A stretch of DNA of 64,000 nt, taken from the NCBI GenBank assembly GCA_039028615.1, contig JBCCHT010000013.1, positions 1-64,000 of the forward strand, read 5' to 3'. Of this stretch, positions 1 through 64,000 are shown one piece after another. The notes beneath the pieces were generated by a model. The model did not search any database. It was not told where the DNA came from and saw only the letters and a program-made list of their open reading frames with translations. The stretch's first letter is position 1. Each line of letters begins with the position of its first letter. This DNA is from Myxococcota bacterium (lineage in GTDB: Bacteria; Myxococcota_A; Polyangia; Nannocystales; Nannocystaceae). The position numbers and the translations under genes were made by a program.

Positions 1-2
1 TG

Positions 3-755
3 GGGAGGTACGAGGAGGCGAAGGAGGTGTACGAGGAGTCCATCTCCATCCAGGAGGGGGTGTACGGGACACGGGGGCACGGCGATGTGGCGGCATCGCT
101 GCATGGGCTGGCCAACGTCCTCGATAGTCTGGGGAGCTACGAGGAGGCGAAGGAAGTGTACAAGGAGTCCATCTCCATCAAGGAGGGGGTGTACGGGACA
201 CGGGAGCACGGCGATGTGGCGGCATCGCTGCATGGGCTGGCTAACGTTCTCGAGCATCTGGGGAGGTACGAGGAGGCGAAGGAGGTGTACGAGGAGTCCA
301 TCTCCACCCAGGAGCGTGTGTACGGATTACGGGAGCACGGCTCGGTGGCGAGTTCACTTCATGGGCTGGCCAACGTTCTCGTTCGTCTGGATAGGTACGA
401 GGAGGCGGAACGAGCGTTCCGTGAGGTCCTCGCTATCGAGGAGCGAGCGTTTGGCTCGCGCCGCACTCCCGCGAGCATTTTGACACTCGTCGTGCTTGCC
501 GAGCTTCTCGTGCAACAGCAACGCCCCCACGACGCGCTACCGCTGGCCCAAGACGGGTGGGATGGGGCGCTTGAGCACAACTCACTGCTCGACGCGGTTC
601 AGGCCGGTCCCGTCTATGTCGCCACGCTCGCCATGACGGGCCAAGAGGAAGAAGCCCGGCAAGTCCTCGCGACCGTCGTTCGGCTCCTTCAGCAACTGCC
701 CGAAGACCACCCGGTCCGGGTGTCTGTCGAGAGGCAAATCGGTCTTCGGCAATGA
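3..755 (+). CDS. TPR-repeat protein (kinesin-light-chain-like 42-aa TPRs), 5'-truncated by window edge
   Basis: Repeats of 'GRYEEAKEVYEESISIxEGVYGTRxHGDVAASLHGLANVL' with 126-bp DNA periodicity; frame is open to the window start. Confidence 0.85.
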   Translation, partial: GRYEEAKEVYEESISIQEGVYGTRGHGDVAASLHGLANVLDSLGSYEEAKEVYKESISIKEGVYGTREHGDVAASLHGLANVLEHLGRYEEAKEVYEESISTQERVYGLREHGSVASSLHGLANVLVRLDRYEEAERAFREVLAIEERAFGSRRTPASILTLVVLAELLVQQQRPHDALPLAQDGWDGALEHNSLLDAVQAGPVYVATLAMTGQEEEARQVLATVVRLLQQLPEDHPVRVSVERQIGLRQ

Positions 756-810
756 GCCGTGGGAGCGGACCGAAGGGACGCTTCCACGTGCGAGCATCCG
801 TGCTCGTGAA

Positions 811-841
811 GGCTCGCAGCGCCTTTTTGGCGCTGCGAGCC
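811..841. terminator. Perfect 13-bp hairpin between convergent genes (possible terminator or REP-like element)
   Basis: GGCTCGCAGCGCC-TTTTT-GGCGCTGCGAGCC; no flanking U-tract. Confidence 0.45.
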
Positions 842-891
842 CACCGCTACCCGTACCGCTGCGTCGTCGGGTGCATCGAGGCTCGAACCCC

Positions 892-1389
892 TCAACCCGC
901 CTGCTCAGCCACCGCCGCCGGCCGTACCAACCCACGAACCCACGAAATCGCCATCAACAGCGCCGTCAACGAAATCAACAGCCCGAACACGAACCCCGTC
1001 ATCTGATCCCCAAATTTGTAGTCCTTGCCGACCGGATGATTCCGCTTCGGATCCCGATCCCAGTACGTCACCGCGATCGTCGGCTTCACCTGCTCGGGCT
1101 TCACCTCCACGAACCCATCCTCGTACGGATACTGATACGTCTGCCCATCCACCTCGAACGAGTACTTCAGCCGCACATGATCCCGAGACCCATGCGAGTT
1201 CTCGACCCCGGGCGTCCAGGAAATCTCGCGATAGTTCGCCGCGTCGTGCACGGTGGCCTCGACCTCGGTCCCGAACCACGCGGCCCCCTTGACCTTCATC
1301 AGCGAGTCCCAGCCGGCGGTGCTCATGAAGTACCCCCCAACGCCGAGTCCGAGGGTGATCAGCAAAAAGATCGGGCGTAGACGTTTCAC
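892..1389 (-). CDS. Membrane protein, DUF3592-like
   Basis: N-terminal TM (IFLLITLGLGVGGYF), beta-rich middle (YSFEVDGQTY...VTYWDRDP), C-terminal TM; GTG start at 1389 chosen. Confidence 0.6.
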   Translation of the reverse strand: MKRLRPIFLLITLGLGVGGYFMSTAGWDSLMKVKGAAWFGTEVEATVHDAANYREISWTPGVENSHGSRDHVRLKYSFEVDGQTYQYPYEDGFVEVKPEQVKPTIAVTYWDRDPKRNHPVGKDYKFGDQMTGFVFGLLISLTALLMAISWVRGLVRPAAVAEQAG

Positions 1390-1542
1390 GCGAATGCTCC
1401 TTCGTCCGTGGACTGTCACTAATCCAGACGGAGCCTCGATTCCGCGGTTGCAGTCCGTCGCACAGGTTGTGGCCAAGATCTCGAAGTCGCAGAGCCTGCG
1501 ACGTGTAGTCCCTCGGTGTCAGATTTACCCGAGCGCTTCGAA

Positions 1543-1573
1543 CGACAAAGCCCCGCCCGAAAGGGGCGGGGCT
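1543..1573 (-). terminator. Rho-independent terminator downstream of valS
   Basis: Stem AGCCCCGCCC/GGGCGGGGCT (1549-1573) followed by a short T-tract on the minus strand, about 30 bp after the valS stop. Confidence 0.7.
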
Positions 1574-1601
1574 CCACAAAGCTCCAAGCGAGCGGCGTTC
1601 C

Positions 1602-4265
1602 TCAGCCCTTGGCGGGCTTCGGCGGCTTGGGAGGCTTGGGCGCAATCTCGACGTCGCTCAACTCGAACTCACCCTCGGCAAGCTCCTCATTGGCCTGCAG
1701 CGTATGCGCCTGCACCCGCCCCGCGGCGAGCACATCACCCAGCACAGGCGCGAGCCGGTCGTGGTCGGCCTGCCGGGCATGCAGCACCATGGTGACGATG
1801 CCACGCCCGACACCAACCCCCGCGCTGGTCTTGGCCCGGTTGATGGCCGTGAGCGCCGAGACGGCGATCCCAAACCCACCCGGGTCGGCGGGAGCCTCCA
1901 CGGCAGCAAAATCCGTCTCGCTGGGCCACGCGGCGCCGTGGATGCTGGCCTGACCGGTCTCTTCGGCGAAGATCCACGACCAAACCTCCTCGGTGATGTA
2001 CGGCAGCACGGGCGCGAACAACCGCAGCAAGACCTGCAGCCCGAGCCGCAGCGCCGCGATGGCCGACCCACGCCCCTCAGGGTCCTCCTCGTTGCGCGCG
2101 CGCGCCTTGATGAGCTCGAGGTAGCTGTCGGTAAACCGCGCCCAGAAGAAGCTCTCCGTGGCCCGCAGGGCAGGGGAGAACTCGAACTCCTCGTACGAGG
2201 CCGTGGCCTCCTTCACCACCGCGAGCAGCTCGTGGCAGAAGCCCCGGTCGAGCTCGTTGGTGATGGGCTTGACGGGCCCTTCTTGCGCGAGCACGAACTT
2301 GCTGGCGTTGAAGAGCTTGGTGACGAGCCGCTTGCCCATCGAGAGCATCTTCTCGTCGAAGGCAGTATCGACCCCGAGCCGAGCATTGGCCGTCCAGTAG
2401 CGCACGCCATCGGAGGTGTACTTGTCGAGCAGCTCGGTGGGGACGATGACGTTGCCCTTGGACTTGGACATCTTCTTGCGGTCGGGATCGAGGATCCAAC
2501 CGGAGATGAGCACGTGCTTCCAGGGCACGACGTCCTCGTGGGCCATGGCCTTGGCGATGGTGTAGAAGGCCCAGGTCCGAATGATTTCGTGGCTCTGCGG
2601 GCGGATGTCGGCGGGGAAGAGCGCTTTGTGGCGCTCGCCGTTCATCTGCCAGTGCGACGAAATCTGCGGGGTCATCGAGCTGGTGAACCAGGTGTCGAAG
2701 ACGTCGGTCTCGGCCATGAACCCGTTCGGCTGGCCGCGCTGCGACTCCTCGTAACCCGCGGGCGGGGTGACGGTGGGGTCGACGGGGAGGGTGTCGACGC
2801 CGGCGAGCAGGGGCTCGTCGTAGTTGGGCTGGCCTTCACCGTTGAGGGCGTACCAGACGGGGAAGGAGACGCCGAAGTAGCGCTGACGGCTGATGCACCA
2901 GTCGAGGCCGAGGTTCTCGGTCCACACGCGGTAGCGGTGCCCCATGAAGTCGGGGTGCCACTTGATCTCGTCGCCCTTGTTCAGCAGGTCTTGCTTGCGG
3001 TCGAGCAGGCGACAGAACCACTGCCGCGTGGGGACGAGCTCGAGGGGGCGGTCGCCCTTCTCGAAGAACTTCACGGCGTGCTTGATCTTCTTCTGGGCCC
3101 GCAGGGGCACCTCGCTGCCGGTCGCGGCGGCGCTGGCCTCCCCGAGCAGCTCCAAGACCTTCTCTCGCGCCTGAACCGGGCGCAGGCCCTCGAGCGCGGC
3201 GTAGGCCTCGTTGGCGGCGTCGGCGTTGAGGCTCTCCCAGCCCTCGGTGCCGTAGCTGACGGGCAGAAGCCGCCCCTTGAGCCCGATGATCTGCCGCAGG
3301 GCGAGCTTCTGCTCGCGCCACCAGATGACGTCGGTCTGGTCGCCGAAGGTGCAGATCATCAGGATGCCGGTCCCCTTGTCCTTCTCGACCAGATCGCTGG
3401 TGAAGATGGGCACGGGCACGCGGAACAGCGGGGTGACGGCGCGCTTGCCCACGAGGTGGGCGTAGCGCTCGTCCTCGGGGTGGCAGGCCACGCCCACGCA
3501 GGCGGGCAGCAGCTCGGGCCGCGTGGTGGAGATGACGAACTCCTCGTCGCTACCCTCCACGCCGAAGGCGACGTCGTTGAAGGTGCTGTCGAGCTCGCGG
3601 TCTTCGAGCTCGGCCTGCGCGACGGCGGTCTGGAAGTCGACGTCCCACAGGGTGGGGGCGTCGGAGTTGTAGAGCATGCCCTTTTGGTGCAGGTCGAGGA
3701 ACGAACGCTGGGCAATCTCGCGGCAGTGGTCGTCGATGGTGGCGTACTCCTGACGCCAGTCGACGGACACGCCCAGGCGACGCCACAGGGCGAGGAAGGC
3801 CTTTTCGTCCTCGCGCGTGAGCTGCTGGCAGGCCTCGACGAAGTTGGGGCGCGAGACGAGGCGCGGCCGCTTCTTGCGGACCTTGGCCGAGGCGGCTTCG
3901 AAGGTGAGGCCCTCTTCGTAGGGCAGGCTCGGGTCGCAGCGGATGTGATAGTAGTTTTGGACCCGGCGCTCGGTGGGCAGGCCGTTGTCGTCCCAGCCCA
4001 TGGGGTAGAAGATGTTCTTCCCCGTCATGCGCTGGTAACGAACGACCAGGTCGGTGTGCGTGTAGCTGAACACGTGGCCGACGTGCAGCGAGCCCGAGAC
4101 GGTGGGCGGCGGCGTGTCGACGACGAAGGTCTCCTCGCGCGGACGCGAGGGGTCGTAGTGATACAGGCCGCGCTCTTGCCAGGTCTCGTCCCAGCGCTGC
4201 TCGGCCGCGGGGGCGTCGAAGTGCTTGGGCAGAGTCGAGGGATCGATGGTGCGTTGGTCGGTCAT
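1602..4265 (-). CDS. valS: Valine--tRNA ligase (type 2, archaeal/actinobacterial-like)
   Basis: DTPPPTVSGSLHVGH (HIGH), GWDDNGLPTE, STTRPE, DWCISRQR, KKMSKSKGN; start MTDQR at 4265. Confidence 0.96.
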   Translation of the reverse strand: MTDQRTIDPSTLPKHFDAPAAEQRWDETWQERGLYHYDPSRPREETFVVDTPPPTVSGSLHVGHVFSYTHTDLVVRYQRMTGKNIFYPMGWDDNGLPTERRVQNYYHIRCDPSLPYEEGLTFEAASAKVRKKRPRLVSRPNFVEACQQLTREDEKAFLALWRRLGVSVDWRQEYATIDDHCREIAQRSFLDLHQKGMLYNSDAPTLWDVDFQTAVAQAELEDRELDSTFNDVAFGVEGSDEEFVISTTRPELLPACVGVACHPEDERYAHLVGKRAVTPLFRVPVPIFTSDLVEKDKGTGILMICTFGDQTDVIWWREQKLALRQIIGLKGRLLPVSYGTEGWESLNADAANEAYAALEGLRPVQAREKVLELLGEASAAATGSEVPLRAQKKIKHAVKFFEKGDRPLELVPTRQWFCRLLDRKQDLLNKGDEIKWHPDFMGHRYRVWTENLGLDWCISRQRYFGVSFPVWYALNGEGQPNYDEPLLAGVDTLPVDPTVTPPAGYEESQRGQPNGFMAETDVFDTWFTSSMTPQISSHWQMNGERHKALFPADIRPQSHEIIRTWAFYTIAKAMAHEDVVPWKHVLISGWILDPDRKKMSKSKGNVIVPTELLDKYTSDGVRYWTANARLGVDTAFDEKMLSMGKRLVTKLFNASKFVLAQEGPVKPITNELDRGFCHELLAVVKEATASYEEFEFSPALRATESFFWARFTDSYLELIKARARNEEDPEGRGSAIAALRLGLQVLLRLFAPVLPYITEEVWSWIFAEETGQASIHGAAWPSETDFAAVEAPADPGGFGIAVSALTAINRAKTSAGVGVGRGIVTMVLHARQADHDRLAPVLGDVLAAGRVQAHTLQANEELAEGEFELSDVEIAPKPPKPPKPAKG

Positions 4266-4373
4266 GGGCCCCGGAAGAGGCGCAACGACACCACAGGGGT
4301 GGCGGGGCGACAACCCGGGCCCAATCGGTCCCTGGCGCCTCGATGGAGGGCATTTAGCGCGTGAGCGGGCTCG

Positions 4374-4766
4374 CTAGGCCTTGGCGAAGTAGGCCTCGAG
4401 CGGTCGCCAGTACTTCTGGTGCCAGCCGACCTCGAGGTGCTGCTGGGTGCCCTCGGGGTGCCCCGCCTGGTCGAAGTGCACGAGCGTGCCGCCGTCGCGT
4501 GCCTCGAAGCGGTAGCGAATGACCGAGTAGACGCCGGGCTCCCAGTTCTGGGCGCGCCAGACCTGGACGATGCGCTCGCCGGGCAGCAGCTCGATGTTGC
4601 GGCCCGTGACGTAGCCGCCGTGCCACGAGCAGGCGCCGCCTTCTTCGGGGCTGATGGTGGCGGGCGCCCCAGTGAACGCGGCGTGCTCGGTCGCGTCGGT
4701 GAGCGCCCGGTAGACCTGCTCGGGGGTGGCGGCAAAGGGGATCTCTTGGTGAATTGGGGTGCTCAT
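4374..4766 (-). CDS. SRPBCC/AHSA1 domain protein
   Basis: ATPEQVYRALTD, ERIVQVWR, GWHQKYWRPLEAYF are typical Aha1-C/SRPBCC motifs. Confidence 0.85.
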   Translation of the reverse strand: MSTPIHQEIPFAATPEQVYRALTDATEHAAFTGAPATISPEEGGACSWHGGYVTGRNIELLPGERIVQVWRAQNWEPGVYSVIRYRFEARDGGTLVHFDQAGHPEGTQQHLEVGWHQKYWRPLEAYFAKA

Positions 4767-4780
4767 GGCCGTTTGAAATA

Positions 4781-4798
4781 TTTAACCGTTTGGTTTAA
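4781..4798. promoter_or_regulatory. Probable ArsR operator in divergent intergenic region
   Basis: TTTAACC-GTTT-GGTTTAA near-palindrome in an AT-rich 58-bp gap between SRPBCC and arsR genes. Confidence 0.6.
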
Positions 4799-4824
4799 CG
4801 TTGAGATACACCGAGGCATCAGGG

Positions 4825-5187
4825 GTGGCAAGGAGAAAACCGGCAGGAGATTCGGACGACCCGGAGCAGCAGCACGACCGCGTCTTTCATGCGCTCGCCG
4901 ATCGAACACGGCGACGGCTGCTGGCTGCCCTCGCCGAGCGACCGGGCACGGTGTCCGAGCTCGCGGCCCCGTTTTCGATGTCGCTGCCCGCGGTGTCCAA
5001 GCACATCAAGGTGCTCGAGCGGGCGGGCCTGGTGGTGCGCACGGTCGACGGTCGGTTGCATCGATGCTCGCTCGGTGCCGCGCCGCTGCAACAGGTCGCG
5101 GCGTGGCTCGATCCCTATCGCCAGTTCTGGACGGACACCCTGGATTCGCTGGCTCGCTACGCCGAGCAGGAAGAGGACGAACCATGA
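4825..5187 (+). CDS. ArsR/SmtB family transcriptional regulator
   Basis: VFHALADRTRRRLL...VSELAAPFSMSLPAVSKHIKVLERAGLV HTH. Confidence 0.92.
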   Translation: MARRKPAGDSDDPEQQHDRVFHALADRTRRRLLAALAERPGTVSELAAPFSMSLPAVSKHIKVLERAGLVVRTVDGRLHRCSLGAAPLQQVAAWLDPYRQFWTDTLDSLARYAEQEEDEP

Positions 5188-5615
5188 CCGACTCGATCAC
5201 GTTGACCGTACGGCGGACGATTCGCGCGAGCGCGGCGCGACTATTCGAGGCCTGGACGACCCCCGCGATGCTGAAGCAGTGGTGGGGGCCGCAGGGGGTC
5301 GAGTGCAGCGATGCCGCCGTCGACCTGCGGGTGGGCGGGCACTACCACCTCGACAACCGGCTCCCCAGCGGAGAGGTGCTGCGCATCGAAGGGGAGTTCG
5401 AGGTGATCGAGCCGCCGCATACCCTGGTGTACTCGTGGCGGCTCGGCCCGGGCGGCAGTGCCGAGCGGGTGACGGTGCGCTTCGAGGTGTGCGAGGGTGG
5501 CACCGAGGTCTCGATCGTGCACGAACGCATCGCGACCGAGCCCGCGCGAGACCAGCACGAGCACGGCTGGCTCGGGTGCCTCGACGGATTGGTGACGCTG
5601 CTGGAGGCCGGCTGA
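5184..5615 (+). CDS. SRPBCC/AHSA1 domain protein
   Basis: RLFEAWTTPAMLKQWWGP, DLRVGGHY, HEHGWLGCLDGL; ATGA overlap with arsR stop. Confidence 0.88.
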   Translation: MTDSITLTVRRTIRASAARLFEAWTTPAMLKQWWGPQGVECSDAAVDLRVGGHYHLDNRLPSGEVLRIEGEFEVIEPPHTLVYSWRLGPGGSAERVTVRFEVCEGGTEVSIVHERIATEPARDQHEHGWLGCLDGLVTLLEAG

Positions 5616-5646
5616 GCCGTAACGGCTCGGGGCGGCCGGGTCGTCG

Positions 5647-6990
5647 CTAGCTGCGGCGGCGACGGAAGGCGAGCAGCAGCAGGCCGATGGCGAAGCCGTA
5701 GGGCGCGTCGCTGCCCTGCTGGGTGCAGCCGCAGCCGCCGGGCGTGCCGGGGACCAGACCCGCGGACTCGGTATCGACGTCGCCGCTGCCGGAGCCCATG
5801 CCCCCGAGCGTGCCTCCTCCGCCGCCCATGGTGGCACTGCCCGCGCCACCGCTCTCGTCGAGGCTTCCGGTCGCCGCCGAGGCGTCACCCTCGATCAGGA
5901 TCGACACGGGCGAGCTGAGCCCCTCGTTGCCGTACTCGTCGACCGCGACGATCTCGAGGGCATAAAGGCCCGGGCTCAGGTCCATGATCTGCCAGCCCCA
6001 GGGGTCGGTGGTGTCGATCTGGAGCAGCGAGCCGTTGGCGTACAGGGTGGCCTCGTCGATGAGGCTGTCGTCGATGATCTCGGCCAGGACGGTGAAGCCG
6101 TCGCCGTCTTGGTAGGTGGTGCCGGTCAGCGGCGCGGTGACGGTGATGATGGGGCCGTCGGTGTCCGGGATGGCGGGCCCGAACATGGTCAGCAGCTCCT
6201 GGTGGGAGTTCTGACCGGTGCCGTCGGGGCAGTGCAGCAGGTGCTGGTCGGGGCAGGAGGCGCCGCCCGAAAGCGGCAGGCACTCGTCGATGAACGAGGG
6301 GTCACCGCCCGCGTTGAACGGGTTGAGGATGTCTCCCGGCTCGTCGACGTGCTCGAGGCCGTAGGAGTGCGCGACCTCCTGGCCGATGGTGGTGGCGGTG
6401 GTCGCCGCATCGAAGCCGTCGTTGAGGTCGTGGAAGGCGTAGGTGATGTTGCTGTGGGTCTGGAAGTTGCCGCAGTCGATGGGTGCGATGCCCAGCACGC
6501 CGCCCCCGAAGGGGTTGGTGGGGCCGGTCATGTTCATCGTGTACTCGCCGCTGGCGGGGCGGGTGTCGACGACGTCCATGTTGTAGGCGGCCCAGTCGTT
6601 GCGGGTGGCCTGCATGACGGCCGTGCGCTTGTCGCCGACGCCGTAGGGGGCAAAGGTGCCCGCGAGCTCGCCGATCTGGGTGGTGTTGTTCTTCGCATCG
6701 TCGGCGCCCATGGTCAGCATGGCGCCGTCGAAGTTGACGAAGATGATCTTGGGCGGCGGGTTGCCCCCCTCGGAGGGCGGTGTGGTCAGGTTGCGCCGCG
6801 GGTAGTGGTCGGGCACGGGCCGGGGCTCGCCGCGGGACTGGCCGAGGCCAATCTCTTCCAGCTCCGGCTGGGTCATGTCCCAGGTCTCCGGGCGCTCGTC
6901 GGCGTCGGCCGCACGCGACGAGCCCGACAAGGCGAGCAGCGTCAGCGACGCGATGAACAATGAACCCGAGCGTACGACGAGCCGCTTCAC
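5647..6990 (-). CDS. Secreted metzincin-like protein with Ig-like domain and MYXO-CTERM anchor
   Basis: Signal peptide; IIFVNFDG; QEVAHSYGLEH..DILNP; DTDGPIITVTAP..AVDEYGN Ig-like domain; GCGC-TM-RRRRS tail. Confidence 0.75.
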   Translation of the reverse strand: MKRLVVRSGSLFIASLTLLALSGSSRAADADERPETWDMTQPELEEIGLGQSRGEPRPVPDHYPRRNLTTPPSEGGNPPPKIIFVNFDGAMLTMGADDAKNNTTQIGELAGTFAPYGVGDKRTAVMQATRNDWAAYNMDVVDTRPASGEYTMNMTGPTNPFGGGVLGIAPIDCGNFQTHSNITYAFHDLNDGFDAATTATTIGQEVAHSYGLEHVDEPGDILNPFNAGGDPSFIDECLPLSGGASCPDQHLLHCPDGTGQNSHQELLTMFGPAIPDTDGPIITVTAPLTGTTYQDGDGFTVLAEIIDDSLIDEATLYANGSLLQIDTTDPWGWQIMDLSPGLYALEIVAVDEYGNEGLSSPVSILIEGDASAATGSLDESGGAGSATMGGGGGTLGGMGSGSGDVDTESAGLVPGTPGGCGCTQQGSDAPYGFAIGLLLLAFRRRRS

Positions 6991-7081
6991 GGTCAATTGA
7001 GTGTCACGAGCCAGGGGGATCCGTCTACGCCCAAACGCGAACCGCGTGACGGACCCGTCATTTGCCCCAGAGTTGCCAACC

Positions 7082-7975
7082 ATGCCAGCGTCGCAGCCGC
7101 CGATGTGGCGACGAGCGCTGGGAAGGACCCTCGGGTTGGGGATCGCTTCCATCGACCGAATCGAGGCGGGGCTGGGCGATCTGCGACGGACCGCGGCCTT
7201 CGTGCAGGGACGGGTGTTGTTCCGGCCGCGGCCCGACGACCTGTACGTCGCGACCTATCCCCGCTCGGGCACGACGTGGATGCAGTTCCTCCTCCACCAG
7301 CTGGCGCGCGGCGACCAACCGTTTCGCCACATCAATGACGTATGCCCCTGGTTCGAACGGTCGTTGGCAGTGGGCAGCATGACGGCCGAGGACCTCGAGC
7401 GGCTGCCCTCGCCGCGGATCTTCAAGACCCACCTGCTGCCGATGTGGCTGCCAGAGGGTGGGCGCTGCGTCTACATCGAGCGCGGCCCGGGGGACGTGGC
7501 GCTGTCGTATTTTCGGCTGTATCGCGACTACCTGGGGTTTGCGGGCACGTTCGACGACTTCCTCGAGCGCTTCGTGGCCGGGCGAGTGCAGTACGGATCG
7601 TGGTGGAGCCACGTGGCGGCCTGGCGGGCGCTGGCCGAGACGCCGCGGGTGCTGTGCATCCGCTACGAGGCGCTGCGGGCCGACCCGACGGCGGAGCTGA
7701 CCCGGGTGGCACAGTTCGGGGGGCTGCCCACCGAGCCGGAGCGCATCGCCGCCGCGGTCGAGGGGGCGAGCCTGAGCCGCATGAAGGAACTGGAGGGGCG
7801 CTTCGACCATGCCTCGGCGCTGCTGCACGAGCGCGGGATCGCTCCCCGCAGCTTCATTCGCCAGGGCAAGGTCGGCGCGGCGCACCAGGAACTGTCGCCG
7901 CAGCAGCGCGAGCGCCTGGCCGCGGGTCAACAAACGCCGCGTAGACCCCCCTGGCTGCCCGCATTCTTGCATTGA
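7082..7975 (+). CDS. PAPS-dependent sulfotransferase (Sulfotransfer_1)
   Basis: RPDDLYVATYPRSGTTW, RIFKTHL, RGPGDVALS, IRYEAL, FIRQGKVG. Confidence 0.88.
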   Translation: MPASQPPMWRRALGRTLGLGIASIDRIEAGLGDLRRTAAFVQGRVLFRPRPDDLYVATYPRSGTTWMQFLLHQLARGDQPFRHINDVCPWFERSLAVGSMTAEDLERLPSPRIFKTHLLPMWLPEGGRCVYIERGPGDVALSYFRLYRDYLGFAGTFDDFLERFVAGRVQYGSWWSHVAAWRALAETPRVLCIRYEALRADPTAELTRVAQFGGLPTEPERIAAAVEGASLSRMKELEGRFDHASALLHERGIAPRSFIRQGKVGAAHQELSPQQRERLAAGQQTPRRPPWLPAFLH

Positions 7976-8005
7976 CGACTTTTTTCGCCTCGAGGCGAAA
8001 AAAAC

Positions 8006-8033
8006 CTGCGCCTGTGCCCGGTGGGCCGCGTTG
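8006..8033 (+). promoter_or_regulatory. Putative ECF-sigma promoter, copy 1
   Basis: CTGCGCC-N12-GCCGCGTTG after an A-tract, 8 nt upstream of ATG 8042; identical motif at 9310-9337. Confidence 0.6.
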
Positions 8034-8041
8034 AGGGGGTG

Positions 8042-8407
8042 ATGCGACGGAACACTCTCCTCACCCGCTTGGCTCTCATCTGCACCATGGCCGTCGGCGC
8101 CCTGGCCGTGAGCGCACCGATGCTGCCCACCACCGCCGAGGCCTGCGGCCCCTACGGACCGCGCACGCCGAAGGACATGGCTCGAAACCAGGCGCACTGG
8201 CAGCACTACGCCCATGGGGACGACACGCTGTGGATCGAGAACTCGAGGGTGCGAATGGACGGGGATGTGGCCTACGTGCGCCTGAAGCTGAAGGGGCAAG
8301 ACGGCAAGGACTACCGCCAGACCATGAAGCTGCACCGCGCCGACGGGGGTTGGGCGCTCAGCTGGGCGGGGAAGGTTCGTCCGCGTCGGGGTCAGGCTCA
8401 GGCATAG
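8042..8407 (+). CDS. Small secreted hypothetical protein
   Basis: Signal peptide ending AEA followed by C; short beta-rich (possibly NTF2-like) domain; overlaps the 3' end of the convergent sigma gene. Confidence 0.65.
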   Translation: MRRNTLLTRLALICTMAVGALAVSAPMLPTTAEACGPYGPRTPKDMARNQAHWQHYAHGDDTLWIENSRVRMDGDVAYVRLKLKGQDGKDYRQTMKLHRADGGWALSWAGKVRPRRGQAQA

Positions 8408-9275
8408 CCGTTTGGAGCAGTCGGGAGAGGCCGACCTCGAGGCGGCTGCGGATGAGGACCATGACGCTGTCGAATTCGTCTCGGCTCAGCTTCAGGTCCT
8501 CCCGCAGCGCCTCGCGGGTGGCGGAGAACAGCTGCTTCCGAACGCGGGCCAAGGTCCGCACGATGGTGGAGCGGTGCTGGCCGTACATGCGGGCCAGGTC
8601 TTCGAGGGTCATGCCGCCGAGCTGATGCAGCCGCAGGATGTTGCGATCGCGGCGGTCGAGCTGAGACACGGCCCGGGCGAAGGCGGTGCGGAAGGCCTCG
8701 CGATAGTGGGCCTTGAGAAAGTGGAGTTCGGGATCTTCGGCCGGGGAGGCGAGGCGCTCGAAGTCCTCGTCGCCCGTGGACTTGCCCCCGGCGGGGTCGG
8801 CTTTGTCGCGGCGGAGCCGGTCGAGCGCGGTGCGGACGGCCACGACCTTGACCAGCCCCCGGAGCTTGCCCCGACCGGCGTAGCGCACGAGCTTGATGGC
8901 CCCCTCGGAGTCGGGGACCAACAGCTTTTGGCGGACCTGCTGGCGCACTTCGTCGACGGCCGCGGCGTCCAGGCGCATGTGCGCGGTCGCGGTGGCCACG
9001 ATGCCCATGTAGTGCTCGTCGAGCTCGCGGAGCGCAGCGGCGCGGCCCGCCGCACAGGCGCACGCGAGGCCGAGTTCCTGCGCGGAGGCGGTGTCGCTGG
9101 GCCACGGCTCGCCCGCGGCGGCGCGTCGGGCCACCTCGATGACGAGCGGCTCGGCCAGATCGGGCACGGCCGCGTCCTCGAGCAGTCGCTGCAGGCGATG
9201 TTGGAGGGCCGTGGCCTCGGTGTCGGCGGGGCCCCCTCGTGCGACGAAGAGGTCGGCCAAGGGGGTGGCGCTCAC
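8358..9275 (-). CDS. Myxobacterial-type ECF sigma-70 factor
   Basis: ELGLACACAAG..A, YAGRGKLRGLVKVVAVRTALD, region 4 LDRRDRNILRLHQLGGMTLEDLARMYGQHRSTIVR. Confidence 0.85.
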   Translation of the reverse strand: MSATPLADLFVARGGPADTEATALQHRLQRLLEDAAVPDLAEPLVIEVARRAAAGEPWPSDTASAQELGLACACAAGRAAALRELDEHYMGIVATATAHMRLDAAAVDEVRQQVRQKLLVPDSEGAIKLVRYAGRGKLRGLVKVVAVRTALDRLRRDKADPAGGKSTGDEDFERLASPAEDPELHFLKAHYREAFRTAFARAVSQLDRRDRNILRLHQLGGMTLEDLARMYGQHRSTIVRTLARVRKQLFSATREALREDLKLSRDEFDSVMVLIRSRLEVGLSRLLQTAMPEPDPDADEPSPPS

Positions 9276-9309
9276 GGCCCGAGGGTAACGCGATTTTCCT
9301 CGAAAAAGT

Positions 9310-9337
9310 CTGCGCCGGTCGCTGTCGAGCCGCGTTG
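9310..9337 (+). promoter_or_regulatory. Putative ECF-sigma promoter, copy 2
   Basis: CTGCGCC-N12-GCCGCGTTG after CGAAAAA, 9 nt upstream of ATG 9347. Confidence 0.6.
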
Positions 9338-9346
9338 GGTCCCCGA

Positions 9347-10051
9347 ATGGCAGATTCAACGCCTCATCCCTCGCTGCGCTCGTTGCTGGCGCGCCGTCAG
9401 TTCCTTCGCACGACCGCGGCCGGCCTGGTGCTGGTGGGCTGTGGACGCAACCGCCCCACCGAGCAAGCCACCACGAGCCTCCCGGAGCCGCCCGAGCAGG
9501 AGCTGATCCCGGTCGATGCGCCGTACGGTGGCGCGGCCGAGGTCGAGCCGGCCTCGTGCGGGGTGACCGAAGACAACATCGAGGGGCCGTTCTTCCGCCC
9601 CGATGCGCCCGTGTGCGAGGTGTCGGGGCAGGGGCACTGCGTGCTGAGTCGTGCCGATGCCCCGGGACAAGCGGTGACGATCCGTGGGCGGGTACTGGAT
9701 CGTGAGTGTCGGCCGATTCGAGGGGCGCGGCTGGAGATCTGGCACGCCGACCACGAGGGGGCGTACGACCATCGCGGCTTCGCCTACCGGGGGCAGCTCG
9801 ATAGCGACGACGCGGGCCGATACCGGCTCGATACCATCGTGCCGGGGCGCTATCTCAACGGCGATACCTATCGGCCGGCGCACATTCACGTGAAGGTGCG
9901 GGCGCCAGGGCGGCCGGTCTTGACCACGCAGCTGTATTTCGCGGGCGATCCGTACAACCGGGCCGACCCCTTCATTCGACGCTCGCTCATCATGAAGCTC
10001 ACCGAGGGAGCGCAGGGCGTGGCGCAGGCCGGCTTCGATTTCGTGGTCTGA
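9347..10051 (+). CDS. Tat-exported intradiol ring-cleavage dioxygenase-like lipoprotein
   Basis: ARRQFL + LVGC lipobox; NIEGPFF, LEIWHADHEGAY, IVPGRY, RPAHIHVKV, LTTQLYF. Confidence 0.85.
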   Translation: MADSTPHPSLRSLLARRQFLRTTAAGLVLVGCGRNRPTEQATTSLPEPPEQELIPVDAPYGGAAEVEPASCGVTEDNIEGPFFRPDAPVCEVSGQGHCVLSRADAPGQAVTIRGRVLDRECRPIRGARLEIWHADHEGAYDHRGFAYRGQLDSDDAGRYRLDTIVPGRYLNGDTYRPAHIHVKVRAPGRPVLTTQLYFAGDPYNRADPFIRRSLIMKLTEGAQGVAQAGFDFVV

Positions 10052-10108
10052 TTCCCCTCGAGGGCGGCCGGGCAGGGAGACTCGCGATGTGCGAGGATTC
10101 TGCGCTCG

Positions 10109-11131
10109 ATGAGCGGCTCTGCTTCCACCGTCGATCCGTGGCGGGTCACCGACGGCGTGATCGTCATCCGACCCCCGCGAGAGGGTGATGCTGCGCGGCT
10201 CTTGCAGGGGCGCGACGACGAGTTTCGGCGATGGTTCGGCAAGGGTGGCGACCATCCCCAGCCGACGGCATGCATCACCCGGGGCGAAGAGGTCATCGGG
10301 TGGGTCGACTACGACGCGGGCGAGGACCATCACTGGCTCGGGCCCGACGAGGTCAATGTCGGCTACAACGTGTTTGCGCCGTATCGGGGGCAGGGACTCG
10401 CGACGCGGGCGGTGATGTTGCTGATGCATCGCATCGCGGTGGAGGGCCAGGCCCGCACTGCCAGCGTGCTCATCGAGCGTGAGAACGTGGCCTCGGTCGG
10501 GGTGGCGATTCGCGCTCGGTTCGGCAACCAGCGCGAGCAGGGCAAGAACTACTACTTGAGTCGAGCGATTCCGCCGCTGACCTACGGCGATGGGGTGGTG
10601 TCGATTCGGCGGCAGGACCCGGCGGACCTCGAGATCGACCTGGCCGCGAAGGACGACGAGCAGATCGACTGGCTGTGGCTGCCGGGCGAGCGCGAGGCCT
10701 GGGAGGCGATGACGCCGGACGAGCAGCGCGCCCACACCCAGCGCTGGCTGCAGTCCACGCGCGACGACTTTGGCTCGGGGCCGAAGTGGGCGTTTTCCGT
10801 CGATACAGCCGAGGACCGTCATGTGGCCTTCGTGGGCTGCGACCTGGCGAACGAGGAGCTGCCAGCCGGGGACGCGAACCTGTCGTATTCGTCGCATCCG
10901 GCCCATCGGGGGCGGGGCTACGTGAGCCGGGCGGTGCGCCTGATGTTGCGGTTCGTCGCCGAGCATACCGGGGCTCGGCGGGTGCATCTGCTCGTCGACG
11001 AGGCCAATGCGCCGTCAGTACGGGTGGCCCGCGCGGTGACCGATGTGGTGCCCGTGGCCTACACCAACCCTCGCGGGCGGCCGTTCCTGCGCTTTTCCAT
11101 CGACTTGCCCGTACCCACCGTCCCGCGATGA
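10109..11131 (+). CDS. Tandem GNAT (RimJ/RimL-like) acetyltransferase
   Basis: Two acetyl-CoA loops: YRGQGLATRAV..NVASVGVA and HRGRGYVSRAV..NAPSVRVA. Confidence 0.85.
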   Translation: MSGSASTVDPWRVTDGVIVIRPPREGDAARLLQGRDDEFRRWFGKGGDHPQPTACITRGEEVIGWVDYDAGEDHHWLGPDEVNVGYNVFAPYRGQGLATRAVMLLMHRIAVEGQARTASVLIERENVASVGVAIRARFGNQREQGKNYYLSRAIPPLTYGDGVVSIRRQDPADLEIDLAAKDDEQIDWLWLPGEREAWEAMTPDEQRAHTQRWLQSTRDDFGSGPKWAFSVDTAEDRHVAFVGCDLANEELPAGDANLSYSSHPAHRGRGYVSRAVRLMLRFVAEHTGARRVHLLVDEANAPSVRVARAVTDVVPVAYTNPRGRPFLRFSIDLPVPTVPR

Positions 11132-12384
11132 TCCACCGCTTCGTACCCGCCGAGTCCTCCGACTTCGACCAGCTGTGGGCGCTGCATCGACAGAGCCATC
11201 GCGGATTCGTGGAGCAGGGCGGGGAGAGCTGGAACGAGGCGCAGCAGCGGGTGGCCTTCACCCGAGCCTTCGCCACGCAGGACATGCAGCGGGTCGAGGT
11301 CGATGGCGAGACGGTGGGCATGCTCTCGGTGGCCTGGGACGAGAGCCCGGTCGTGGTGCATGCGGTCGAGCTGTGGCCGCAGTGGCAGGGCCGGGGGTTG
11401 GGCACGCGCCTGGTCCACGATGTGCTGCTGCGGGCGCAACAGCTCGAGTGTGGGGTGGAGGTGGAGGTGCACGCGGCCAATCCCGCGCGGGCGTTGTTCG
11501 AGCGGCTGGGGTTCAAGCCCACCACGGCCACTGCGACGCACCAGCGGCTCGCGTGGGCGCAGAGCATTCGGACGCAGGTGACGCTCGAGGCGGCGATGTC
11601 TCCGTGGCTGGACGAGGGGCGGCGCCGGGCCTGGGCGCGTCGGTTGTTCGAGACCGCGCCGGATCGGGAGCTGGAGTTCATTCGCTTCGCGGCGGGGCGC
11701 CACGGCCTGGCCGACGAGGCGACGGTGCTCGACGCCGAGGCAGGCACAGGGCGGCGATTGCCCGGGCTGGCCGCGCGGGGCTGGCAGGTCACGGCGCTGT
11801 GCCCCGACGCTGACTACGCCAAGGCCGCGCAGCGGGTCAGTGCGCGTGTCCGCTCGGTGGTGCAGGTGCACACCGAGGGCATCGAAGCGCTCGAGGACGA
11901 CGGACGCTACGACCTGGCCATCGCCTTCGAGGGGGCGCTGTGGTCCCGCCTGACGCACGAGGCTCGGGTGGCGGCCGCCCGACGCCTACGCACCGCGGTG
12001 CGCCCAGGCGGGCTCCTGGTGGTCGAGGGACCCAATTCTCTGGCGGTGCTCCACGCGGGAGGTCAGCCGCCCGTGCGGACCGAGCTGTATCACCGCGCGC
12101 AGGTCTCCCAGATCCCTCGGCTCGACCTCGACACACACGACGGCGTCGCCACCTACCGCGATGCCATCGGCGTGGACATCGACGGGGTCGGGGTTGCCGA
12201 CTGGGTCGAGCGCCGCCAGGTGGCGTTGATGGGGCTGCCGCTGTTGCGCGTGGCCCTGGTCGAGGCGGGCTGGGAAGGCGTGGAGGTCTATCGCGACCTG
12301 GATGGCACCGGGCCGGCCCGTGTCTCGGGGCCGACCGTCGTGCTCACCGCGACAGCTCCGGATCGACGGCAAAGCCCCGGCTGA
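11128..12384 (+). CDS. GNAT acetyltransferase fused to class I SAM-methyltransferase-like domain
   Basis: WQGRGLGTRL..NPARALFERLGF, then VLDAEAGTGR, YDLAIAF, VRPGGLLVVE; overlaps the upstream stop. Confidence 0.75.
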   Translation: MIHRFVPAESSDFDQLWALHRQSHRGFVEQGGESWNEAQQRVAFTRAFATQDMQRVEVDGETVGMLSVAWDESPVVVHAVELWPQWQGRGLGTRLVHDVLLRAQQLECGVEVEVHAANPARALFERLGFKPTTATATHQRLAWAQSIRTQVTLEAAMSPWLDEGRRRAWARRLFETAPDRELEFIRFAAGRHGLADEATVLDAEAGTGRRLPGLAARGWQVTALCPDADYAKAAQRVSARVRSVVQVHTEGIEALEDDGRYDLAIAFEGALWSRLTHEARVAAARRLRTAVRPGGLLVVEGPNSLAVLHAGGQPPVRTELYHRAQVSQIPRLDLDTHDGVATYRDAIGVDIDGVGVADWVERRQVALMGLPLLRVALVEAGWEGVEVYRDLDGTGPARVSGPTVVLTATAPDRRQSPG

Positions 12385-13816
12385 AGTGCACCCACGGGCC
12401 CTTGATCCCCACCTGGGCGTGCCACCCGGTGGGCACGGCGGGGTCGGCCCAGTGAAACAGCCAGCGCGCGTCGGCGGGCGGGATGTTGGTGCAGCCGTGG
12501 CTGCGCACATTGCCGAAGGTGTCGTGCCAATAGGCGCCATGCAGCGCGAACGAGCCCCAGTAGTACATCGTCCACGGGACCTGCTCGACCTCATAGGTGC
12601 CCTTGTCCGGGTCGGGGCCCGACATGGTCACCGTGGTGTACTTCTTGTGGATGCGGAACACCCCCAGCGGTGGCTCGTAGCCTTCGATGCCCGACGACAC
12701 CAGGGTCGCGAGCACGGGCTGATCGCCCTCGTAGGCCACCAACAGCTGCTGGCGAAGGTCGATGTCGATCCACTTGTCGCCCGCGGGGACTTCCTCGGGG
12801 CGAGGCCGCACCCGGGCGATGCGAACCTGGTCCCGGGCTACGGCAAAGCCGTCTTTGGCGATGACCAGGGTCTGTCCGTCGTCTTCGCGCACCGACTCGA
12901 TGGCGAAGCGGGAGAATTTCTCGGCCGTGCCGCGGGTCTTGCCCGTTTCGGGGTCGAGCAGCGCGGCCTCGTCGACGTGCACGAAGGCCAGGGGCAGCGC
13001 ATCGGCGCCGTCGACCAGCTCGCCGTGCATCGTGGGCTCCGGCTTGATCGTCAGGTCCTGCTCGCGGACGTAGAAGCCGCGCACGGTACGGTTGATCTTG
13101 GTGTCGCCGACCTCGGTCGACTGATCGATCGCCACGAAGTGGATGCCCTGGGCCTGCGCGCGAATGGGCTCGGTGGAGCCCGAGGCCAGCTCGGACTCGG
13201 TGGGCATGCGCCAATAAAGCGGCGCAGGCACGTTCACCTTGGCGTAGCGATAGGGCAGGGGCTGGTCCATCTGCGGGACCCCCACTTGCAGCGACTCGCG
13301 CAGCGGCGCGGGGTCGGTGGAGACGCTGAACCCATCGGCAGAGCACACGTAGCCGCCGCCCTCGAGCGCGTACCAGCTGCGGCTACAGCCATCGCCGGGC
13401 ACGTAGCGGTCGACCGCGAGCCGCGTGTTGCGGCGCACCAGCCCCGAGATGCGGCGCGCCGCATTGGGGTAGTGGAACACGGGCGAATCGAACTGGAAGG
13501 CCTGGGCGATACGGTAGTCGGTCTCGCCCGCGGTCACCTGGTAGGCGGGGACGTCCTTCAGCGCCCGCATCGGCGGCCGGCTCAGGTGCAGGACGTCGGA
13601 CTCGGTGGCCTCGCGCGGGTGCACCCCGGTGCGCGCGGTCGCGGCGTGGGTGGGACCGTCGTCCGCGGCAGCAGCAACAGGCTGGCCCTCGGCCGCTTCG
13701 GCGCCGCCGCTCCGGGGCTCTTCGCTGCCGTCCTCGTCTTCGGGGGCGGAGTCGCAGCCCGGCACCAGCCCGGTCAGCAGGGCGAGCGCAATCGAGGCCG
13801 AGGTCAGCGGGCGCAT
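12344..13816 (-). CDS. L,D-transpeptidase (YkuD) lipoprotein
   Basis: Lipobox LVPGC; WIDIDLRQQLLVAYEG; ALHGAYWH..RSHGCTN catalytic motif. Confidence 0.9.
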   Translation of the reverse strand: MRPLTSASIALALLTGLVPGCDSAPEDEDGSEEPRSGGAEAAEGQPVAAAADDGPTHAATARTGVHPREATESDVLHLSRPPMRALKDVPAYQVTAGETDYRIAQAFQFDSPVFHYPNAARRISGLVRRNTRLAVDRYVPGDGCSRSWYALEGGGYVCSADGFSVSTDPAPLRESLQVGVPQMDQPLPYRYAKVNVPAPLYWRMPTESELASGSTEPIRAQAQGIHFVAIDQSTEVGDTKINRTVRGFYVREQDLTIKPEPTMHGELVDGADALPLAFVHVDEAALLDPETGKTRGTAEKFSRFAIESVREDDGQTLVIAKDGFAVARDQVRIARVRPRPEEVPAGDKWIDIDLRQQLLVAYEGDQPVLATLVSSGIEGYEPPLGVFRIHKKYTTVTMSGPDPDKGTYEVEQVPWTMYYWGSFALHGAYWHDTFGNVRSHGCTNIPPADARWLFHWADPAVPTGWHAQVGIKGPWVHFSRGFAVDPELSR

Positions 13817-14787
13817 GGCAGCTCGTCGAGCAATCGTTGAAGAACCGCCGCTCCGCTGCGCTCGCGGGGCGCCCCGGTGAGCCGGCAGTGGGCGCGGCTC
13901 AGCTTGCCGAGCAGACGCTCGTAGCGCTGTCGGGCGATGCGAGGGGCCCGGGCCAGCTTGGCGCTCAGGGGCTCGGTGGGCTCGAGCAGCAGTCGGGCCT
14001 CCGGCGTGCCGCACAGATAAGGACAGGCCCGGGGGCGGCGAGGGCTCAGCGTGCTGCCGCCCGTGATGTACACGCTGGCGATGCGCTCGCCGTACTCCCG
14101 CGCGTGCAGGTCGTCGAAGTAGCGCTCGTCCTGGAACGCGCCCGGCCAGGCCCAGCCGATCTTCAGGCCGGCGCCTTGGCGACGGAGTCGTTCGGTCTGC
14201 GCCAGCTGATGGGCGACGTACGGGGGCAGCCCGTCGAGGCGCTGTAGCCCCGGCAGATCGCGGCGCCCGAGCGTGGAGCTGAGGCACACGTCGACCGGGA
14301 AGCCCAGGCACTCGATGACCTCGTTGAGGCGGCGCTCGACCTGCACGGCCTTGCGGCGCACGGCGAGGGCGTCTTGGCCCGAGGCCTGGGCGTTGCTGTC
14401 GGCCACCAAGATGAGACTGCTCGACCACCCGAGGGCGCGGCGGACCATCTCTTGGGCATAGACCAGACCCAGCACGTCGAGCGGCAGACCGCGGCTGAGG
14501 GCACCCGCCGTGGTCACGCCCACGCCGAACCACGCCGTGTCGGCCTCGGCCAGCGCCGCCGTCTCGAGACGGTGGGGCGACCGGGTCCCGCGCAAGAACA
14601 ACTCCTGGCGCTCCAGCAAGGTGGTCAAGCGGTCTGCCCGTGCGTCTCCGGCAAGGGAGGGGGCAGACGTTATGGACCGCTGGATCGCGCGCATCGTCCT
14701 AGGCCGAGCGAGGTTCGGCATCCGTACCATCGCCCCTCGAAGCGGTGCAAGGAATCGGCGGGCGTACGCGGCGAAGCCGGCGCGCAT
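13804..14787 (-). CDS. Hypothetical protein, possible class I aaRS-like (Tyr/TrpRS) Rossmann fold
   Basis: WFGVGVTT, LILVADSNA, YVAHQLAQ, KIGW..DERYFD motifs; stop overlaps the LDT start; own start uncertain. Confidence 0.55.
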   Translation of the reverse strand: MRAGFAAYARRFLAPLRGAMVRMPNLARPRTMRAIQRSITSAPSLAGDARADRLTTLLERQELFLRGTRSPHRLETAALAEADTAWFGVGVTTAGALSRGLPLDVLGLVYAQEMVRRALGWSSSLILVADSNAQASGQDALAVRRKAVQVERRLNEVIECLGFPVDVCLSSTLGRRDLPGLQRLDGLPPYVAHQLAQTERLRRQGAGLKIGWAWPGAFQDERYFDDLHAREYGERIASVYITGGSTLSPRRPRACPYLCGTPEARLLLEPTEPLSAKLARAPRIARQRYERLLGKLSRAHCRLTGAPRERSGAAVLQRLLDELPCAR

Positions 14788-14841
14788 TCCCGTAGCGCTC
14801 GTTTTTCTTGGACCCAGGACGGATCCGAGGGCCCGCTCGCG

Positions 14842-15312
14842 CTAGATCTCGAGCTCCGCGACCAGCTGGCGAGTTGCCCGCATCAGGCTCAGCGTCTGCT
14901 CGAGCGTCGGGGTGAACCGGAGGTAGTTCCGCTCCACCCCGAGCACGACGAAGTACCGGTCGTCGTACTTGCCGTCTTTGATGATGGACAGCGGCCGGCC
15001 GTCGGTCGTGCCCAGCTCGAACGCTCGCTCGTCGGCGTACCGCCAGGTGCCGTCGGCACGGGCGGTCGCGCGGTGCTTCGGGTTCCGAAACGTCTGCTCG
15101 AAGAATTCGCTCAACCTCCGCAGATTTGCTGGAGAATCGATGCGGCAACCCACGTCGAACATGCCCACGGTGAGCTGGACTTCCCACGTCGGCTTCGCGC
15201 GGGACACCGACTCGAGCAGCTCGATTTCGACGTCACCGTCCCGGCCACATGCGTGCAATCCCCAGGACTCCGCGGGCTCGGATTCGTGGTCGACCGGTCC
15301 TGGTTCAGCCAT
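14842..15312 (-). CDS. Hypothetical protein
   Basis: 156-aa ORF with globular composition, just downstream of the tRNA. Confidence 0.55.
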   Translation of the reverse strand: MAEPGPVDHESEPAESWGLHACGRDGDVEIELLESVSRAKPTWEVQLTVGMFDVGCRIDSPANLRRLSEFFEQTFRNPKHRATARADGTWRYADERAFELGTTDGRPLSIIKDGKYDDRYFVVLGVERNYLRFTPTLEQTLSLMRATRQLVAELEI

Positions 15313-15390
15313 GCAAAAACCGCCCGTCGAGGCATTCGCGCACGCGCGGTCCGTGGAGTTCCGCTGCGTCGGGGGCGAATCGCCCGTCGG

Positions 15391-15470
15391 TGCCCGGGGC
15401 GGGACTCGAACCCGCACTCTTGCGAAGGGGATTTTAAGTCCCCCGTGTCTACCAGTTCCACCACCCGGGC
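15391..15470 (-). tRNA. tRNA-Leu (anticodon UAA)
   Basis: Minus strand GCCCGGG-TGGTGGAACTGGTAGACAC-GGGGA-CTTAAAA-TCCCC-TTCGCAAGAGT-GCGGG-TTCGAGT-CCCGC-CCCGGGC-A; followed by CCG, so CCA is not fully encoded. Confidence 0.95.
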
Positions 15471-15533
15471 CGTGGGTAGCGCGCCAGAGCATACGGCAAT
15501 CGCGAACCCCCGTGGGCGCGCTATCCTCCCGCC

Positions 15534-16259
15534 ATGCATTATCTTGATTGGGCTCGATCCTCGCGGACTGTGCTGGCCTTGCTGCTGGCAACGGTCGGCG
15601 CGTGCTCGGACGACGGTCTCGTCCCCGACGCCGGCGGGACGCAGGCGGGCTCCACCAGCGGTAACGATGGCAACGGCGTCGCCACCAGCAGCGTCAACAC
15701 CTCGGACACCGTGACCGCCAGCGGCAGCGGCGACGACAGCAACGAGGGCAAGCTCGACATCCCGCCCGTGGGGGACAGCACCGGGGGCGCGGACGACTCC
15801 GGCGATACCGAGGGGGCCGACAGCGGCACGGGCCTCGACACCGGGGAAGAGGGCGGATCCTCGACCGGCGGCGCGCCGCCCGAGCCGGAGTGCGTCATGG
15901 GTGAGGAATGCGGCTGCAATCCGGATCTGGTCAGCTGCGATCTCCCCCCGCCCGAGTGCCCGCCCGACCTCGTGCCGCTCGTCGACGACGAGACCGGGTG
16001 CTGGGACGGCGCCTGCGTGCCCATCGAGGCCTGCTTCACGGTGTTCGACTGCGAGATGTGCGACGACGACGAGGCCTGCGTCTCGGCGGTGAACCTCGGG
16101 GGCCCGCAGCTGACGTGCCAGCCCATCGATCCCGGCTGCGTGGACATGGTGCCGACCTGCGAGTGTATGCCCACGGCGTGCGACCGGCCGTTCTTTCAGT
16201 GCGTGCCGACCCCGGTGGGGAGCGACCACGACCTGACCTGCGTCTGTCCGACCTGCTGA
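15534..16259 (+). CDS. Cys-rich lipoprotein with Ser/Thr/Gly/Asp linker
   Basis: Lipobox VGAC; low-complexity linker; Cys-rich C-terminal domain. Confidence 0.75.
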   Translation: MHYLDWARSSRTVLALLLATVGACSDDGLVPDAGGTQAGSTSGNDGNGVATSSVNTSDTVTASGSGDDSNEGKLDIPPVGDSTGGADDSGDTEGADSGTGLDTGEEGGSSTGGAPPEPECVMGEECGCNPDLVSCDLPPPECPPDLVPLVDDETGCWDGACVPIEACFTVFDCEMCDDDEACVSAVNLGGPQLTCQPIDPGCVDMVPTCECMPTACDRPFFQCVPTPVGSDHDLTCVCPTC

Positions 16260-16266
16260 GCGCGGC

Positions 16267-17535
16267 TCAGCCGTTTCGGCCCCCGCCCGCGTCGACGGGG
16301 CAGAGGGTCGCGGCGTGACGGGCGAGGTTGGAGTTCGGGTGCCGCCGCAGCAGCGCCGCCGCTTCGCCGCGCGCCTGCGGGCCCTTGCCCTGCGTGCACA
16401 GCACTTCTACGCGGAGGGCGTCTCGGGCCTGGCTCAGCGGGCTTTGCGGGTAGTCGCGGGCATGGTGCTCGAGCAACCGCAGGGCGTCGTCGGGTCGGCG
16501 GGCGTCGAGGGCCTTGCGGGCCTGGGCGAGGGCGCGGGTCTGGGCATCGAGATCGTCGGCGTCGAGCGGGGCACGAGGGCGCGGTTGCGCCGTGGTCCCG
16601 ACGGCGGCGGCGCCTTGGGCTTGGAGGGGCGTGCTGGGACGCGGTCGCGTCGTGGTCGGGACCGGGGCCGCCGAATCGGCCGCGAGATGCTGAACGTCCG
16701 TGGTGGTGACTGCGGGCGACGGGGCAGAGGGCTCGGCCGTGGGCGGTGGAGTGGCGGAGCGAGCTCGGGCCACCGCGACGGTCGGGGCGGACTCGTTCGT
16801 CTCCATGGGCGTCGGGGACCCGTCGCTCGATGAAGGAGAGGGGCTCGCGAGCATCGCCGTGGTCACCCCCGCGAGGAGCATTCCGCCCGCGGCCAGCCAT
16901 ACCTTGGCGGACACCGAGGGAATGAGCGAAGAGCCGGCCACGGGCACCCGGAGCGCAGGCAGCAGCAGCGCGAAGCCCCGTTGCAGCCGTGCGGGCTCCG
17001 GCTGGGCCCGGGGTCGGGTCTCGAGCAGGGCGACCTCCAGCCGCTTTCGTACCTTTCGCAGCCGGCCATAGGCCGCGTCGACCCCGATGCCCAGATGCTG
17101 GGCGATCTCGGCCCCCGTGCATCCGTGGAGCTCCCCGAGCACGAACACGTCGCGGTGACGCTCGTCGAGGTCGGCGGCGAAGCGCACGAGGAACTGCCGC
17201 GCCTCGACCCGCGCCTGAAGCACGTGGCGCGGTGGCGCGACCGTTTCCATGGCCGCCAGGGCGTCGCGCTTGCGGCCATGGCGTTGCTGGCCTCGTCGCG
17301 TCCGCGAGGCGATCCGTCGGGCGATGCCCACCAGCCACGGCCGCACGGGCCGGGCCGGATCGTAGCTGTCGCGCCGTCGATAGGCGGTGATGAACACGTC
17401 CTGAAGGGCATCGGCGATGGAATCCACGCCCAAGCGCTTGAGCACGGCCCACACGTAGGCGAAGTGGTCTTGGTAGAGCCGCTCGAAGCTCCGCAGGTCG
17501 CCCAGGTCGTAGCTGGCGGTGTCGGCAGGGGTCAC
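16267..17535 (-). CDS. ECF sigma factor with C-terminal TM, Pro-rich linker and TPR-like domain
   Basis: FERLYQDHFAYVW, DALQDVFITAY, RPWLVGIARR, VFVLGELHGCTGAEIA, then TM and LAQARKALDA..YPQSPL. Confidence 0.85.
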   Translation of the reverse strand: MTPADTASYDLGDLRSFERLYQDHFAYVWAVLKRLGVDSIADALQDVFITAYRRRDSYDPARPVRPWLVGIARRIASRTRRGQQRHGRKRDALAAMETVAPPRHVLQARVEARQFLVRFAADLDERHRDVFVLGELHGCTGAEIAQHLGIGVDAAYGRLRKVRKRLEVALLETRPRAQPEPARLQRGFALLLPALRVPVAGSSLIPSVSAKVWLAAGGMLLAGVTTAMLASPSPSSSDGSPTPMETNESAPTVAVARARSATPPPTAEPSAPSPAVTTTDVQHLAADSAAPVPTTTRPRPSTPLQAQGAAAVGTTAQPRPRAPLDADDLDAQTRALAQARKALDARRPDDALRLLEHHARDYPQSPLSQARDALRVEVLCTQGKGPQARGEAAALLRRHPNSNLARHAATLCPVDAGGGRNG

Positions 17536-18599
17536 TCGTTAGAGGCCTTCCCCGGCTCGGCGAAAAATTGGCCTCCCCAGCGAAATTCGATCCCCAGCGC
17601 CGCGCGGGCGGTCACGGGCGCGGTTTGGTACAGGAGCAGGTCGCCGTGCCGATACTGCCGTGGAGTCAGCGGGATCATGGCCTCGAGGCGCGAAAACACG
17701 GCCCAGCGGGGGGCGAAGCGCACGATGAAACCCGTGCCGGCCCCCGCCGCGACCCAGGGATCGCCCGCCCGACGGTCGGCATCGGGACCGAAGTGGGTGG
17801 CCACCAGCATGCCGGCCTCGGTCAACCCGCACAGCGGGACCTCGACCGCAGGGACGCCCAGCCGGACACACGCGCCCGCTCGGAGGGCCACCACCTGCAC
17901 CCGGCCGCGACCCGCCTCGGGCTCCGTGGACGGCACGCGCTGCGGTGGTAGGTACAGGGCTTCGAGTCGAGCGCGCCACCGCGGTCGCCTCCAGGCCAAG
18001 CCCAGCGAAGGGCCAAACGAGAGCCGCGAGAGGCTCCCCAGGTCCCCCCAGGCAGCGACCTGAAGCGACGCACCGCGGTCGAAGCGCGAAGGTCTGCGCG
18101 TGGGGTTGGGGGCCGGGTGAGTCACCGCCTCCGCATCGGCCGAGCCGCTCGGTTCGGTGGCGGTCGCCTGTACCTCGAGCGGGGGTGGAGGCACCAGGGT
18201 CGACGCCACCGCGGGCAGCTCGACCGCGTGCGAGACGGCGATCGGATCGCCCATCACCGCCACCAGTAGCGTGATCGCATTCGCCAGCGCCTCGCAGTCC
18301 GCCGCATCGAGGACGCGCTCGTCCGTCTGTCCGTCCCAGGTGATGCGAAGTCGACCTCGCCAGCCGGTACCGTGGGGGACAACCTGCGCGCGAGCACGCA
18401 GTGCCACGGTGCGCGAACCGAGCAACGAGTCCAGCCGTGCGGACACCCGAGCCTGGGACGGACACGCCTCACTCGGGGCGTTCCAGTGCAGCGTGGGGGA
18501 CTGGGCGGGGCTCAGCGCGATCAAGGCCATCGCCAGCGGAGCCGCCATCCTCCTGCACCGTAGCAGTCTGGAGGCTGCTTTCGAGCCCGTTGGGCTCAA
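17532..18599 (-). CDS. Exported protein coupled to the ECF gene (C-terminal beta-barrel-like)
   Basis: Signal-like N-terminus, WNAPSEACP, ADCEALANA, amphipathic beta strands ending LGIEFRW; ATGA overlap. Confidence 0.7.
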   Translation of the reverse strand: MSPTGSKAASRLLRCRRMAAPLAMALIALSPAQSPTLHWNAPSEACPSQARVSARLDSLLGSRTVALRARAQVVPHGTGWRGRLRITWDGQTDERVLDAADCEALANAITLLVAVMGDPIAVSHAVELPAVASTLVPPPPLEVQATATEPSGSADAEAVTHPAPNPTRRPSRFDRGASLQVAAWGDLGSLSRLSFGPSLGLAWRRPRWRARLEALYLPPQRVPSTEPEAGRGRVQVVALRAGACVRLGVPAVEVPLCGLTEAGMLVATHFGPDADRRAGDPWVAAGAGTGFIVRFAPRWAVFSRLEAMIPLTPRQYRHGDLLLYQTAPVTARAALGIEFRWGGQFFAEPGKASNE

Positions 18600-18691
18600 C
18601 TTCGTTGGCGAGCGCGACCTCTTCGAAGAAAAATATCCAGGCGGACACCAATTTCGGACCGCATACGGGGAACAGCAGGGGCAACGACACC

Positions 18692-19933
18692 ATGCGTATC
18701 TTCAAGCCCCTGTCATTGTCCCTTCCGCTCACACTGTCCGCGTGTGTGCTCGTCACCGATTTTGGCGAGACCGACGACCAGGGCGATACGGGAGGCCTCA
18801 CCGACGCTCACGGCGAGTCGGACGGTGATGGAGCCGACGGCGATGCCGACGTGCCCGCTCCCGTGGCGACGCCCTCGCTTCAGTGGTTCTCCATCCTCGA
18901 GCACTCGACCGATTTCGAGTCCTATTATGTCGGCCTGGACATCCTCGCCGACGGCCAGGTCGTCGTGGCCGGAGGAGGCGGGCAACCGGGCACCGATAAC
19001 GGGGCCGGGGTCGTGCATCGTTATTCTTCCGCCGGGAGCCGCGACCTCGAGCTCGAGCACGATGGGACCTGGATGTTCCACGATGTGTGCCAGACCCCCG
19101 ACGGGCGTGTGTATGCCGTCACGCGGGGGCTGGCGACTGGCCCGAAGACGGGAGCCTTCGGTATCGTCGAGTTTGCGCCCGACGGTTCTCTGATGGCCGA
19201 GGCGCCCTTCGTGCCCCCGGGCGGCGAGGCCAACCCGGTGGGGGACTTTGCGCGGATCGTCTGCGACGACCAAGGGGAGGCCTGGGTCAGCGCGGTCGCG
19301 GGTCTCGGCCCCGTGCTGCTCAACGTCGGCGCGATGGGCAGCATCGACGAGCAGTGGCCGATGGGGGAGGCTCCGCGGGGGCGTGCTCTCATCGCGTACG
19401 ACGATGGGCTCCTGCATGTCGCGCTATACGACCGCGACGTACCGGGTACGCAGTGGCAGCAGCGAGATGCGACCGGCTCCATCGTCGCGGAGATTCCGCT
19501 GGCGCATACCGTGGTGGATCTCGAGGTCCGGGGGTCGCGGGCCGTGATCCGAAACTCGGACGACGTGGTCATCAGCTACGATCTGGCGGGGAACGAGCAG
19601 TGGAGCTTCGACATCACCGCGGCCGTGCCCGAGCCCTTCGATGGGCCGGAAATGGCCCTGGGGCCCAGCGGTGAGGTGCTGCTGAGTGCGCATGACGAAG
19701 GGACGGACACGCTCGCGATCATCGACGGGCAGGGGGCGCTCGCCTGGACCGAGGCCCTGACTCCGCTGGGTTCAGGTTCGGAGTGGATCTCGGTCATCGA
19801 GTCGGCCATCGACGACGACGGGGTCATCTCCCTGGTCGGTGTGGAGGGGTGGACGGGGACGCCGGGGATGAACGGCATGCCGGGGGAGCCGGGGATGCAG
19901 CGGGCGTGGATTGCCCGCTACGCCGCGCCGTAG
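18692..19933 (+). CDS. Lipoprotein, beta-propeller-like
   Basis: MRIFKP..LSAC lipobox; repeated 'xDGxVxV'/'YDLAGNEQW' blades; ends WIARY. Confidence 0.7.
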   Translation: MRIFKPLSLSLPLTLSACVLVTDFGETDDQGDTGGLTDAHGESDGDGADGDADVPAPVATPSLQWFSILEHSTDFESYYVGLDILADGQVVVAGGGGQPGTDNGAGVVHRYSSAGSRDLELEHDGTWMFHDVCQTPDGRVYAVTRGLATGPKTGAFGIVEFAPDGSLMAEAPFVPPGGEANPVGDFARIVCDDQGEAWVSAVAGLGPVLLNVGAMGSIDEQWPMGEAPRGRALIAYDDGLLHVALYDRDVPGTQWQQRDATGSIVAEIPLAHTVVDLEVRGSRAVIRNSDDVVISYDLAGNEQWSFDITAAVPEPFDGPEMALGPSGEVLLSAHDEGTDTLAIIDGQGALAWTEALTPLGSGSEWISVIESAIDDDGVISLVGVEGWTGTPGMNGMPGEPGMQRAWIARYAAP

Positions 19934-20006
19934 CGGGGAGGGCGAACCACGCAAGACTCCGCCGTCATCGAACGATGGCGGCGGAGCCCGTTCGTGTCGC
20001 GGCGAA

Positions 20007-21653
20007 TCAGTCTTCGCGCTGGACGTCGCACAGCTCGCCGTTGGGCGGCGGGTTGAGCTGGAAGACGCACTGCACCTGGTCGATGAGCCCATCCACGAAG
20101 GCCTCGGCCTGAGTCTGCCCCGACTCGATCCCCTCGATCGCATTCCGTAGCCCCCGATACGCGACCTCGTCGAGCCCGCGGGACTCGGCGATGTTCGCCG
20201 CCTGCCGCCACACGCGGAGCAGCGGATAGCCCCGCGGCTGCTCGTACTCGTGCAGGGCGAGCATCGACTGAATGCCGAGGATGACGGTGGGGGGCAGCTC
20301 TGAAGCCCCCGCGAAGTCGGTGGGGCGAACCAGGCGATTGGGCAGCATGATGCCCTGAATGAAATCCAGCGTCGTTTCGCCGGTCGGGAAGTTCGCGGCG
20401 GCGAGGTACTCGACGACGGTGTAGCCCCACGACTCGGCGAACTGGCGCTCGCCCGCGGGGAGTGTGGCGAGCAGGTCCTCGTTGCGGTGCAGGCCCAGCG
20501 TGATGGCCTCGACATGCGGGTCCCACATCAATCGCTGGAGGTGCTTGGCAGCTTGCTCGGGCGTCGCTCCACCGAAGCCGTAGAGCTGATAGTCGCGACG
20601 CTGGTCGTAGTACTCCTGCCAGGAAGCGGTGACCTCGGGCGTAATCTCGAAGCGCGCCTCGCTGGACCAGCCGCCGTGGCTGCCGGACTCGGGCGTCACG
20701 AGGTAGACATCGGGGAACTCGCCGCGCTCCTGCAGGGCGACCAGCTGCCACACGCTGAGGGTGTAGTTGGCGTTGGCCCACCAGCCCGTGGCTCGACCAG
20801 AGGCATCCTCGAAGGCCCGCCCCGACGCCCACTGCCACTCGGTCTGCAGCTCGATGCCGTAGTTGGGATCGTCGGTCCATGCGTGACCGGTATCGGGGAT
20901 GGGATACGGGTACGTGGCCTCCAGCAGCGCCAGGATGCGCATGCGGTCCTCGTAGCGGTTGGCGTCGAAGGTGGTCGTGCCATCGATGACGAGGTCGCGC
21001 GCGTCGACGATCTGGAAGTTGCCGGCCGAGCGCACCATGGCCCAGGTGCCGTGCTCGTCGTGGGCGACGTAGGAGAACACGCCGACGGTCTCGCCCGCGC
21101 GCAGGGTATCGGCGCGGGGGGTGTCGAGCGTGGCGCCGTTCAGGCCCACGTGATGGTGCACGGGGGTGTCACGGCTGACGACGCCCGTCCACTGCGACGG
21201 CGCGTTGGCGATGGCGTCCCAGGGCTGGTAGCGCGGGTGCGACTCGTTGGGCTCGACGTCGGAGATGCGAACGAAGTGACCCCACTCGGAGATCTGGACC
21301 AGACCCATCTCGCGGTCGATGCCGAACACGCCGACGGGCGTTCCGTAGGGCAGGCGCGAGTTGTAGCCCGTGGTGATCTCGGTGAGCGCGACGGGTTGGC
21401 TCGGGTCGTTGGTGTACTGGAAGGCGTAGATCGGGGTGCCTTCGGTGATGATGGTGCCCTCGCTGAAGGCCCGCTCCGCGGCACTGAGGTCCGCCTTTTC
21501 GTCGGAGGGGTCGGCCCCCAGCGGGTCGGCTTCCCAGACCTCGAGATCGACGACGTCCGGGCCATTGCGGCCGTCCATGTCGTCGCAGGCCACCCCCGCA
21601 ACGAGCAGAGCGGCCAGCATGATTCGTTGTCGCGTTCGATCGGCTCCGGTCAT
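20007..21653 (-). CDS. Lipoprotein with C-terminal Leg1-like domain
   Basis: Lipobox GVAC; YEDRMRI, GIELQTEWQWASGR, WWANANYTLSV, WDPHV, EYLAAANFPT resemble Leg1-family motifs. Confidence 0.65.
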   Translation of the reverse strand: MTGADRTRQRIMLAALLVAGVACDDMDGRNGPDVVDLEVWEADPLGADPSDEKADLSAAERAFSEGTIITEGTPIYAFQYTNDPSQPVALTEITTGYNSRLPYGTPVGVFGIDREMGLVQISEWGHFVRISDVEPNESHPRYQPWDAIANAPSQWTGVVSRDTPVHHHVGLNGATLDTPRADTLRAGETVGVFSYVAHDEHGTWAMVRSAGNFQIVDARDLVIDGTTTFDANRYEDRMRILALLEATYPYPIPDTGHAWTDDPNYGIELQTEWQWASGRAFEDASGRATGWWANANYTLSVWQLVALQERGEFPDVYLVTPESGSHGGWSSEARFEITPEVTASWQEYYDQRRDYQLYGFGGATPEQAAKHLQRLMWDPHVEAITLGLHRNEDLLATLPAGERQFAESWGYTVVEYLAAANFPTGETTLDFIQGIMLPNRLVRPTDFAGASELPPTVILGIQSMLALHEYEQPRGYPLLRVWRQAANIAESRGLDEVAYRGLRNAIEGIESGQTQAEAFVDGLIDQVQCVFQLNPPPNGELCDVQRED

Positions 21654-21748
21654 GCTCGTTCGGTTGCCGAGCATGCGGTTTGGTTCACGACAAAGTGCGA
21701 CCCCGTGACGTCGAGGTCAGGATCGCGCTGCGGCGGGCCCTCGAACGC

Positions 21749-22441
21749 CTAGACGCGACCGTAGACGGGCAGGGTGGTGCCCCGCAGGTCACCTGCGGCT
21801 TCGCTGGCCAGGAAGGCGATGGACTCGGCGAGGCGCTGCGGCGTGACCCACTTGTGCGCGTCGTCGTCTCCCATGGCCTTGCGATTGGCGGGCGTATCGA
21901 TCACCGAGGGCAGGACACAGTTGGCGGTGATGTCGAGGTCGCGCGTCTCTTCGGCGATGGACTTGGTCAGCGCGATCACGGCGGCTTTGGCCGCCCCGTA
22001 GGCCGCGAGCTGCCCCGCAGGCTCCACCGCCGCGCGCGAGCCCACGGTCACGATGCGACCGTAGCCGTGCTCCTTCATCCGTCGCAGCGAGTGCTTGAGC
22101 ACGAGGAACGCGGTGACCACGTTGAGCTCGAGCTGCCCTCGCAGGTCGTCGACGGCAAAGGTCTCGGTGGGGCCCATGGCGAAGCCGCCGACCAGGTGCA
22201 CGGCCACGTCGACGCGCTCCATGCCATCGAGCACCGCCTGTACGCTGGCCTCGTCGCGGAGGTCGGCTCGAGGTGTCTGCACTTGGTCGGCTCGATCGCC
22301 CAGTGCCTCGCGCAAGTACTGGATCTGCCGGTCGTCGAAGACGGGCACGGTGACTCGGGCCCCACGGTCGAGCAACACGGCGGTCACGGCGGTACCGAGG
22401 CCCCCCGAGCCTCCGGTGATCAGCACATGGCGATCTCGCAT
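21749..22441 (-). CDS. Short-chain dehydrogenase/reductase
   Basis: TGGSGGLG, VHLVGG, YGAAK, NCVLPSVIDT. Confidence 0.9.
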   Translation of the reverse strand: MRDRHVLITGGSGGLGTAVTAVLLDRGARVTVPVFDDRQIQYLREALGDRADQVQTPRADLRDEASVQAVLDGMERVDVAVHLVGGFAMGPTETFAVDDLRGQLELNVVTAFLVLKHSLRRMKEHGYGRIVTVGSRAAVEPAGQLAAYGAAKAAVIALTKSIAEETRDLDITANCVLPSVIDTPANRKAMGDDDAHKWVTPQRLAESIAFLASEAAGDLRGTTLPVYGRV

Positions 22442-22584
22442 GGAGGGCAGCATGAAGCGCCGCAGAACCGCTGTCTACCGCAGTAATGGGGCCCTTTGGC
22501 AGGAGTGATGCTGAACATACGTGCAACTTCGCGCGCTGCGTGCTAATGCCTGGCTCCGCCCTTCACCCGGGGTTGCAGATCATC

Positions 22585-25695
<3,111 letters not shown>

Positions 25696-25957
25696 AGCCC
25701 CGAACCGGCAGAACTCGCCGTGTAGTCGGGTGTGGGTTCCAGAGCGGCGCTTCGGCGTCGAGCGAGTGCCCACGGGGTCCGTTGGCGGGCGGCGCGACCT
25801 CCGCGAGAACCGACGGGTCGTTGTCCGAGACCGGCCGAGAGGCCTCAGGCGGGCGCGGCACCGGATCTGCGACCTCGAAGTCGCTCGCCGTACCCATCGG
25901 TGTCAGCTTCAACGGGCTGTGGTTGCTCTGCGTACCCCGCGTTTTCCTGGTCGTTCA

Positions 25958-26872
25958 ATGTTCCTGATGGGTGCAGGGGTTCTCGCGCTCACCCTGGGGG
26001 CATGCAAAACCGACAACCCGCTGTACATGGCCGCCGAGGAATCGAGCGGTGGTGACGAGGCCGGGGGCACGATCACCAGCGGCATCAGCGGCATCAGCGG
26101 CGGCGAAGAGGTGACGGGCCGCCCCGGCGAGGACGAGGGCGAGGCCGACAGCACCGATCCCAGCGCGGGCGAGACCGAAGGGGCAATCGATACCGGGGAC
26201 CCCACCGATTCCGACAGCGAAAGCGACAGCGGCGTGGCCGTGTGCGAGTCGAAGGGCTACGACCCGGTCGACCTCGACATCACCGACGAGTTCGGACTCC
26301 CGCCTTCGCCCGAGTCCGTACTTCCCGGCTGCACGGGCTCCTACTATTTCGACGGACCGTTCTGGGAGGCCGGCGCCGGCGGGCAGCTCCGGTTCACACA
26401 CTGCGGCGAAGGCAATTGCAGCTGCGAAGCTCAGCCCTGGACCGTCGACTTCCACGGCACGTACTCGGTCCCGCCGGAGTTCAGCGGCTGCGGATTCGTC
26501 GAGCTGTGGCCGGCCCTGAACGACGACGGAGACTGCGAGTGGGTCGGCATGGCGGTCACGCAGGGGTTCGAGCCCGTGTTCGTCATCAACAACAGCTTGC
26601 GGGTCCCCGTGGACGCGCCCGTGCAGCCCGACCTGGTCGAAGACGAGCTGTGTGACACCGACGTGCTCTGCTCCGAGCGCACGCCGGGCCGCTACGCGCT
26701 CCGTCTCGGCCCGACGGTGATCTTCGAAGGGGAAGAAGAGGAAGGCCTGCTCGGCGGCCAGGTCACCTATCAGATCAACAACCGCTCCTCGACGATCACC
26801 GAGGAGTGCGAGCAGCAGATTTCGTGGACGGCCGAGGCGTTCTTCGGGCCGGACATGCCGCCCGGTCCCTAG
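25958..26872 (+). CDS. Acidic Cys-containing lipoprotein
   Basis: Lipobox LGAC followed by xxDNP; acidic linker; paired Cys; start uncertain. Confidence 0.7.
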   Translation: MFLMGAGVLALTLGACKTDNPLYMAAEESSGGDEAGGTITSGISGISGGEEVTGRPGEDEGEADSTDPSAGETEGAIDTGDPTDSDSESDSGVAVCESKGYDPVDLDITDEFGLPPSPESVLPGCTGSYYFDGPFWEAGAGGQLRFTHCGEGNCSCEAQPWTVDFHGTYSVPPEFSGCGFVELWPALNDDGDCEWVGMAVTQGFEPVFVINNSLRVPVDAPVQPDLVEDELCDTDVLCSERTPGRYALRLGPTVIFEGEEEEGLLGGQVTYQINNRSSTITEECEQQISWTAEAFFGPDMPPGP

Positions 26873-27005
26873 GCCACCCGCGGCGGTGAGGCTCAAAATC
26901 GCGCAGAGGCGGCGGGCCCGGCGGAGATCGGTGCCCGGGCTCGTTGGAGCATCGTGTGAGCCCCGCCACTAGATACGGCATGACACCGGTCAACCATGCG
27001 TCAGA

Positions 27006-27779
27006 TTGCCCGCTCCTCACCGCAAAGGGGTGAGCGTGCAAGCACTCTGGCCCTCCGCGCGTTCGCGCGGTGCGGTACAAGCCGGGCCGCTGATGTCCTC
27101 TACGCGCATGCGTTCGGGCGCCCGGCCTCCGTCGGGCGATGGCTCGGTGGCGGATCCCTCGGGGTGGACGCCGGCTGAGATCGCGCGCGCGCTCGACGTG
27201 GGCGGCGATCGATACGAGCACTTGGCCCGCACCCTGCTGCCGATGACCGCGACCGCGGCCGGCCAGGAGCTGTACCCCTTCGGTGCCCACTACGATCGCA
27301 ACGCGGCCGACCTCCGACACGACGTGACCCAGGACGTGATGGTCAAGCTCTTCGCCAACGGCGGACGCGTGCTCCGAGCATGGGAGCCGCAGCTGGGCCT
27401 GTCGCTGCGAGGCTTCATCAAGCGTGTCGTTCGCTTCCATGTGCTCCAGCTGTTTCGGACCGAGCGCAGCAATCCTTGGCGCAACGACCCGGCCGAGCCC
27501 GAGCAGCTCGATGGTCTCGACCCGCGCCCGCCGGAGCTGCTGCATCAGCTGTGGCTGTGGCAGGTCCGTGACCAGCTGCTCGAGCGGGAGACGGAGCGGG
27601 GCCGCAAGCTCTATCAGGCGCTCTTCGTCGAGCAACGCGCCGCCGAAGACATCGCGCGCGACCACGATATGACCCGCGACGCCGTCTATCAGTGGCGCGC
27701 ACGCTTCAAGCGTAGGGCCGCCAAGACCCTGGGGAACATTCAGCGGACCGAAGGGGAGGGGGCCCCGCATCATGACTGA
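27006..27779 (+). CDS. Divergent ECF-type sigma factor
   Basis: DVTQDVMVKLF..VLRAWEP..SLRGFIKRVVR (region 2); LFVEQRAAEDIARDHDMTRDAVYQWRARF (region 4); true start likely further downstream. Confidence 0.8.
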   Translation: MPAPHRKGVSVQALWPSARSRGAVQAGPLMSSTRMRSGARPPSGDGSVADPSGWTPAEIARALDVGGDRYEHLARTLLPMTATAAGQELYPFGAHYDRNAADLRHDVTQDVMVKLFANGGRVLRAWEPQLGLSLRGFIKRVVRFHVLQLFRTERSNPWRNDPAEPEQLDGLDPRPPELLHQLWLWQVRDQLLERETERGRKLYQALFVEQRAAEDIARDHDMTRDAVYQWRARFKRRAAKTLGNIQRTEGEGAPHHD

Positions 27780-28530
27780 GCCAGGCCGAGACGAGCTGGA
27801 GGGGATGCTCGAGCAGATGGCCGACTTCGATCGGCAGGAACACGCGGTGGGCACGATGCCCGACTCGTGGTGGGCCGTTTCGAACGGTGAGCTGGACACC
27901 GACGAGGTCGAGGCTTCGACCGAGTCCGCCGAGGATCGCGAGCGGCTGACCGCGCTGATGAGCCCGCTGCCAGACGATCGCGGCGATGCGATCGTGCAGA
28001 AGATCCTGCAAGAGCATCGCCCCGCGTCGCCCGTGGTGCCGCTGCGTCCGCCCGCGCGCCGCCGCTGGGGCGCGCCCGCCGTCGTGGCGGTGGGGCTGGC
28101 CGTCGCGGCGGCGGTGCTGCTGTGGGTCCCGCGAGGTCAGGCGCCGGGCTCCGACTCTGGAATCACGCTCGTGCCCCATCGCATCGAGCTGGGCGGCACC
28201 GCCAAGGTGCTGGGCGAAGACGACGAAGCGCCGCGCGCCTATGGGCCCGGGGACGACTTCTTGCTGCGTGCACAGCCGATCGAGGCGTCTTCGGCCGCGA
28301 CCGAAGCGCGGCTTTTCGCCGTGTCGGAGGCCGACGGTCGCCGTCGCTTCCTCGACGTGACGCCCACGCGCGGCCAGGACGGCGCCTTCGAGTTCCGGGC
28401 GCCGATCGCCACGGTGCTCGGCCCGGGTCCCTGGACCCTCCGCGTCGAGATCGGCCCGCCCGGCGGCTGCCCACGGACGACGGACGACTGCATCGAAGTC
28501 CATGCGAGGATCGAGATCGTCGATCGCTGA
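27772..28530 (+). CDS. Putative anti-sigma factor (single TM, extracytoplasmic C-terminal domain)
   Basis: Overlaps the sigma stop; acidic N-domain; VVPLRPPARRRW followed by TM; beta-rich C-domain with Cys pair. Confidence 0.65.
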   Translation: MTEPGRDELEGMLEQMADFDRQEHAVGTMPDSWWAVSNGELDTDEVEASTESAEDRERLTALMSPLPDDRGDAIVQKILQEHRPASPVVPLRPPARRRWGAPAVVAVGLAVAAAVLLWVPRGQAPGSDSGITLVPHRIELGGTAKVLGEDDEAPRAYGPGDDFLLRAQPIEASSAATEARLFAVSEADGRRRFLDVTPTRGQDGAFEFRAPIATVLGPGPWTLRVEIGPPGGCPRTTDDCIEVHARIEIVDR

Positions 28531-28543
28531 GCGAGGCTGGACG

Positions 28544-31174
28544 ATGCGGTGGTGGCTGGGATTGTTCGCACTCGCTTCATTGGCGGGGTGCGACGAGCCC
28601 GATGTGCTCGTCGGCGGCGAGTCCGGCGGGGACGTCGGTGCGCTGGTGGAGCCGCCCCCCGTCGATCCGGAGCGCATCCTGTGGTCGGGGTGTGCCGTGG
28701 TCGATCGCGGCCGCTGTGAGCGCGAGCCCAAGCCCTTCCACGCGTGGGTGCCGGGCTCGTTCTCGGGCTGGCGCTGGACCTTCGAGGGGCAGCCCTTTGC
28801 CGCCGATTCCACGCAGGCGCAGGACGATGGCACTCGTTTCACGTGGTCGGAGTCGTGGGCGTCGAGCGGCTCGGGCTCGCTCGAGCTCCGCGACGAAGAC
28901 GACGCGGTGCAGTGGAGCCTCGAGGTGGTCGCGGCTCCGTCCGAGTTTTCTGCGCTCAGGACGCCTCCCAACGAGGGGATCGAGCGGCGAGCGGTCGCGG
29001 ACGAGCTGCTCGAAGACCTCGACGACCGAGCCCCGCTCGAGCGACTGGTCCGGCTCCGTCGCGCACGTTCGCTGCTCTACGACGGCAGCGACATCAAGGC
29101 GTCGTCGTTCCGGCTCGAGCCCATCCTCGAGAGCACCGTGGCGTTGGCTGCGTCGCTGGGCCGCTGGAACGAGCAGTGCGACGCCGCCTCCATCGGGGTG
29201 TACCTGGCGACCTTCGACTGGAAGTCGGACCGCGCCGATCGATGGGCGCGGTGGGACGAGCCTTGCCGTCAGCGCTCTACGTACTGGGCCGCGGCCTTCG
29301 ACTACTACCTCGGGGTGCTGGCGCTGCGCCGGGGCTACTACGAGGAGGCCGCCGTCCGGCTGCAGCGGTCCGAGCAGGTCGCTCCTCGGGTGCAGCTGAA
29401 GGAATTCGCCTGGCCCGCCGCCAAGCGCCGGGTGGAGGTCCTGGTGCGTACGGGTCGATGGGCAGAGGCTCGCCGGGCGCTGCGGCGACTGGACGAGCAG
29501 GACGCCGACGTGTGCACCCGGGCGCTGCTCGACTCGGAGATCGGCACCTATCGCGTACTGGCGCGTCGTCGTGGCGATGCCGACCTGGGGGACCCCACCG
29601 AGGTCTTGCTGCGAGCGCTCGCGCTCCACGAGCCGGGCCAGATCTGTGGCTCGGTGCGGGCGCGGAACCACGACCTGATCAAGCTGGGCCTGAGCGCTGC
29701 CCTCGACGGCGACACCGAAGCACTCGGCCGATGGCTCGGGGCGATCGACCCCACCACGCTCAGCGGCAAGTTCGTGGGGCAGTACCAGGAACTCCGAGTG
29801 CTCGACGCGCTGGCCCGCTACGACCTCGTGACCGCCCACCAGGCGCTGGAGTCCGCTCGTCGCCTGGTGGTCGACGGTCTCGAGCCCGAGATTCGCTGGC
29901 GCGTAAACATGCTGCGCGCCGAGCTGGGCCGGCTCGAAGGCGATGACGAGGCGGCTCGGGAGGCCTACGAAGCGGCCGAGGCGGTGGTGGACGAGCTGGC
30001 CCGCAACGTGACCTCCGGGGCCATTCGCGAGCGCTGGACCACGAGTCATCGCGGCAGCGCGCTGCGGCTGGTCGACCACCTCGTCGACGACGATCGCATC
30101 GTCGACGCGGCCTGTGTCGCTCGCAAGGCTCGAGCCCGCGCGCTGGCCATGCACGACGCGTTCGCGCTGCGATCCTCTCCGTCGGCCGAGCTGCTCGCTC
30201 GTGAAGTCGTGCGAGACCCAACGTCGATTTGTCGCCGATCCTGGAATCGACGCGACGATGAGTTGGTCCTGCTCGTCGTCCCGCGCGGTGGTGATGGTTG
30301 GTGGATCTTCGAGATCCACGACGGCCGCGTGCGGGGGGTCTTGCCGATGGAACGCCTACCCACTCTCGACGACAACACGGACCACTGGTGGGATCCGTGG
30401 TCCGATGCGCTGAGCGAGGCGTCGTCGGTGCGCGTGCTGGCCAGCGAGGCTGCCTTCGGAACCTCCTTCCATGAGCTCGGGTGGCGAGGCACCCCGCTGG
30501 CGGGCCAGCGCGCGGTCGTCTACGGCCTCGATCTGGCCGAGTCCGGCCCGCCACGCTCGCTCGCCGAGCGTCGGGCGGTGGTCGCCTTTGCCGACGTCGA
30601 TCCCATGCGGTCGCTGGGGCGCTACGAGGCCGCCAACGCCGAGGTCGATGCCGTGCTCCTCGAGCAGGGCTGGGACGCCGAGTGGATCGAGGCCGATGCC
30701 GTCGATCGATCCGCGCTGCGTGAACACTCGGCATCCGTGGCGTTGCTGCACTACTACGGGCACGGCATTCGGGAAGGCGTCGACGCCCCCACGCCCGAAC
30801 TCGACGATGTCGGCACCACGGCCCTGCTGCTGGCCGACGACACGCGCCTCGGGGTGGACGACGTACTCGGCTTGCCCCGCGTGCCCCCGTGGGTCGTGCT
30901 CTTCGGCTGCCGGGTGGGCCACGCCGACCTGCACGGGTGGAGCGGTGGCCTGAGTCTCGCCCACGCCTTCTTGCTCGCGGGGTCCGAGCAAGTCATCGCG
31001 TCCACCGAAGTGCTCGATGCCAGCACTTCGGCCGCGCTCGGCCCTCGGCTCTACGAAGGGCAGGGGCCCGCCTCCATCGATCTCTCCGATGCGCTTCGCG
31101 TGGCATGGGCCGAGTACTTCGAGGTCCACCGTAAGGCCCCGCCATGGAGTTCGTTGCGCGTGTTCGGTCGCTGA
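28544..31174 (+). CDS. Lipoprotein with TPR region and C-terminal CHAT (caspase-like) protease domain
   Basis: Lipobox LAGC; helical TPR-like middle; ARARAL; LLHYYGHG and VVLFGC dyad; SLAHAFLLAGSEQVIAS. Confidence 0.85.
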   Translation: MRWWLGLFALASLAGCDEPDVLVGGESGGDVGALVEPPPVDPERILWSGCAVVDRGRCEREPKPFHAWVPGSFSGWRWTFEGQPFAADSTQAQDDGTRFTWSESWASSGSGSLELRDEDDAVQWSLEVVAAPSEFSALRTPPNEGIERRAVADELLEDLDDRAPLERLVRLRRARSLLYDGSDIKASSFRLEPILESTVALAASLGRWNEQCDAASIGVYLATFDWKSDRADRWARWDEPCRQRSTYWAAAFDYYLGVLALRRGYYEEAAVRLQRSEQVAPRVQLKEFAWPAAKRRVEVLVRTGRWAEARRALRRLDEQDADVCTRALLDSEIGTYRVLARRRGDADLGDPTEVLLRALALHEPGQICGSVRARNHDLIKLGLSAALDGDTEALGRWLGAIDPTTLSGKFVGQYQELRVLDALARYDLVTAHQALESARRLVVDGLEPEIRWRVNMLRAELGRLEGDDEAAREAYEAAEAVVDELARNVTSGAIRERWTTSHRGSALRLVDHLVDDDRIVDAACVARKARARALAMHDAFALRSSPSAELLAREVVRDPTSICRRSWNRRDDELVLLVVPRGGDGWWIFEIHDGRVRGVLPMERLPTLDDNTDHWWDPWSDALSEASSVRVLASEAAFGTSFHELGWRGTPLAGQRAVVYGLDLAESGPPRSLAERRAVVAFADVDPMRSLGRYEAANAEVDAVLLEQGWDAEWIEADAVDRSALREHSASVALLHYYGHGIREGVDAPTPELDDVGTTALLLADDTRLGVDDVLGLPRVPPWVVLFGCRVGHADLHGWSGGLSLAHAFLLAGSEQVIASTEVLDASTSAALGPRLYEGQGPASIDLSDALRVAWAEYFEVHRKAPPWSSLRVFGR

Positions 31175-31230
31175 TTTCCTTCTTCATCCCCCCAATCCAA
31201 CCCCCCAAACCAACGGAGAAAACGAGCCCT

Positions 31231-31818
31231 ATGATCTTCAAATCCAATCCCCTGATGTTGGCCCTGAGCGCGGCGATGGTGCTGCCCGCGACCGGATGCC
31301 TCGATGGTGAGGAGCCCGGCGACGAGCTGGAGCTACGCACCGCGCCGAACTTGCTCGGGACGCCGGACTGCGACTGCCCGACCTGCAACCTCCCGCGAAG
31401 CTGCTGGGCCATTCGCGACCTCACCATCGGCATCTCTCTGCTCCCGATCCACTTGCCCATCGGGCCCGGCGATGCCGCAGAGGCCGGCTTCGGCGCGTCC
31501 GAGATCGGGGCCGAAACCCCCGCCGATCTGCTCGTCACCCTCGACGTCAGCCCCGTGAACTACGTGACCCTCACGGTGCCGGCCGAAGACGTGGACTTCG
31601 ACGGGGAGCGCCATCGAGTGATCGTCGACCTGTCCGAAGGCATGCTGCATCCCACCTTCGGCAAGGCGATGGCGATGCCGCTGAAGAACCTCGACTCCGA
31701 GACCGTAGAGACCATCGCCGCCGACATCGAAACCACCGCTTCGATGGCGCTATCGGGCGCCGGACAGGGCAGTGAGTTCCACGTGCCCTGGCACGAAGAG
31801 CTCTGGTTCATCGAATAG
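31231..31818 (+). CDS. Lipoprotein, hypothetical
   Basis: MIFK..ATGC lipobox; CDCPTC motif. Confidence 0.7.
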   Translation: MIFKSNPLMLALSAAMVLPATGCLDGEEPGDELELRTAPNLLGTPDCDCPTCNLPRSCWAIRDLTIGISLLPIHLPIGPGDAAEAGFGASEIGAETPADLLVTLDVSPVNYVTLTVPAEDVDFDGERHRVIVDLSEGMLHPTFGKAMAMPLKNLDSETVETIAADIETTASMALSGAGQGSEFHVPWHEELWFIE

Positions 31819-31920
31819 GGACACGGCCACGGAGGGCTCGTCGGGGGGACGGGCGCTTTGGACTACACTTGAAACGAACGACGCCCGGGCCATGTCCCGG
31901 GCGTTGTTCGTGGGGGCCGC

Positions 31921-32892
31921 CTAGGGGTCGAAGAAACCCCAGATCACCGTCTGAGCGGGTGTGCTGGGCCATTCGTGCCCGCCGAAGTGGTAGCAGATGC
32001 GCACCGGATCCTCGCAGTCGCTGTAGTCGTCGCAGACCATCGTCTCGGGTAGGTTCGGGTCCTCGAGCCGCGTGCTCTCGTCCGTGCATCCGTTGGTCTC
32101 GAGCAGCCAGTCTCGCGACTCGTCCGAATACCCCGCCCAGCTGTCGGTGAGCCCGTACAGAAAAAGCGACGGTACCGAGGGGCACTCGATGGACGCGAAG
32201 TAGTCTTCCGGGTAGCCGAAGCCGAAGGCCACCAGGGCCATGCCCGCGAGGTATTGGCCGCGATGGCAGGCGAGGAAGTTCGAGAACCCGCCGCCCGCCG
32301 AGTAGCCGATGCTGTAGAGCTTGGCCAAGTCCACGCAGTACTCGTCCGCCATGTGCTGGGCCAGCGTGTCGAACAACGCCAGGTCTTGGTCGCTCCATCC
32401 CGCCGGATCGCCGAGCCCCTGCGGGTAGACGTGCAGCGCCGTCGATGCGCCCGGCGACGGCACGCCCAGCCACGTGGTGGCCTGCATCGCCGAGTTGCCC
32501 GCACCGTGCCAGTTGAAGAACAACGGCAGGGGGTCTTCGCCCGTGTACGAGCCGGGGATCTTGAGCCAGACCTCGCGATCGATGCCGTCGACCTCGAGCG
32601 TCAGCTCCACCGTGCCCGTCTCGGTGGGCGGCGTGCCGCAGCCGGCCGAAGGCGTCGCGGGTTCGTCTACACCGGTGCTGTCCGATCCGCTGCCGCTGCT
32701 GCTGCCGGGGTCGGTCCCGGAGCCATCGACATCCGCGGAGCCCGACCCCGTGCTCGACGTGTCGGTGGGAGCCTCCGTGTCGACGGAGGCGGGCGGGGGG
32801 TCACCCTCGGGCGACGGGCACCCGGCGAGCACGAGCGTGGTGGCGGCGAGGAGCGAACGAAGACGTGGGGGGCAAAGCGACGATGCGTGCAT
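31921..32892 (-). CDS. Lipoprotein esterase, PHB-depolymerase/CE1-like alpha/beta hydrolase
   Basis: LAGC lipobox; PSAGCG, PLFFNWHG, VYPQG, GYSAGG nucleophile, GGHEWP. Confidence 0.8.
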   Translation of the reverse strand: MHASSLCPPRLRSLLAATTLVLAGCPSPEGDPPPASVDTEAPTDTSSTGSGSADVDGSGTDPGSSSGSGSDSTGVDEPATPSAGCGTPPTETGTVELTLEVDGIDREVWLKIPGSYTGEDPLPLFFNWHGAGNSAMQATTWLGVPSPGASTALHVYPQGLGDPAGWSDQDLALFDTLAQHMADEYCVDLAKLYSIGYSAGGGFSNFLACHRGQYLAGMALVAFGFGYPEDYFASIECPSVPSLFLYGLTDSWAGYSDESRDWLLETNGCTDESTRLEDPNLPETMVCDDYSDCEDPVRICYHFGGHEWPSTPAQTVIWGFFDP

Positions 32893-33397
32893 GAGTCCAG
32901 ATGCGCCACGAAGGGGGAGGCGTGGCGCCGTGCCGGTACTGGGGTTCGCGCTCCGAAAAACCGATAGGAAAAACTCGGGGGTTCACGGCCCATTGCCAGT
33001 GCGCTTTGCCGACGTCGGGCGCGTCGCTTTTGGGGTTGAGATCTGCGACCGACTCGGGATCGGTCGCTCATGTCCCGCGCCGGGTGGTCCGATGTCGGCC
33101 CCGAGCGGTTCGAGAGCGCCGTGCGTCGATCAGAATCCTCGCGTGACGACTCGAACGTTGTTGGCTGCGCGATTTGGCTCTCCGCGACGCACATCGATCC
33201 ACATTGGGCCCACTCTGCGACGAGGTGCGAAAGCATGTGTAATGTAGTGTCATTTACTCGGTTTACTTTGCCTGATCCCGCCGGTAGACTCAGTTCCAAG
33301 GTTGGGGAAGGGATCGGCCTCGACCATGGAATCCGTCGCTCGTCGTTCGTGACCCGCCCGGCACGACACAGGGACGGCACGGGTCTTCGGGGAACCC

Positions 33398-35242
33398 ATG
33401 CTGGTCAACCACAGCGTCACATCGAACTCTGGGCCCATCCTGGGCACCGCTTCCGTGAGCTGCGAGTCGCCGGCAATCATCGATGCCGAGCTCGGCCTCG
33501 CCCCGCAGGTCCTCGAGGACACGTTGCAATGGGCTCGTGGTCGAGCCGACGAGCTGCTCGCGGCGCTCGACGACCAAGAACTCCGCGAGTTGTTGGGGCC
33601 GTTCATTCCCTTCGAGGCGAGTCCGCAGCCCGAGGCTCCCGCGGCCGCGACGTCCCGCCCGGTGACGGCCGAGTTCGATGCCGTGCCCGCCAACGACGTG
33701 GCACCCGAGCCCGTGCTGGAGGCCGTGCCCCCGGCGGTCGAGTCCCAAGCTGCGCCCGAGACGGCCAAGACCGGAGCGGAGCAACGCAAGGATCCGCGGA
33801 AGGCCCTGGTCGACCCGGTCCTCGTGAAGGTCGACAGCTGGTCGGAGCTGGTGCGGCTGTACACGCGCGACATCTCGTGCGGCGGCATGTTCATCCATAG
33901 CGAGGCGTTGCCTTCGCTCGAGTCTCAGGTCTCGGTCGAGCTGTTGCTCCCGGAGGAAGCAGGCTCGCTGCACTTCCAGGGCGTCGTCGTGCACGTGGTC
34001 GAAGCCTCGGGAGCGACGTCGCCCGGGTTCGGCATTCAGTTCGTCGGTCTCACCGCCGAGAGCCGCCGAACGCTGCAGCGCATCATCGAGCGCGCCGAGC
34101 AGGCCGCGTCCACGCCCCGCGAAGAAGGGCCTACGCTGCAGGAGCTGGGCTTCACCTGTGCGCCGAGCCAACGAGGCGGTCTACGGCTCACGCTCTCCGA
34201 AGCCGAGCTGAGCCAGCTCCGCGAGCTTCGGTCGGAACTCGCCGCCATGAAGAAGTGTGGCGACCTCGAGCTGCTCGGGGTCGGATCGGCCGCCGATCTC
34301 GACGAGCTTCGGGTCGCCTTCGAACGGCTCGCCGAGCGTTGGCATCCGGGCATTGCTCATCGCGACGCGCCGGCCGAGATTCGTACGCTGGTGACCGAGG
34401 TCTTCCTCCGCATCGAGCAGGCCTATCAGCGCGCCAGCTCGGCGGCGCGCCGTCAGGCTCAGCGTGCGTTCCAGCCGGCTGAAGCCCGCCCCGTGGGCGG
34501 ACACGAAGATGCAGCGGTGGGCTCCGTCGCGACCGTCGTGCGCTCGGCTGCCGCCGGTGAGGTGGCGGGCACGGGCGAGCACGAATCGGCCAGCGCGACG
34601 CCTGCCGCCGCGCCCCGTCGGAAGCGCCCCATCACCGGGGTGCAGGAGGCGGCCAAGCCCGATGCGCCGAAGAAGCGGCGACCGATCACGGGTGTGCAGG
34701 AGGCTGCCGATGCGGGGACCCCGAAGGCTGCCGCGAGTGCCCGACGAAGCCGGCCCACCACCGGGGTGCAGGAGGCGGCCAAGCCCGTCGCTCGCTCGGC
34801 CGACGAGGCGTCTCCCGAGACGGCGGCCAAGGGTACGCCCACGCCCGCCCGCGCGGGGGCACGCCGCCGGGTGGGGCGGCTGGTCGAACGCGGGGAGCGA
34901 CTCGCTCGCAAGCTCCAGCGCCGAGAGCATGCCGTGCCCAAGCTCAAGCCGCGGAGCCCTCGTCCCTCCGCACCGGGCCACAGCGCACCGATGAAGGTCG
35001 CGTTGCAGCACATCCAGGCCCGGAGCTGGGCGGACGCGATCAAGCCGCTGCAAGAGGCCCTGCAGCTTCAGCCCTCGAACGAGCTCGAGGTCCTGCTGCA
35101 GATCGTCCGGGCCCGCCAGGCCGCGGTCGAGCGGGACTTCGCCACCGCCCGCCGACACTACGAAGCGGTGCTGGCCGGCAACCCCGAGCACGCCGTTGCA
35201 CAGCGCGAGCTATTGATGATCTCCGCGGTGCACGACTCCTAG
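33398..35242 (+). CDS. PilZ + J-like domain + C-terminal TPR protein
   Basis: RKDPRK..YTRDISCGGMFI..GFGIQF (PilZ); LLGVGSAADLDELRVAFERLAERWHPG (J-like); TPR at end. Confidence 0.8.
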   Translation: MLVNHSVTSNSGPILGTASVSCESPAIIDAELGLAPQVLEDTLQWARGRADELLAALDDQELRELLGPFIPFEASPQPEAPAAATSRPVTAEFDAVPANDVAPEPVLEAVPPAVESQAAPETAKTGAEQRKDPRKALVDPVLVKVDSWSELVRLYTRDISCGGMFIHSEALPSLESQVSVELLLPEEAGSLHFQGVVVHVVEASGATSPGFGIQFVGLTAESRRTLQRIIERAEQAASTPREEGPTLQELGFTCAPSQRGGLRLTLSEAELSQLRELRSELAAMKKCGDLELLGVGSAADLDELRVAFERLAERWHPGIAHRDAPAEIRTLVTEVFLRIEQAYQRASSAARRQAQRAFQPAEARPVGGHEDAAVGSVATVVRSAAAGEVAGTGEHESASATPAAAPRRKRPITGVQEAAKPDAPKKRRPITGVQEAADAGTPKAAASARRSRPTTGVQEAAKPVARSADEASPETAAKGTPTPARAGARRRVGRLVERGERLARKLQRREHAVPKLKPRSPRPSAPGHSAPMKVALQHIQARSWADAIKPLQEALQLQPSNELEVLLQIVRARQAAVERDFATARRHYEAVLAGNPEHAVAQRELLMISAVHDS

Positions 35243-35306
35243 CTCACAGCGCACAGGTCGCGAGGTGCATGGTCTTGGGCGATGGCTCGCGGCATAGTCG
35301 CGTCGC

Positions 35307-35990
35307 GTGAGCGAGACCCAATCCGTCCACGAGCGACTCGACGCCGACGCACTGTCCACCCGCGATGCCTATCGGTTGATGACCGACATCGTTGCGCCGC
35401 GACCGATCGCCTGGGTGTCGACCGTCGACGGGCACGGGAAGCCGAACCTCGCTCCCTTCAGCTACTTCCAGGCCGTCTGTTCGACGCCGCCCACCGTCAT
35501 CGTCGCCATCGGCAATCGCCCCGACGGTCGGCCCAAGGACACGCTGCGGAACATCCTCGACACGCGTGAGCTGACCATCAGCCACGTCTGCGAGCCGCTG
35601 GCCGAGCCCATGAACACCACCTCGGGGACCTTCGAGCCCGAGATCGACGAGTGGGAGATGGCCGCCCAGGACGGAGCCCCGCTCGCGTCCGAGCCCTCTC
35701 GGCTCGTCTTACCGCCCCGGGTCGCCCGTGCGCGCGCGGCGATGGAGTGCCGCATGATGCAGGCCATCCCGCTCGGTGAGGGCAAACACGGCGGCCCCTC
35801 GACCACGCTCATCATTGCGCAGGTGCTGTGCTTCTGGCTCGCGCCCGGCCTCGCCCGGCGCGACGACAAGGGCCACCTGCTGCCCATCGAACCCGCGGAG
35901 CTGGCGTCGGTCGGCCGTCTGGGCGGGATGTCGTATGCTCGCACCCGGGAGACCTTCGAGCTCGCCCGGCCCAAGGTCCCCCGGTCCTGA
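35307..35990 (+). CDS. Flavin reductase family protein
   Basis: IVAPRPIAWVST..NLAPFSYF..KDTLRNI..GRLGG. Confidence 0.9.
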   Translation: MSETQSVHERLDADALSTRDAYRLMTDIVAPRPIAWVSTVDGHGKPNLAPFSYFQAVCSTPPTVIVAIGNRPDGRPKDTLRNILDTRELTISHVCEPLAEPMNTTSGTFEPEIDEWEMAAQDGAPLASEPSRLVLPPRVARARAAMECRMMQAIPLGEGKHGGPSTTLIIAQVLCFWLAPGLARRDDKGHLLPIEPAELASVGRLGGMSYARTRETFELARPKVPRS

Positions 35991-36007
35991 CTGCGTCTGG
36001 AGGCGCC

Positions 36008-36991
36008 GTGAACGACACCAAAACCAGTGCTGCGACCACCGCGCCCGTCGACGACCTGTTCGTCGCGGCCCCCTCCGCCGTCTCGGTCTACGAGGTCGGT
36101 CCGCGCGATGGTCTGCAAAACGAAAAGCAGATCCTGCCCACCGAGCGCAAGATCGAGATGGTCGAGGGACTCATCGACTCGGGGCTCGAGCGGGTGGAGA
36201 TCACCAGCTTCGTGAACCCCCGCTGGATCCCCGCCATGGCCGACCACATGGAGGTCGCCAGCCGGGTCAAGCGCCGCGACGGCGTGCGCCTGTCCGCCCT
36301 CGTGCCCAACATGCGCGGCCTCGACGGGGCGACGCGGGCCGGCATGGAGGAGGTCGCCGTGTTCATGGCCGCCTCCGAGACCCACAACCACAAGAACATC
36401 AACAAGAGCACCGCCGAAGCGCTCGAGACCTACCGGGGGGTCGTGGGCGAGGCGGTGTCGCGGGGCATGAAGGTGCGCGGCTATGTCAGCTGCGTCTACG
36501 GCTGCCCCTACGAGGGCGAGGTCTCGCTCGACAACGTGCTCGAGGTCTCCCACGCCCTGCTCGAGATGGGCGTGTACGAACTCAGCCTCGGTGACACCAT
36601 CGGCGTCGGTACGCCGCGCCAGGTCGAGTACATCTTCCGCGGGCTCATGCGCTCGGGTATCGAGCTGCCCCAGGTCGCCGTGCACTTCCACGACACCCGG
36701 GGCACCGCGCTGGCCAACATCACCGTGGCCCTGCAGTTCGGCATCGGCACCATCGACTCCGCCGTCGGTGGCCTCGGGGGCTGTCCCTACGCACCCGGGG
36801 CTTCGGGCAACGTCGCCACCGAAGACGTCGTGTACATGCTGCACGGCATGGGCGTGGACACTGGGGTCGACCTCGACAAGCTCGTCGGTATCTCGGCGCG
36901 CCTGGGGGGCCAGCTCGCTCGCGAGCTGCCGAGCAAGTACCTCAAGGCCCATCTCGGTCACTGCGCCCGGTCCGGGCAAGCGGTGTACTGA
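36008..36991 (+). CDS. Hydroxymethylglutaryl-CoA lyase
   Basis: EVGPRDGLQNE, SLGDTIG, HFHDTRG, GLGGCPYAPGASGNVATED. Confidence 0.93.
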   Translation: MNDTKTSAATTAPVDDLFVAAPSAVSVYEVGPRDGLQNEKQILPTERKIEMVEGLIDSGLERVEITSFVNPRWIPAMADHMEVASRVKRRDGVRLSALVPNMRGLDGATRAGMEEVAVFMAASETHNHKNINKSTAEALETYRGVVGEAVSRGMKVRGYVSCVYGCPYEGEVSLDNVLEVSHALLEMGVYELSLGDTIGVGTPRQVEYIFRGLMRSGIELPQVAVHFHDTRGTALANITVALQFGIGTIDSAVGGLGGCPYAPGASGNVATEDVVYMLHGMGVDTGVDLDKLVGISARLGGQLARELPSKYLKAHLGHCARSGQAVY

Positions 36992-37028
36992 GCCGCGGCC
37001 CGGGTTTCCCGGTCGGTCGGGTGAGGCG

Positions 37029-37910
37029 TCAGCTCTTGCCCGGGCCGCCTGCTCCGGTACCGAAGTTCGCGGAGACAGAGCCTTCGCCCGCGATGCGGAT
37101 GGGGTTGCCCCCCGGCACACACAGGTACGGATCGAAATCCTCGATGCCGACCCTGCGCAGGATCTGCTCGTCGAGCAGCGCCTGTCCGGTGAGGGTGGGG
37201 GGCTCGTGGCTCAGGATGGCCATGGTGGCATCGGACAGGATCTCGGGCTTGCGCCACTGCGCCGGGCCGCCGAGGCCGAAGCCGATGGACGCTTGCGACT
37301 CGATCATGGTGGCGGGCCATAGCGCGTTGGCGGCCACGCCGTGCTTGGCGACCTCGTGCCCCAGGCCGTGGGCGAGCAGCGTCATGCCGAACTTCGAGAT
37401 CGAGTAGGCCACCTTGCCCGGCACCATGCCCAGGTCGACCGGCGGCGACATCATCACGATGTGGCCCCAGCCCTGTTTGATCATGTGGGGCAGGCAGGCC
37501 TGAGCGGCGAGGAAGGACGCGCGGGCGTTGACGTCCATCACCAGGTCGAAGCGTTTGGCCGGCGTGTCGACCACGTGCTTCCACCACAGGGCACCCGCGT
37601 TGTTGATGAGGATGTCGACCCGGCCGAGCTCCTCGACCGTGCGTCGCACCATCGTCTCGATTTGGTCGGGTTCGCGGACGTTGGTCGGGACCGCGATCGA
37701 GCGACGGCCCAGGGCTTCGATCTCCGCTTGGGTCTCGAGGATGGTGCCGGGCAGGGTGGGGTGGGGCTCGACCGTCTTGGCGGCCACGCACACGTCACAG
37801 CCGGCCCGAGCCAGCGCCAGGGCTACGGTCTTGCCGATGCCGCGGCTGCTGCCGGTCACGATGGCCACTCGTCCGCTCAGGTCAGGGGTCTCGAACATCG
37901 ACTGCGTCAT
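37029..37910 (-). CDS. SDR oxidoreductase (HSDL2/citronellol dehydrogenase-like)
   Basis: TGSSRGIG, AAKTVEPHPTLPGTI, NNAGA, YSISKFGM, NALWPAT. Confidence 0.88.
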   Translation of the reverse strand: MTQSMFETPDLSGRVAIVTGSSRGIGKTVALALARAGCDVCVAAKTVEPHPTLPGTILETQAEIEALGRRSIAVPTNVREPDQIETMVRRTVEELGRVDILINNAGALWWKHVVDTPAKRFDLVMDVNARASFLAAQACLPHMIKQGWGHIVMMSPPVDLGMVPGKVAYSISKFGMTLLAHGLGHEVAKHGVAANALWPATMIESQASIGFGLGGPAQWRKPEILSDATMAILSHEPPTLTGQALLDEQILRRVGIEDFDPYLCVPGGNPIRIAGEGSVSANFGTGAGGPGKS

Positions 37911-38277
37911 ACCAGATGAAGTGGCGCTCGCACGGAGGTGGATGGCAGACGCCCCTGGAGCGGTCTTCGTGGTCGCTGGTGGGTAGTTGCAAGTGCCACC
38001 AGGTGCGCCCGGGCCAGGGCCTTTGTTCGGGTGAACACGGCGATAGCGACATCGCTGTCGCAGTGTCTCCAGCGGGTTCGGACATCGGCGTCATGCAGCA
38101 ATCCCAGGCATGCAATCGAGATCACGGACCGTCGATCGAAATCGACTTTTTTGGTCGTCGGTTGCATCCAACCCGTGTGCTCGGGCGACCAACGGGGTGG
38201 AGCGGCGACGCTCCGGTTCTTAGTTGGATTCGAGCTTGGTTTGGCCGGGGAGGACCCCGGCGGTGTTGGAGGTTGTC

Positions 38278-39168
38278 ATGGATGGATTGAAGAGTGTGCG
38301 TGCGTTGGTTGGTGGTGCAGTCGTGGCGTGGGCCTGGTTGGGTCTCGCGACGCCGGCCAATGCTGGGGCTCCCGAGTGCAATGGAGTGCATGTCGATCGT
38401 GGAGCGCAGTGCAAGGTGGAGGTCTCGGCGGGGTGCAACGCGAGCTGTGACGTGGGCGCCGTGCTCGACGTCTGCGCGGCCGACCTGATGGCGTCGTGCC
38501 AGGCCGGCTGCGATCTCGACTCGACGGTGACGTGCAGCGATCCGTGTCGAGAGGCGTGTGAAGATTCGTGTCGGGCCGACGGTGGTCAGGTCATCTGCAA
38601 CGACAACTGCATGTTCGAGTGCGAGGGCGCCTGCAACGAATCGTGTGCCGATGCCGAGGACCCCAGCCAGTGCTTCGCCAGCTGCGAGGCGACCTGCTCG
38701 GGGGAGTGCGAGGAGGCCTGTTCCGACGTACCGCCCGACGCCGATTGCAATACCGCCTGCCAGGAGTGCTGCCATGGATCCTGTCGGGCGCGGGTGAACC
38801 TGGACTGTCAGATCGGCTGCCAGGCCACTGGGTTCGCGAGCTGCCAGGACAGTGCCCTGGAGGCGTGCAGTGCGTCGTGCGGCATCGAGGGCACCCTGTT
38901 CTGCGATGAGCAGTACGTCATGTCCGGCGTCGGGATCGACGACTGCATCAATGCCCTGCAGGGCCGTGGGGTCTACGTGGAGGTAGATGTCGACGTGGAC
39001 ATCGACGTCGACATCGACGAGGAACTCGAGGATGCCTTCGGTGGATCCGAGGATTCCGACGGCAAGCCGGTCGGGCTGTGCAGCGTCTCGTCGCGAGGCG
39101 GTGGCTGGTCCTCCCTGGCCGTGCTCGGGTTGCTGGGTCTCGTCGCGATGCGTCGCCGTCGGGTGTAG
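38278..39168 (+). CDS. Cys-rich secreted protein with MYXO-CTERM
   Basis: Signal peptide; many CxxxC repeats; LCSVS..TM-RRRR tail. Confidence 0.8.
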   Translation: MDGLKSVRALVGGAVVAWAWLGLATPANAGAPECNGVHVDRGAQCKVEVSAGCNASCDVGAVLDVCAADLMASCQAGCDLDSTVTCSDPCREACEDSCRADGGQVICNDNCMFECEGACNESCADAEDPSQCFASCEATCSGECEEACSDVPPDADCNTACQECCHGSCRARVNLDCQIGCQATGFASCQDSALEACSASCGIEGTLFCDEQYVMSGVGIDDCINALQGRGVYVEVDVDVDIDVDIDEELEDAFGGSEDSDGKPVGLCSVSSRGGGWSSLAVLGLLGLVAMRRRRV

Positions 39169-39320
39169 GTCGGCGCCGTGAAGGTTCGGGCCCGGTGCTC
39201 GCTGTGTGCGAGCCCCGGGCTCGTTTGCGTGATGGAGTGGGCGTGGGAGTTTTGCGCTGGGCCTTGCTTGACGGTTCCGCGGGCCCGGTGCCATCGTTCG
39301 AGCCCCTTCACGACGAGCCC

Positions 39321-40337
39321 ATGTCGACGCCAGCCACCAAGACCAAGCCGCGCATTCTCTCTGGAGTGCAGCCCACCGGTAACATCCATCTCGGCAACTA
39401 CATCGGTGCGATTCGTCAGTGGTGCGCGCACCAGGCCGACTTCGACAGCTTGTTCTGCGTCGTCGACCTGCACGCGTTGACGATCCCGGAGGTCGTCGAG
39501 CCCGAGGTGCTGAAGCGGAAGAACCGGGAGATTTCGGCGCTGTATCTGGCGTGTGGCATCGACCCGGAGGTCTCTACGATCTTCGTGCAGTCGGATGTGC
39601 ATCAGCACGCCGAGCTGGGGTGGATCCTCGGGTGCGTCACGCCGCTGGGGTGGCTGTACCGGATGACGCAGTTCAAGACGAAGTCCGACAAGCGCGAGAG
39701 CGTGGGCACGGGGTTGCTGACGTATCCCGTGCTGCAGGCGGCGGACATCGTGCTCTACGACGCGGACCAGGTGCCGGTCGGGCAGGATCAGAAGCAGCAC
39801 ATCGAGCTCGCGCGGGATGTGGCGCAGCGCTTCAATCAGCTATTCGGGGATACGTTGACGGTGCCCGATGTGATGATCCCGAAGGCGGGGGCGCGGATCA
39901 TGGGGCTGGATGATCCGACGTCGAAGATGAGCAAGAGCGTCGGGGCCGAGGTCAAGGGGCATGCGATCGGGATGCTCGATACGCCGAAGCAGATTCGCAA
40001 GGCGATCATGCGGGCGGTGACGGACTCGGGGACGGAGGTTGATTTCTCGGCGATTAGTCCGGGGATTCGGAATTTGTTGACGCTATATGAGGTGCTTTCG
40101 GGGGAGTCGAAGGAGGCGATCGAGGGGCGGTTTGCGGGGAAGGGGTATGGGCATCTGAAGAAGGATGTGGCTGAGGTCGTGTTGGGGACGATCGAGCCGG
40201 TGCAGGCGCGGTGGAAGGAGCTGATGGATGATCCGGGGTATTTGGATGGGGTGCTGGATCGGGGGGCGGAGCGGGCTCGTGGGATTGCAGCTGAGGTGTT
40301 GGGGCGGGTGAAGGTGGCGGTGGGGCTTGGCCGCTGA
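39321..40337 (+). CDS. trpS: Tryptophan--tRNA ligase
   Basis: SGVQPTGNIHLGNY, RMTQFK, YPVLQAADI, VPVGQDQKQH, KMSKS. Confidence 0.97.
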   Translation: MSTPATKTKPRILSGVQPTGNIHLGNYIGAIRQWCAHQADFDSLFCVVDLHALTIPEVVEPEVLKRKNREISALYLACGIDPEVSTIFVQSDVHQHAELGWILGCVTPLGWLYRMTQFKTKSDKRESVGTGLLTYPVLQAADIVLYDADQVPVGQDQKQHIELARDVAQRFNQLFGDTLTVPDVMIPKAGARIMGLDDPTSKMSKSVGAEVKGHAIGMLDTPKQIRKAIMRAVTDSGTEVDFSAISPGIRNLLTLYEVLSGESKEAIEGRFAGKGYGHLKKDVAEVVLGTIEPVQARWKELMDDPGYLDGVLDRGAERARGIAAEVLGRVKVAVGLGR

Positions 40338-40481
40338 GGGGGGAGAGACCGGCCCGAGGGGAACTGATTCGCCGGAAATGACGTGGTGCTAACGGGCCAG
40401 GCAAGGCCGCCGGGCTGGCGCGGACGGGACAGCGTGGAGCAGCCGACGCAATGATCTGGCGTCGTGGTCGACAACGGATCC

Positions 40482-41396
40482 GTGACACCTGCGCGGAGGA
40501 TCATTGACGGGCAAACGGTGATGGTTCAGCGGCGGACGATGTACCGGATGTTCCTGCTGCTGCCGACCACTCGGACCAAGGCAATCCTGGGGTATTGCTT
40601 GGGCTACGTTTGCGAGAAATACAGTGTTGAACTGCACGAGTTCATATTTCTGAGCAACCACTACCATCTCGTCGTCACTGACCCTCGTGGTGAGCTGCCA
40701 GCGTTCATGCGGGACCTCAACAGCCTGATCGCTCGGGCGCTGAACTCATCGTACGGGCGGTGGGAGGCGGTGTGGTCGTCGGAACCGTACTGCGCACCGG
40801 TGCTTTGCGATGCGGAAAGTGTGCTCTCGAAGTGCATCTACACCCTGTGCAACGCGAATGAGGCGGGCCTCGTTCGGTATGTGAGGGAGTACGACGGCTT
40901 GTGTAGTTGGGGATTGGACTACGGAAGCTGTCTCGACTTCGCGCGGCCCGACGGGTTCTTTTCGTCGGATCTGCCATCGCAGGCGTCTGTGATTCTCTCT
41001 CGGCCCAAGCAACTCTGGCCGGGCGCAGAGGACCGCACGGTTCGTGCGGAGATACGCCGCGCGGTGCGGGAACGGGAGGGGGACAACGCGTGTCGCATTC
41101 GAGCCGCGGGCGGTGCGTTCCTGGGGATGAAGCGAGTCCTTCGACAGCGGGTGACGGACACTCCGAGTTCGCGGGCTCCGCGGAGAGGGCTCCGGCCCCG
41201 GGTGGCAGGCCGGAGTCGATGGGCGCGAATTGAGGCGCTCGAGCGGAACGCGCGTTTTCAGGTGGAGTATCGGGCGGCGCGGCTTCGGTTTGACCGCGGG
41301 GAGCGAAACGTCGAGTTTCCGCTCGGGACCTACAAGCTACGGGTGGAGTCGAACGTTCGTGTTGGCTTGGTGGGCGCAGGTCGGTCGCCGCCGTAG
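40482..41396 (+). CDS. RAYT/TnpA-REP-like HUH (Y1) transposase
   Basis: VMVQRRT..FLLLP, FIFLSNHYHLVV (HUH), FMRDLN, KCIYTLCNANEAGLV (catalytic Tyr), FPLGTY C-terminus. Confidence 0.85.
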   Translation: MTPARRIIDGQTVMVQRRTMYRMFLLLPTTRTKAILGYCLGYVCEKYSVELHEFIFLSNHYHLVVTDPRGELPAFMRDLNSLIARALNSSYGRWEAVWSSEPYCAPVLCDAESVLSKCIYTLCNANEAGLVRYVREYDGLCSWGLDYGSCLDFARPDGFFSSDLPSQASVILSRPKQLWPGAEDRTVRAEIRRAVREREGDNACRIRAAGGAFLGMKRVLRQRVTDTPSSRAPRRGLRPRVAGRSRWARIEALERNARFQVEYRAARLRFDRGERNVEFPLGTYKLRVESNVRVGLVGAGRSPP

Positions 41397-41501
41397 CTGG
41401 AACTCATTGTGGTGAATTGCAGTCGGCGGGCAGGTCCCGTCTAGCGGTGCTGGTTGTTTTGGAGATCGCCGCGGATAGAAGTCCGCGCCTGCGCATTTCT
41501 T

Positions 41502-41880
41502 CGGTGAATTGGAGGTCGAATCTGCAGAGGCACGGCCGAGCGTGAGCGCTGCAAGACCTCCGACCGCCGCACTGAGTTACCGAACTCGGTTGGTCAGAGA
41601 ATATCGGACCGATTGATCGAAAAGACCCTCGGGCGGGTCTCTCCCCGGTGAATTGGAGGTCGAATCTGCAGAGGCACGGCCGAGCGTGAGCGCTGCAAGA
41701 CCTCCGACCGCCGCACTGAGTTACCGAACTCGGTTGGTCAGAGAAGATCGGACCGATTGATCGAAAAGACCCTCGGGCGGGTCTCTACCGCACTGAGTTA
41801 CCGAACTCGGTTGGTCAGGGAAGATCGGACCGATTGATCGAAAAGACCCTCGGGCGGGTCTCTCCCAAAGACCCTCGGGC
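41502..41880. repeat. Nested tandem repeat array: 144-bp unit x2 plus 5'-truncated copies
   Basis: Unit 41502-41645; copy 41646-41786; truncated copy 41788-41866; fragment 41867-41880. Confidence 0.92.
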
Positions 41881-41885
41881 ACCCG

Positions 41886-43037
41886 CTAGCCTTCAACGCG
41901 CGGCAGATCCTGCGACTTCCGCCGAAAGATCAACCGCTCCAACGCCTGACTAATCCCATCCACCAGCTCATTCAACGACCGCGGATCCACCGGATGCCGA
42001 GTCCCCGACGCATACACCAGCAGCGGCACCCGCTCCCGCAACCGAACCGGCAGCACGAGCACATTCCCCGTGATCGACCCCATCGCCTGATCAAACGCCT
42101 TATTGATCTTCGACGTATTCCGCCACGGCCCAAAGTACGGCGCCCCGCGCTCGATCACATCCCGAAACGCCGAAGGCCCCGTCGTCGGAATCCGAACCTG
42201 CGTCACCGCCTCGAGCAACAGGTCATCCCCCCGAGCATCCCGCCCCCGCAGCTGCTTTTGCAGATGCACGAACATGATCACCCGGTCGAACCCCTCGGCG
42301 AGAAAGTCGAGCAGCACCCGCGTAATCTCGTCCCGGTCCGCCGCCGCGACCAACCGCGGCAACACCCGCGCGAACGCAGCGGGGGACAGCGGAGGAAAAT
42401 TCTCATCCACGAGCCGCCCGCTGTCGGTCCGCACGGTGGCAACCGGCACGGGCGTCGCCGACCGCTGTCGTGTTGGCGGCGGAGCAGCTCGAGTCTGCGC
42501 CGGAGTCTCCGACGCGGGCGGATCACTCACGGCGGGCGCGGGGGCAGGCGCGGGCTCATCCTGCCCCGCACCGATCGGCAGGTTCGCGGGTCGCGGTCCG
42601 TAGTACCGCTCGAGCGCACGCCGCAACGCGGTCAGCGGCGCGACCGCTCGTACGAGATATGCCCCGGTGTGATTGGCGACGGCATCGACCGCCCGGAGGT
42701 CGGTGGGATCGGCCATCGCCAGCGTCAGGTTGCCCACGTCGTCGACCGACACGGGCAGGACCTCGTGGTACCAAGCGAGCTCGATCGGCAGGTGCCGCAA
42801 GGTCTCGCGCTCGAGCTGATCGAGCAGGTCGGCTTCGACCTCGGGGATCATCAGCTTGCTCTGGAGGAAGCGGACCAAGTCCTCCTCACTCGACAGACCA
42901 CGGTGGATGATCACCTCGACGGGCGGCACCCGATTGGCGTAGGCGAAGTCTCGAATGCGCACCGACTCCCCCTCGGGGAGCAGGCCCGCCCGCTGCATCA
43001 TGGTGGCCAGATTGCTCAACGCGAGTGGATCATTCAT
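41886..43037 (-). CDS. GspE/PilB N-terminal (T2SSE_N) domain protein without ATPase
   Basis: LPIELAWYHEVLPV..LTLAMADPTDLRAVDAV..ALERYY; Pro-rich linker; GAF-like C-terminus. Confidence 0.75.
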   Translation of the reverse strand: MNDPLALSNLATMMQRAGLLPEGESVRIRDFAYANRVPPVEVIIHRGLSSEEDLVRFLQSKLMIPEVEADLLDQLERETLRHLPIELAWYHEVLPVSVDDVGNLTLAMADPTDLRAVDAVANHTGAYLVRAVAPLTALRRALERYYGPRPANLPIGAGQDEPAPAPAPAVSDPPASETPAQTRAAPPPTRQRSATPVPVATVRTDSGRLVDENFPPLSPAAFARVLPRLVAAADRDEITRVLLDFLAEGFDRVIMFVHLQKQLRGRDARGDDLLLEAVTQVRIPTTGPSAFRDVIERGAPYFGPWRNTSKINKAFDQAMGSITGNVLVLPVRLRERVPLLVYASGTRHPVDPRSLNELVDGISQALERLIFRRKSQDLPRVEG

Positions 43038-43092
43038 CGGACGCGCATCTCTCGTCAATTTCGATGCAATCGGCGTGCTATACGGAGCCGCC

Positions 43093-44268
43093 GTGATCGA
43101 TCTCGACCACAACGCGACCACCCCGCTCGACCCCCGTGTACGGGCGAGTATGGGGGAGTTGCTGGCCCGGGAGGACCTGGGCAACCCCTCGAGCCAGCAC
43201 GGCCGAGGCCGTCAGGCGCGGGAGGTGGTCGAGGCCGCGCGTCGCCGGGTGGCGCAGGCGGTCGAAGCCGAGCCGCTGGGGGTGACGTTCACGTCGGGCG
43301 GCACGGAGGCCAACAATCTCGCCATTTTGGGCGTGGCGCGGGCGCTGGCGAAGGCGGGGCGGCCCCATGGGGTGCTGACCTCTGCGCTCGAACACCCGTC
43401 TGTAGCGGCCGCAATCGATGTTCTGGCGGCCGAAGGGCACCCGGTGAAGCGCATCGAGGTCGACGCCCAGGGTCGCATCGATCCCGACATGGTCGCCGCC
43501 CGGCTCGGCGCGGAGCCGCGCCTGGGCATTGTCTCGCTGGCGGCGGCAAACCACGAGCTGGGCAATGCGTACGACATCGCCGCCATCGCGCGGGCGGCCC
43601 GCGAGGCGTCGCCACAGGTGCGAGTCCACTGCGACGCCGTTCAGGCGGTAGGGAAGCTGCCGGTTTCCTTCCGCGGCTGGGGTGTAGACCTGCTCAGTAT
43701 CTCCGCCCACAAGCTGGGAGGCCCGGCGGGGGCCGGGGCTTTGGTGCACGACCGCGGCCTGAAGCTCCAGGCGCTGCGCCACGGCGGGGCCCAGGAGCGA
43801 GGCCGACGCCCGGGCACCGAGGCCACGTTGCTCGTGCACGGCTTCGGCCACGCCATCTCGCTCGCCGCCTCCGAGCAGCCCGCTCGCCACGCGAACATGG
43901 CCGCCCGCCGCTCTCGCCTGGTGCGGGGGCTCCAGGCCCTGGGCGCCCGGATTCACGGCGATCCAGACCATCACACGGGAAACACGGTCAATGTCGGCTT
44001 CGAGGGAACCGAAGGGGAGCTGGTGATGATGAACCTCGATCTGGCCGGAATCGCGGTCTCGACGGGGGCAGCCTGCAGCGCGGGGCTCCCGGAGCCCTCG
44101 CCCGTGCTGCTCGCACTGGGGCAGTCGGTGCCCCTCGCCCGCGAGGCCGTTCGCATGTCCCTCAGTCCCAACACGAGCGACGCGGACATCGACGCGGTGC
44201 TGACGGCCCTGGCCGAGGCCCTGCCTCGCATTCGCAAGGCCGGCACGGCCGTACGGAGCGCATCATGA
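43093..44268 (+). CDS. iscS: Cysteine desulfurase (IscS/NifS-like)
   Basis: DLDHNATTP, GNPSS, FTSGGTEANN, HCDAVQ, SAHK, STGAACS. Confidence 0.9.
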   Translation: MIDLDHNATTPLDPRVRASMGELLAREDLGNPSSQHGRGRQAREVVEAARRRVAQAVEAEPLGVTFTSGGTEANNLAILGVARALAKAGRPHGVLTSALEHPSVAAAIDVLAAEGHPVKRIEVDAQGRIDPDMVAARLGAEPRLGIVSLAAANHELGNAYDIAAIARAAREASPQVRVHCDAVQAVGKLPVSFRGWGVDLLSISAHKLGGPAGAGALVHDRGLKLQALRHGGAQERGRRPGTEATLLVHGFGHAISLAASEQPARHANMAARRSRLVRGLQALGARIHGDPDHHTGNTVNVGFEGTEGELVMMNLDLAGIAVSTGAACSAGLPEPSPVLLALGQSVPLAREAVRMSLSPNTSDADIDAVLTALAEALPRIRKAGTAVRSAS

Positions 44269-45341
44269 GAGTCGTGGTCGCCATGTCCGGGGGCGTCGAC
44301 TCGTCGATGGCCGCGGCCCGCATCGTCGACGAAGGCCACGACGTGGTCGGCATCACCATGCGGCTGTACGACGCGTCCGAGGACGAGCGCCGCGGTCGAG
44401 GCGGCAGCTGCTGCTCTCCGGCCGAGGTCGACATGGCCCGCCGGGCATGCGGCGTGCTCGGTATTCCGCACTACAGCGTCGACGAGCGCGAGCACTTCGA
44501 GGCCGAGGTCATCGATCCCTTCGTGCGGGACTATGTCGCGGGGCGAACCCCGAACCCGTGCACCCGCTGCAACCAGCACATCAAGTTCGGGCCCCTGCTG
44601 ACCCGCGCGCAGGCGCTGGGGGCCGACGTGCTGGTGACCGGCCATTACGCGCGCATCGAGGACGGCGCGCTGCTCCGCGGCGTCGATCCCCGCAAGGACC
44701 AGAGCTACTTCTTGTTCGCGATGGGCAAGGACGCCCTGTCCCAGGTTCGCTTTCCCCTCGGCGGCATGACCAAGGACGAGGTCCGCGAGCAAGCGGAGCG
44801 CCTCGGCCTGCCCAATGCTCAGGCGCCCGACAGCCAGGAGCTGTGCTTCGTGCCGGGGGGAGACCACGGTGTCGTGGTGGAGCGTCGGGCGGCGGCACTG
44901 GGCCTGTCCACCGATGCGCTCGCCCCTGGTCCCGTGGTCGACGGTCGCGGCCAGGAAATCGGCGAGCACCAGGGCATCCACCGGGTCACGGTCGGCCAGC
45001 GTCGCGGCATGCAGATTCGCGGCACCGACAAGCGCTACGTGCTGCGGGTCATCCCCGAGTCACGCACGGTGGTGGTGGGGTCGGCCGAGCAAGCGACGGC
45101 GCGCCGCCTGTACGTCGAGGAACTCCAAGACCTGGCGCTGCCCCCCGTGGGCGGATCGATGCGAGCCGCCGTGCAATGGCGCCACCGCAGCGCCCCCGCA
45201 CCGGCCACCGTCTCGATCGAAGCCGATCGAGCGGTCGTCGAGTTCGACGAGCCCGTGGGCGCGGCGGCGTGTGGCCAGGCCGCGGTGATCTACGACGGTG
45301 ATCGGGTGTGCGGCGGCGGCTGGATCGCGGCCACCGAGTAG
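44265..45341 (+). CDS. mnmA: tRNA-specific 2-thiouridylase
   Basis: VAMSGGVDSS, TPNPCTRCN, TGHYAR, KDQSYFL, DSQELCF, GQAAVIY. Confidence 0.96.
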   Translation: MRVVVAMSGGVDSSMAAARIVDEGHDVVGITMRLYDASEDERRGRGGSCCSPAEVDMARRACGVLGIPHYSVDEREHFEAEVIDPFVRDYVAGRTPNPCTRCNQHIKFGPLLTRAQALGADVLVTGHYARIEDGALLRGVDPRKDQSYFLFAMGKDALSQVRFPLGGMTKDEVREQAERLGLPNAQAPDSQELCFVPGGDHGVVVERRAAALGLSTDALAPGPVVDGRGQEIGEHQGIHRVTVGQRRGMQIRGTDKRYVLRVIPESRTVVVGSAEQATARRLYVEELQDLALPPVGGSMRAAVQWRHRSAPAPATVSIEADRAVVEFDEPVGAAACGQAAVIYDGDRVCGGGWIAATE

Positions 45342-45357
45342 CGCCCCCGAGTGCCGC

Positions 45358-45768
45358 TCACCCCTTGAGCAGGCCGTCCTGCTTGCCGCTCTCGATGATC
45401 TCGAGGGTGAGGCCGGCGATCTCGTCGTCGCTGAGGCCCAAGCCGGAGGCGACCTTGCGCAGGTAGGCGTCCTCGTCGAAGTCGAGCTCGTCGTCGGAGT
45501 CGTTGACCGAGGCGACCAGCTCGATCACCGTCTTCTTGTCGTCCGCGCCGAGGTCCTTCAGCGAGCCGGTGGCGGCGGCGATGTCGTGCTTGGCGGGGTT
45601 GAAGGCCCGGATGCGATCCTCGATGCGGGAGGGCACGGTCACCGTCCCGACCAAGCGGGCGATCATCGTGCGGATCGCGGTCAGCTCTTCACCTTCGAGC
45701 CGTTTGTCGGCATAGGCGGCGCCGAGCAACAGGTCGGTAATCGTGTCGGTGTGCTGCCTCAGCGCCAT
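45358..45768 (-). CDS. TerB-like protein
   Basis: LLLGAAYADKRLEGEE..VNDSDDELDFDEDAYLRKVASGLGL. Confidence 0.75.
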   Translation of the reverse strand: MALRQHTDTITDLLLGAAYADKRLEGEELTAIRTMIARLVGTVTVPSRIEDRIRAFNPAKHDIAAATGSLKDLGADDKKTVIELVASVNDSDDELDFDEDAYLRKVASGLGLSDDEIAGLTLEIIESGKQDGLLKG

Positions 45769-45833
45769 CGTCCCGAATGGTACGTCGCGGCTCCAGCGCG
45801 CGTCCACCAGGCCCGCTATACTGGCGAGACGTC

Positions 45834-46661
45834 ATGACGCGTCTTCCCAAGGTTTTGACGGGTTTGCCCGACCCGGAGACTCCGGTCGCGGACGATACTG
45901 GGCCGCCTGCACCGGGAGGGCTCACCGGCCTCATGGCCCGTTTGCAGTACGACTTCGCCGACCGGGCGTTGTTGCGGGTGGCGTTGACGTTGGGGTCGTG
46001 GGCCAACGAGCACCGCGACGCGGGCTGGCCGAGCAACGCGTGCCTCGAGTTCTTCGGTGATGCGGTGCTGGGGCTCATCGCCGCCGATGCGTTGTGGCGA
46101 CGGTTCCCCGACTTGGCCGAGGGCGAGCTGACGCGCTTGCGCGCCGCGCTGGTCTCCGAGCCGAGCTTGGCCCAGGCCGCCCGCGACATCGAGCTGGGCG
46201 AGTGGCTGTTTCTCGGCCGCGGCGATCTCAAGCGGGGAGGGCGAGACCACCCGAGCACCTTGGCCGACGCGGTCGAAGCGGTGCTGGGCGCCATCTTCCT
46301 CGATGCCCGCGAGGCGGGGCGTCCGGCGCTCGATGCCGTGGCCGAAGTCTTCGAACGGCTCGCGGGGCAGCGCCTGGTCGACCTCAAGCCCGAGCACGGC
46401 CTCGATCCCAAGTCGCGATTGCAGCACTGGGCCCAAGGCAAGTTTCGCGTCACGCCCATCTACGTGCGCGTCGGTCAGCCTCCGCCACCCGACGACCCGA
46501 GCTGGTCGGCCCGCGTCGAGCTGCGCTTTTCCGACGGGCGCGTGGCCGTGCTGGGACAAGGGCAGGGGCGCAGCCTCAAGCAAGCGGAACGGGCCGCCGC
46601 TCGCGAGGCATTGGCTCGGATCGATGCAGAAGCGGAAGCCGAGGCCGCTGAACAAAAGTAA
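45834..46661 (+). CDS. rnc: Ribonuclease III
   Basis: LEFFGDAVL, EGELTRLRAALVS, LADAVEAVLGAIFLD, dsRBD DPKSRLQ..SLKQAERAAA. Confidence 0.92.
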   Translation: MTRLPKVLTGLPDPETPVADDTGPPAPGGLTGLMARLQYDFADRALLRVALTLGSWANEHRDAGWPSNACLEFFGDAVLGLIAADALWRRFPDLAEGELTRLRAALVSEPSLAQAARDIELGEWLFLGRGDLKRGGRDHPSTLADAVEAVLGAIFLDAREAGRPALDAVAEVFERLAGQRLVDLKPEHGLDPKSRLQHWAQGKFRVTPIYVRVGQPPPPDDPSWSARVELRFSDGRVAVLGQGQGRSLKQAERAAAREALARIDAEAEAEAAEQK

Positions 46662-46781
46662 ACGCCGCGTGCTCCGACGCGGCGTTAGCCAGTTCCAGGA
46701 TGCTCGGCCTCGAGCCCAAGCGCGGCGGAGCCATGGTCTCGCGAGGCACGGCCGTGGCCCCGCCTGTGGAAGAGCGGAGCG

Positions 46782-47723
46782 CTACTCGGGGATCCAGCAG
46801 CCGCCCACGTGCTCGAGCGACGGCGGAGGATCGCCGGCGTACCACGAGTTGCACAGCACGCCCGGGCCCATGTCGGCGCACCCGGGGTTGGTGCCGTCGG
46901 GCGCGTTGAGGGTCATGTCGCAGTAGGGCGAGCAGCAGCCGGTTCCGCCCTGGCAGTCGGGCAGCGAAGCCGGGTTGTAGTTGCAGAACAAGCCCGCGGC
47001 ACAGCTGTTGGAGTACTCGCAGGCGTCGCCCTGCAAGAACGCCCCGTCGCCCCATCCGGTGGCGCAGTTGAAGCCATCGAAGCCGGTGGCGGGCATACAG
47101 ATGGCGATCTCCGCCGCGCAGTCCTGAAGGACTGGATCGCAGTCCTGGGTGCAGGAGATCAGCGTGCCGTCGTTGTCGATGGCGCAGGTGGTACCGTCGG
47201 GGCACTCGGGGGCGGCCTCGGATCCCGAGCACATCGCGATGCACACGCCCTGACCCTCGTCGTTGATGAAGCTGCAGTAGTGCCCGATGTCGCAGTCGTC
47301 GATGCCCTCGCCGATCTGATTGCCGTCGCACAGGTCACCCTCTTGGCCGGGGTTGTCGACCACGGGCACACAGCGGTTGCCGTCGCCTCCGGGAGCGCCG
47401 ATCGAGTAGTGGGCACACTTTTCCCCGTCGGGGCAGTCCTGCTCCCAGACGTCGCACTGGATCGCCTGCGGGGTGTCGGGGTTGGGCACGAACCCACCGT
47501 CGTCCATCGGGTCTGCGGTCTCGTCTCCGCTGTCCTGAGGATCGGGGGTGGGGCTGGTCTCGCCGGAGGCTCCATCACCCGAGGTGGAGGTCGCGGGCGT
47601 CGAGCCCGGCGGGAGCCCCCCGTCATTGCCATTGGCGGGATTCGTATCGTCCGCGCCACAAGCAACGGCGACCGCGGTGAACAGTGACAACCCAACCATC
47701 GTGGAAAGACGCATGATGAGCAT
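46782..47723 (-). CDS. Cys-rich lipoprotein (CDVWEQDCPDGEKC family)
   Basis: Lipobox AVAC; CDxxxQDC repeats; GCCSPYCD. Confidence 0.8.
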   Translation of the reverse strand: MLIMRLSTMVGLSLFTAVAVACGADDTNPANGNDGGLPPGSTPATSTSGDGASGETSPTPDPQDSGDETADPMDDGGFVPNPDTPQAIQCDVWEQDCPDGEKCAHYSIGAPGGDGNRCVPVVDNPGQEGDLCDGNQIGEGIDDCDIGHYCSFINDEGQGVCIAMCSGSEAAPECPDGTTCAIDNDGTLISCTQDCDPVLQDCAAEIAICMPATGFDGFNCATGWGDGAFLQGDACEYSNSCAAGLFCNYNPASLPDCQGGTGCCSPYCDMTLNAPDGTNPGCADMGPGVLCNSWYAGDPPPSLEHVGGCWIPE

Positions 47724-47727
47724 GGCT

Positions 47728-47739
47728 ACGCTATAGCGT
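47728..47739. promoter_or_regulatory. 12-bp palindromic operator, copy 1
   Basis: ACGCTATAGCGT; minus-strand TTGACA at 47752-47747 lies just upstream. Confidence 0.6.
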
Positions 47740-47848
47740 TTTTCTGTGTCAACAAAAACTTGATGATGAGACGTTATGGACGATTGGTGGCGTTCTTGGT
47801 TTCGCCATCGCGAATGTGGCGCCGATTGACGACCACGGCAGAATCATA

Positions 47849-47877
47849 TTGACGCTATAGCGTAATGGTTCTACGCT
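47849..47877 (+). promoter_or_regulatory. Sigma70 promoter overlapped by palindrome copy 2
   Basis: TTGACG-N17-TACGCT; ACGCTATAGCGT at 47852-47863. Confidence 0.7.
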
Positions 47878-47942
47878 CGGTTCGACGCGCATATGGGAGT
47901 GATTTCCAGTTCGGTTCGAGGGGACCGTCCACCGTCGGAGCG

Positions 47943-48926
47943 ATGCGCATGGCTTTGACGCTACGGGTGCTCGACGCCGAGGCCATCGATGCGGTGGGCG
48001 ACATGCGAGCGCTGATCGAGGCGGTCGGTCATGCCTTCGCGGAGCTGTCGCGAGGGGTCGTAAGTGCCCCCGAGCGCGCGGTGGTGTCGAGCCCGGGCGG
48101 AACCACGCTGGTGATGGGAGCCTCGGTGCCCGAACAAGGCCTGGTGACCAAGGTCGTCTCGGTGTTCGGCGGCAACCAGGCGCAGGGGCTGCCCACGACG
48201 ATCGGCCTGGCGGTGGTGCTCGACCCTCGCACGGGCGCACCCATCGGCCTGTGCGACGGCGCTCGCTTGACCGCCTGGAGAACGGGCGCGGCCTCGGGTC
48301 TGGCGACGTCGAAGCTGGCGCGCCCCGACGCGAAGATCGGTGCCCTCATCGGCTGCGGGGCGCAGGCCCGCACGCAGCTGCTCGGGAGCGTGGCGGTTCG
48401 CGAGCTCTCGGAGGTCCGGGTCTTCGGTCCCCGCCCATCTCGAGTCGCCACGTTCATCGAACACATGCAGCCTCGGGTCTCCGCCCGCTTGGTGCCCGCG
48501 TCCGGTGCCAAGGCGGCGATCGATGGCGCCGACGTCGTCTGCGTAGCCACGTCCTCCCGCACGCCCGTGCTCGACGGCGCCGATCTGGCCCCGGGGACCC
48601 ACATCAACGCGGTCGGCACGTTCCGGCTCGACATGCGTGAACTCGACGTCACCACCGTTCATCGTGCCTCGGTCTTCATCGACCAGCGCGCCGCGGCCCG
48701 GGCGGAGGCCGGGGACCTCATGGCCGCGGAGCAGGCCGGGGTCACCTCGAGCGAGGCGTGGACGGAGCTTGGGCGTGTGGTCTCGGGCGACGCCCCGGGG
48801 CGACGCTCGAACGACGAAATCACCCTGTTCAAGTCGGTCGGGCTGGCCGTGCAAGACGTGGCCGCCGCGGCCGTGTTCTTCGAGGCGGCCCAGGCGGCCG
48901 ACCTCGGTCATCGGATCTCGCTATGA
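47943..48926 (+). CDS. Ornithine cyclodeaminase/mu-crystallin family, probable delta1-pyrroline-2-carboxylate reductase
   Basis: LTAWRTGAASG, IGCGAQA, HINAVG, GRRSNDEITLFKSVGLAVQD; operon context. Confidence 0.85.
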   Translation: MRMALTLRVLDAEAIDAVGDMRALIEAVGHAFAELSRGVVSAPERAVVSSPGGTTLVMGASVPEQGLVTKVVSVFGGNQAQGLPTTIGLAVVLDPRTGAPIGLCDGARLTAWRTGAASGLATSKLARPDAKIGALIGCGAQARTQLLGSVAVRELSEVRVFGPRPSRVATFIEHMQPRVSARLVPASGAKAAIDGADVVCVATSSRTPVLDGADLAPGTHINAVGTFRLDMRELDVTTVHRASVFIDQRAAARAEAGDLMAAEQAGVTSSEAWTELGRVVSGDAPGRRSNDEITLFKSVGLAVQDVAAAAVFFEAAQAADLGHRISL

Positions 48927-49918
48927 ATCGCATTCGGACCATCGATGCCCACACCGCGGGCGAACCTCTTCGCATCATCACCGCGGGTTGGCCTGATTTA
49001 CCTGGCGACACCATCCTGCAGCGCCGCGCTTGGGCGCGGGAGAACTGCGAGCCGCTGCGTCGCGCGCTGATGTGGGAGCCCAGGGGGCACGCGGACATGT
49101 ACGGAGCGCTGCTCGTCCCGCCCGCGACGCCCGACGGTGATCTCGGCGTGCTCTTTTTGCACAACGAGGGCTACAGCACGATGTGCGGCCACGGGATCAT
49201 CGCCCTGACCACGGTGGTGCTCGATCGCGGGCTGGTGAAGCCCCGCGAGCCCGACGTGCTGCGCATCGATACGCCCGCGGGGCGGGTGGTCGCCCGCGCG
49301 CGTCGCCACGAAGGCCGGGTCGAAGACGTCACCTTCCGCAACGTCGCGTCGTTCGTGCAGGAGCCGGAGGCCACCGTCGAGGTGCCGCAGTTGGGCACCG
49401 TGCGCTACGACCTCGCGTTCGGCGGTGCCTACTACGCCTATGTCGATGCCACCGCGCTCGGCCTGTCGCTTCAGGCCGACAACGCCCATGCCGTCATCGA
49501 GGCGGGCCGGGCAATCAAGCGGGCCATCGCGGCTCGAGGGGCGCCACAGCACCCGGACGGCGACGCCGATCTGGGCTTTCTCTACGGCACCATCTTCGTC
49601 GATACGAGCCGTCCCGAGGTGCACAGCCGCAACGCGTGCGTCTTTGCCGAGGGCGAGCTCGACCGTTCACCGACCGGCACCGGGGTCTCCGGGCGGGTCG
49701 CCATCCACCATGCCCGCGGCGAGCTGCCGACCGGGCAGTGGGTGACCATCGAGAGCATCTTGGGCACGAGCTTCGACGTGCGGGTGCTCGAGACCACCAC
49801 CGTCGGGGGGCTACCCGCCGTCGTGCCCGAGGTGCGCGGGGCGGCGTTCGTCACCGGCGAGCACGAATTCATCATCGATCCGCGCGATCCACTGCGACAA
49901 GGGTTCCTTCTGCGATGA
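48923..49918 (+). CDS. Proline racemase family, probable trans-3-hydroxy-L-proline dehydratase
   Basis: DAHTAGEPLR, EPRGHADMYG, STMCGHG and DRSPTGTG (Cys/Thr pair). Confidence 0.88.
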   Translation: MNRIRTIDAHTAGEPLRIITAGWPDLPGDTILQRRAWARENCEPLRRALMWEPRGHADMYGALLVPPATPDGDLGVLFLHNEGYSTMCGHGIIALTTVVLDRGLVKPREPDVLRIDTPAGRVVARARRHEGRVEDVTFRNVASFVQEPEATVEVPQLGTVRYDLAFGGAYYAYVDATALGLSLQADNAHAVIEAGRAIKRAIAARGAPQHPDGDADLGFLYGTIFVDTSRPEVHSRNACVFAEGELDRSPTGTGVSGRVAIHHARGELPTGQWVTIESILGTSFDVRVLETTTVGGLPAVVPEVRGAAFVTGEHEFIIDPRDPLRQGFLLR

Positions 49919-51189
49919 CCATCCCTCACCGTCTTCCCGGCCTCGATGTGCGCGAGCACGTGTTCGAGGTCCCCGTCGACTACCAGCAGCCCAAGGGCGA
50001 GACGCTCAGAGTCTTCGCCCGCGAGGTCGTGGACCCACGGCGCGCCGACGAGCGTTTGCCGTGGATGGTGTTCCTCCAAGGTGGCCCCGGGTTTGGCTCG
50101 CCGCGCCCCACCGAAGCCTCCGGCTGGGTCGGCCGCGCGGTGCAGACCCATCGCGTGTTGCTGCTCGACCAGCGGGGCACGGGACGCAGCACGCCGATCT
50201 CGGTCGAGTCGGTGCAGCGCTTCGACTCGCCGAACACCCTGGCGGCCTACCTGGCCCACTTCCGCGCCGACAACATCGTGCGGGATTGCGAGTTCATTCG
50301 GCGGAAGTTGATCGGCGACGAACGATGGACGCTGCTCGGCCAGAGCTTCGGGGGCTTCTGCTCGGTGCGGTACTTGAGCGCCTCGCCGCAGGGGCTGGCG
50401 GCCGCGATCATCACGGGCGGGCTTCCCTCGCTGACCGCCCACGCGGACGACGTGTATCGGCACACCTATCCCCGGGTGCTCGAGCAAAATCGCCGCTACT
50501 TCGCGCGCTATCCTGAGGACCAAGCCCGCTTCCGTGCCGTCGCCGAGCATCTCGAGGCCAACGACGTGCGCCTGCCCGAGGGCGGTCCGCTCACCCGCAC
50601 CAAGCTCCAGCAGCTGGGGCTCTTGCTCGGCTTTCACGATGGCCACGAACAAGTCCACTACCTGCTCGAAGAGGCCTGGACGCCGGGCGGAGATTCGCTG
50701 TCGTACACGTTCTTGCGGGGCTTCGAGCACGCGTTGCCCTACGACACGAACCCGCTGTTCACCGTGCTCCACGAGGCCTGCTATGCCCAAGGCGGCCCCA
50801 CGGGGTGGTCGGCTGAGCGCATTCGGGCCGAGTTCCCCCAGTTCGACGACCCTCAGCACTTTCTCATGACGGGGGAGATGATCTACCCGTGGATGCTCGA
50901 GCAATGGCCTCGCTTGCGGCCGCTCGCTGAAGCCGCCCAGCTGCTCGCGGACAAGGAGGACTGGCCGCAGCTGTATGACGCCGAGGTGCTCGCTCGCAAC
51001 GAGGTGCCCGTCGTGGCGGCGGTCTACGACGACGATATGTACGTCGGGCGCGAGTACTCGGACGAGACGGCAAAAACCATCGGCAACCTGCGTGCGTGGG
51101 TGACCAATGAATACCCGCACAGCGGACTGCGAGCGCGGGGCGACGTGGTGCTCGGGCGCCTGCTCGACATGCTCGATGGCCTGGTCTAG
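49915..51189 (+). CDS. Proline iminopeptidase (S33 alpha/beta hydrolase)
   Basis: FLQGGPG, DQRGTGRS, GQSFGG, YDDDMYV, NEYPHSG. Confidence 0.88.
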   Translation: MTIPHRLPGLDVREHVFEVPVDYQQPKGETLRVFAREVVDPRRADERLPWMVFLQGGPGFGSPRPTEASGWVGRAVQTHRVLLLDQRGTGRSTPISVESVQRFDSPNTLAAYLAHFRADNIVRDCEFIRRKLIGDERWTLLGQSFGGFCSVRYLSASPQGLAAAIITGGLPSLTAHADDVYRHTYPRVLEQNRRYFARYPEDQARFRAVAEHLEANDVRLPEGGPLTRTKLQQLGLLLGFHDGHEQVHYLLEEAWTPGGDSLSYTFLRGFEHALPYDTNPLFTVLHEACYAQGGPTGWSAERIRAEFPQFDDPQHFLMTGEMIYPWMLEQWPRLRPLAEAAQLLADKEDWPQLYDAEVLARNEVPVVAAVYDDDMYVGREYSDETAKTIGNLRAWVTNEYPHSGLRARGDVVLGRLLDMLDGLV

Positions 51190-52091
51190 GCGTCGTCGCC
51201 CCGCGCGATGAGCTGGCCTCGGCGCTGGGCCGCGTCGCGGAGGGCCGAGGCCACATCCCCGCGAAAACCTCCGCCGACGCTGTCGTGCATGCCCAGCAGC
51301 GTCCGGCCCGGCCATCGCAGCACGGCTCGCCAGCTGCGGTCGATGGCCTCCGGGTCGATCATCTTCCGATGCACCGCGACTCGCCCGAGCTTCACGGTGC
51401 GGCGGACGACGAAGGGCAGGGCGGCGTGGGCCTGCGGCGTGAACGAGGGGGCGAGGTTTTCTCCTCCGATCACGGTGTCCGTGGCCCGGTGGTAGAGCCA
51501 TAGCTCGTCGTAGGGATCGGTGCTCGACAGCAGCCGCCGGGCGGCGACGATGGTGGCCCACAGCGAGTCGGCACCGCCCGCGAGCGGCGAAGCGAACTCG
51601 GGCGGCCCGAGGAACTCGGTGAACGTGACCGCTTCGAGTTGCGCGGCGTAGTGGGGCAGGGGATCGCCCGGATCCATGGTGTCGACCCGCGGCCGGGCCA
51701 GCAGCTCTCGCCCTTGGGTGGTGTGCGGGACGCGTCGCGCCCCGACGCGGAGCTGCGCCTGCGGAAACTCGTCGTGCCAGGCGCCCATATAGGCGTGGTG
51801 CCCTCCGCTGGTCGACACGACCTCGCGGACGTCGAGCCCGGTCTCGGCGCACACGCGACGCACCGCGGGAAACGCCTGCACGGGGTCGGTGGCGTTGAAC
51901 ACGACGAGCCCCGGGCGCCCCGTGCCCGCATCGGTGAGCCGCAGGATGAACGAGCGATTGTTGGCCTCGGGGAACCGGGACAGCCCCGCGCCGTGGTGCC
52001 GCGTGGCGAGCAGCCAAAAGCCCTCGGCGACCGGGACGGCCTGTCCGTAGGCCTCGCGCTGCAGCGCCAGCCCGTCATCACTCGGAGGCAT
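51186..52091 (-). CDS. Hypothetical protein, MBL-fold/DUF4336-like
   Basis: VVSTSGGHHAYM, ELWLYHRATDTV, LLGMHD. Confidence 0.6.
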   Translation of the reverse strand: MPPSDDGLALQREAYGQAVPVAEGFWLLATRHHGAGLSRFPEANNRSFILRLTDAGTGRPGLVVFNATDPVQAFPAVRRVCAETGLDVREVVSTSGGHHAYMGAWHDEFPQAQLRVGARRVPHTTQGRELLARPRVDTMDPGDPLPHYAAQLEAVTFTEFLGPPEFASPLAGGADSLWATIVAARRLLSSTDPYDELWLYHRATDTVIGGENLAPSFTPQAHAALPFVVRRTVKLGRVAVHRKMIDPEAIDRSWRAVLRWPGRTLLGMHDSVGGGFRGDVASALRDAAQRRGQLIARGDDA

Positions 52092-52180
52092 GTCCTCGGT
52101 GTATCGCGTCGTGGCGCCGATCTGACCGCGGCAGGCCGGGTTGCTTCACCCGTGTCGGCCGACGTATAGCCCGAGCGACG

Positions 52181-52888
52181 ATGCCGACCCCGCTGGACAT
52201 CCTCTTCCGGGATGAGCACCTCGTGGCGGTGCGCAAGCCCTCCGGGATGGCCGTGCATCGCAGCGACCAGGTCCAGGACCATCGCCCGGCGCTGCAGACC
52301 CTGCGCAATCAGCTGCGGCAGTGGGTCTACCCCGTGCATCGTCTCGACCGCGGCACCTCGGGCGTCCTGCTCTTTGCCCTCGATCCCGACACGGCCGCCG
52401 CCGTCGGTCGTCAGCTCACCGAGCGCCAGGTGGACAAACGCTATCTCGCGGTGGTCCGGGGCTATGCGCCCGAGGACCTCGAGATCGACTACGCCCTCCG
52501 GGAAGACAAGCAGCAGACGGCCAAGCCCGCGCAGTCGACCCTACGGCGTCTCGGTACCGTGGAGTTGCCGATCCCCGTCGGTCGCTATCCCCAGGCGCGC
52601 TACTCCTTGGTCGAGCTACAGCCCCACACCGGTCGGTCTCGCCAGCTCCGCAAGCACATGGCGCACATTCGTCATCCGATCGCGGGCGACGTCAGCCATG
52701 GTGAGGGGCGGCACAATCGGCTCTTCCGCGAGCACTTCGGCGTGCATCGCCTGCTGCTGCACGCCCATCGTCTCGAACTGACCCACCCGCATGGTGGCGA
52801 GCCGCTTCACATCGAAGCTCCGGTGGGCGACGAACTCCGCCGACTCTTCGACGCTCTCGGCTGGAACAACCTGCCCGCCGCTCGATGA
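52181..52888 (+). CDS. truC: tRNA pseudouridine(65) synthase, TruC-like
   Basis: KPSGMAVH, HRLDRGTSG, GRYPQARYSLVELQPHTGR, HPIAGD..GRHNR. Confidence 0.8.
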   Translation: MPTPLDILFRDEHLVAVRKPSGMAVHRSDQVQDHRPALQTLRNQLRQWVYPVHRLDRGTSGVLLFALDPDTAAAVGRQLTERQVDKRYLAVVRGYAPEDLEIDYALREDKQQTAKPAQSTLRRLGTVELPIPVGRYPQARYSLVELQPHTGRSRQLRKHMAHIRHPIAGDVSHGEGRHNRLFREHFGVHRLLLHAHRLELTHPHGGEPLHIEAPVGDELRRLFDALGWNNLPAAR

Positions 52889-53020
52889 CGAAACTCGGCT
52901 CTTCCGTACCCCGGGTCGAGTCGGCGACAAAGTCCGAAATCCGGCCTCCATTCGGGCTTGCGTTCGTCGTCGTGTCAGCCATCCTGCGCGACGTTCGTAT
53001 AGGCGGACGCGACGACCTTC

Positions 53021-54166
53021 ATGCCCGACTCCTCCTTCTCCCTCGACGAAACCGCGATTCGGCGAACCGCGCTGGCGTTGTTCACTGACCCGCAAATGGA
53101 CGTGCGAGCCAACCTCGCGCTGTCCCCCGTGTCCCTGTGGCTCATGTTGGTGGTGCTGCAGGCGGCGGCCCGCGGGGAGACGGCACGGGCGCTCGCGGAA
53201 CTCACCGGGGTGACGGGAGCGGTGGGCCCCATCATCGACGCGCCTTTCGCTGCACTCGGCTCGGCCGGGCCCGCGGATGCAGCGAAGCGGGTGACGGCGT
53301 CGGCCCTGCACGCGGGCATCCTGCTCGCCATCGACGAGGGCTACCCGCTCCACGAGTCGTTCATGCGCGAGGTGAGGGGCCCGCTCACCGAGGTCATGCG
53401 CTTGCCCTTCGCAGACGCGGAGCCCAGTGCCGCGGCGATCAACGCTTGGATCTCCAGATCCACCCACGGCCTCATCGCGGAGCCGGTCCTCCCTTCGGCT
53501 CTGGCCGCACCCGTGCGGATGTTGCCGACCACGGCGGTGGGTTTCGACGCGCGCTGGCGCGACCCCATGAACCCGGCGGGTCGACGGCGCTTCGATGGCT
53601 TCGACCGGCGACTCGAAGTCCCGATGTCGACGCTGACCAAGCGGCTGCCCTACGCACAAAACGACGACGTCCAAGCCGTTGCGTTGCCCTACGCCGACAC
53701 TCCGTTCGAGGCCATCGTCCTCCGTCCCCGGCGGTCCGGTCCCGAGGCGTTTGCCCGCGCCCGGGCGACCCCCACCGACGACCTTCTCGCTCAGTTGGAA
53801 GAGCACCGCGTCGAGGTGCACCTGCCTTCGTTCGCGCTCGAGTGCGACGTCACCCTCGGCGAATCCCTCGCGCGTCTCGCCCCGGCGCCGATCTTCGGGC
53901 TCGACACCGACTACGGTGGGGCCAGCGCCGAACCGGGCCTCACCGTCGAGGCCCTACGCCAGCTCGTACGCATCGAGGTCGACGCCCTGGGGACCAAGGC
54001 CGCGGCCGTCACCACCGCGAAGGTCTTCGGTCATATCCCCGTGAAGCACAAGGAGCCCGAGACGATCCGATTGCACTTCGATCGCCCCTTCCTCCTGTTC
54101 ATCTGGGACCCGCAGAGCCAGGTGGTGCTCTTCATGGCCCAAATCGTCGAACCCCAGGCGAGCTGA
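53021..54166 (+). CDS. Serpin family protein
   Basis: NLALSPVS, INAWISRSTHGLI, VALPY, LPSF, GTKAAAVT hinge, FDRPFLLFI. Confidence 0.88.
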   Translation: MPDSSFSLDETAIRRTALALFTDPQMDVRANLALSPVSLWLMLVVLQAAARGETARALAELTGVTGAVGPIIDAPFAALGSAGPADAAKRVTASALHAGILLAIDEGYPLHESFMREVRGPLTEVMRLPFADAEPSAAAINAWISRSTHGLIAEPVLPSALAAPVRMLPTTAVGFDARWRDPMNPAGRRRFDGFDRRLEVPMSTLTKRLPYAQNDDVQAVALPYADTPFEAIVLRPRRSGPEAFARARATPTDDLLAQLEEHRVEVHLPSFALECDVTLGESLARLAPAPIFGLDTDYGGASAEPGLTVEALRQLVRIEVDALGTKAAAVTTAKVFGHIPVKHKEPETIRLHFDRPFLLFIWDPQSQVVLFMAQIVEPQAS

Positions 54167-54181
54167 GGCGACGCGGTGCGG

Positions 54182-55909
54182 CTAGTTGGGCGCGTCGCCG
54201 TGCCGCATCCGCAGCCACATGCCGACTTGCTGCACGGTGAGCAGCCCGGTGGTCCGCGTCAGGTCGACGCTGCCGTCGAGGTCGCGTTCGAGGCCGTTGA
54301 GCTCCATGTGCAGGCGCATCAGGACGTTGTCGGCCAGCGCTTGCTGATGCTCGCCGATGCCCAGCGCGGCGCAGCGCTCGGCGAACTCGCGACCGATGGC
54401 GCCCACGAGCTGGCGGGCATCGAGCAGGTTGTCGGCGGCCCAGGCGAGGTCGTCGGCGGTGAGCGGTGCCATGGTGGGGCCGGCCCCGGGCAGTCGCGCG
54501 TGCACCAGTGCGGTGCGCAGCAGGTCGCCCATGCACAGCCGCTCGGGCTCGTCGATGCGATCGAGCCACACGGGGTCGATGCCGAAACCATCGGGGTCGA
54601 AGCACAGCTGAGCCAGGGCCCCGGCCTCGGCGACCTTGATGGTGGCTCGGGCCACGTCGGGCAGCCCGGTCAGGGGGCGGGTGCCCTTGCCCTTTTCGAG
54701 GGGAAGCTCGGGGAAGAGCTGGCACAGAGTGGCGATGGTGGGACCCCAGGGGCGATCGAGCAGGGAGCCGGGGCTGCCCAACGAGACGCGGCCGCTCTTG
54801 TGCAGGGCCATGGCGGCCGACCGCACCTTGTCGAGCCCGCCGTAGCCGACGCGGAACACCGAGCGCAGGCCGATGGCCGCGACGCGCTCGGCGAGGAAGA
54901 CCTCGGTCTCCGTGTCCTTGGGTGCCTCGCGACCGAGCAGCTCCAGACCCAGCGAGATGGTGGCCTGGGTCTGATCGATCGCCCGCTCTTGCAGCTTCTC
55001 GTCCCCGGCGTCGAAGCGCTGGGCGGACATCATCTCGGCGACCAGCAGCAAGAACTCGCGCGTGCGCAGCCCGTGCTCGGCCGGCTCGAGCCGCATCATG
55101 ACCCGGCGCAGCAGCTCGGGCCCGCGCCAGCGCATGGCGGGCTCGAGCCCTTCGACGTCGCTGAGGTGGCGGAAGTCCATGGCTTCCTGCGTGGCGGCGA
55201 CCCGATGGTCGAGCGGACGCAGCAGCAGCATGGCTTGCTCCCACTCCACGAACCCGAGCTCGGCGAGCCGACCGTTGCGGAAGCGCAGCAGGTCTTCCTC
55301 GGCTTCGGCGGTCATCAGGGCCTGGATGGAAAGGCATAGCTTGCGGCCTTCGCCCAGGTCGTCCTCGAATACGCGCGAGATGGTCTGTAGGGTGCTGCGG
55401 CCGAGCTCGTCGTCGGGCACGCCCACGATGAAGTAGCCGTCGGGCGTCTCCCAGGTGTGCAGCGAGCCCATCGAGGCGAAGATCTGGTCGCGGGAATCGT
55501 CTTGGTCGGGGGCGATGTCTGCGACCATCGTGCCCGCGGCCAGGGCCACCGTCCAAAACTCGGGGTCCATCTCGTACATGAGGTCCGCCAGCGCGCCGCG
55601 GGGGCGATCGCCGGTCCCGAACTCGGCAATGGCATGCAGCCAGACCCGAGCGCGGCGAATGTCGATGCGGTCGCGGACCCAGCCGTCGAGATCCATCAAG
55701 CTGGTGAGCTGCTCGGGCGTGGCGTGGGGCAGCAGGATGTCGAGGCGCTTTTCGTCCCGCAGGCGTCGGGCGATCCGCACGAAGGTCGCAGGGGCCAACG
55801 CGGGGATGAGCACGGGGGCGTCCTCCCGCGCTTCGAGGACCAGCGGATCGTCGTCGAGGGCCCGCAGGTCGTCGGCGTCGAGGAGGGTGGGGGAATGCGG
55901 GCCGGCCAC
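54182..55909 (-). CDS. Conserved hypothetical protein (DUF6178-like)
   Basis: ATPEQLTSLMDLDGW, EEDLLRFRNGRLAELGF, VFRVGY. Confidence 0.7.
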   Translation of the reverse strand: MAGPHSPTLLDADDLRALDDDPLVLEAREDAPVLIPALAPATFVRIARRLRDEKRLDILLPHATPEQLTSLMDLDGWVRDRIDIRRARVWLHAIAEFGTGDRPRGALADLMYEMDPEFWTVALAAGTMVADIAPDQDDSRDQIFASMGSLHTWETPDGYFIVGVPDDELGRSTLQTISRVFEDDLGEGRKLCLSIQALMTAEAEEDLLRFRNGRLAELGFVEWEQAMLLLRPLDHRVAATQEAMDFRHLSDVEGLEPAMRWRGPELLRRVMMRLEPAEHGLRTREFLLLVAEMMSAQRFDAGDEKLQERAIDQTQATISLGLELLGREAPKDTETEVFLAERVAAIGLRSVFRVGYGGLDKVRSAAMALHKSGRVSLGSPGSLLDRPWGPTIATLCQLFPELPLEKGKGTRPLTGLPDVARATIKVAEAGALAQLCFDPDGFGIDPVWLDRIDEPERLCMGDLLRTALVHARLPGAGPTMAPLTADDLAWAADNLLDARQLVGAIGREFAERCAALGIGEHQQALADNVLMRLHMELNGLERDLDGSVDLTRTTGLLTVQQVGMWLRMRHGDAPN

Positions 55910-55942
55910 GAGGCGTGAGGTACTATCTCAAGGGGGCTCGAC

Positions 55943-57094
55943 GTGCCACCTCGACACCCGAGCATCGCCCACGCGCTGGGTTTCGTACGACGCCGACTCG
56001 GCGCGCTGGGCCCGTGGGAGTCCGCGTCGCCATGGCGGCGGCGGGTGCACGTGGCGTGCTCGGGCGGCCCCGACTCGGTGACGTTGGTGGGTCTGCTGCA
56101 CCTGCTGGCCGAACGCGAGGGGCTCGTGCTGTCGGTGGGGCACGTGGACCACGGGCTGCGCCCCGAGTCCGCGGACGAAGGACGGCTGGTGCAGGCGCTG
56201 GCCGAGTCGTGCGGGCTGCCCTTCGCCTCCACCCGCCTTCAGCTCACGACCGGGTCGGGGTTGGCCGCGCGCGCCCGCGAGGCCCGACGCGAGGCGCTCG
56301 CCGAGCAGGCCCGAACGCACGGGGCTTCGGTTGTCGCGCTGGGGCACACCGCCACCGATCAAGCGGAGACCATGCTGCTGCACCTCAGCCGCGGGGCGGG
56401 GCTCGAGGGCTTGGCGGCGATGGCCGAGCTGGATTCCGCGGACCCCACCGATCCGGCGACGATGGCACGCTGGCGGCCGCTGCTCGATCTCGACCGCGTC
56501 CAGACCCGCGAGCTCGCCACCCGCATGGAGCTGACCTTCGTGGACGATCCGACGAACGTCGATCCTCGGCATCCCCGGGTGAAGGTTCGGCACGAGGTCT
56601 TGCCCGTGCTGCGTGCGCTCAACCCCAAGGTGGAAGGGGCGTTGGCTCGGGCGGCCGCGCATGCCCGTCAGGCCGACGATGCGCTCGCCCAGTGGGTGGA
56701 GACGGAGTGGACGCAGCGGCGATCCGAGGCGGATCGGACCCCGGGAATCGACGGATCCGGCGCCGAGCCATCCATGGGCCAAGCTCACGCCGGGCCCCCC
56801 CCTGGCCCGAAGGCGTCCGTAACCTCGGGGGCCTGGTGGTCGACCGAAGGAATGGAGGGGCTACCCGTTGCAGTACGAACACGGTTCGTTCGGCGGGTCT
56901 GTCGAGCCGCGGGGGCGCCGGACGATGCGCTGGCCGCCCGTACCCTCGCGTCGATCGACGACGCGCTCGCTTCCCCGGGTCCTGCCCGGTCGTGGGATCT
57001 TCATCCTCACCTTCGCTTGTGCATTGCTTCGGGGCGCCTGTGGATCGAGCCCTCCACGGACTGCGCACCCCGCGGTCAACCATTGACCCTCTAG
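55943..57094 (+). CDS. tilS: tRNA(Ile)-lysidine synthase
   Basis: VACSGGPDS, HVDHGLR, GHTATDQAETML, RPLL, DPTN; upstream of ftsH. Confidence 0.92.
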   Translation: MPPRHPSIAHALGFVRRRLGALGPWESASPWRRRVHVACSGGPDSVTLVGLLHLLAEREGLVLSVGHVDHGLRPESADEGRLVQALAESCGLPFASTRLQLTTGSGLAARAREARREALAEQARTHGASVVALGHTATDQAETMLLHLSRGAGLEGLAAMAELDSADPTDPATMARWRPLLDLDRVQTRELATRMELTFVDDPTNVDPRHPRVKVRHEVLPVLRALNPKVEGALARAAAHARQADDALAQWVETEWTQRRSEADRTPGIDGSGAEPSMGQAHAGPPPGPKASVTSGAWWSTEGMEGLPVAVRTRFVRRVCRAAGAPDDALAARTLASIDDALASPGPARSWDLHPHLRLCIASGRLWIEPSTDCAPRGQPLTL

Positions 57095-57111
57095 AGACCC
57101 AGGGCTATGCT
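57083..57111 (+). promoter_or_regulatory. Sigma70 promoter of ftsH
   Basis: TTGACC-N17-TATGCT, 21 nt upstream of the GTG start. Confidence 0.65.
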
Positions 57112-57132
57112 CCCCGCTGCCGGTAAACGCGC

Positions 57133-59064
<1,932 letters not shown>

Positions 59065-59083
59065 GCGTTACCCGTCGCCAACG

Positions 59084-59125
59084 AAAAACCGCCGCTCCCG
59101 GACTCCGGGGCGGCGGTTTCTTCTT
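59084..59125. terminator. Bidirectional rho-independent terminator
   Basis: AAAAACCGCCGCTCCCGG-ACT-CCGGGGCGGCGGTTTCTTCTT between convergent ftsH and tlpA-like genes. Confidence 0.8.
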
Positions 59126-59140
59126 GGTTGCCTCGGGGCG

Positions 59141-59692
59141 TTAGGTCTGAGCCTCGGCCAGCGCCGACTCGATCTGCTTGGTCAGCTCGGGATCGTTGGG
59201 GTGAATCATCCCGTTGCGACGCCACAGGATGTTGCCCTTGCGTCCGATGAGGATGGAGGTCGGGTACCCCGTGATCTTCCAGTCCGACAGCGCCAAGCCC
59301 TCGGGGTCGAAGAGCATGGGGTAGTGCAGCCCGTGCTGACGCACGCGGACGTGGACTTGCTGCAGCATCTGACGCTTGTCGACGCTGACGCCCAGGACGG
59401 AAAAGCCCTTGGGGTTGAGGTCGTCGTGCAGCCGGGCCAGCTCGGGCAGCTCCTTGTTGCAGGGCTTGCACCACGTGGCCCAGACGTTGATCAGCACGAC
59501 CTGCCCGCGAAGATCGGACAGCGCCACGCGCTCGCCGTCGATGGTCTTGCCGGCGAGGGTCGGGGCCGGCTTACCGACGGGGGAGCCGGCGTTGCGGCCG
59601 AAGGGGGACGCGTCGTCACCCGAGCCGCACGCCAGGGGCAGGCTCGAGGTCAGGGCAACGGCGAGGGACAGCGCGAGTTTGGAGTGCTTCAC
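59141..59692 (-). CDS. TlpA/ResA-family thiol-disulfide oxidoreductase lipoprotein
   Basis: PLAC lipobox; INVWATWCKPC; GYPTS. Confidence 0.88.
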   Translation of the reverse strand: MKHSKLALSLAVALTSSLPLACGSGDDASPFGRNAGSPVGKPAPTLAGKTIDGERVALSDLRGQVVLINVWATWCKPCNKELPELARLHDDLNPKGFSVLGVSVDKRQMLQQVHVRVRQHGLHYPMLFDPEGLALSDWKITGYPTSILIGRKGNILWRRNGMIHPNDPELTKQIESALAEAQT

Positions 59693-59818
59693 GGCAAGCC
59701 AGCGGGAACGAACGATCCCGCGCGTGCGGCAGGCCGTCAAGCGCGAGGGGCCACGCGAAAAGACCTCGCGCGCCGTGGGCACGCGAGGTCTCCTTCAACG
59801 CGGGGGGAGTGGTTGGCT

Positions 59819-60385
59819 TCAGGCGGCGGCCGCCACCGAAGAGCCGTAGCCCATGGTGTTGGCGTACTCGGTGAGGCTGTTGCGCATGAGGCGACGGGCA
59901 CGATGCAGTCGGCTCATGACGGTGCCGAGCGGGATGTCGAGAGCCTCGGCGGCCTCCTTGTAGGCGAGCCCCTTGAGGTCCACCAGCTCCACCACCTCGC
60001 GGTAGTGCGCGGGTAGGGCGTCGAGGGCCTCGTGGACTTCGTCGGACAGCGAATCGGAATGCCAGGACCCCTCTGGGGCGTTGGCTTCTTGCATGCGGCG
60101 GCGGTCGAACAGGTGCTCCACCAAGTCGCTGCGAGCGGCCGCGGCATTGACCACCCGAGCGTGGCGATGCCGAGAGATGAACGTGTTGACCACGATGCGC
60201 GCCAGGTAGGCGCCGACGCTTCCGCCCTGGTCGAAGCGGTCCCAGTTGGCCCAGGCGCGGCACAGAGCTTCCTGCACCAAGTCCGAGGCCTCGCTCGGCT
60301 GTCGCGTCATCCGCATACCCAGGCGGAACAGGCGGGGCATGTGGGGTTCGACGAGCGCGGTGAAGTCGGGGGCGGCGGCGGTCAT
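59819..60385 (-). CDS. ECF sigma factor (SigH/SigR-like)
   Basis: ASDLVQEA, YKEAAEALDIPLGTVMSRLHRAR. Confidence 0.9.
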   Translation of the reverse strand: MTAAAPDFTALVEPHMPRLFRLGMRMTRQPSEASDLVQEALCRAWANWDRFDQGGSVGAYLARIVVNTFISRHRHARVVNAAAARSDLVEHLFDRRRMQEANAPEGSWHSDSLSDEVHEALDALPAHYREVVELVDLKGLAYKEAAEALDIPLGTVMSRLHRARRLMRNSLTEYANTMGYGSSVAAAA

Positions 60386-60551
60386 GCCCCCCTAAGGAGC
60401 AAGAAGGTGACCGAAGCGGAAAAGTCTTTGATCTCGCGGAGTTGACCCATGACGCCTGTCCAGGTGTCGTGTTTGATTGCAATACGCACCTGTGGTTGCA
60501 CTTTATTGTCGCAAACACTCCAGACGGCGCGGAGACGGCGTCTTTTTGTGT

Positions 60552-62498
60552 CTAGGGGGCGGGATCGCGGGCGGGCAGGGTCTCGATCTCGGGGCTGCCC
60601 TCGCCGCGGGCGAAACCGGGAACCAGCGCCCAGCGCCACGCGCCATGCCCCACCGTGGGTACCCACAGCCGCCATCCATCGAGCTGCACTTCGACTTCGC
60701 TCGGGGGGTCGGCCCAGGGAAAGCTGGGGGCGCGGCGCAAGAACAAGCCGGGGCGGGTGGTCGCGCTCGGGTTCGAGTCTCGATGCTCCCGGGCGAACGC
60801 GGCCGCGGCTCGGACGGCGGGATCCGAGTCCTCCAGCGCGAGCAGGGCCAGGCGAGCCCGGGTGGTGCGGTCGATGTCCTTGGCGTCCACGAACGCCAGC
60901 CCCACGGCGGCGTTCGTGCGGACGGTGCCGCGGGGGTCGACCAGCAGCGCAGCCAGGCGCTCGGTGTCGCCGTGGCGGCCCAAGGCGAGGGCGACACACG
61001 CTCTGATCTGCTCGTGGGGGTCGGTGGCGAGCTCGGCCCACCGCCGGGCATCGCGACGCTCGGGCGTGCGCGCGCCCAAGGCCGCGATGGCGAGGCAGCG
61101 GTCCGCGGTCGCGATGGTGCGATCGCGAGCCCAGCCCTCGAGGCGCGCGCGGGCCTCGGCATCGCGCTCGGTGCTCCAGCCATCGGGGCTGGCGGCCAGG
61201 CTCAGCACCCAGCTGCGGCGGCTGGCGATGACCCCGGGCCGAGCCACTTCCGCGACGGCCATGGGCACCCGCCAGGCGGGGTCGCGCTGCGCCAGGGTCC
61301 AGCCCGCTCGCAGTCGGGCGAGTCGGTCGCCCTCGCGCATGCGCTGGCGCCAGGCGGGTCGATCGTCGTCGCCGGGCCAGGGGGAGGGCAGCAGCGAGGG
61401 CACGGCGGCCGGGTTCAGGGCGGAGACGAGCAGCTGGACCTCGACCTCGATGGGCGGCGCGAGTCCGCGGGCGAGCGCGTCTTCGAGGGCGGCGCGGGCG
61501 TCCTCGCCGAAGAGCAATAGGGCCTGCAGGGCGGCTTCGCGGCGAGGCGGCTCGTCGAGGCGCGCGACCAGTCCTTCGATGAGCTCGGGGCCCGGGTCGG
61601 CACGTCGACCGATGGTGTCCGCGATCTGCATCTCGTTGAGCCCGGGCGGCGGGTTGTCGAGCAGCGTCAGCAGGTCGGTCTCGACGCTGGGATCGGGCTG
61701 CATGGCCAGCGCCTCGAGGAGCTCGGTCGCGACCGAGGCCTCGTTGGGCGTGGCGATGGCCCGGCGCAGGGCCGGGACCGCGGTCGGGTCGCGGCGATGA
61801 CCCAGCGCTTGGGCGGCGGCGGCTCGGACGGTGGGCTCGGGGTCGCTGAGCAGGCGGGCGATGGACAAGGTGCCGTCGCCGGGCCCCAGCAAGCCCAGGC
61901 TGAGCACGGCCCGGCGTCGCACCAGCGCGGAGACGTCGGCGAGCTTGGCCAACAACGCGGTGCGCACCTGCGGGCGAACCTTGGGGCCGAGCGGGGCGGT
62001 GCCCAGGAAGTCGGCCGCCTGGGCGCGGATGACCTCGGCCGGGTCGCGCAGGGCCTCGATGAGGATGGCGGCCTGGGTGGGCCCGAGGTCGAGGGCGAGG
62101 ACCTTGAGCGCGGCGACCCGAACGGTGGCTTGACCTCCGCGTGACCACATCGCGGCCGCGTGGGGGATGCAGGCCGAGATTTCGCGTTCGAAGCACAGGC
62201 GCAGGGCCTCGCGACGCACCTGGGCGGAGCCGTCGTCCAGAGCGTGCAGGACCGAGGGCTCGATGGCCCCGGTGGCGAACTGGTCGAGCTGCTGGATGGC
62301 GGTGACGCGCTGACGCTCGCCGAACACGTGCTCGCCGCGGGCGTCTCGCATGAGCGGGGCGGCCACGCGGTGAATCTCGGTGGGCCAGGTGGGCCAGCGT
62401 GGAGCGGCCGACGCGGTGACGGGTACGCCCAGGCCGATGCACAGCGCCAAGGCCAGGCCGCCGCGCCGACGGCCACGGTGTGTCGATGAGCTGCTCAC
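60552..62498 (-). CDS. Exported HEAT-repeat protein
   Basis: Signal peptide (ASA); repeated LxDxxxxVRxxAAxALG. Confidence 0.8.
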   Translation of the reverse strand: MSSSSTHRGRRRGGLALALCIGLGVPVTASAAPRWPTWPTEIHRVAAPLMRDARGEHVFGERQRVTAIQQLDQFATGAIEPSVLHALDDGSAQVRREALRLCFEREISACIPHAAAMWSRGGQATVRVAALKVLALDLGPTQAAILIEALRDPAEVIRAQAADFLGTAPLGPKVRPQVRTALLAKLADVSALVRRRAVLSLGLLGPGDGTLSIARLLSDPEPTVRAAAAQALGHRRDPTAVPALRRAIATPNEASVATELLEALAMQPDPSVETDLLTLLDNPPPGLNEMQIADTIGRRADPGPELIEGLVARLDEPPRREAALQALLLFGEDARAALEDALARGLAPPIEVEVQLLVSALNPAAVPSLLPSPWPGDDDRPAWRQRMREGDRLARLRAGWTLAQRDPAWRVPMAVAEVARPGVIASRRSWVLSLAASPDGWSTERDAEARARLEGWARDRTIATADRCLAIAALGARTPERRDARRWAELATDPHEQIRACVALALGRHGDTERLAALLVDPRGTVRTNAAVGLAFVDAKDIDRTTRARLALLALEDSDPAVRAAAAFAREHRDSNPSATTRPGLFLRRAPSFPWADPPSEVEVQLDGWRLWVPTVGHGAWRWALVPGFARGEGSPEIETLPARDPAP

Positions 62499-64000
62499 GC
62501 GCCCAGAACCATCCAGCCGGCCACGCCGGCGGCAGCGGCCAGCGCCACGACGACGATGGCCACCGAAGAACCGCGACCCTTGCTCGGGGCCGCGTTGGCG
62601 GCGGGGGCCGGGGCCGAGGCGGACGAAGTGCCGCGCTTGGCCTGACGCTCGGCGTCCTCGATGGCGCGCCGATCCTCGCAGGCGACTCGCAGGACGCGGA
62701 TGTCGACCGCCATCAGCTCCTTGTTCGTCTCTTCCTGGCGCAGCAGGTCCACGCTGCGCAGGCGACCGGAGCGGATCATCTTGGCGAGGGACTCCATCCC
62801 GTAGGGCCCGTACTCCTTGCCGTCACGCGTGACGTAGTAGCGATGCTGCTCCGCGTCCTCGGCTTCGCTGCCGTCGGGGTCGACGGGGTCGTCGGAGAAG
62901 CTGCCGAAGAACGTGCCGCTCTCGGTGGGGCCGCTGGCGGGGTCTTGGTCGGCTTCCTCGCCATCGATGGTGGCGAGGCGCTGGGCCGTCTCCTCGAACT
63001 CGCCGACCTCGAGGCCGAGCATGGAGCCGCTGCTGTGGCGCTTGCCTCCGTCTTCCTCCTCGAGCATGTCCTCTTCGAGGAGCTCGGCTTCGTCGTCGTC
63101 CTCGAAGCCGAAGCGGGAGTCACCATCGCCGACGTTCTCGGTGTACTCGTGCAGGGCCGAGTCGGCGTCGACATCCGCGATCCGCCGCGTGGCGCGGTCG
63201 AGCTCGTCCATGTCCCGGCGGGCGGCGTCCGGGTCGGGCGTGTGACCGCCGACGGCCGGGGTGGGGGGCGGCGTGTTTCGAGGTCCGCCGAAGCCGGGGC
63301 CCGCCCCCGGAGGCGCGGTGCCGGGCGAGCCGGGCGAGCCGGGGTAGCCGGTCGGGGGAGCGCCGGGATAGCCGGTGGGAGGCGCCCCCGGGTAGCCGGT
63401 CGGTGGACCTCCGGGGTAGCCGGGAGGCGCTCCTTCGGCGCTGGGATAGCCCGGCGGTGGCGGATAGCCGGGAGGACCCCCGGGATAGCCTGGAGGCGGG
63501 CCTCCCTCGGCGCCGGGGTAGCCCGACGGTGGACCGCCCTCAAAGCCCGCGGGAGGGGCTCCCTCGGGTCCGGGGTAGCCGGGATACCCCGCGAGGGGGC
63601 CTCCTTCGGGCGGCGGATAGCCGGGAGGGGCGCCGGGGTAGCCGGGAGGCGGCGCGCTGCCATAGGGATAGCCAGCGGGCGGATACGGCGGGTAACCGGG
63701 GGGGTAGCCGGGAGGGGCGCCGGGGTAACCGGGAGGGGGAGCCTGTCCCGGGTAGCCCGGAGGCGGAGGGTAGGGAGGGTAGCCGCCCCCTTGCGCCGGC
63801 ATGGCCGGCGGCGTGGTGCCGTAGGCGGGCACGTCGGGCATGGCCCCGGTGAAGTCGGGTGGCGGCGGAATGGCGGCCTCGAGCGAGCCGTGCTCGGGAG
63901 CCTCGGGCAGCTCGACGGGCACGCCTTCGGCCGGCGCGGCCAGGTCTTCCCAGCCCGCGAACTCGTCCTCGGCCGGGGGCGGAGGAGGGGGGGCCGAGGC
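62495..64000 (-). CDS. Pro/Gly/Tyr-rich protein with GYF_2-like domain and C-terminal TM, 5'-truncated by window edge
   Basis: PPGYPG repeats, acidic region, YYVTRDGKEYGPY..LAKMIRSG, terminal TM; overlaps the HEAT gene start. Confidence 0.75.
   Translation of the reverse strand, partial: ASAPPPPPPAEDEFAGWEDLAAPAEGVPVELPEAPEHGSLEAAIPPPPDFTGAMPDVPAYGTTPPAMPAQGGGYPPYPPPPGYPGQAPPPGYPGAPPGYPPGYPPYPPAGYPYGSAPPPGYPGAPPGYPPPEGGPLAGYPGYPGPEGAPPAGFEGGPPSGYPGAEGGPPPGYPGGPPGYPPPPGYPSAEGAPPGYPGGPPTGYPGAPPTGYPGAPPTGYPGSPGSPGTAPPGAGPGFGGPRNTPPPTPAVGGHTPDPDAARRDMDELDRATRRIADVDADSALHEYTENVGDGDSRFGFEDDDEAELLEEDMLEEEDGGKRHSSGSMLGLEVGEFEETAQRLATIDGEEADQDPASGPTESGTFFGSFSDDPVDPDGSEAEDAEQHRYYVTRDGKEYGPYGMESLAKMIRSGRLRSVDLLRQEETNKELMAVDIRVLRVACEDRRAIEDAERQAKRGTSSASAPAPAANAAPSKGRGSSVAIVVVALAAAAGVAGWMVLGA

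Follow-up and report, generated by a model that had tools for sequence, protein, structure and literature searches.

The window is the whole stretch of 64,000 nucleotides analyzed here, taken from the start of contig JBCCHT010000013.1 of a Myxococcota bacterium. It contains a Y1 HUH transposase gene followed by a repeat array, and both lie between the convergent trpS and MshEN-domain genes. The features are as follows, in window coordinates.

Stop at 40337, + strand: trpS (PF00579, E 1e-70).
40341..41645, + strand: whole element from left end to native right end, ~1305 bp, with putative outer limits placed from the duplication boundaries.
40341..40361, + strand: left end, 8 outer bases and the 13-bp motif (40349-40361) pointing inward.
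40448..40475, + strand: possible promoter (GCAA, 15-19 nt, GAY).
40482..41396, + strand: Y1 HUH transposase gene, 304 aa, NHYH, ~160-aa C-terminal region.
41425..41455, + strand: internal hairpin (41425-41441), then GYRYTGGTT (41447-41455), conserved in the family and outside the duplicated block.
41502..41645, + strand: copy 1, the last 144 bp of the element, with the right 13-bp motif (41625-41637, read on the - strand) and 8 outer bases.
41646..41789, + strand: copy 2, first duplicate of the right end, a 144-bp block with its motif at 41769-41781.
41788..41866, + strand: copy 3, second duplicate of the right end, 77-bp period, motif at 41846-41858.
41867..41880, + strand: 14-bp remnant with the inner 10 motif bases present and the outer motif part absent.
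Stop at 41886, - strand: MshEN-domain gene (PF05157, E 3e-16), convergent with trpS.

The left end of the element starts 3 bases past the trpS stop, and the remnant finishes 5 bases short of the MshEN gene stop codon. Copy 2 is 98.6% identical to copy 1, from which it differs by two substitutions, and the array limit given by TRF is 41786. Copy 3 is a 79-bp partial copy that is 97.5% identical to positions 66-144 of copy 1. The complementarity of the left 20-mer (40341-40360) is 95% with the copy 1 and copy 3 ends and 90% with the copy 2 end. A preliminary description of this DNA had reported a 144-bp unit at copy 1 with its repeats, the inverted 20-mer on the left and the convergent neighbors, and all of these held on re-check. 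The array consists of the right end of a ~1.3-kb unit and its in situ duplications in blocks of 144, 77 and ~14 bp, and copy 1 is the template of these duplications. By inspection, the boundary lies 8 nt outside the motif at the copy 1/copy 2 and copy 3/remnant junctions. The copy 2/copy 3 junction also fits an 8-nt boundary, provided that the single base that differs arose by substitution.

Identification of the transposase

Translation probably starts at GTG 40482 rather than at 40464, giving a 304-residue protein that begins at profile position 1. The protein has an NHYH motif with the catalytic Tyr located 58 residues past the second His. H66, H68 and Y126 (310-aa numbering) are invariant in 86/86 homologues, as is the Asn after the Tyr, and the original call of an HUH-plus-Tyr enzyme is confirmed by the H-x-H and Tyr found here and throughout these homologues. 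The match to PF01797 (Y1_Tnp) is a narrow pass at 23.8 bits against a cut-off of 23. Two NCBIfam models score below their cut-offs, NF047646 (RAYT) with 34.1 bits vs 80 (E 2.2e-8) and NF033573 with 17.4 bits vs 55; NF047646 is matched at E ≤ 0.001 by 83/86 family members. The AlphaFold model of the transposase (pLDDT 94.6) has E. coli TnpA-REP as its best structural match (4ER8; Z 14.6, rmsd 2.6, 155 aligned), and Foldseek returned E 5.4e-7 for the IS200-like fold. The protein belongs to the TnpA-Y1 superfamily, with an HUH motif and a single catalytic Tyr on an IS200-like fold. The enzyme had been called a RAYT, and the assignment is supported in that it is probably a class 2 (RAYT-like) Y1 HUH protein. 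It deviates from the class 2 signature Y---NP in one respect: the sequence is YTLCNA where the family consensus is YTLxNP with the N invariant. With N-A in place of the family N-P, the present-day activity of this particular protein is only putative.

The C-terminal region of ~160 residues consists of long helices and short strands in the model. Pfam searches at E ≤ 0.01 did not detect Bac_DnaA_C, HTH_23 or HTH_28 in the 86 members, and no common Pfam family was found across their C-terminal regions. Atlas matches of this region were all below 0.9, and the whole-model fold search barely probes it. At E ≤ 0.001, relatives were found in 32/61 related genomes, a single genome having as many as 22 matches; at E ≤ 1e-40, they occur in 25/121 genomes across the phylum. 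Myxococcota is the commonest source of the nearest Atlas clusters, and the family numbers 2132 representatives at E ≤ 1e-30, possibly with some from neighboring subfamilies. A metagenome scan gave 3 loci, a search of plasmids gave no match and a GTDB pattern scan gave a single weak match of 35 residues, which was set aside. One paralogue is encoded in this genome (66% identical, contig C8); its flanks have the same design and share no sequence with the 144-bp unit.

Definition of the element ends

The family set was assembled from the best-scoring of the listed matches and comprised 94 locus records with 88 full-length genes. Flanks were long enough at 79 loci from 22 genomes and one metagenome contig, and 9 were dropped. 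A de novo motif search of these flanks returned one motif on both sides, CCnGnCcsRRRGT, and the gene sits between two inward-pointing copies of this 13-bp sequence. The distance from motif to motif is 1057-1477 bp across 49 relatives. In 65/72 loci the right motif is located 170-310 nt past the gene stop, which identifies copy 1 as the tail of the element. Comparison of 45 elements gave a similarity of 10.7/13 for the 13-bp core within an element vs 8.2/13 between elements, and the outer 6 nt differed only slightly (2.4 within vs 1.9 between). The inverted repeat at this locus spans 20-21 bp at 95%. Inverted repeat scores of at least 14 were obtained at 24/79 family loci compared with 7/300 random positions and 7/500 mismatched pairs, and the corresponding count for 40 more distant, held-out loci was 8/40 against 8/300 ORF flanks.

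The conserved feature of the ends is the 13-bp motif and not a hairpin. A terminal 6-bp hairpin is present at 6/119 family ends, and the left end here is unable to form it; GT[AG]G is found near only 3/119 ends. A mini-hairpin within the motif was considered because positions 6 and 10 are complementary in 50/88 distinct motifs vs 38.4 in shuffled ones, a signal from related sequences that does not stand out among 91 position pairs. GGGGWSAS occurs exactly at the left end of this element (40340-40347) and with at most 1 mismatch at 19/126 family ends, a count made without a control.

Two further elements flank the gene. A GCAA-(15-19 nt)-GAY pattern is located just upstream of the start in 38/87 homologous loci and marks a candidate promoter at this locus, read without a control; a sigma-70 consensus scan gave 0 sites. 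The hairpin followed by GYRYTGGTT, which is absent from the preliminary description, lies mostly 40-80 nt past the gene end in the family. GYRYTGGTT, a pattern picked by eye from the same loci, is present in 56/86 loci vs 7/83 control windows and in 14/40 held-out loci. The internal hairpin has a mean folding z of -1.98 across 34 non-redundant loci, and windows from the duplicated region average ~0. MAFFT aligned the hairpin in two registers, so pair counts were replaced by an anchored test in which the arms of a locus paired fully with each other in 20/43 loci vs 13.6% with swapped arms. The internal hairpin may act as RNA or as single-stranded DNA.

End duplications across the family

Direct repeats scoring at least 20 flank 50/79 family loci, a count that, like the others from this set, overstates independence because the loci are kin chosen as top-scoring matches, compared with 18/300 random positions of this genome and 15/300 flanks of ordinary ORFs. 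Such repeats were also detected at 21/40 held-out loci, some of which lie on megabase contigs. The original motif profile found extra motif copies at 11/40 held-out loci. The profile transfers poorly to this set, with matches at left ends of 6/39 inward vs 6/39 outward; right ends gave 8/40 inward vs 0/40 outward.

The geometry of the duplications was measured using 124 adjacent motif pairs, with the near-duplicate locus L085 left out. Clean tandem blocks accounted for 47/124 pairs, and the remaining 77, mostly compound or distant, were not used. Of the 47 clean blocks, 34 begin 5-8 nt outside the motif, compared with 8.9 expected for uniform breakpoints. Restricting the count to one block per end (16 left and 20 right ends) gave 26/36 at 5-8 nt vs 6.7 expected, and the left and right ends behave alike in boundary position. 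The inward extents of the duplicated blocks form a continuous range of 13-205 nt. Held-out clean blocks started at 5-8 nt in 5/9 cases (1.4 expected), or 4/7 counted per end (1.1 expected), a fainter signal pointing the same way. When position was scored against the innermost copy, 57/107 copies fell at 5-8 nt and 29/107 at 0-1 nt; the 0-1 nt class made up 3/9 of the held-out clean blocks. Shared ends with staggered starts had been read at this one locus as the outcome of repeated nick and copy events, and this reading is borne out family-wide by the flanking repeats (50/79 loci) and the fixed boundary (26/36 ends).

Microhomology of at least 2 nt was found at just 4/47 junctions, which argues against slippage. 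Apparent filler of 1-8 nt is present at 30/47 junctions, contrary to the expectation for a clean nick and join, and part of it is substitution near the junction. A conserved dinucleotide was absent from the inner break of the family duplications and from the outer break, where the CT control overlapped the motif and was unusable. The left-end block of L081_2 extends 205 nt into the gene, and at L081 the duplication begins at the right boundary, takes in the entire element and continues into ~350 nt of host DNA. These results establish a real, family-wide footprint that predicts a cut site and its polarity.

A proposed nick-extension model for end duplication

We consider it fairly probable that the array, as the in-place duplicated right end of a 1.3-kb Y1-HUH element, arose when the element's own enzyme nicked outside the end motif and rejoined a strand that had been partly copied again. 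We infer all of the steps from sequence. The protein would bind the motif and nick the inward-reading strand ~5-8 nt outside it, with the Tyr holding the 5' end. Host polymerase would extend the free 3' end and displace the old strand over tens to hundreds of bases, and a new 3' end would be freed by stalling or by a second, loosely specific cut. The freed 3' end would attack the tyrosine link, which would join the partial copy head-to-tail to the old end. The next replication would fix the loop, and repeated rounds would generate a ladder of end copies. The array itself probably has no function and was left behind when transposition or replication of the element was aborted.

At the left and right ends of the element alike, the boundary that stays fixed is the 5' end of the inward-reading strand. 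HUH enzymes stay on the 5' side of the nick as a 5'-phosphotyrosine and join to a 3'-OH, as stated in the available text of PMC3333891, and the polarity of the duplications therefore fits HUH chemistry. Nicking, extension and attack on the Tyr link would produce a fixed outer boundary and a variable inner boundary, and microhomology would not be needed. The mechanism itself is not new; it was modeled in 2012 for BIME amplification, and Fig. 7B of Ton-Hoang et al. 2012 (PMC3333891) draws this chemistry. The mechanism does not account for the 1-8 nt filler at 30/47 junctions, the 0-1 nt junction class, the remnant lacking the outer motif part or the absence of a cleavage dinucleotide.

The same enzyme and cut site could operate with a different source of copies, either excised single-stranded end fragments or circles, or sister-chromatid strand transfer at the fork, that are re-inserted at the nick. 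This route predicts the same fixed outer boundary and could explain the filler bases. Intermolecular strand transfer by TnpA-REP assembles multiple REPs in vitro, and excision and re-integration models are drawn in Fig. 7A and 7C (available parts of PMC3333891). Free fragments would be expected to land elsewhere, yet dispersed genomic copies of the 144-mer and of the end motif are lacking, and each ladder matches the locus at which it lies. These objections do not touch sister-strand transfer, and we regard the route as a whole as unlikely. A process in which the enzyme does no more than bind or nick the motif, leaving host break repair or fork restart to create the duplication without tyrosine-linked joining, is decidedly unlikely. 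The filler at 30/47 junctions, the 5-8 nt spread and the 0-1 nt class resemble processed ends, but microhomology is scarce (4/47) and the strict inward polarity at both ends agrees with a 5'-tyrosine link.

For nicking and tyrosine-linked re-joining by the element's own enzyme, the family gives a sequence-only prediction of the 13-bp bound site, the strand cut and a cut ~5-8 nt outside the motif, at both ends. With site, strand and cut predicted, the 2012 nick-extend-rejoin model can be tested directly on a simple substrate.

Evaluation of the 144-bp unit

In the preliminary description, the 144-mer was suggested to be either a discrete non-autonomous element or a structured RNA that the enzyme uses. 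This proposal is largely refuted and very improbable. A blastn search with the unit and its flanks found no further copies in the 12.3-Mb genome, an alignable homologue of the unit was not found beside the paralogue and the block lengths in relatives are continuous; none of this fits a discrete element. The 17-nt end motif has 5 matches outside the locus at 2 mismatches, where shuffled motifs give 4-24, and the 19-nt left motif of the paralogue is found at its own locus only. A dispersed REP or MITE family was rejected on these chance-level results from the unit blastn and the end-motif mismatch scans. A REP/REPIN/BIME system was likewise rejected on the lack of a dispersed repeat family and the presence of GT[AG]G near 3/119 ends. 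Copy 2 does have a GTAG on the - strand at the base of the terminal hairpin, but this is one substitution in one copy.

The RNA proposal fares no better. The 144-mer folds moderately better than shuffled sequences, with z -2.19 as RNA (4/200 shuffles as good) and -1.83 as DNA (10/200), and the other strand gives z -1.38/-0.63; its earlier characterization as highly structured was overstated. The stems listed for it each appear in at least one predicted fold except ATCGG/CCGAT, which has a 1-nt loop and is absent from all predicted folds. The fairly constant gap between the stop and the right end (170-310 nt, 65/72 loci) points to a 3' region of conserved size, but the sole conserved structure there lies outside the unit. 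An Rfam search of the 144-mer assigned no family (best E 3.1), and the equivalent region is weakly folded in 34 relatives (mean z -0.69; z ≤ -2 in 5/34). The 144-mer does not stand as a new structured element or RNA.

Sequence data for the array

The array was checked in the contigs of one public run, which is probably the source sample and is thus not independent. Contig depth was 13.9 at the copy 1/copy 2 junction and 13.4 at the copy 2/copy 3 junction, compared with 13.2-14.6 in the flanks and 31.6-34.5 in segments common to the copies. The depth ratio of 2.3-2.5x fits two full copies and a partial one, and one extra copy is also possible. The array holds up as real sequence, with both inner junctions present in the run contigs at single-copy depth. 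A short-read assembly artefact is barely credible: this is a draft metagenome assembly and none of the run's listed contigs spans the entire array, but the junction contigs are at single-copy depth, substitutions distinguish the copies, and the same footprint is seen in near-complete assemblies, with L136 and L137 on a 1.04-Mb contig and the flanking repeats of L144 within a single 5.0-Mb contig.

Probable mobility of the element

Genome G036 contains four element copies at 98.0-99.9% on three contigs, and their homology ends at the motifs or a few bases outside. A second group of dispersed copies behaves likewise at 80-85%. Near-identical motif-to-motif copies at separate sites suggest movement as a unit. 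A target duplication was not evident by eye at the G036 copies. An empty allele of the trpS site was not found, trpS having other neighbors in 4/5 congeners, and joined flanks representing an empty site were not found for three G036 loci in two congeners. Flank searches of these three loci in three genomes recovered one orthologous flank only. An excision joint was absent from the run contigs, and contigs drop rare variants.

Discussion

The comparisons with published systems that follow draw on the available parts of the cited papers. TIRtrons and TIRYT were described by Di Nocera et al. 2013 (PMC3733652). TIRYT probably corresponds to TnpA-Y1 subclass 2.1 (Quentin et al. 2018, PMC6006769) and to RAYT group 1 (Bertels et al. 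2017, PMC5581495), which has the top duplication rate among the true RAYT groups, 6.3% (PMC5581495). The element resembles these systems in having a RAYT-like Y1 gene between terminal inverted repeats rather than REPs, an NHYH motif with a His-to-Tyr spacing of 58 (NH[YF]H and 58-67 in subclass 2.1) and a left end that opens with the TIRtron GGGGWSAS consensus. The family differs in that a Bac_DnaA_C/HTH tail is found in 0/86 members, which have another C-terminal region of ~160 aa, and in a conserved core of CCnGnCcsRRRGT, with GGGGWSAS at only 19/126 ends. It also reaches about 20 matches per genome, unlike TIRtrons, and has polar end ladders with a fixed boundary that the available text of PMC3733652, PMC6006769 and PMC5581495 does not describe for TIRYT.

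Subclass 2.3 shares a length of ~300-325 aa, NHYH, several copies per genome, a long C-terminal tail and an absence of REPs (PMC6006769). In contrast to the family, it has a 55-aa insertion that places HuH and Y ~110 residues apart, compared with 58 here, and it is described from Chromatiales and Alteromonadales (PMC6006769), whereas Myxococcota is the commonest source of the nearest Atlas clusters here. Membership of subclass 2.3 was rejected on the HuH-to-Tyr distance of 58 rather than ~110, and the tails were compared by description only. Judged against the definitions in Quentin et al. 2018, the protein has a 2.1-like core but lacks both the HTH tail of subclass 2.1 and the insertion of subclass 2.3. 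The protein is TIRYT-like, yet it falls outside every published subclass tested.

TnpA-REP is the closest solved fold (4ER8), and the REPtron shares the same proposed nick, 3'-OH extension and Tyr-5'P attack for local tandem amplification (PMC3333891). The E. coli REPtron has a single-copy immobile gene, requires a GTAG-footed hairpin, cuts at C|T and has repeats genome-wide (PMC3333891, PMC8266576). The element here differs in that it seems mobile as a whole and has no GTAG hairpin, C|T signature or dispersed repeat family. RAYT/REPtron membership was rejected on the NF047646 score below cut-off, the lack of GT[AG]G-footed REPs and of a dispersed repeat, and the multicopy, apparently mobile gene. 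Tandem REPINs have been noted without a mechanism (PMC3337134), the spread and amplification of repeats by RAYT-like enzymes is described as unresolved (PMC8266576) and TIR-flanked members have been flagged for further analysis (PMC6006769, PMC3733652), all in the available portions of these papers. In this comparison, the element would work like the BIME amplification model applied to a TIRtron-like element. A description of this clade or of polar end ladders was not found in the literature searched, which comprised mostly papers open without subscription and did not extend to ISfinder.

IS200/IS605 elements (IS608, ISDra2) have the same catalytic fold (2VHG, Z 9.0) and are mobile as a unit, and a target duplication is likewise not evident by eye at the G036 copies. 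Their ends are same-strand subterminal hairpins with guide sequences and their enzymes have Y---Q (available text of PMC3333891 and PMC6006769). The family differs in its inverted ends, the absence of conserved end hairpins and Y---N. Membership of IS200/IS605 was rejected on Y---N, the inverted ends and the NF033573 score (17.4 bits vs 55). IS91/ISCR and Helitron elements use nick-primed displacement from one end with read-through into host DNA, which can be compared with L081. Their enzymes are of the Y2 type or Rep-helicases and their ends are asymmetric ori and ter sites; here, the ends are alike and the enzyme is a Y1 protein of the IS200/RAYT fold.

A broader proposal is tentative and may well be wrong: the family could be an unclassified, still-active IS family whose Y1 HUH enzyme has a C-terminal domain of its own, recognizes a 13-bp inverted end, cuts at a set distance beyond this end with no guide hairpin and, starting from either end, copies the element by rolling-circle-like strand displacement. 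The ladders would then be in vivo fossils of the cut site and polarity, and the internal hairpin with GYRYTGGTT would be a third cis-element. If the element also moves whole, it would be a mobile TIR-bounded HUH transposon between IS200/IS605 and the domesticated RAYTs.

Finally, a tRNA gene is among the duplicated host DNA at L028, an example of how the end-duplication process can duplicate host sequence.

Conserved sequence and protein features of the transposase gene

A hairpin followed by a GYRYTGGTT motif lies beyond the transposase stop codon and is retained at homologous loci.

Window 41425-41455: hairpin plus GYRYTGGTT motif, past the transposase stop

The motif was present past the transposase stop at 56 of 86 loci compared with 7 of 83 control windows. 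The C-terminal region of the protein was searched by itself (residues 145-304) against the ESM Atlas, and it matched clusters of hypothetical proteins of about 200 aa with scores of 0.86-0.89; Myxococcota were the commonest source of these clusters. As a lead only, the Atlas proteins are possibly truncated family members or a stand-alone form of the domain.

Related elements and their ends

The window's own genome (G000) encodes a transposase paralogue with 66% amino acid identity.

G000 contig C8, 231150-232500, minus strand: transposase paralogue

Its left end is present in two copies spaced 40 bp apart, and there are two right-end motifs. Comparison of the paralogue flanks with those of the window detected no sequence relation. 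A duplication of a whole element occurs at locus L081 of G036, the genome with four near-identical copies.

G036 contig C20, 123000-129000: tandem duplication of the entire element plus ~350 nt of upstream host DNA (L081)

The left-end duplicate at this locus measures 217 bp and extends into the transposase gene. At L028 (G005 contig C141), a right-end-like motif lies ~500-800 nt past the transposase stop within what appears by eye to be a tRNA cluster. The ladder of end copies at L028 contains three copies of a tRNA-like sequence, a candidate by eye for tRNA-Thr (anticodon GGT). The end ladders at L151 (G065 contig C30) are very long on both sides, with 18 motif pairs, and the boundary on the right is mostly 1-3 nt. 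Family members occur in pairs ~2-3 kb apart at L040, L043, and L069, which suggests local hopping or clustering.

A stop codon adjoins several elements, including the window's. At L004 (positions 1236-1273; G036 contig C13), the right end of the element falls at the extreme end of a host gene that resembles an arsenite transporter by eye, and the orthologues in two congeners terminate a few codons further on.

Other repeats in the window are coding.

Window 1-407: tandem repeat that looks TPR-like by eye, with a 129-bp unit (43 codons) present in 3.2 copies
Window 63320-63743, apparently minus strand: Pro/Gly/Tyr-rich low-complexity repeats
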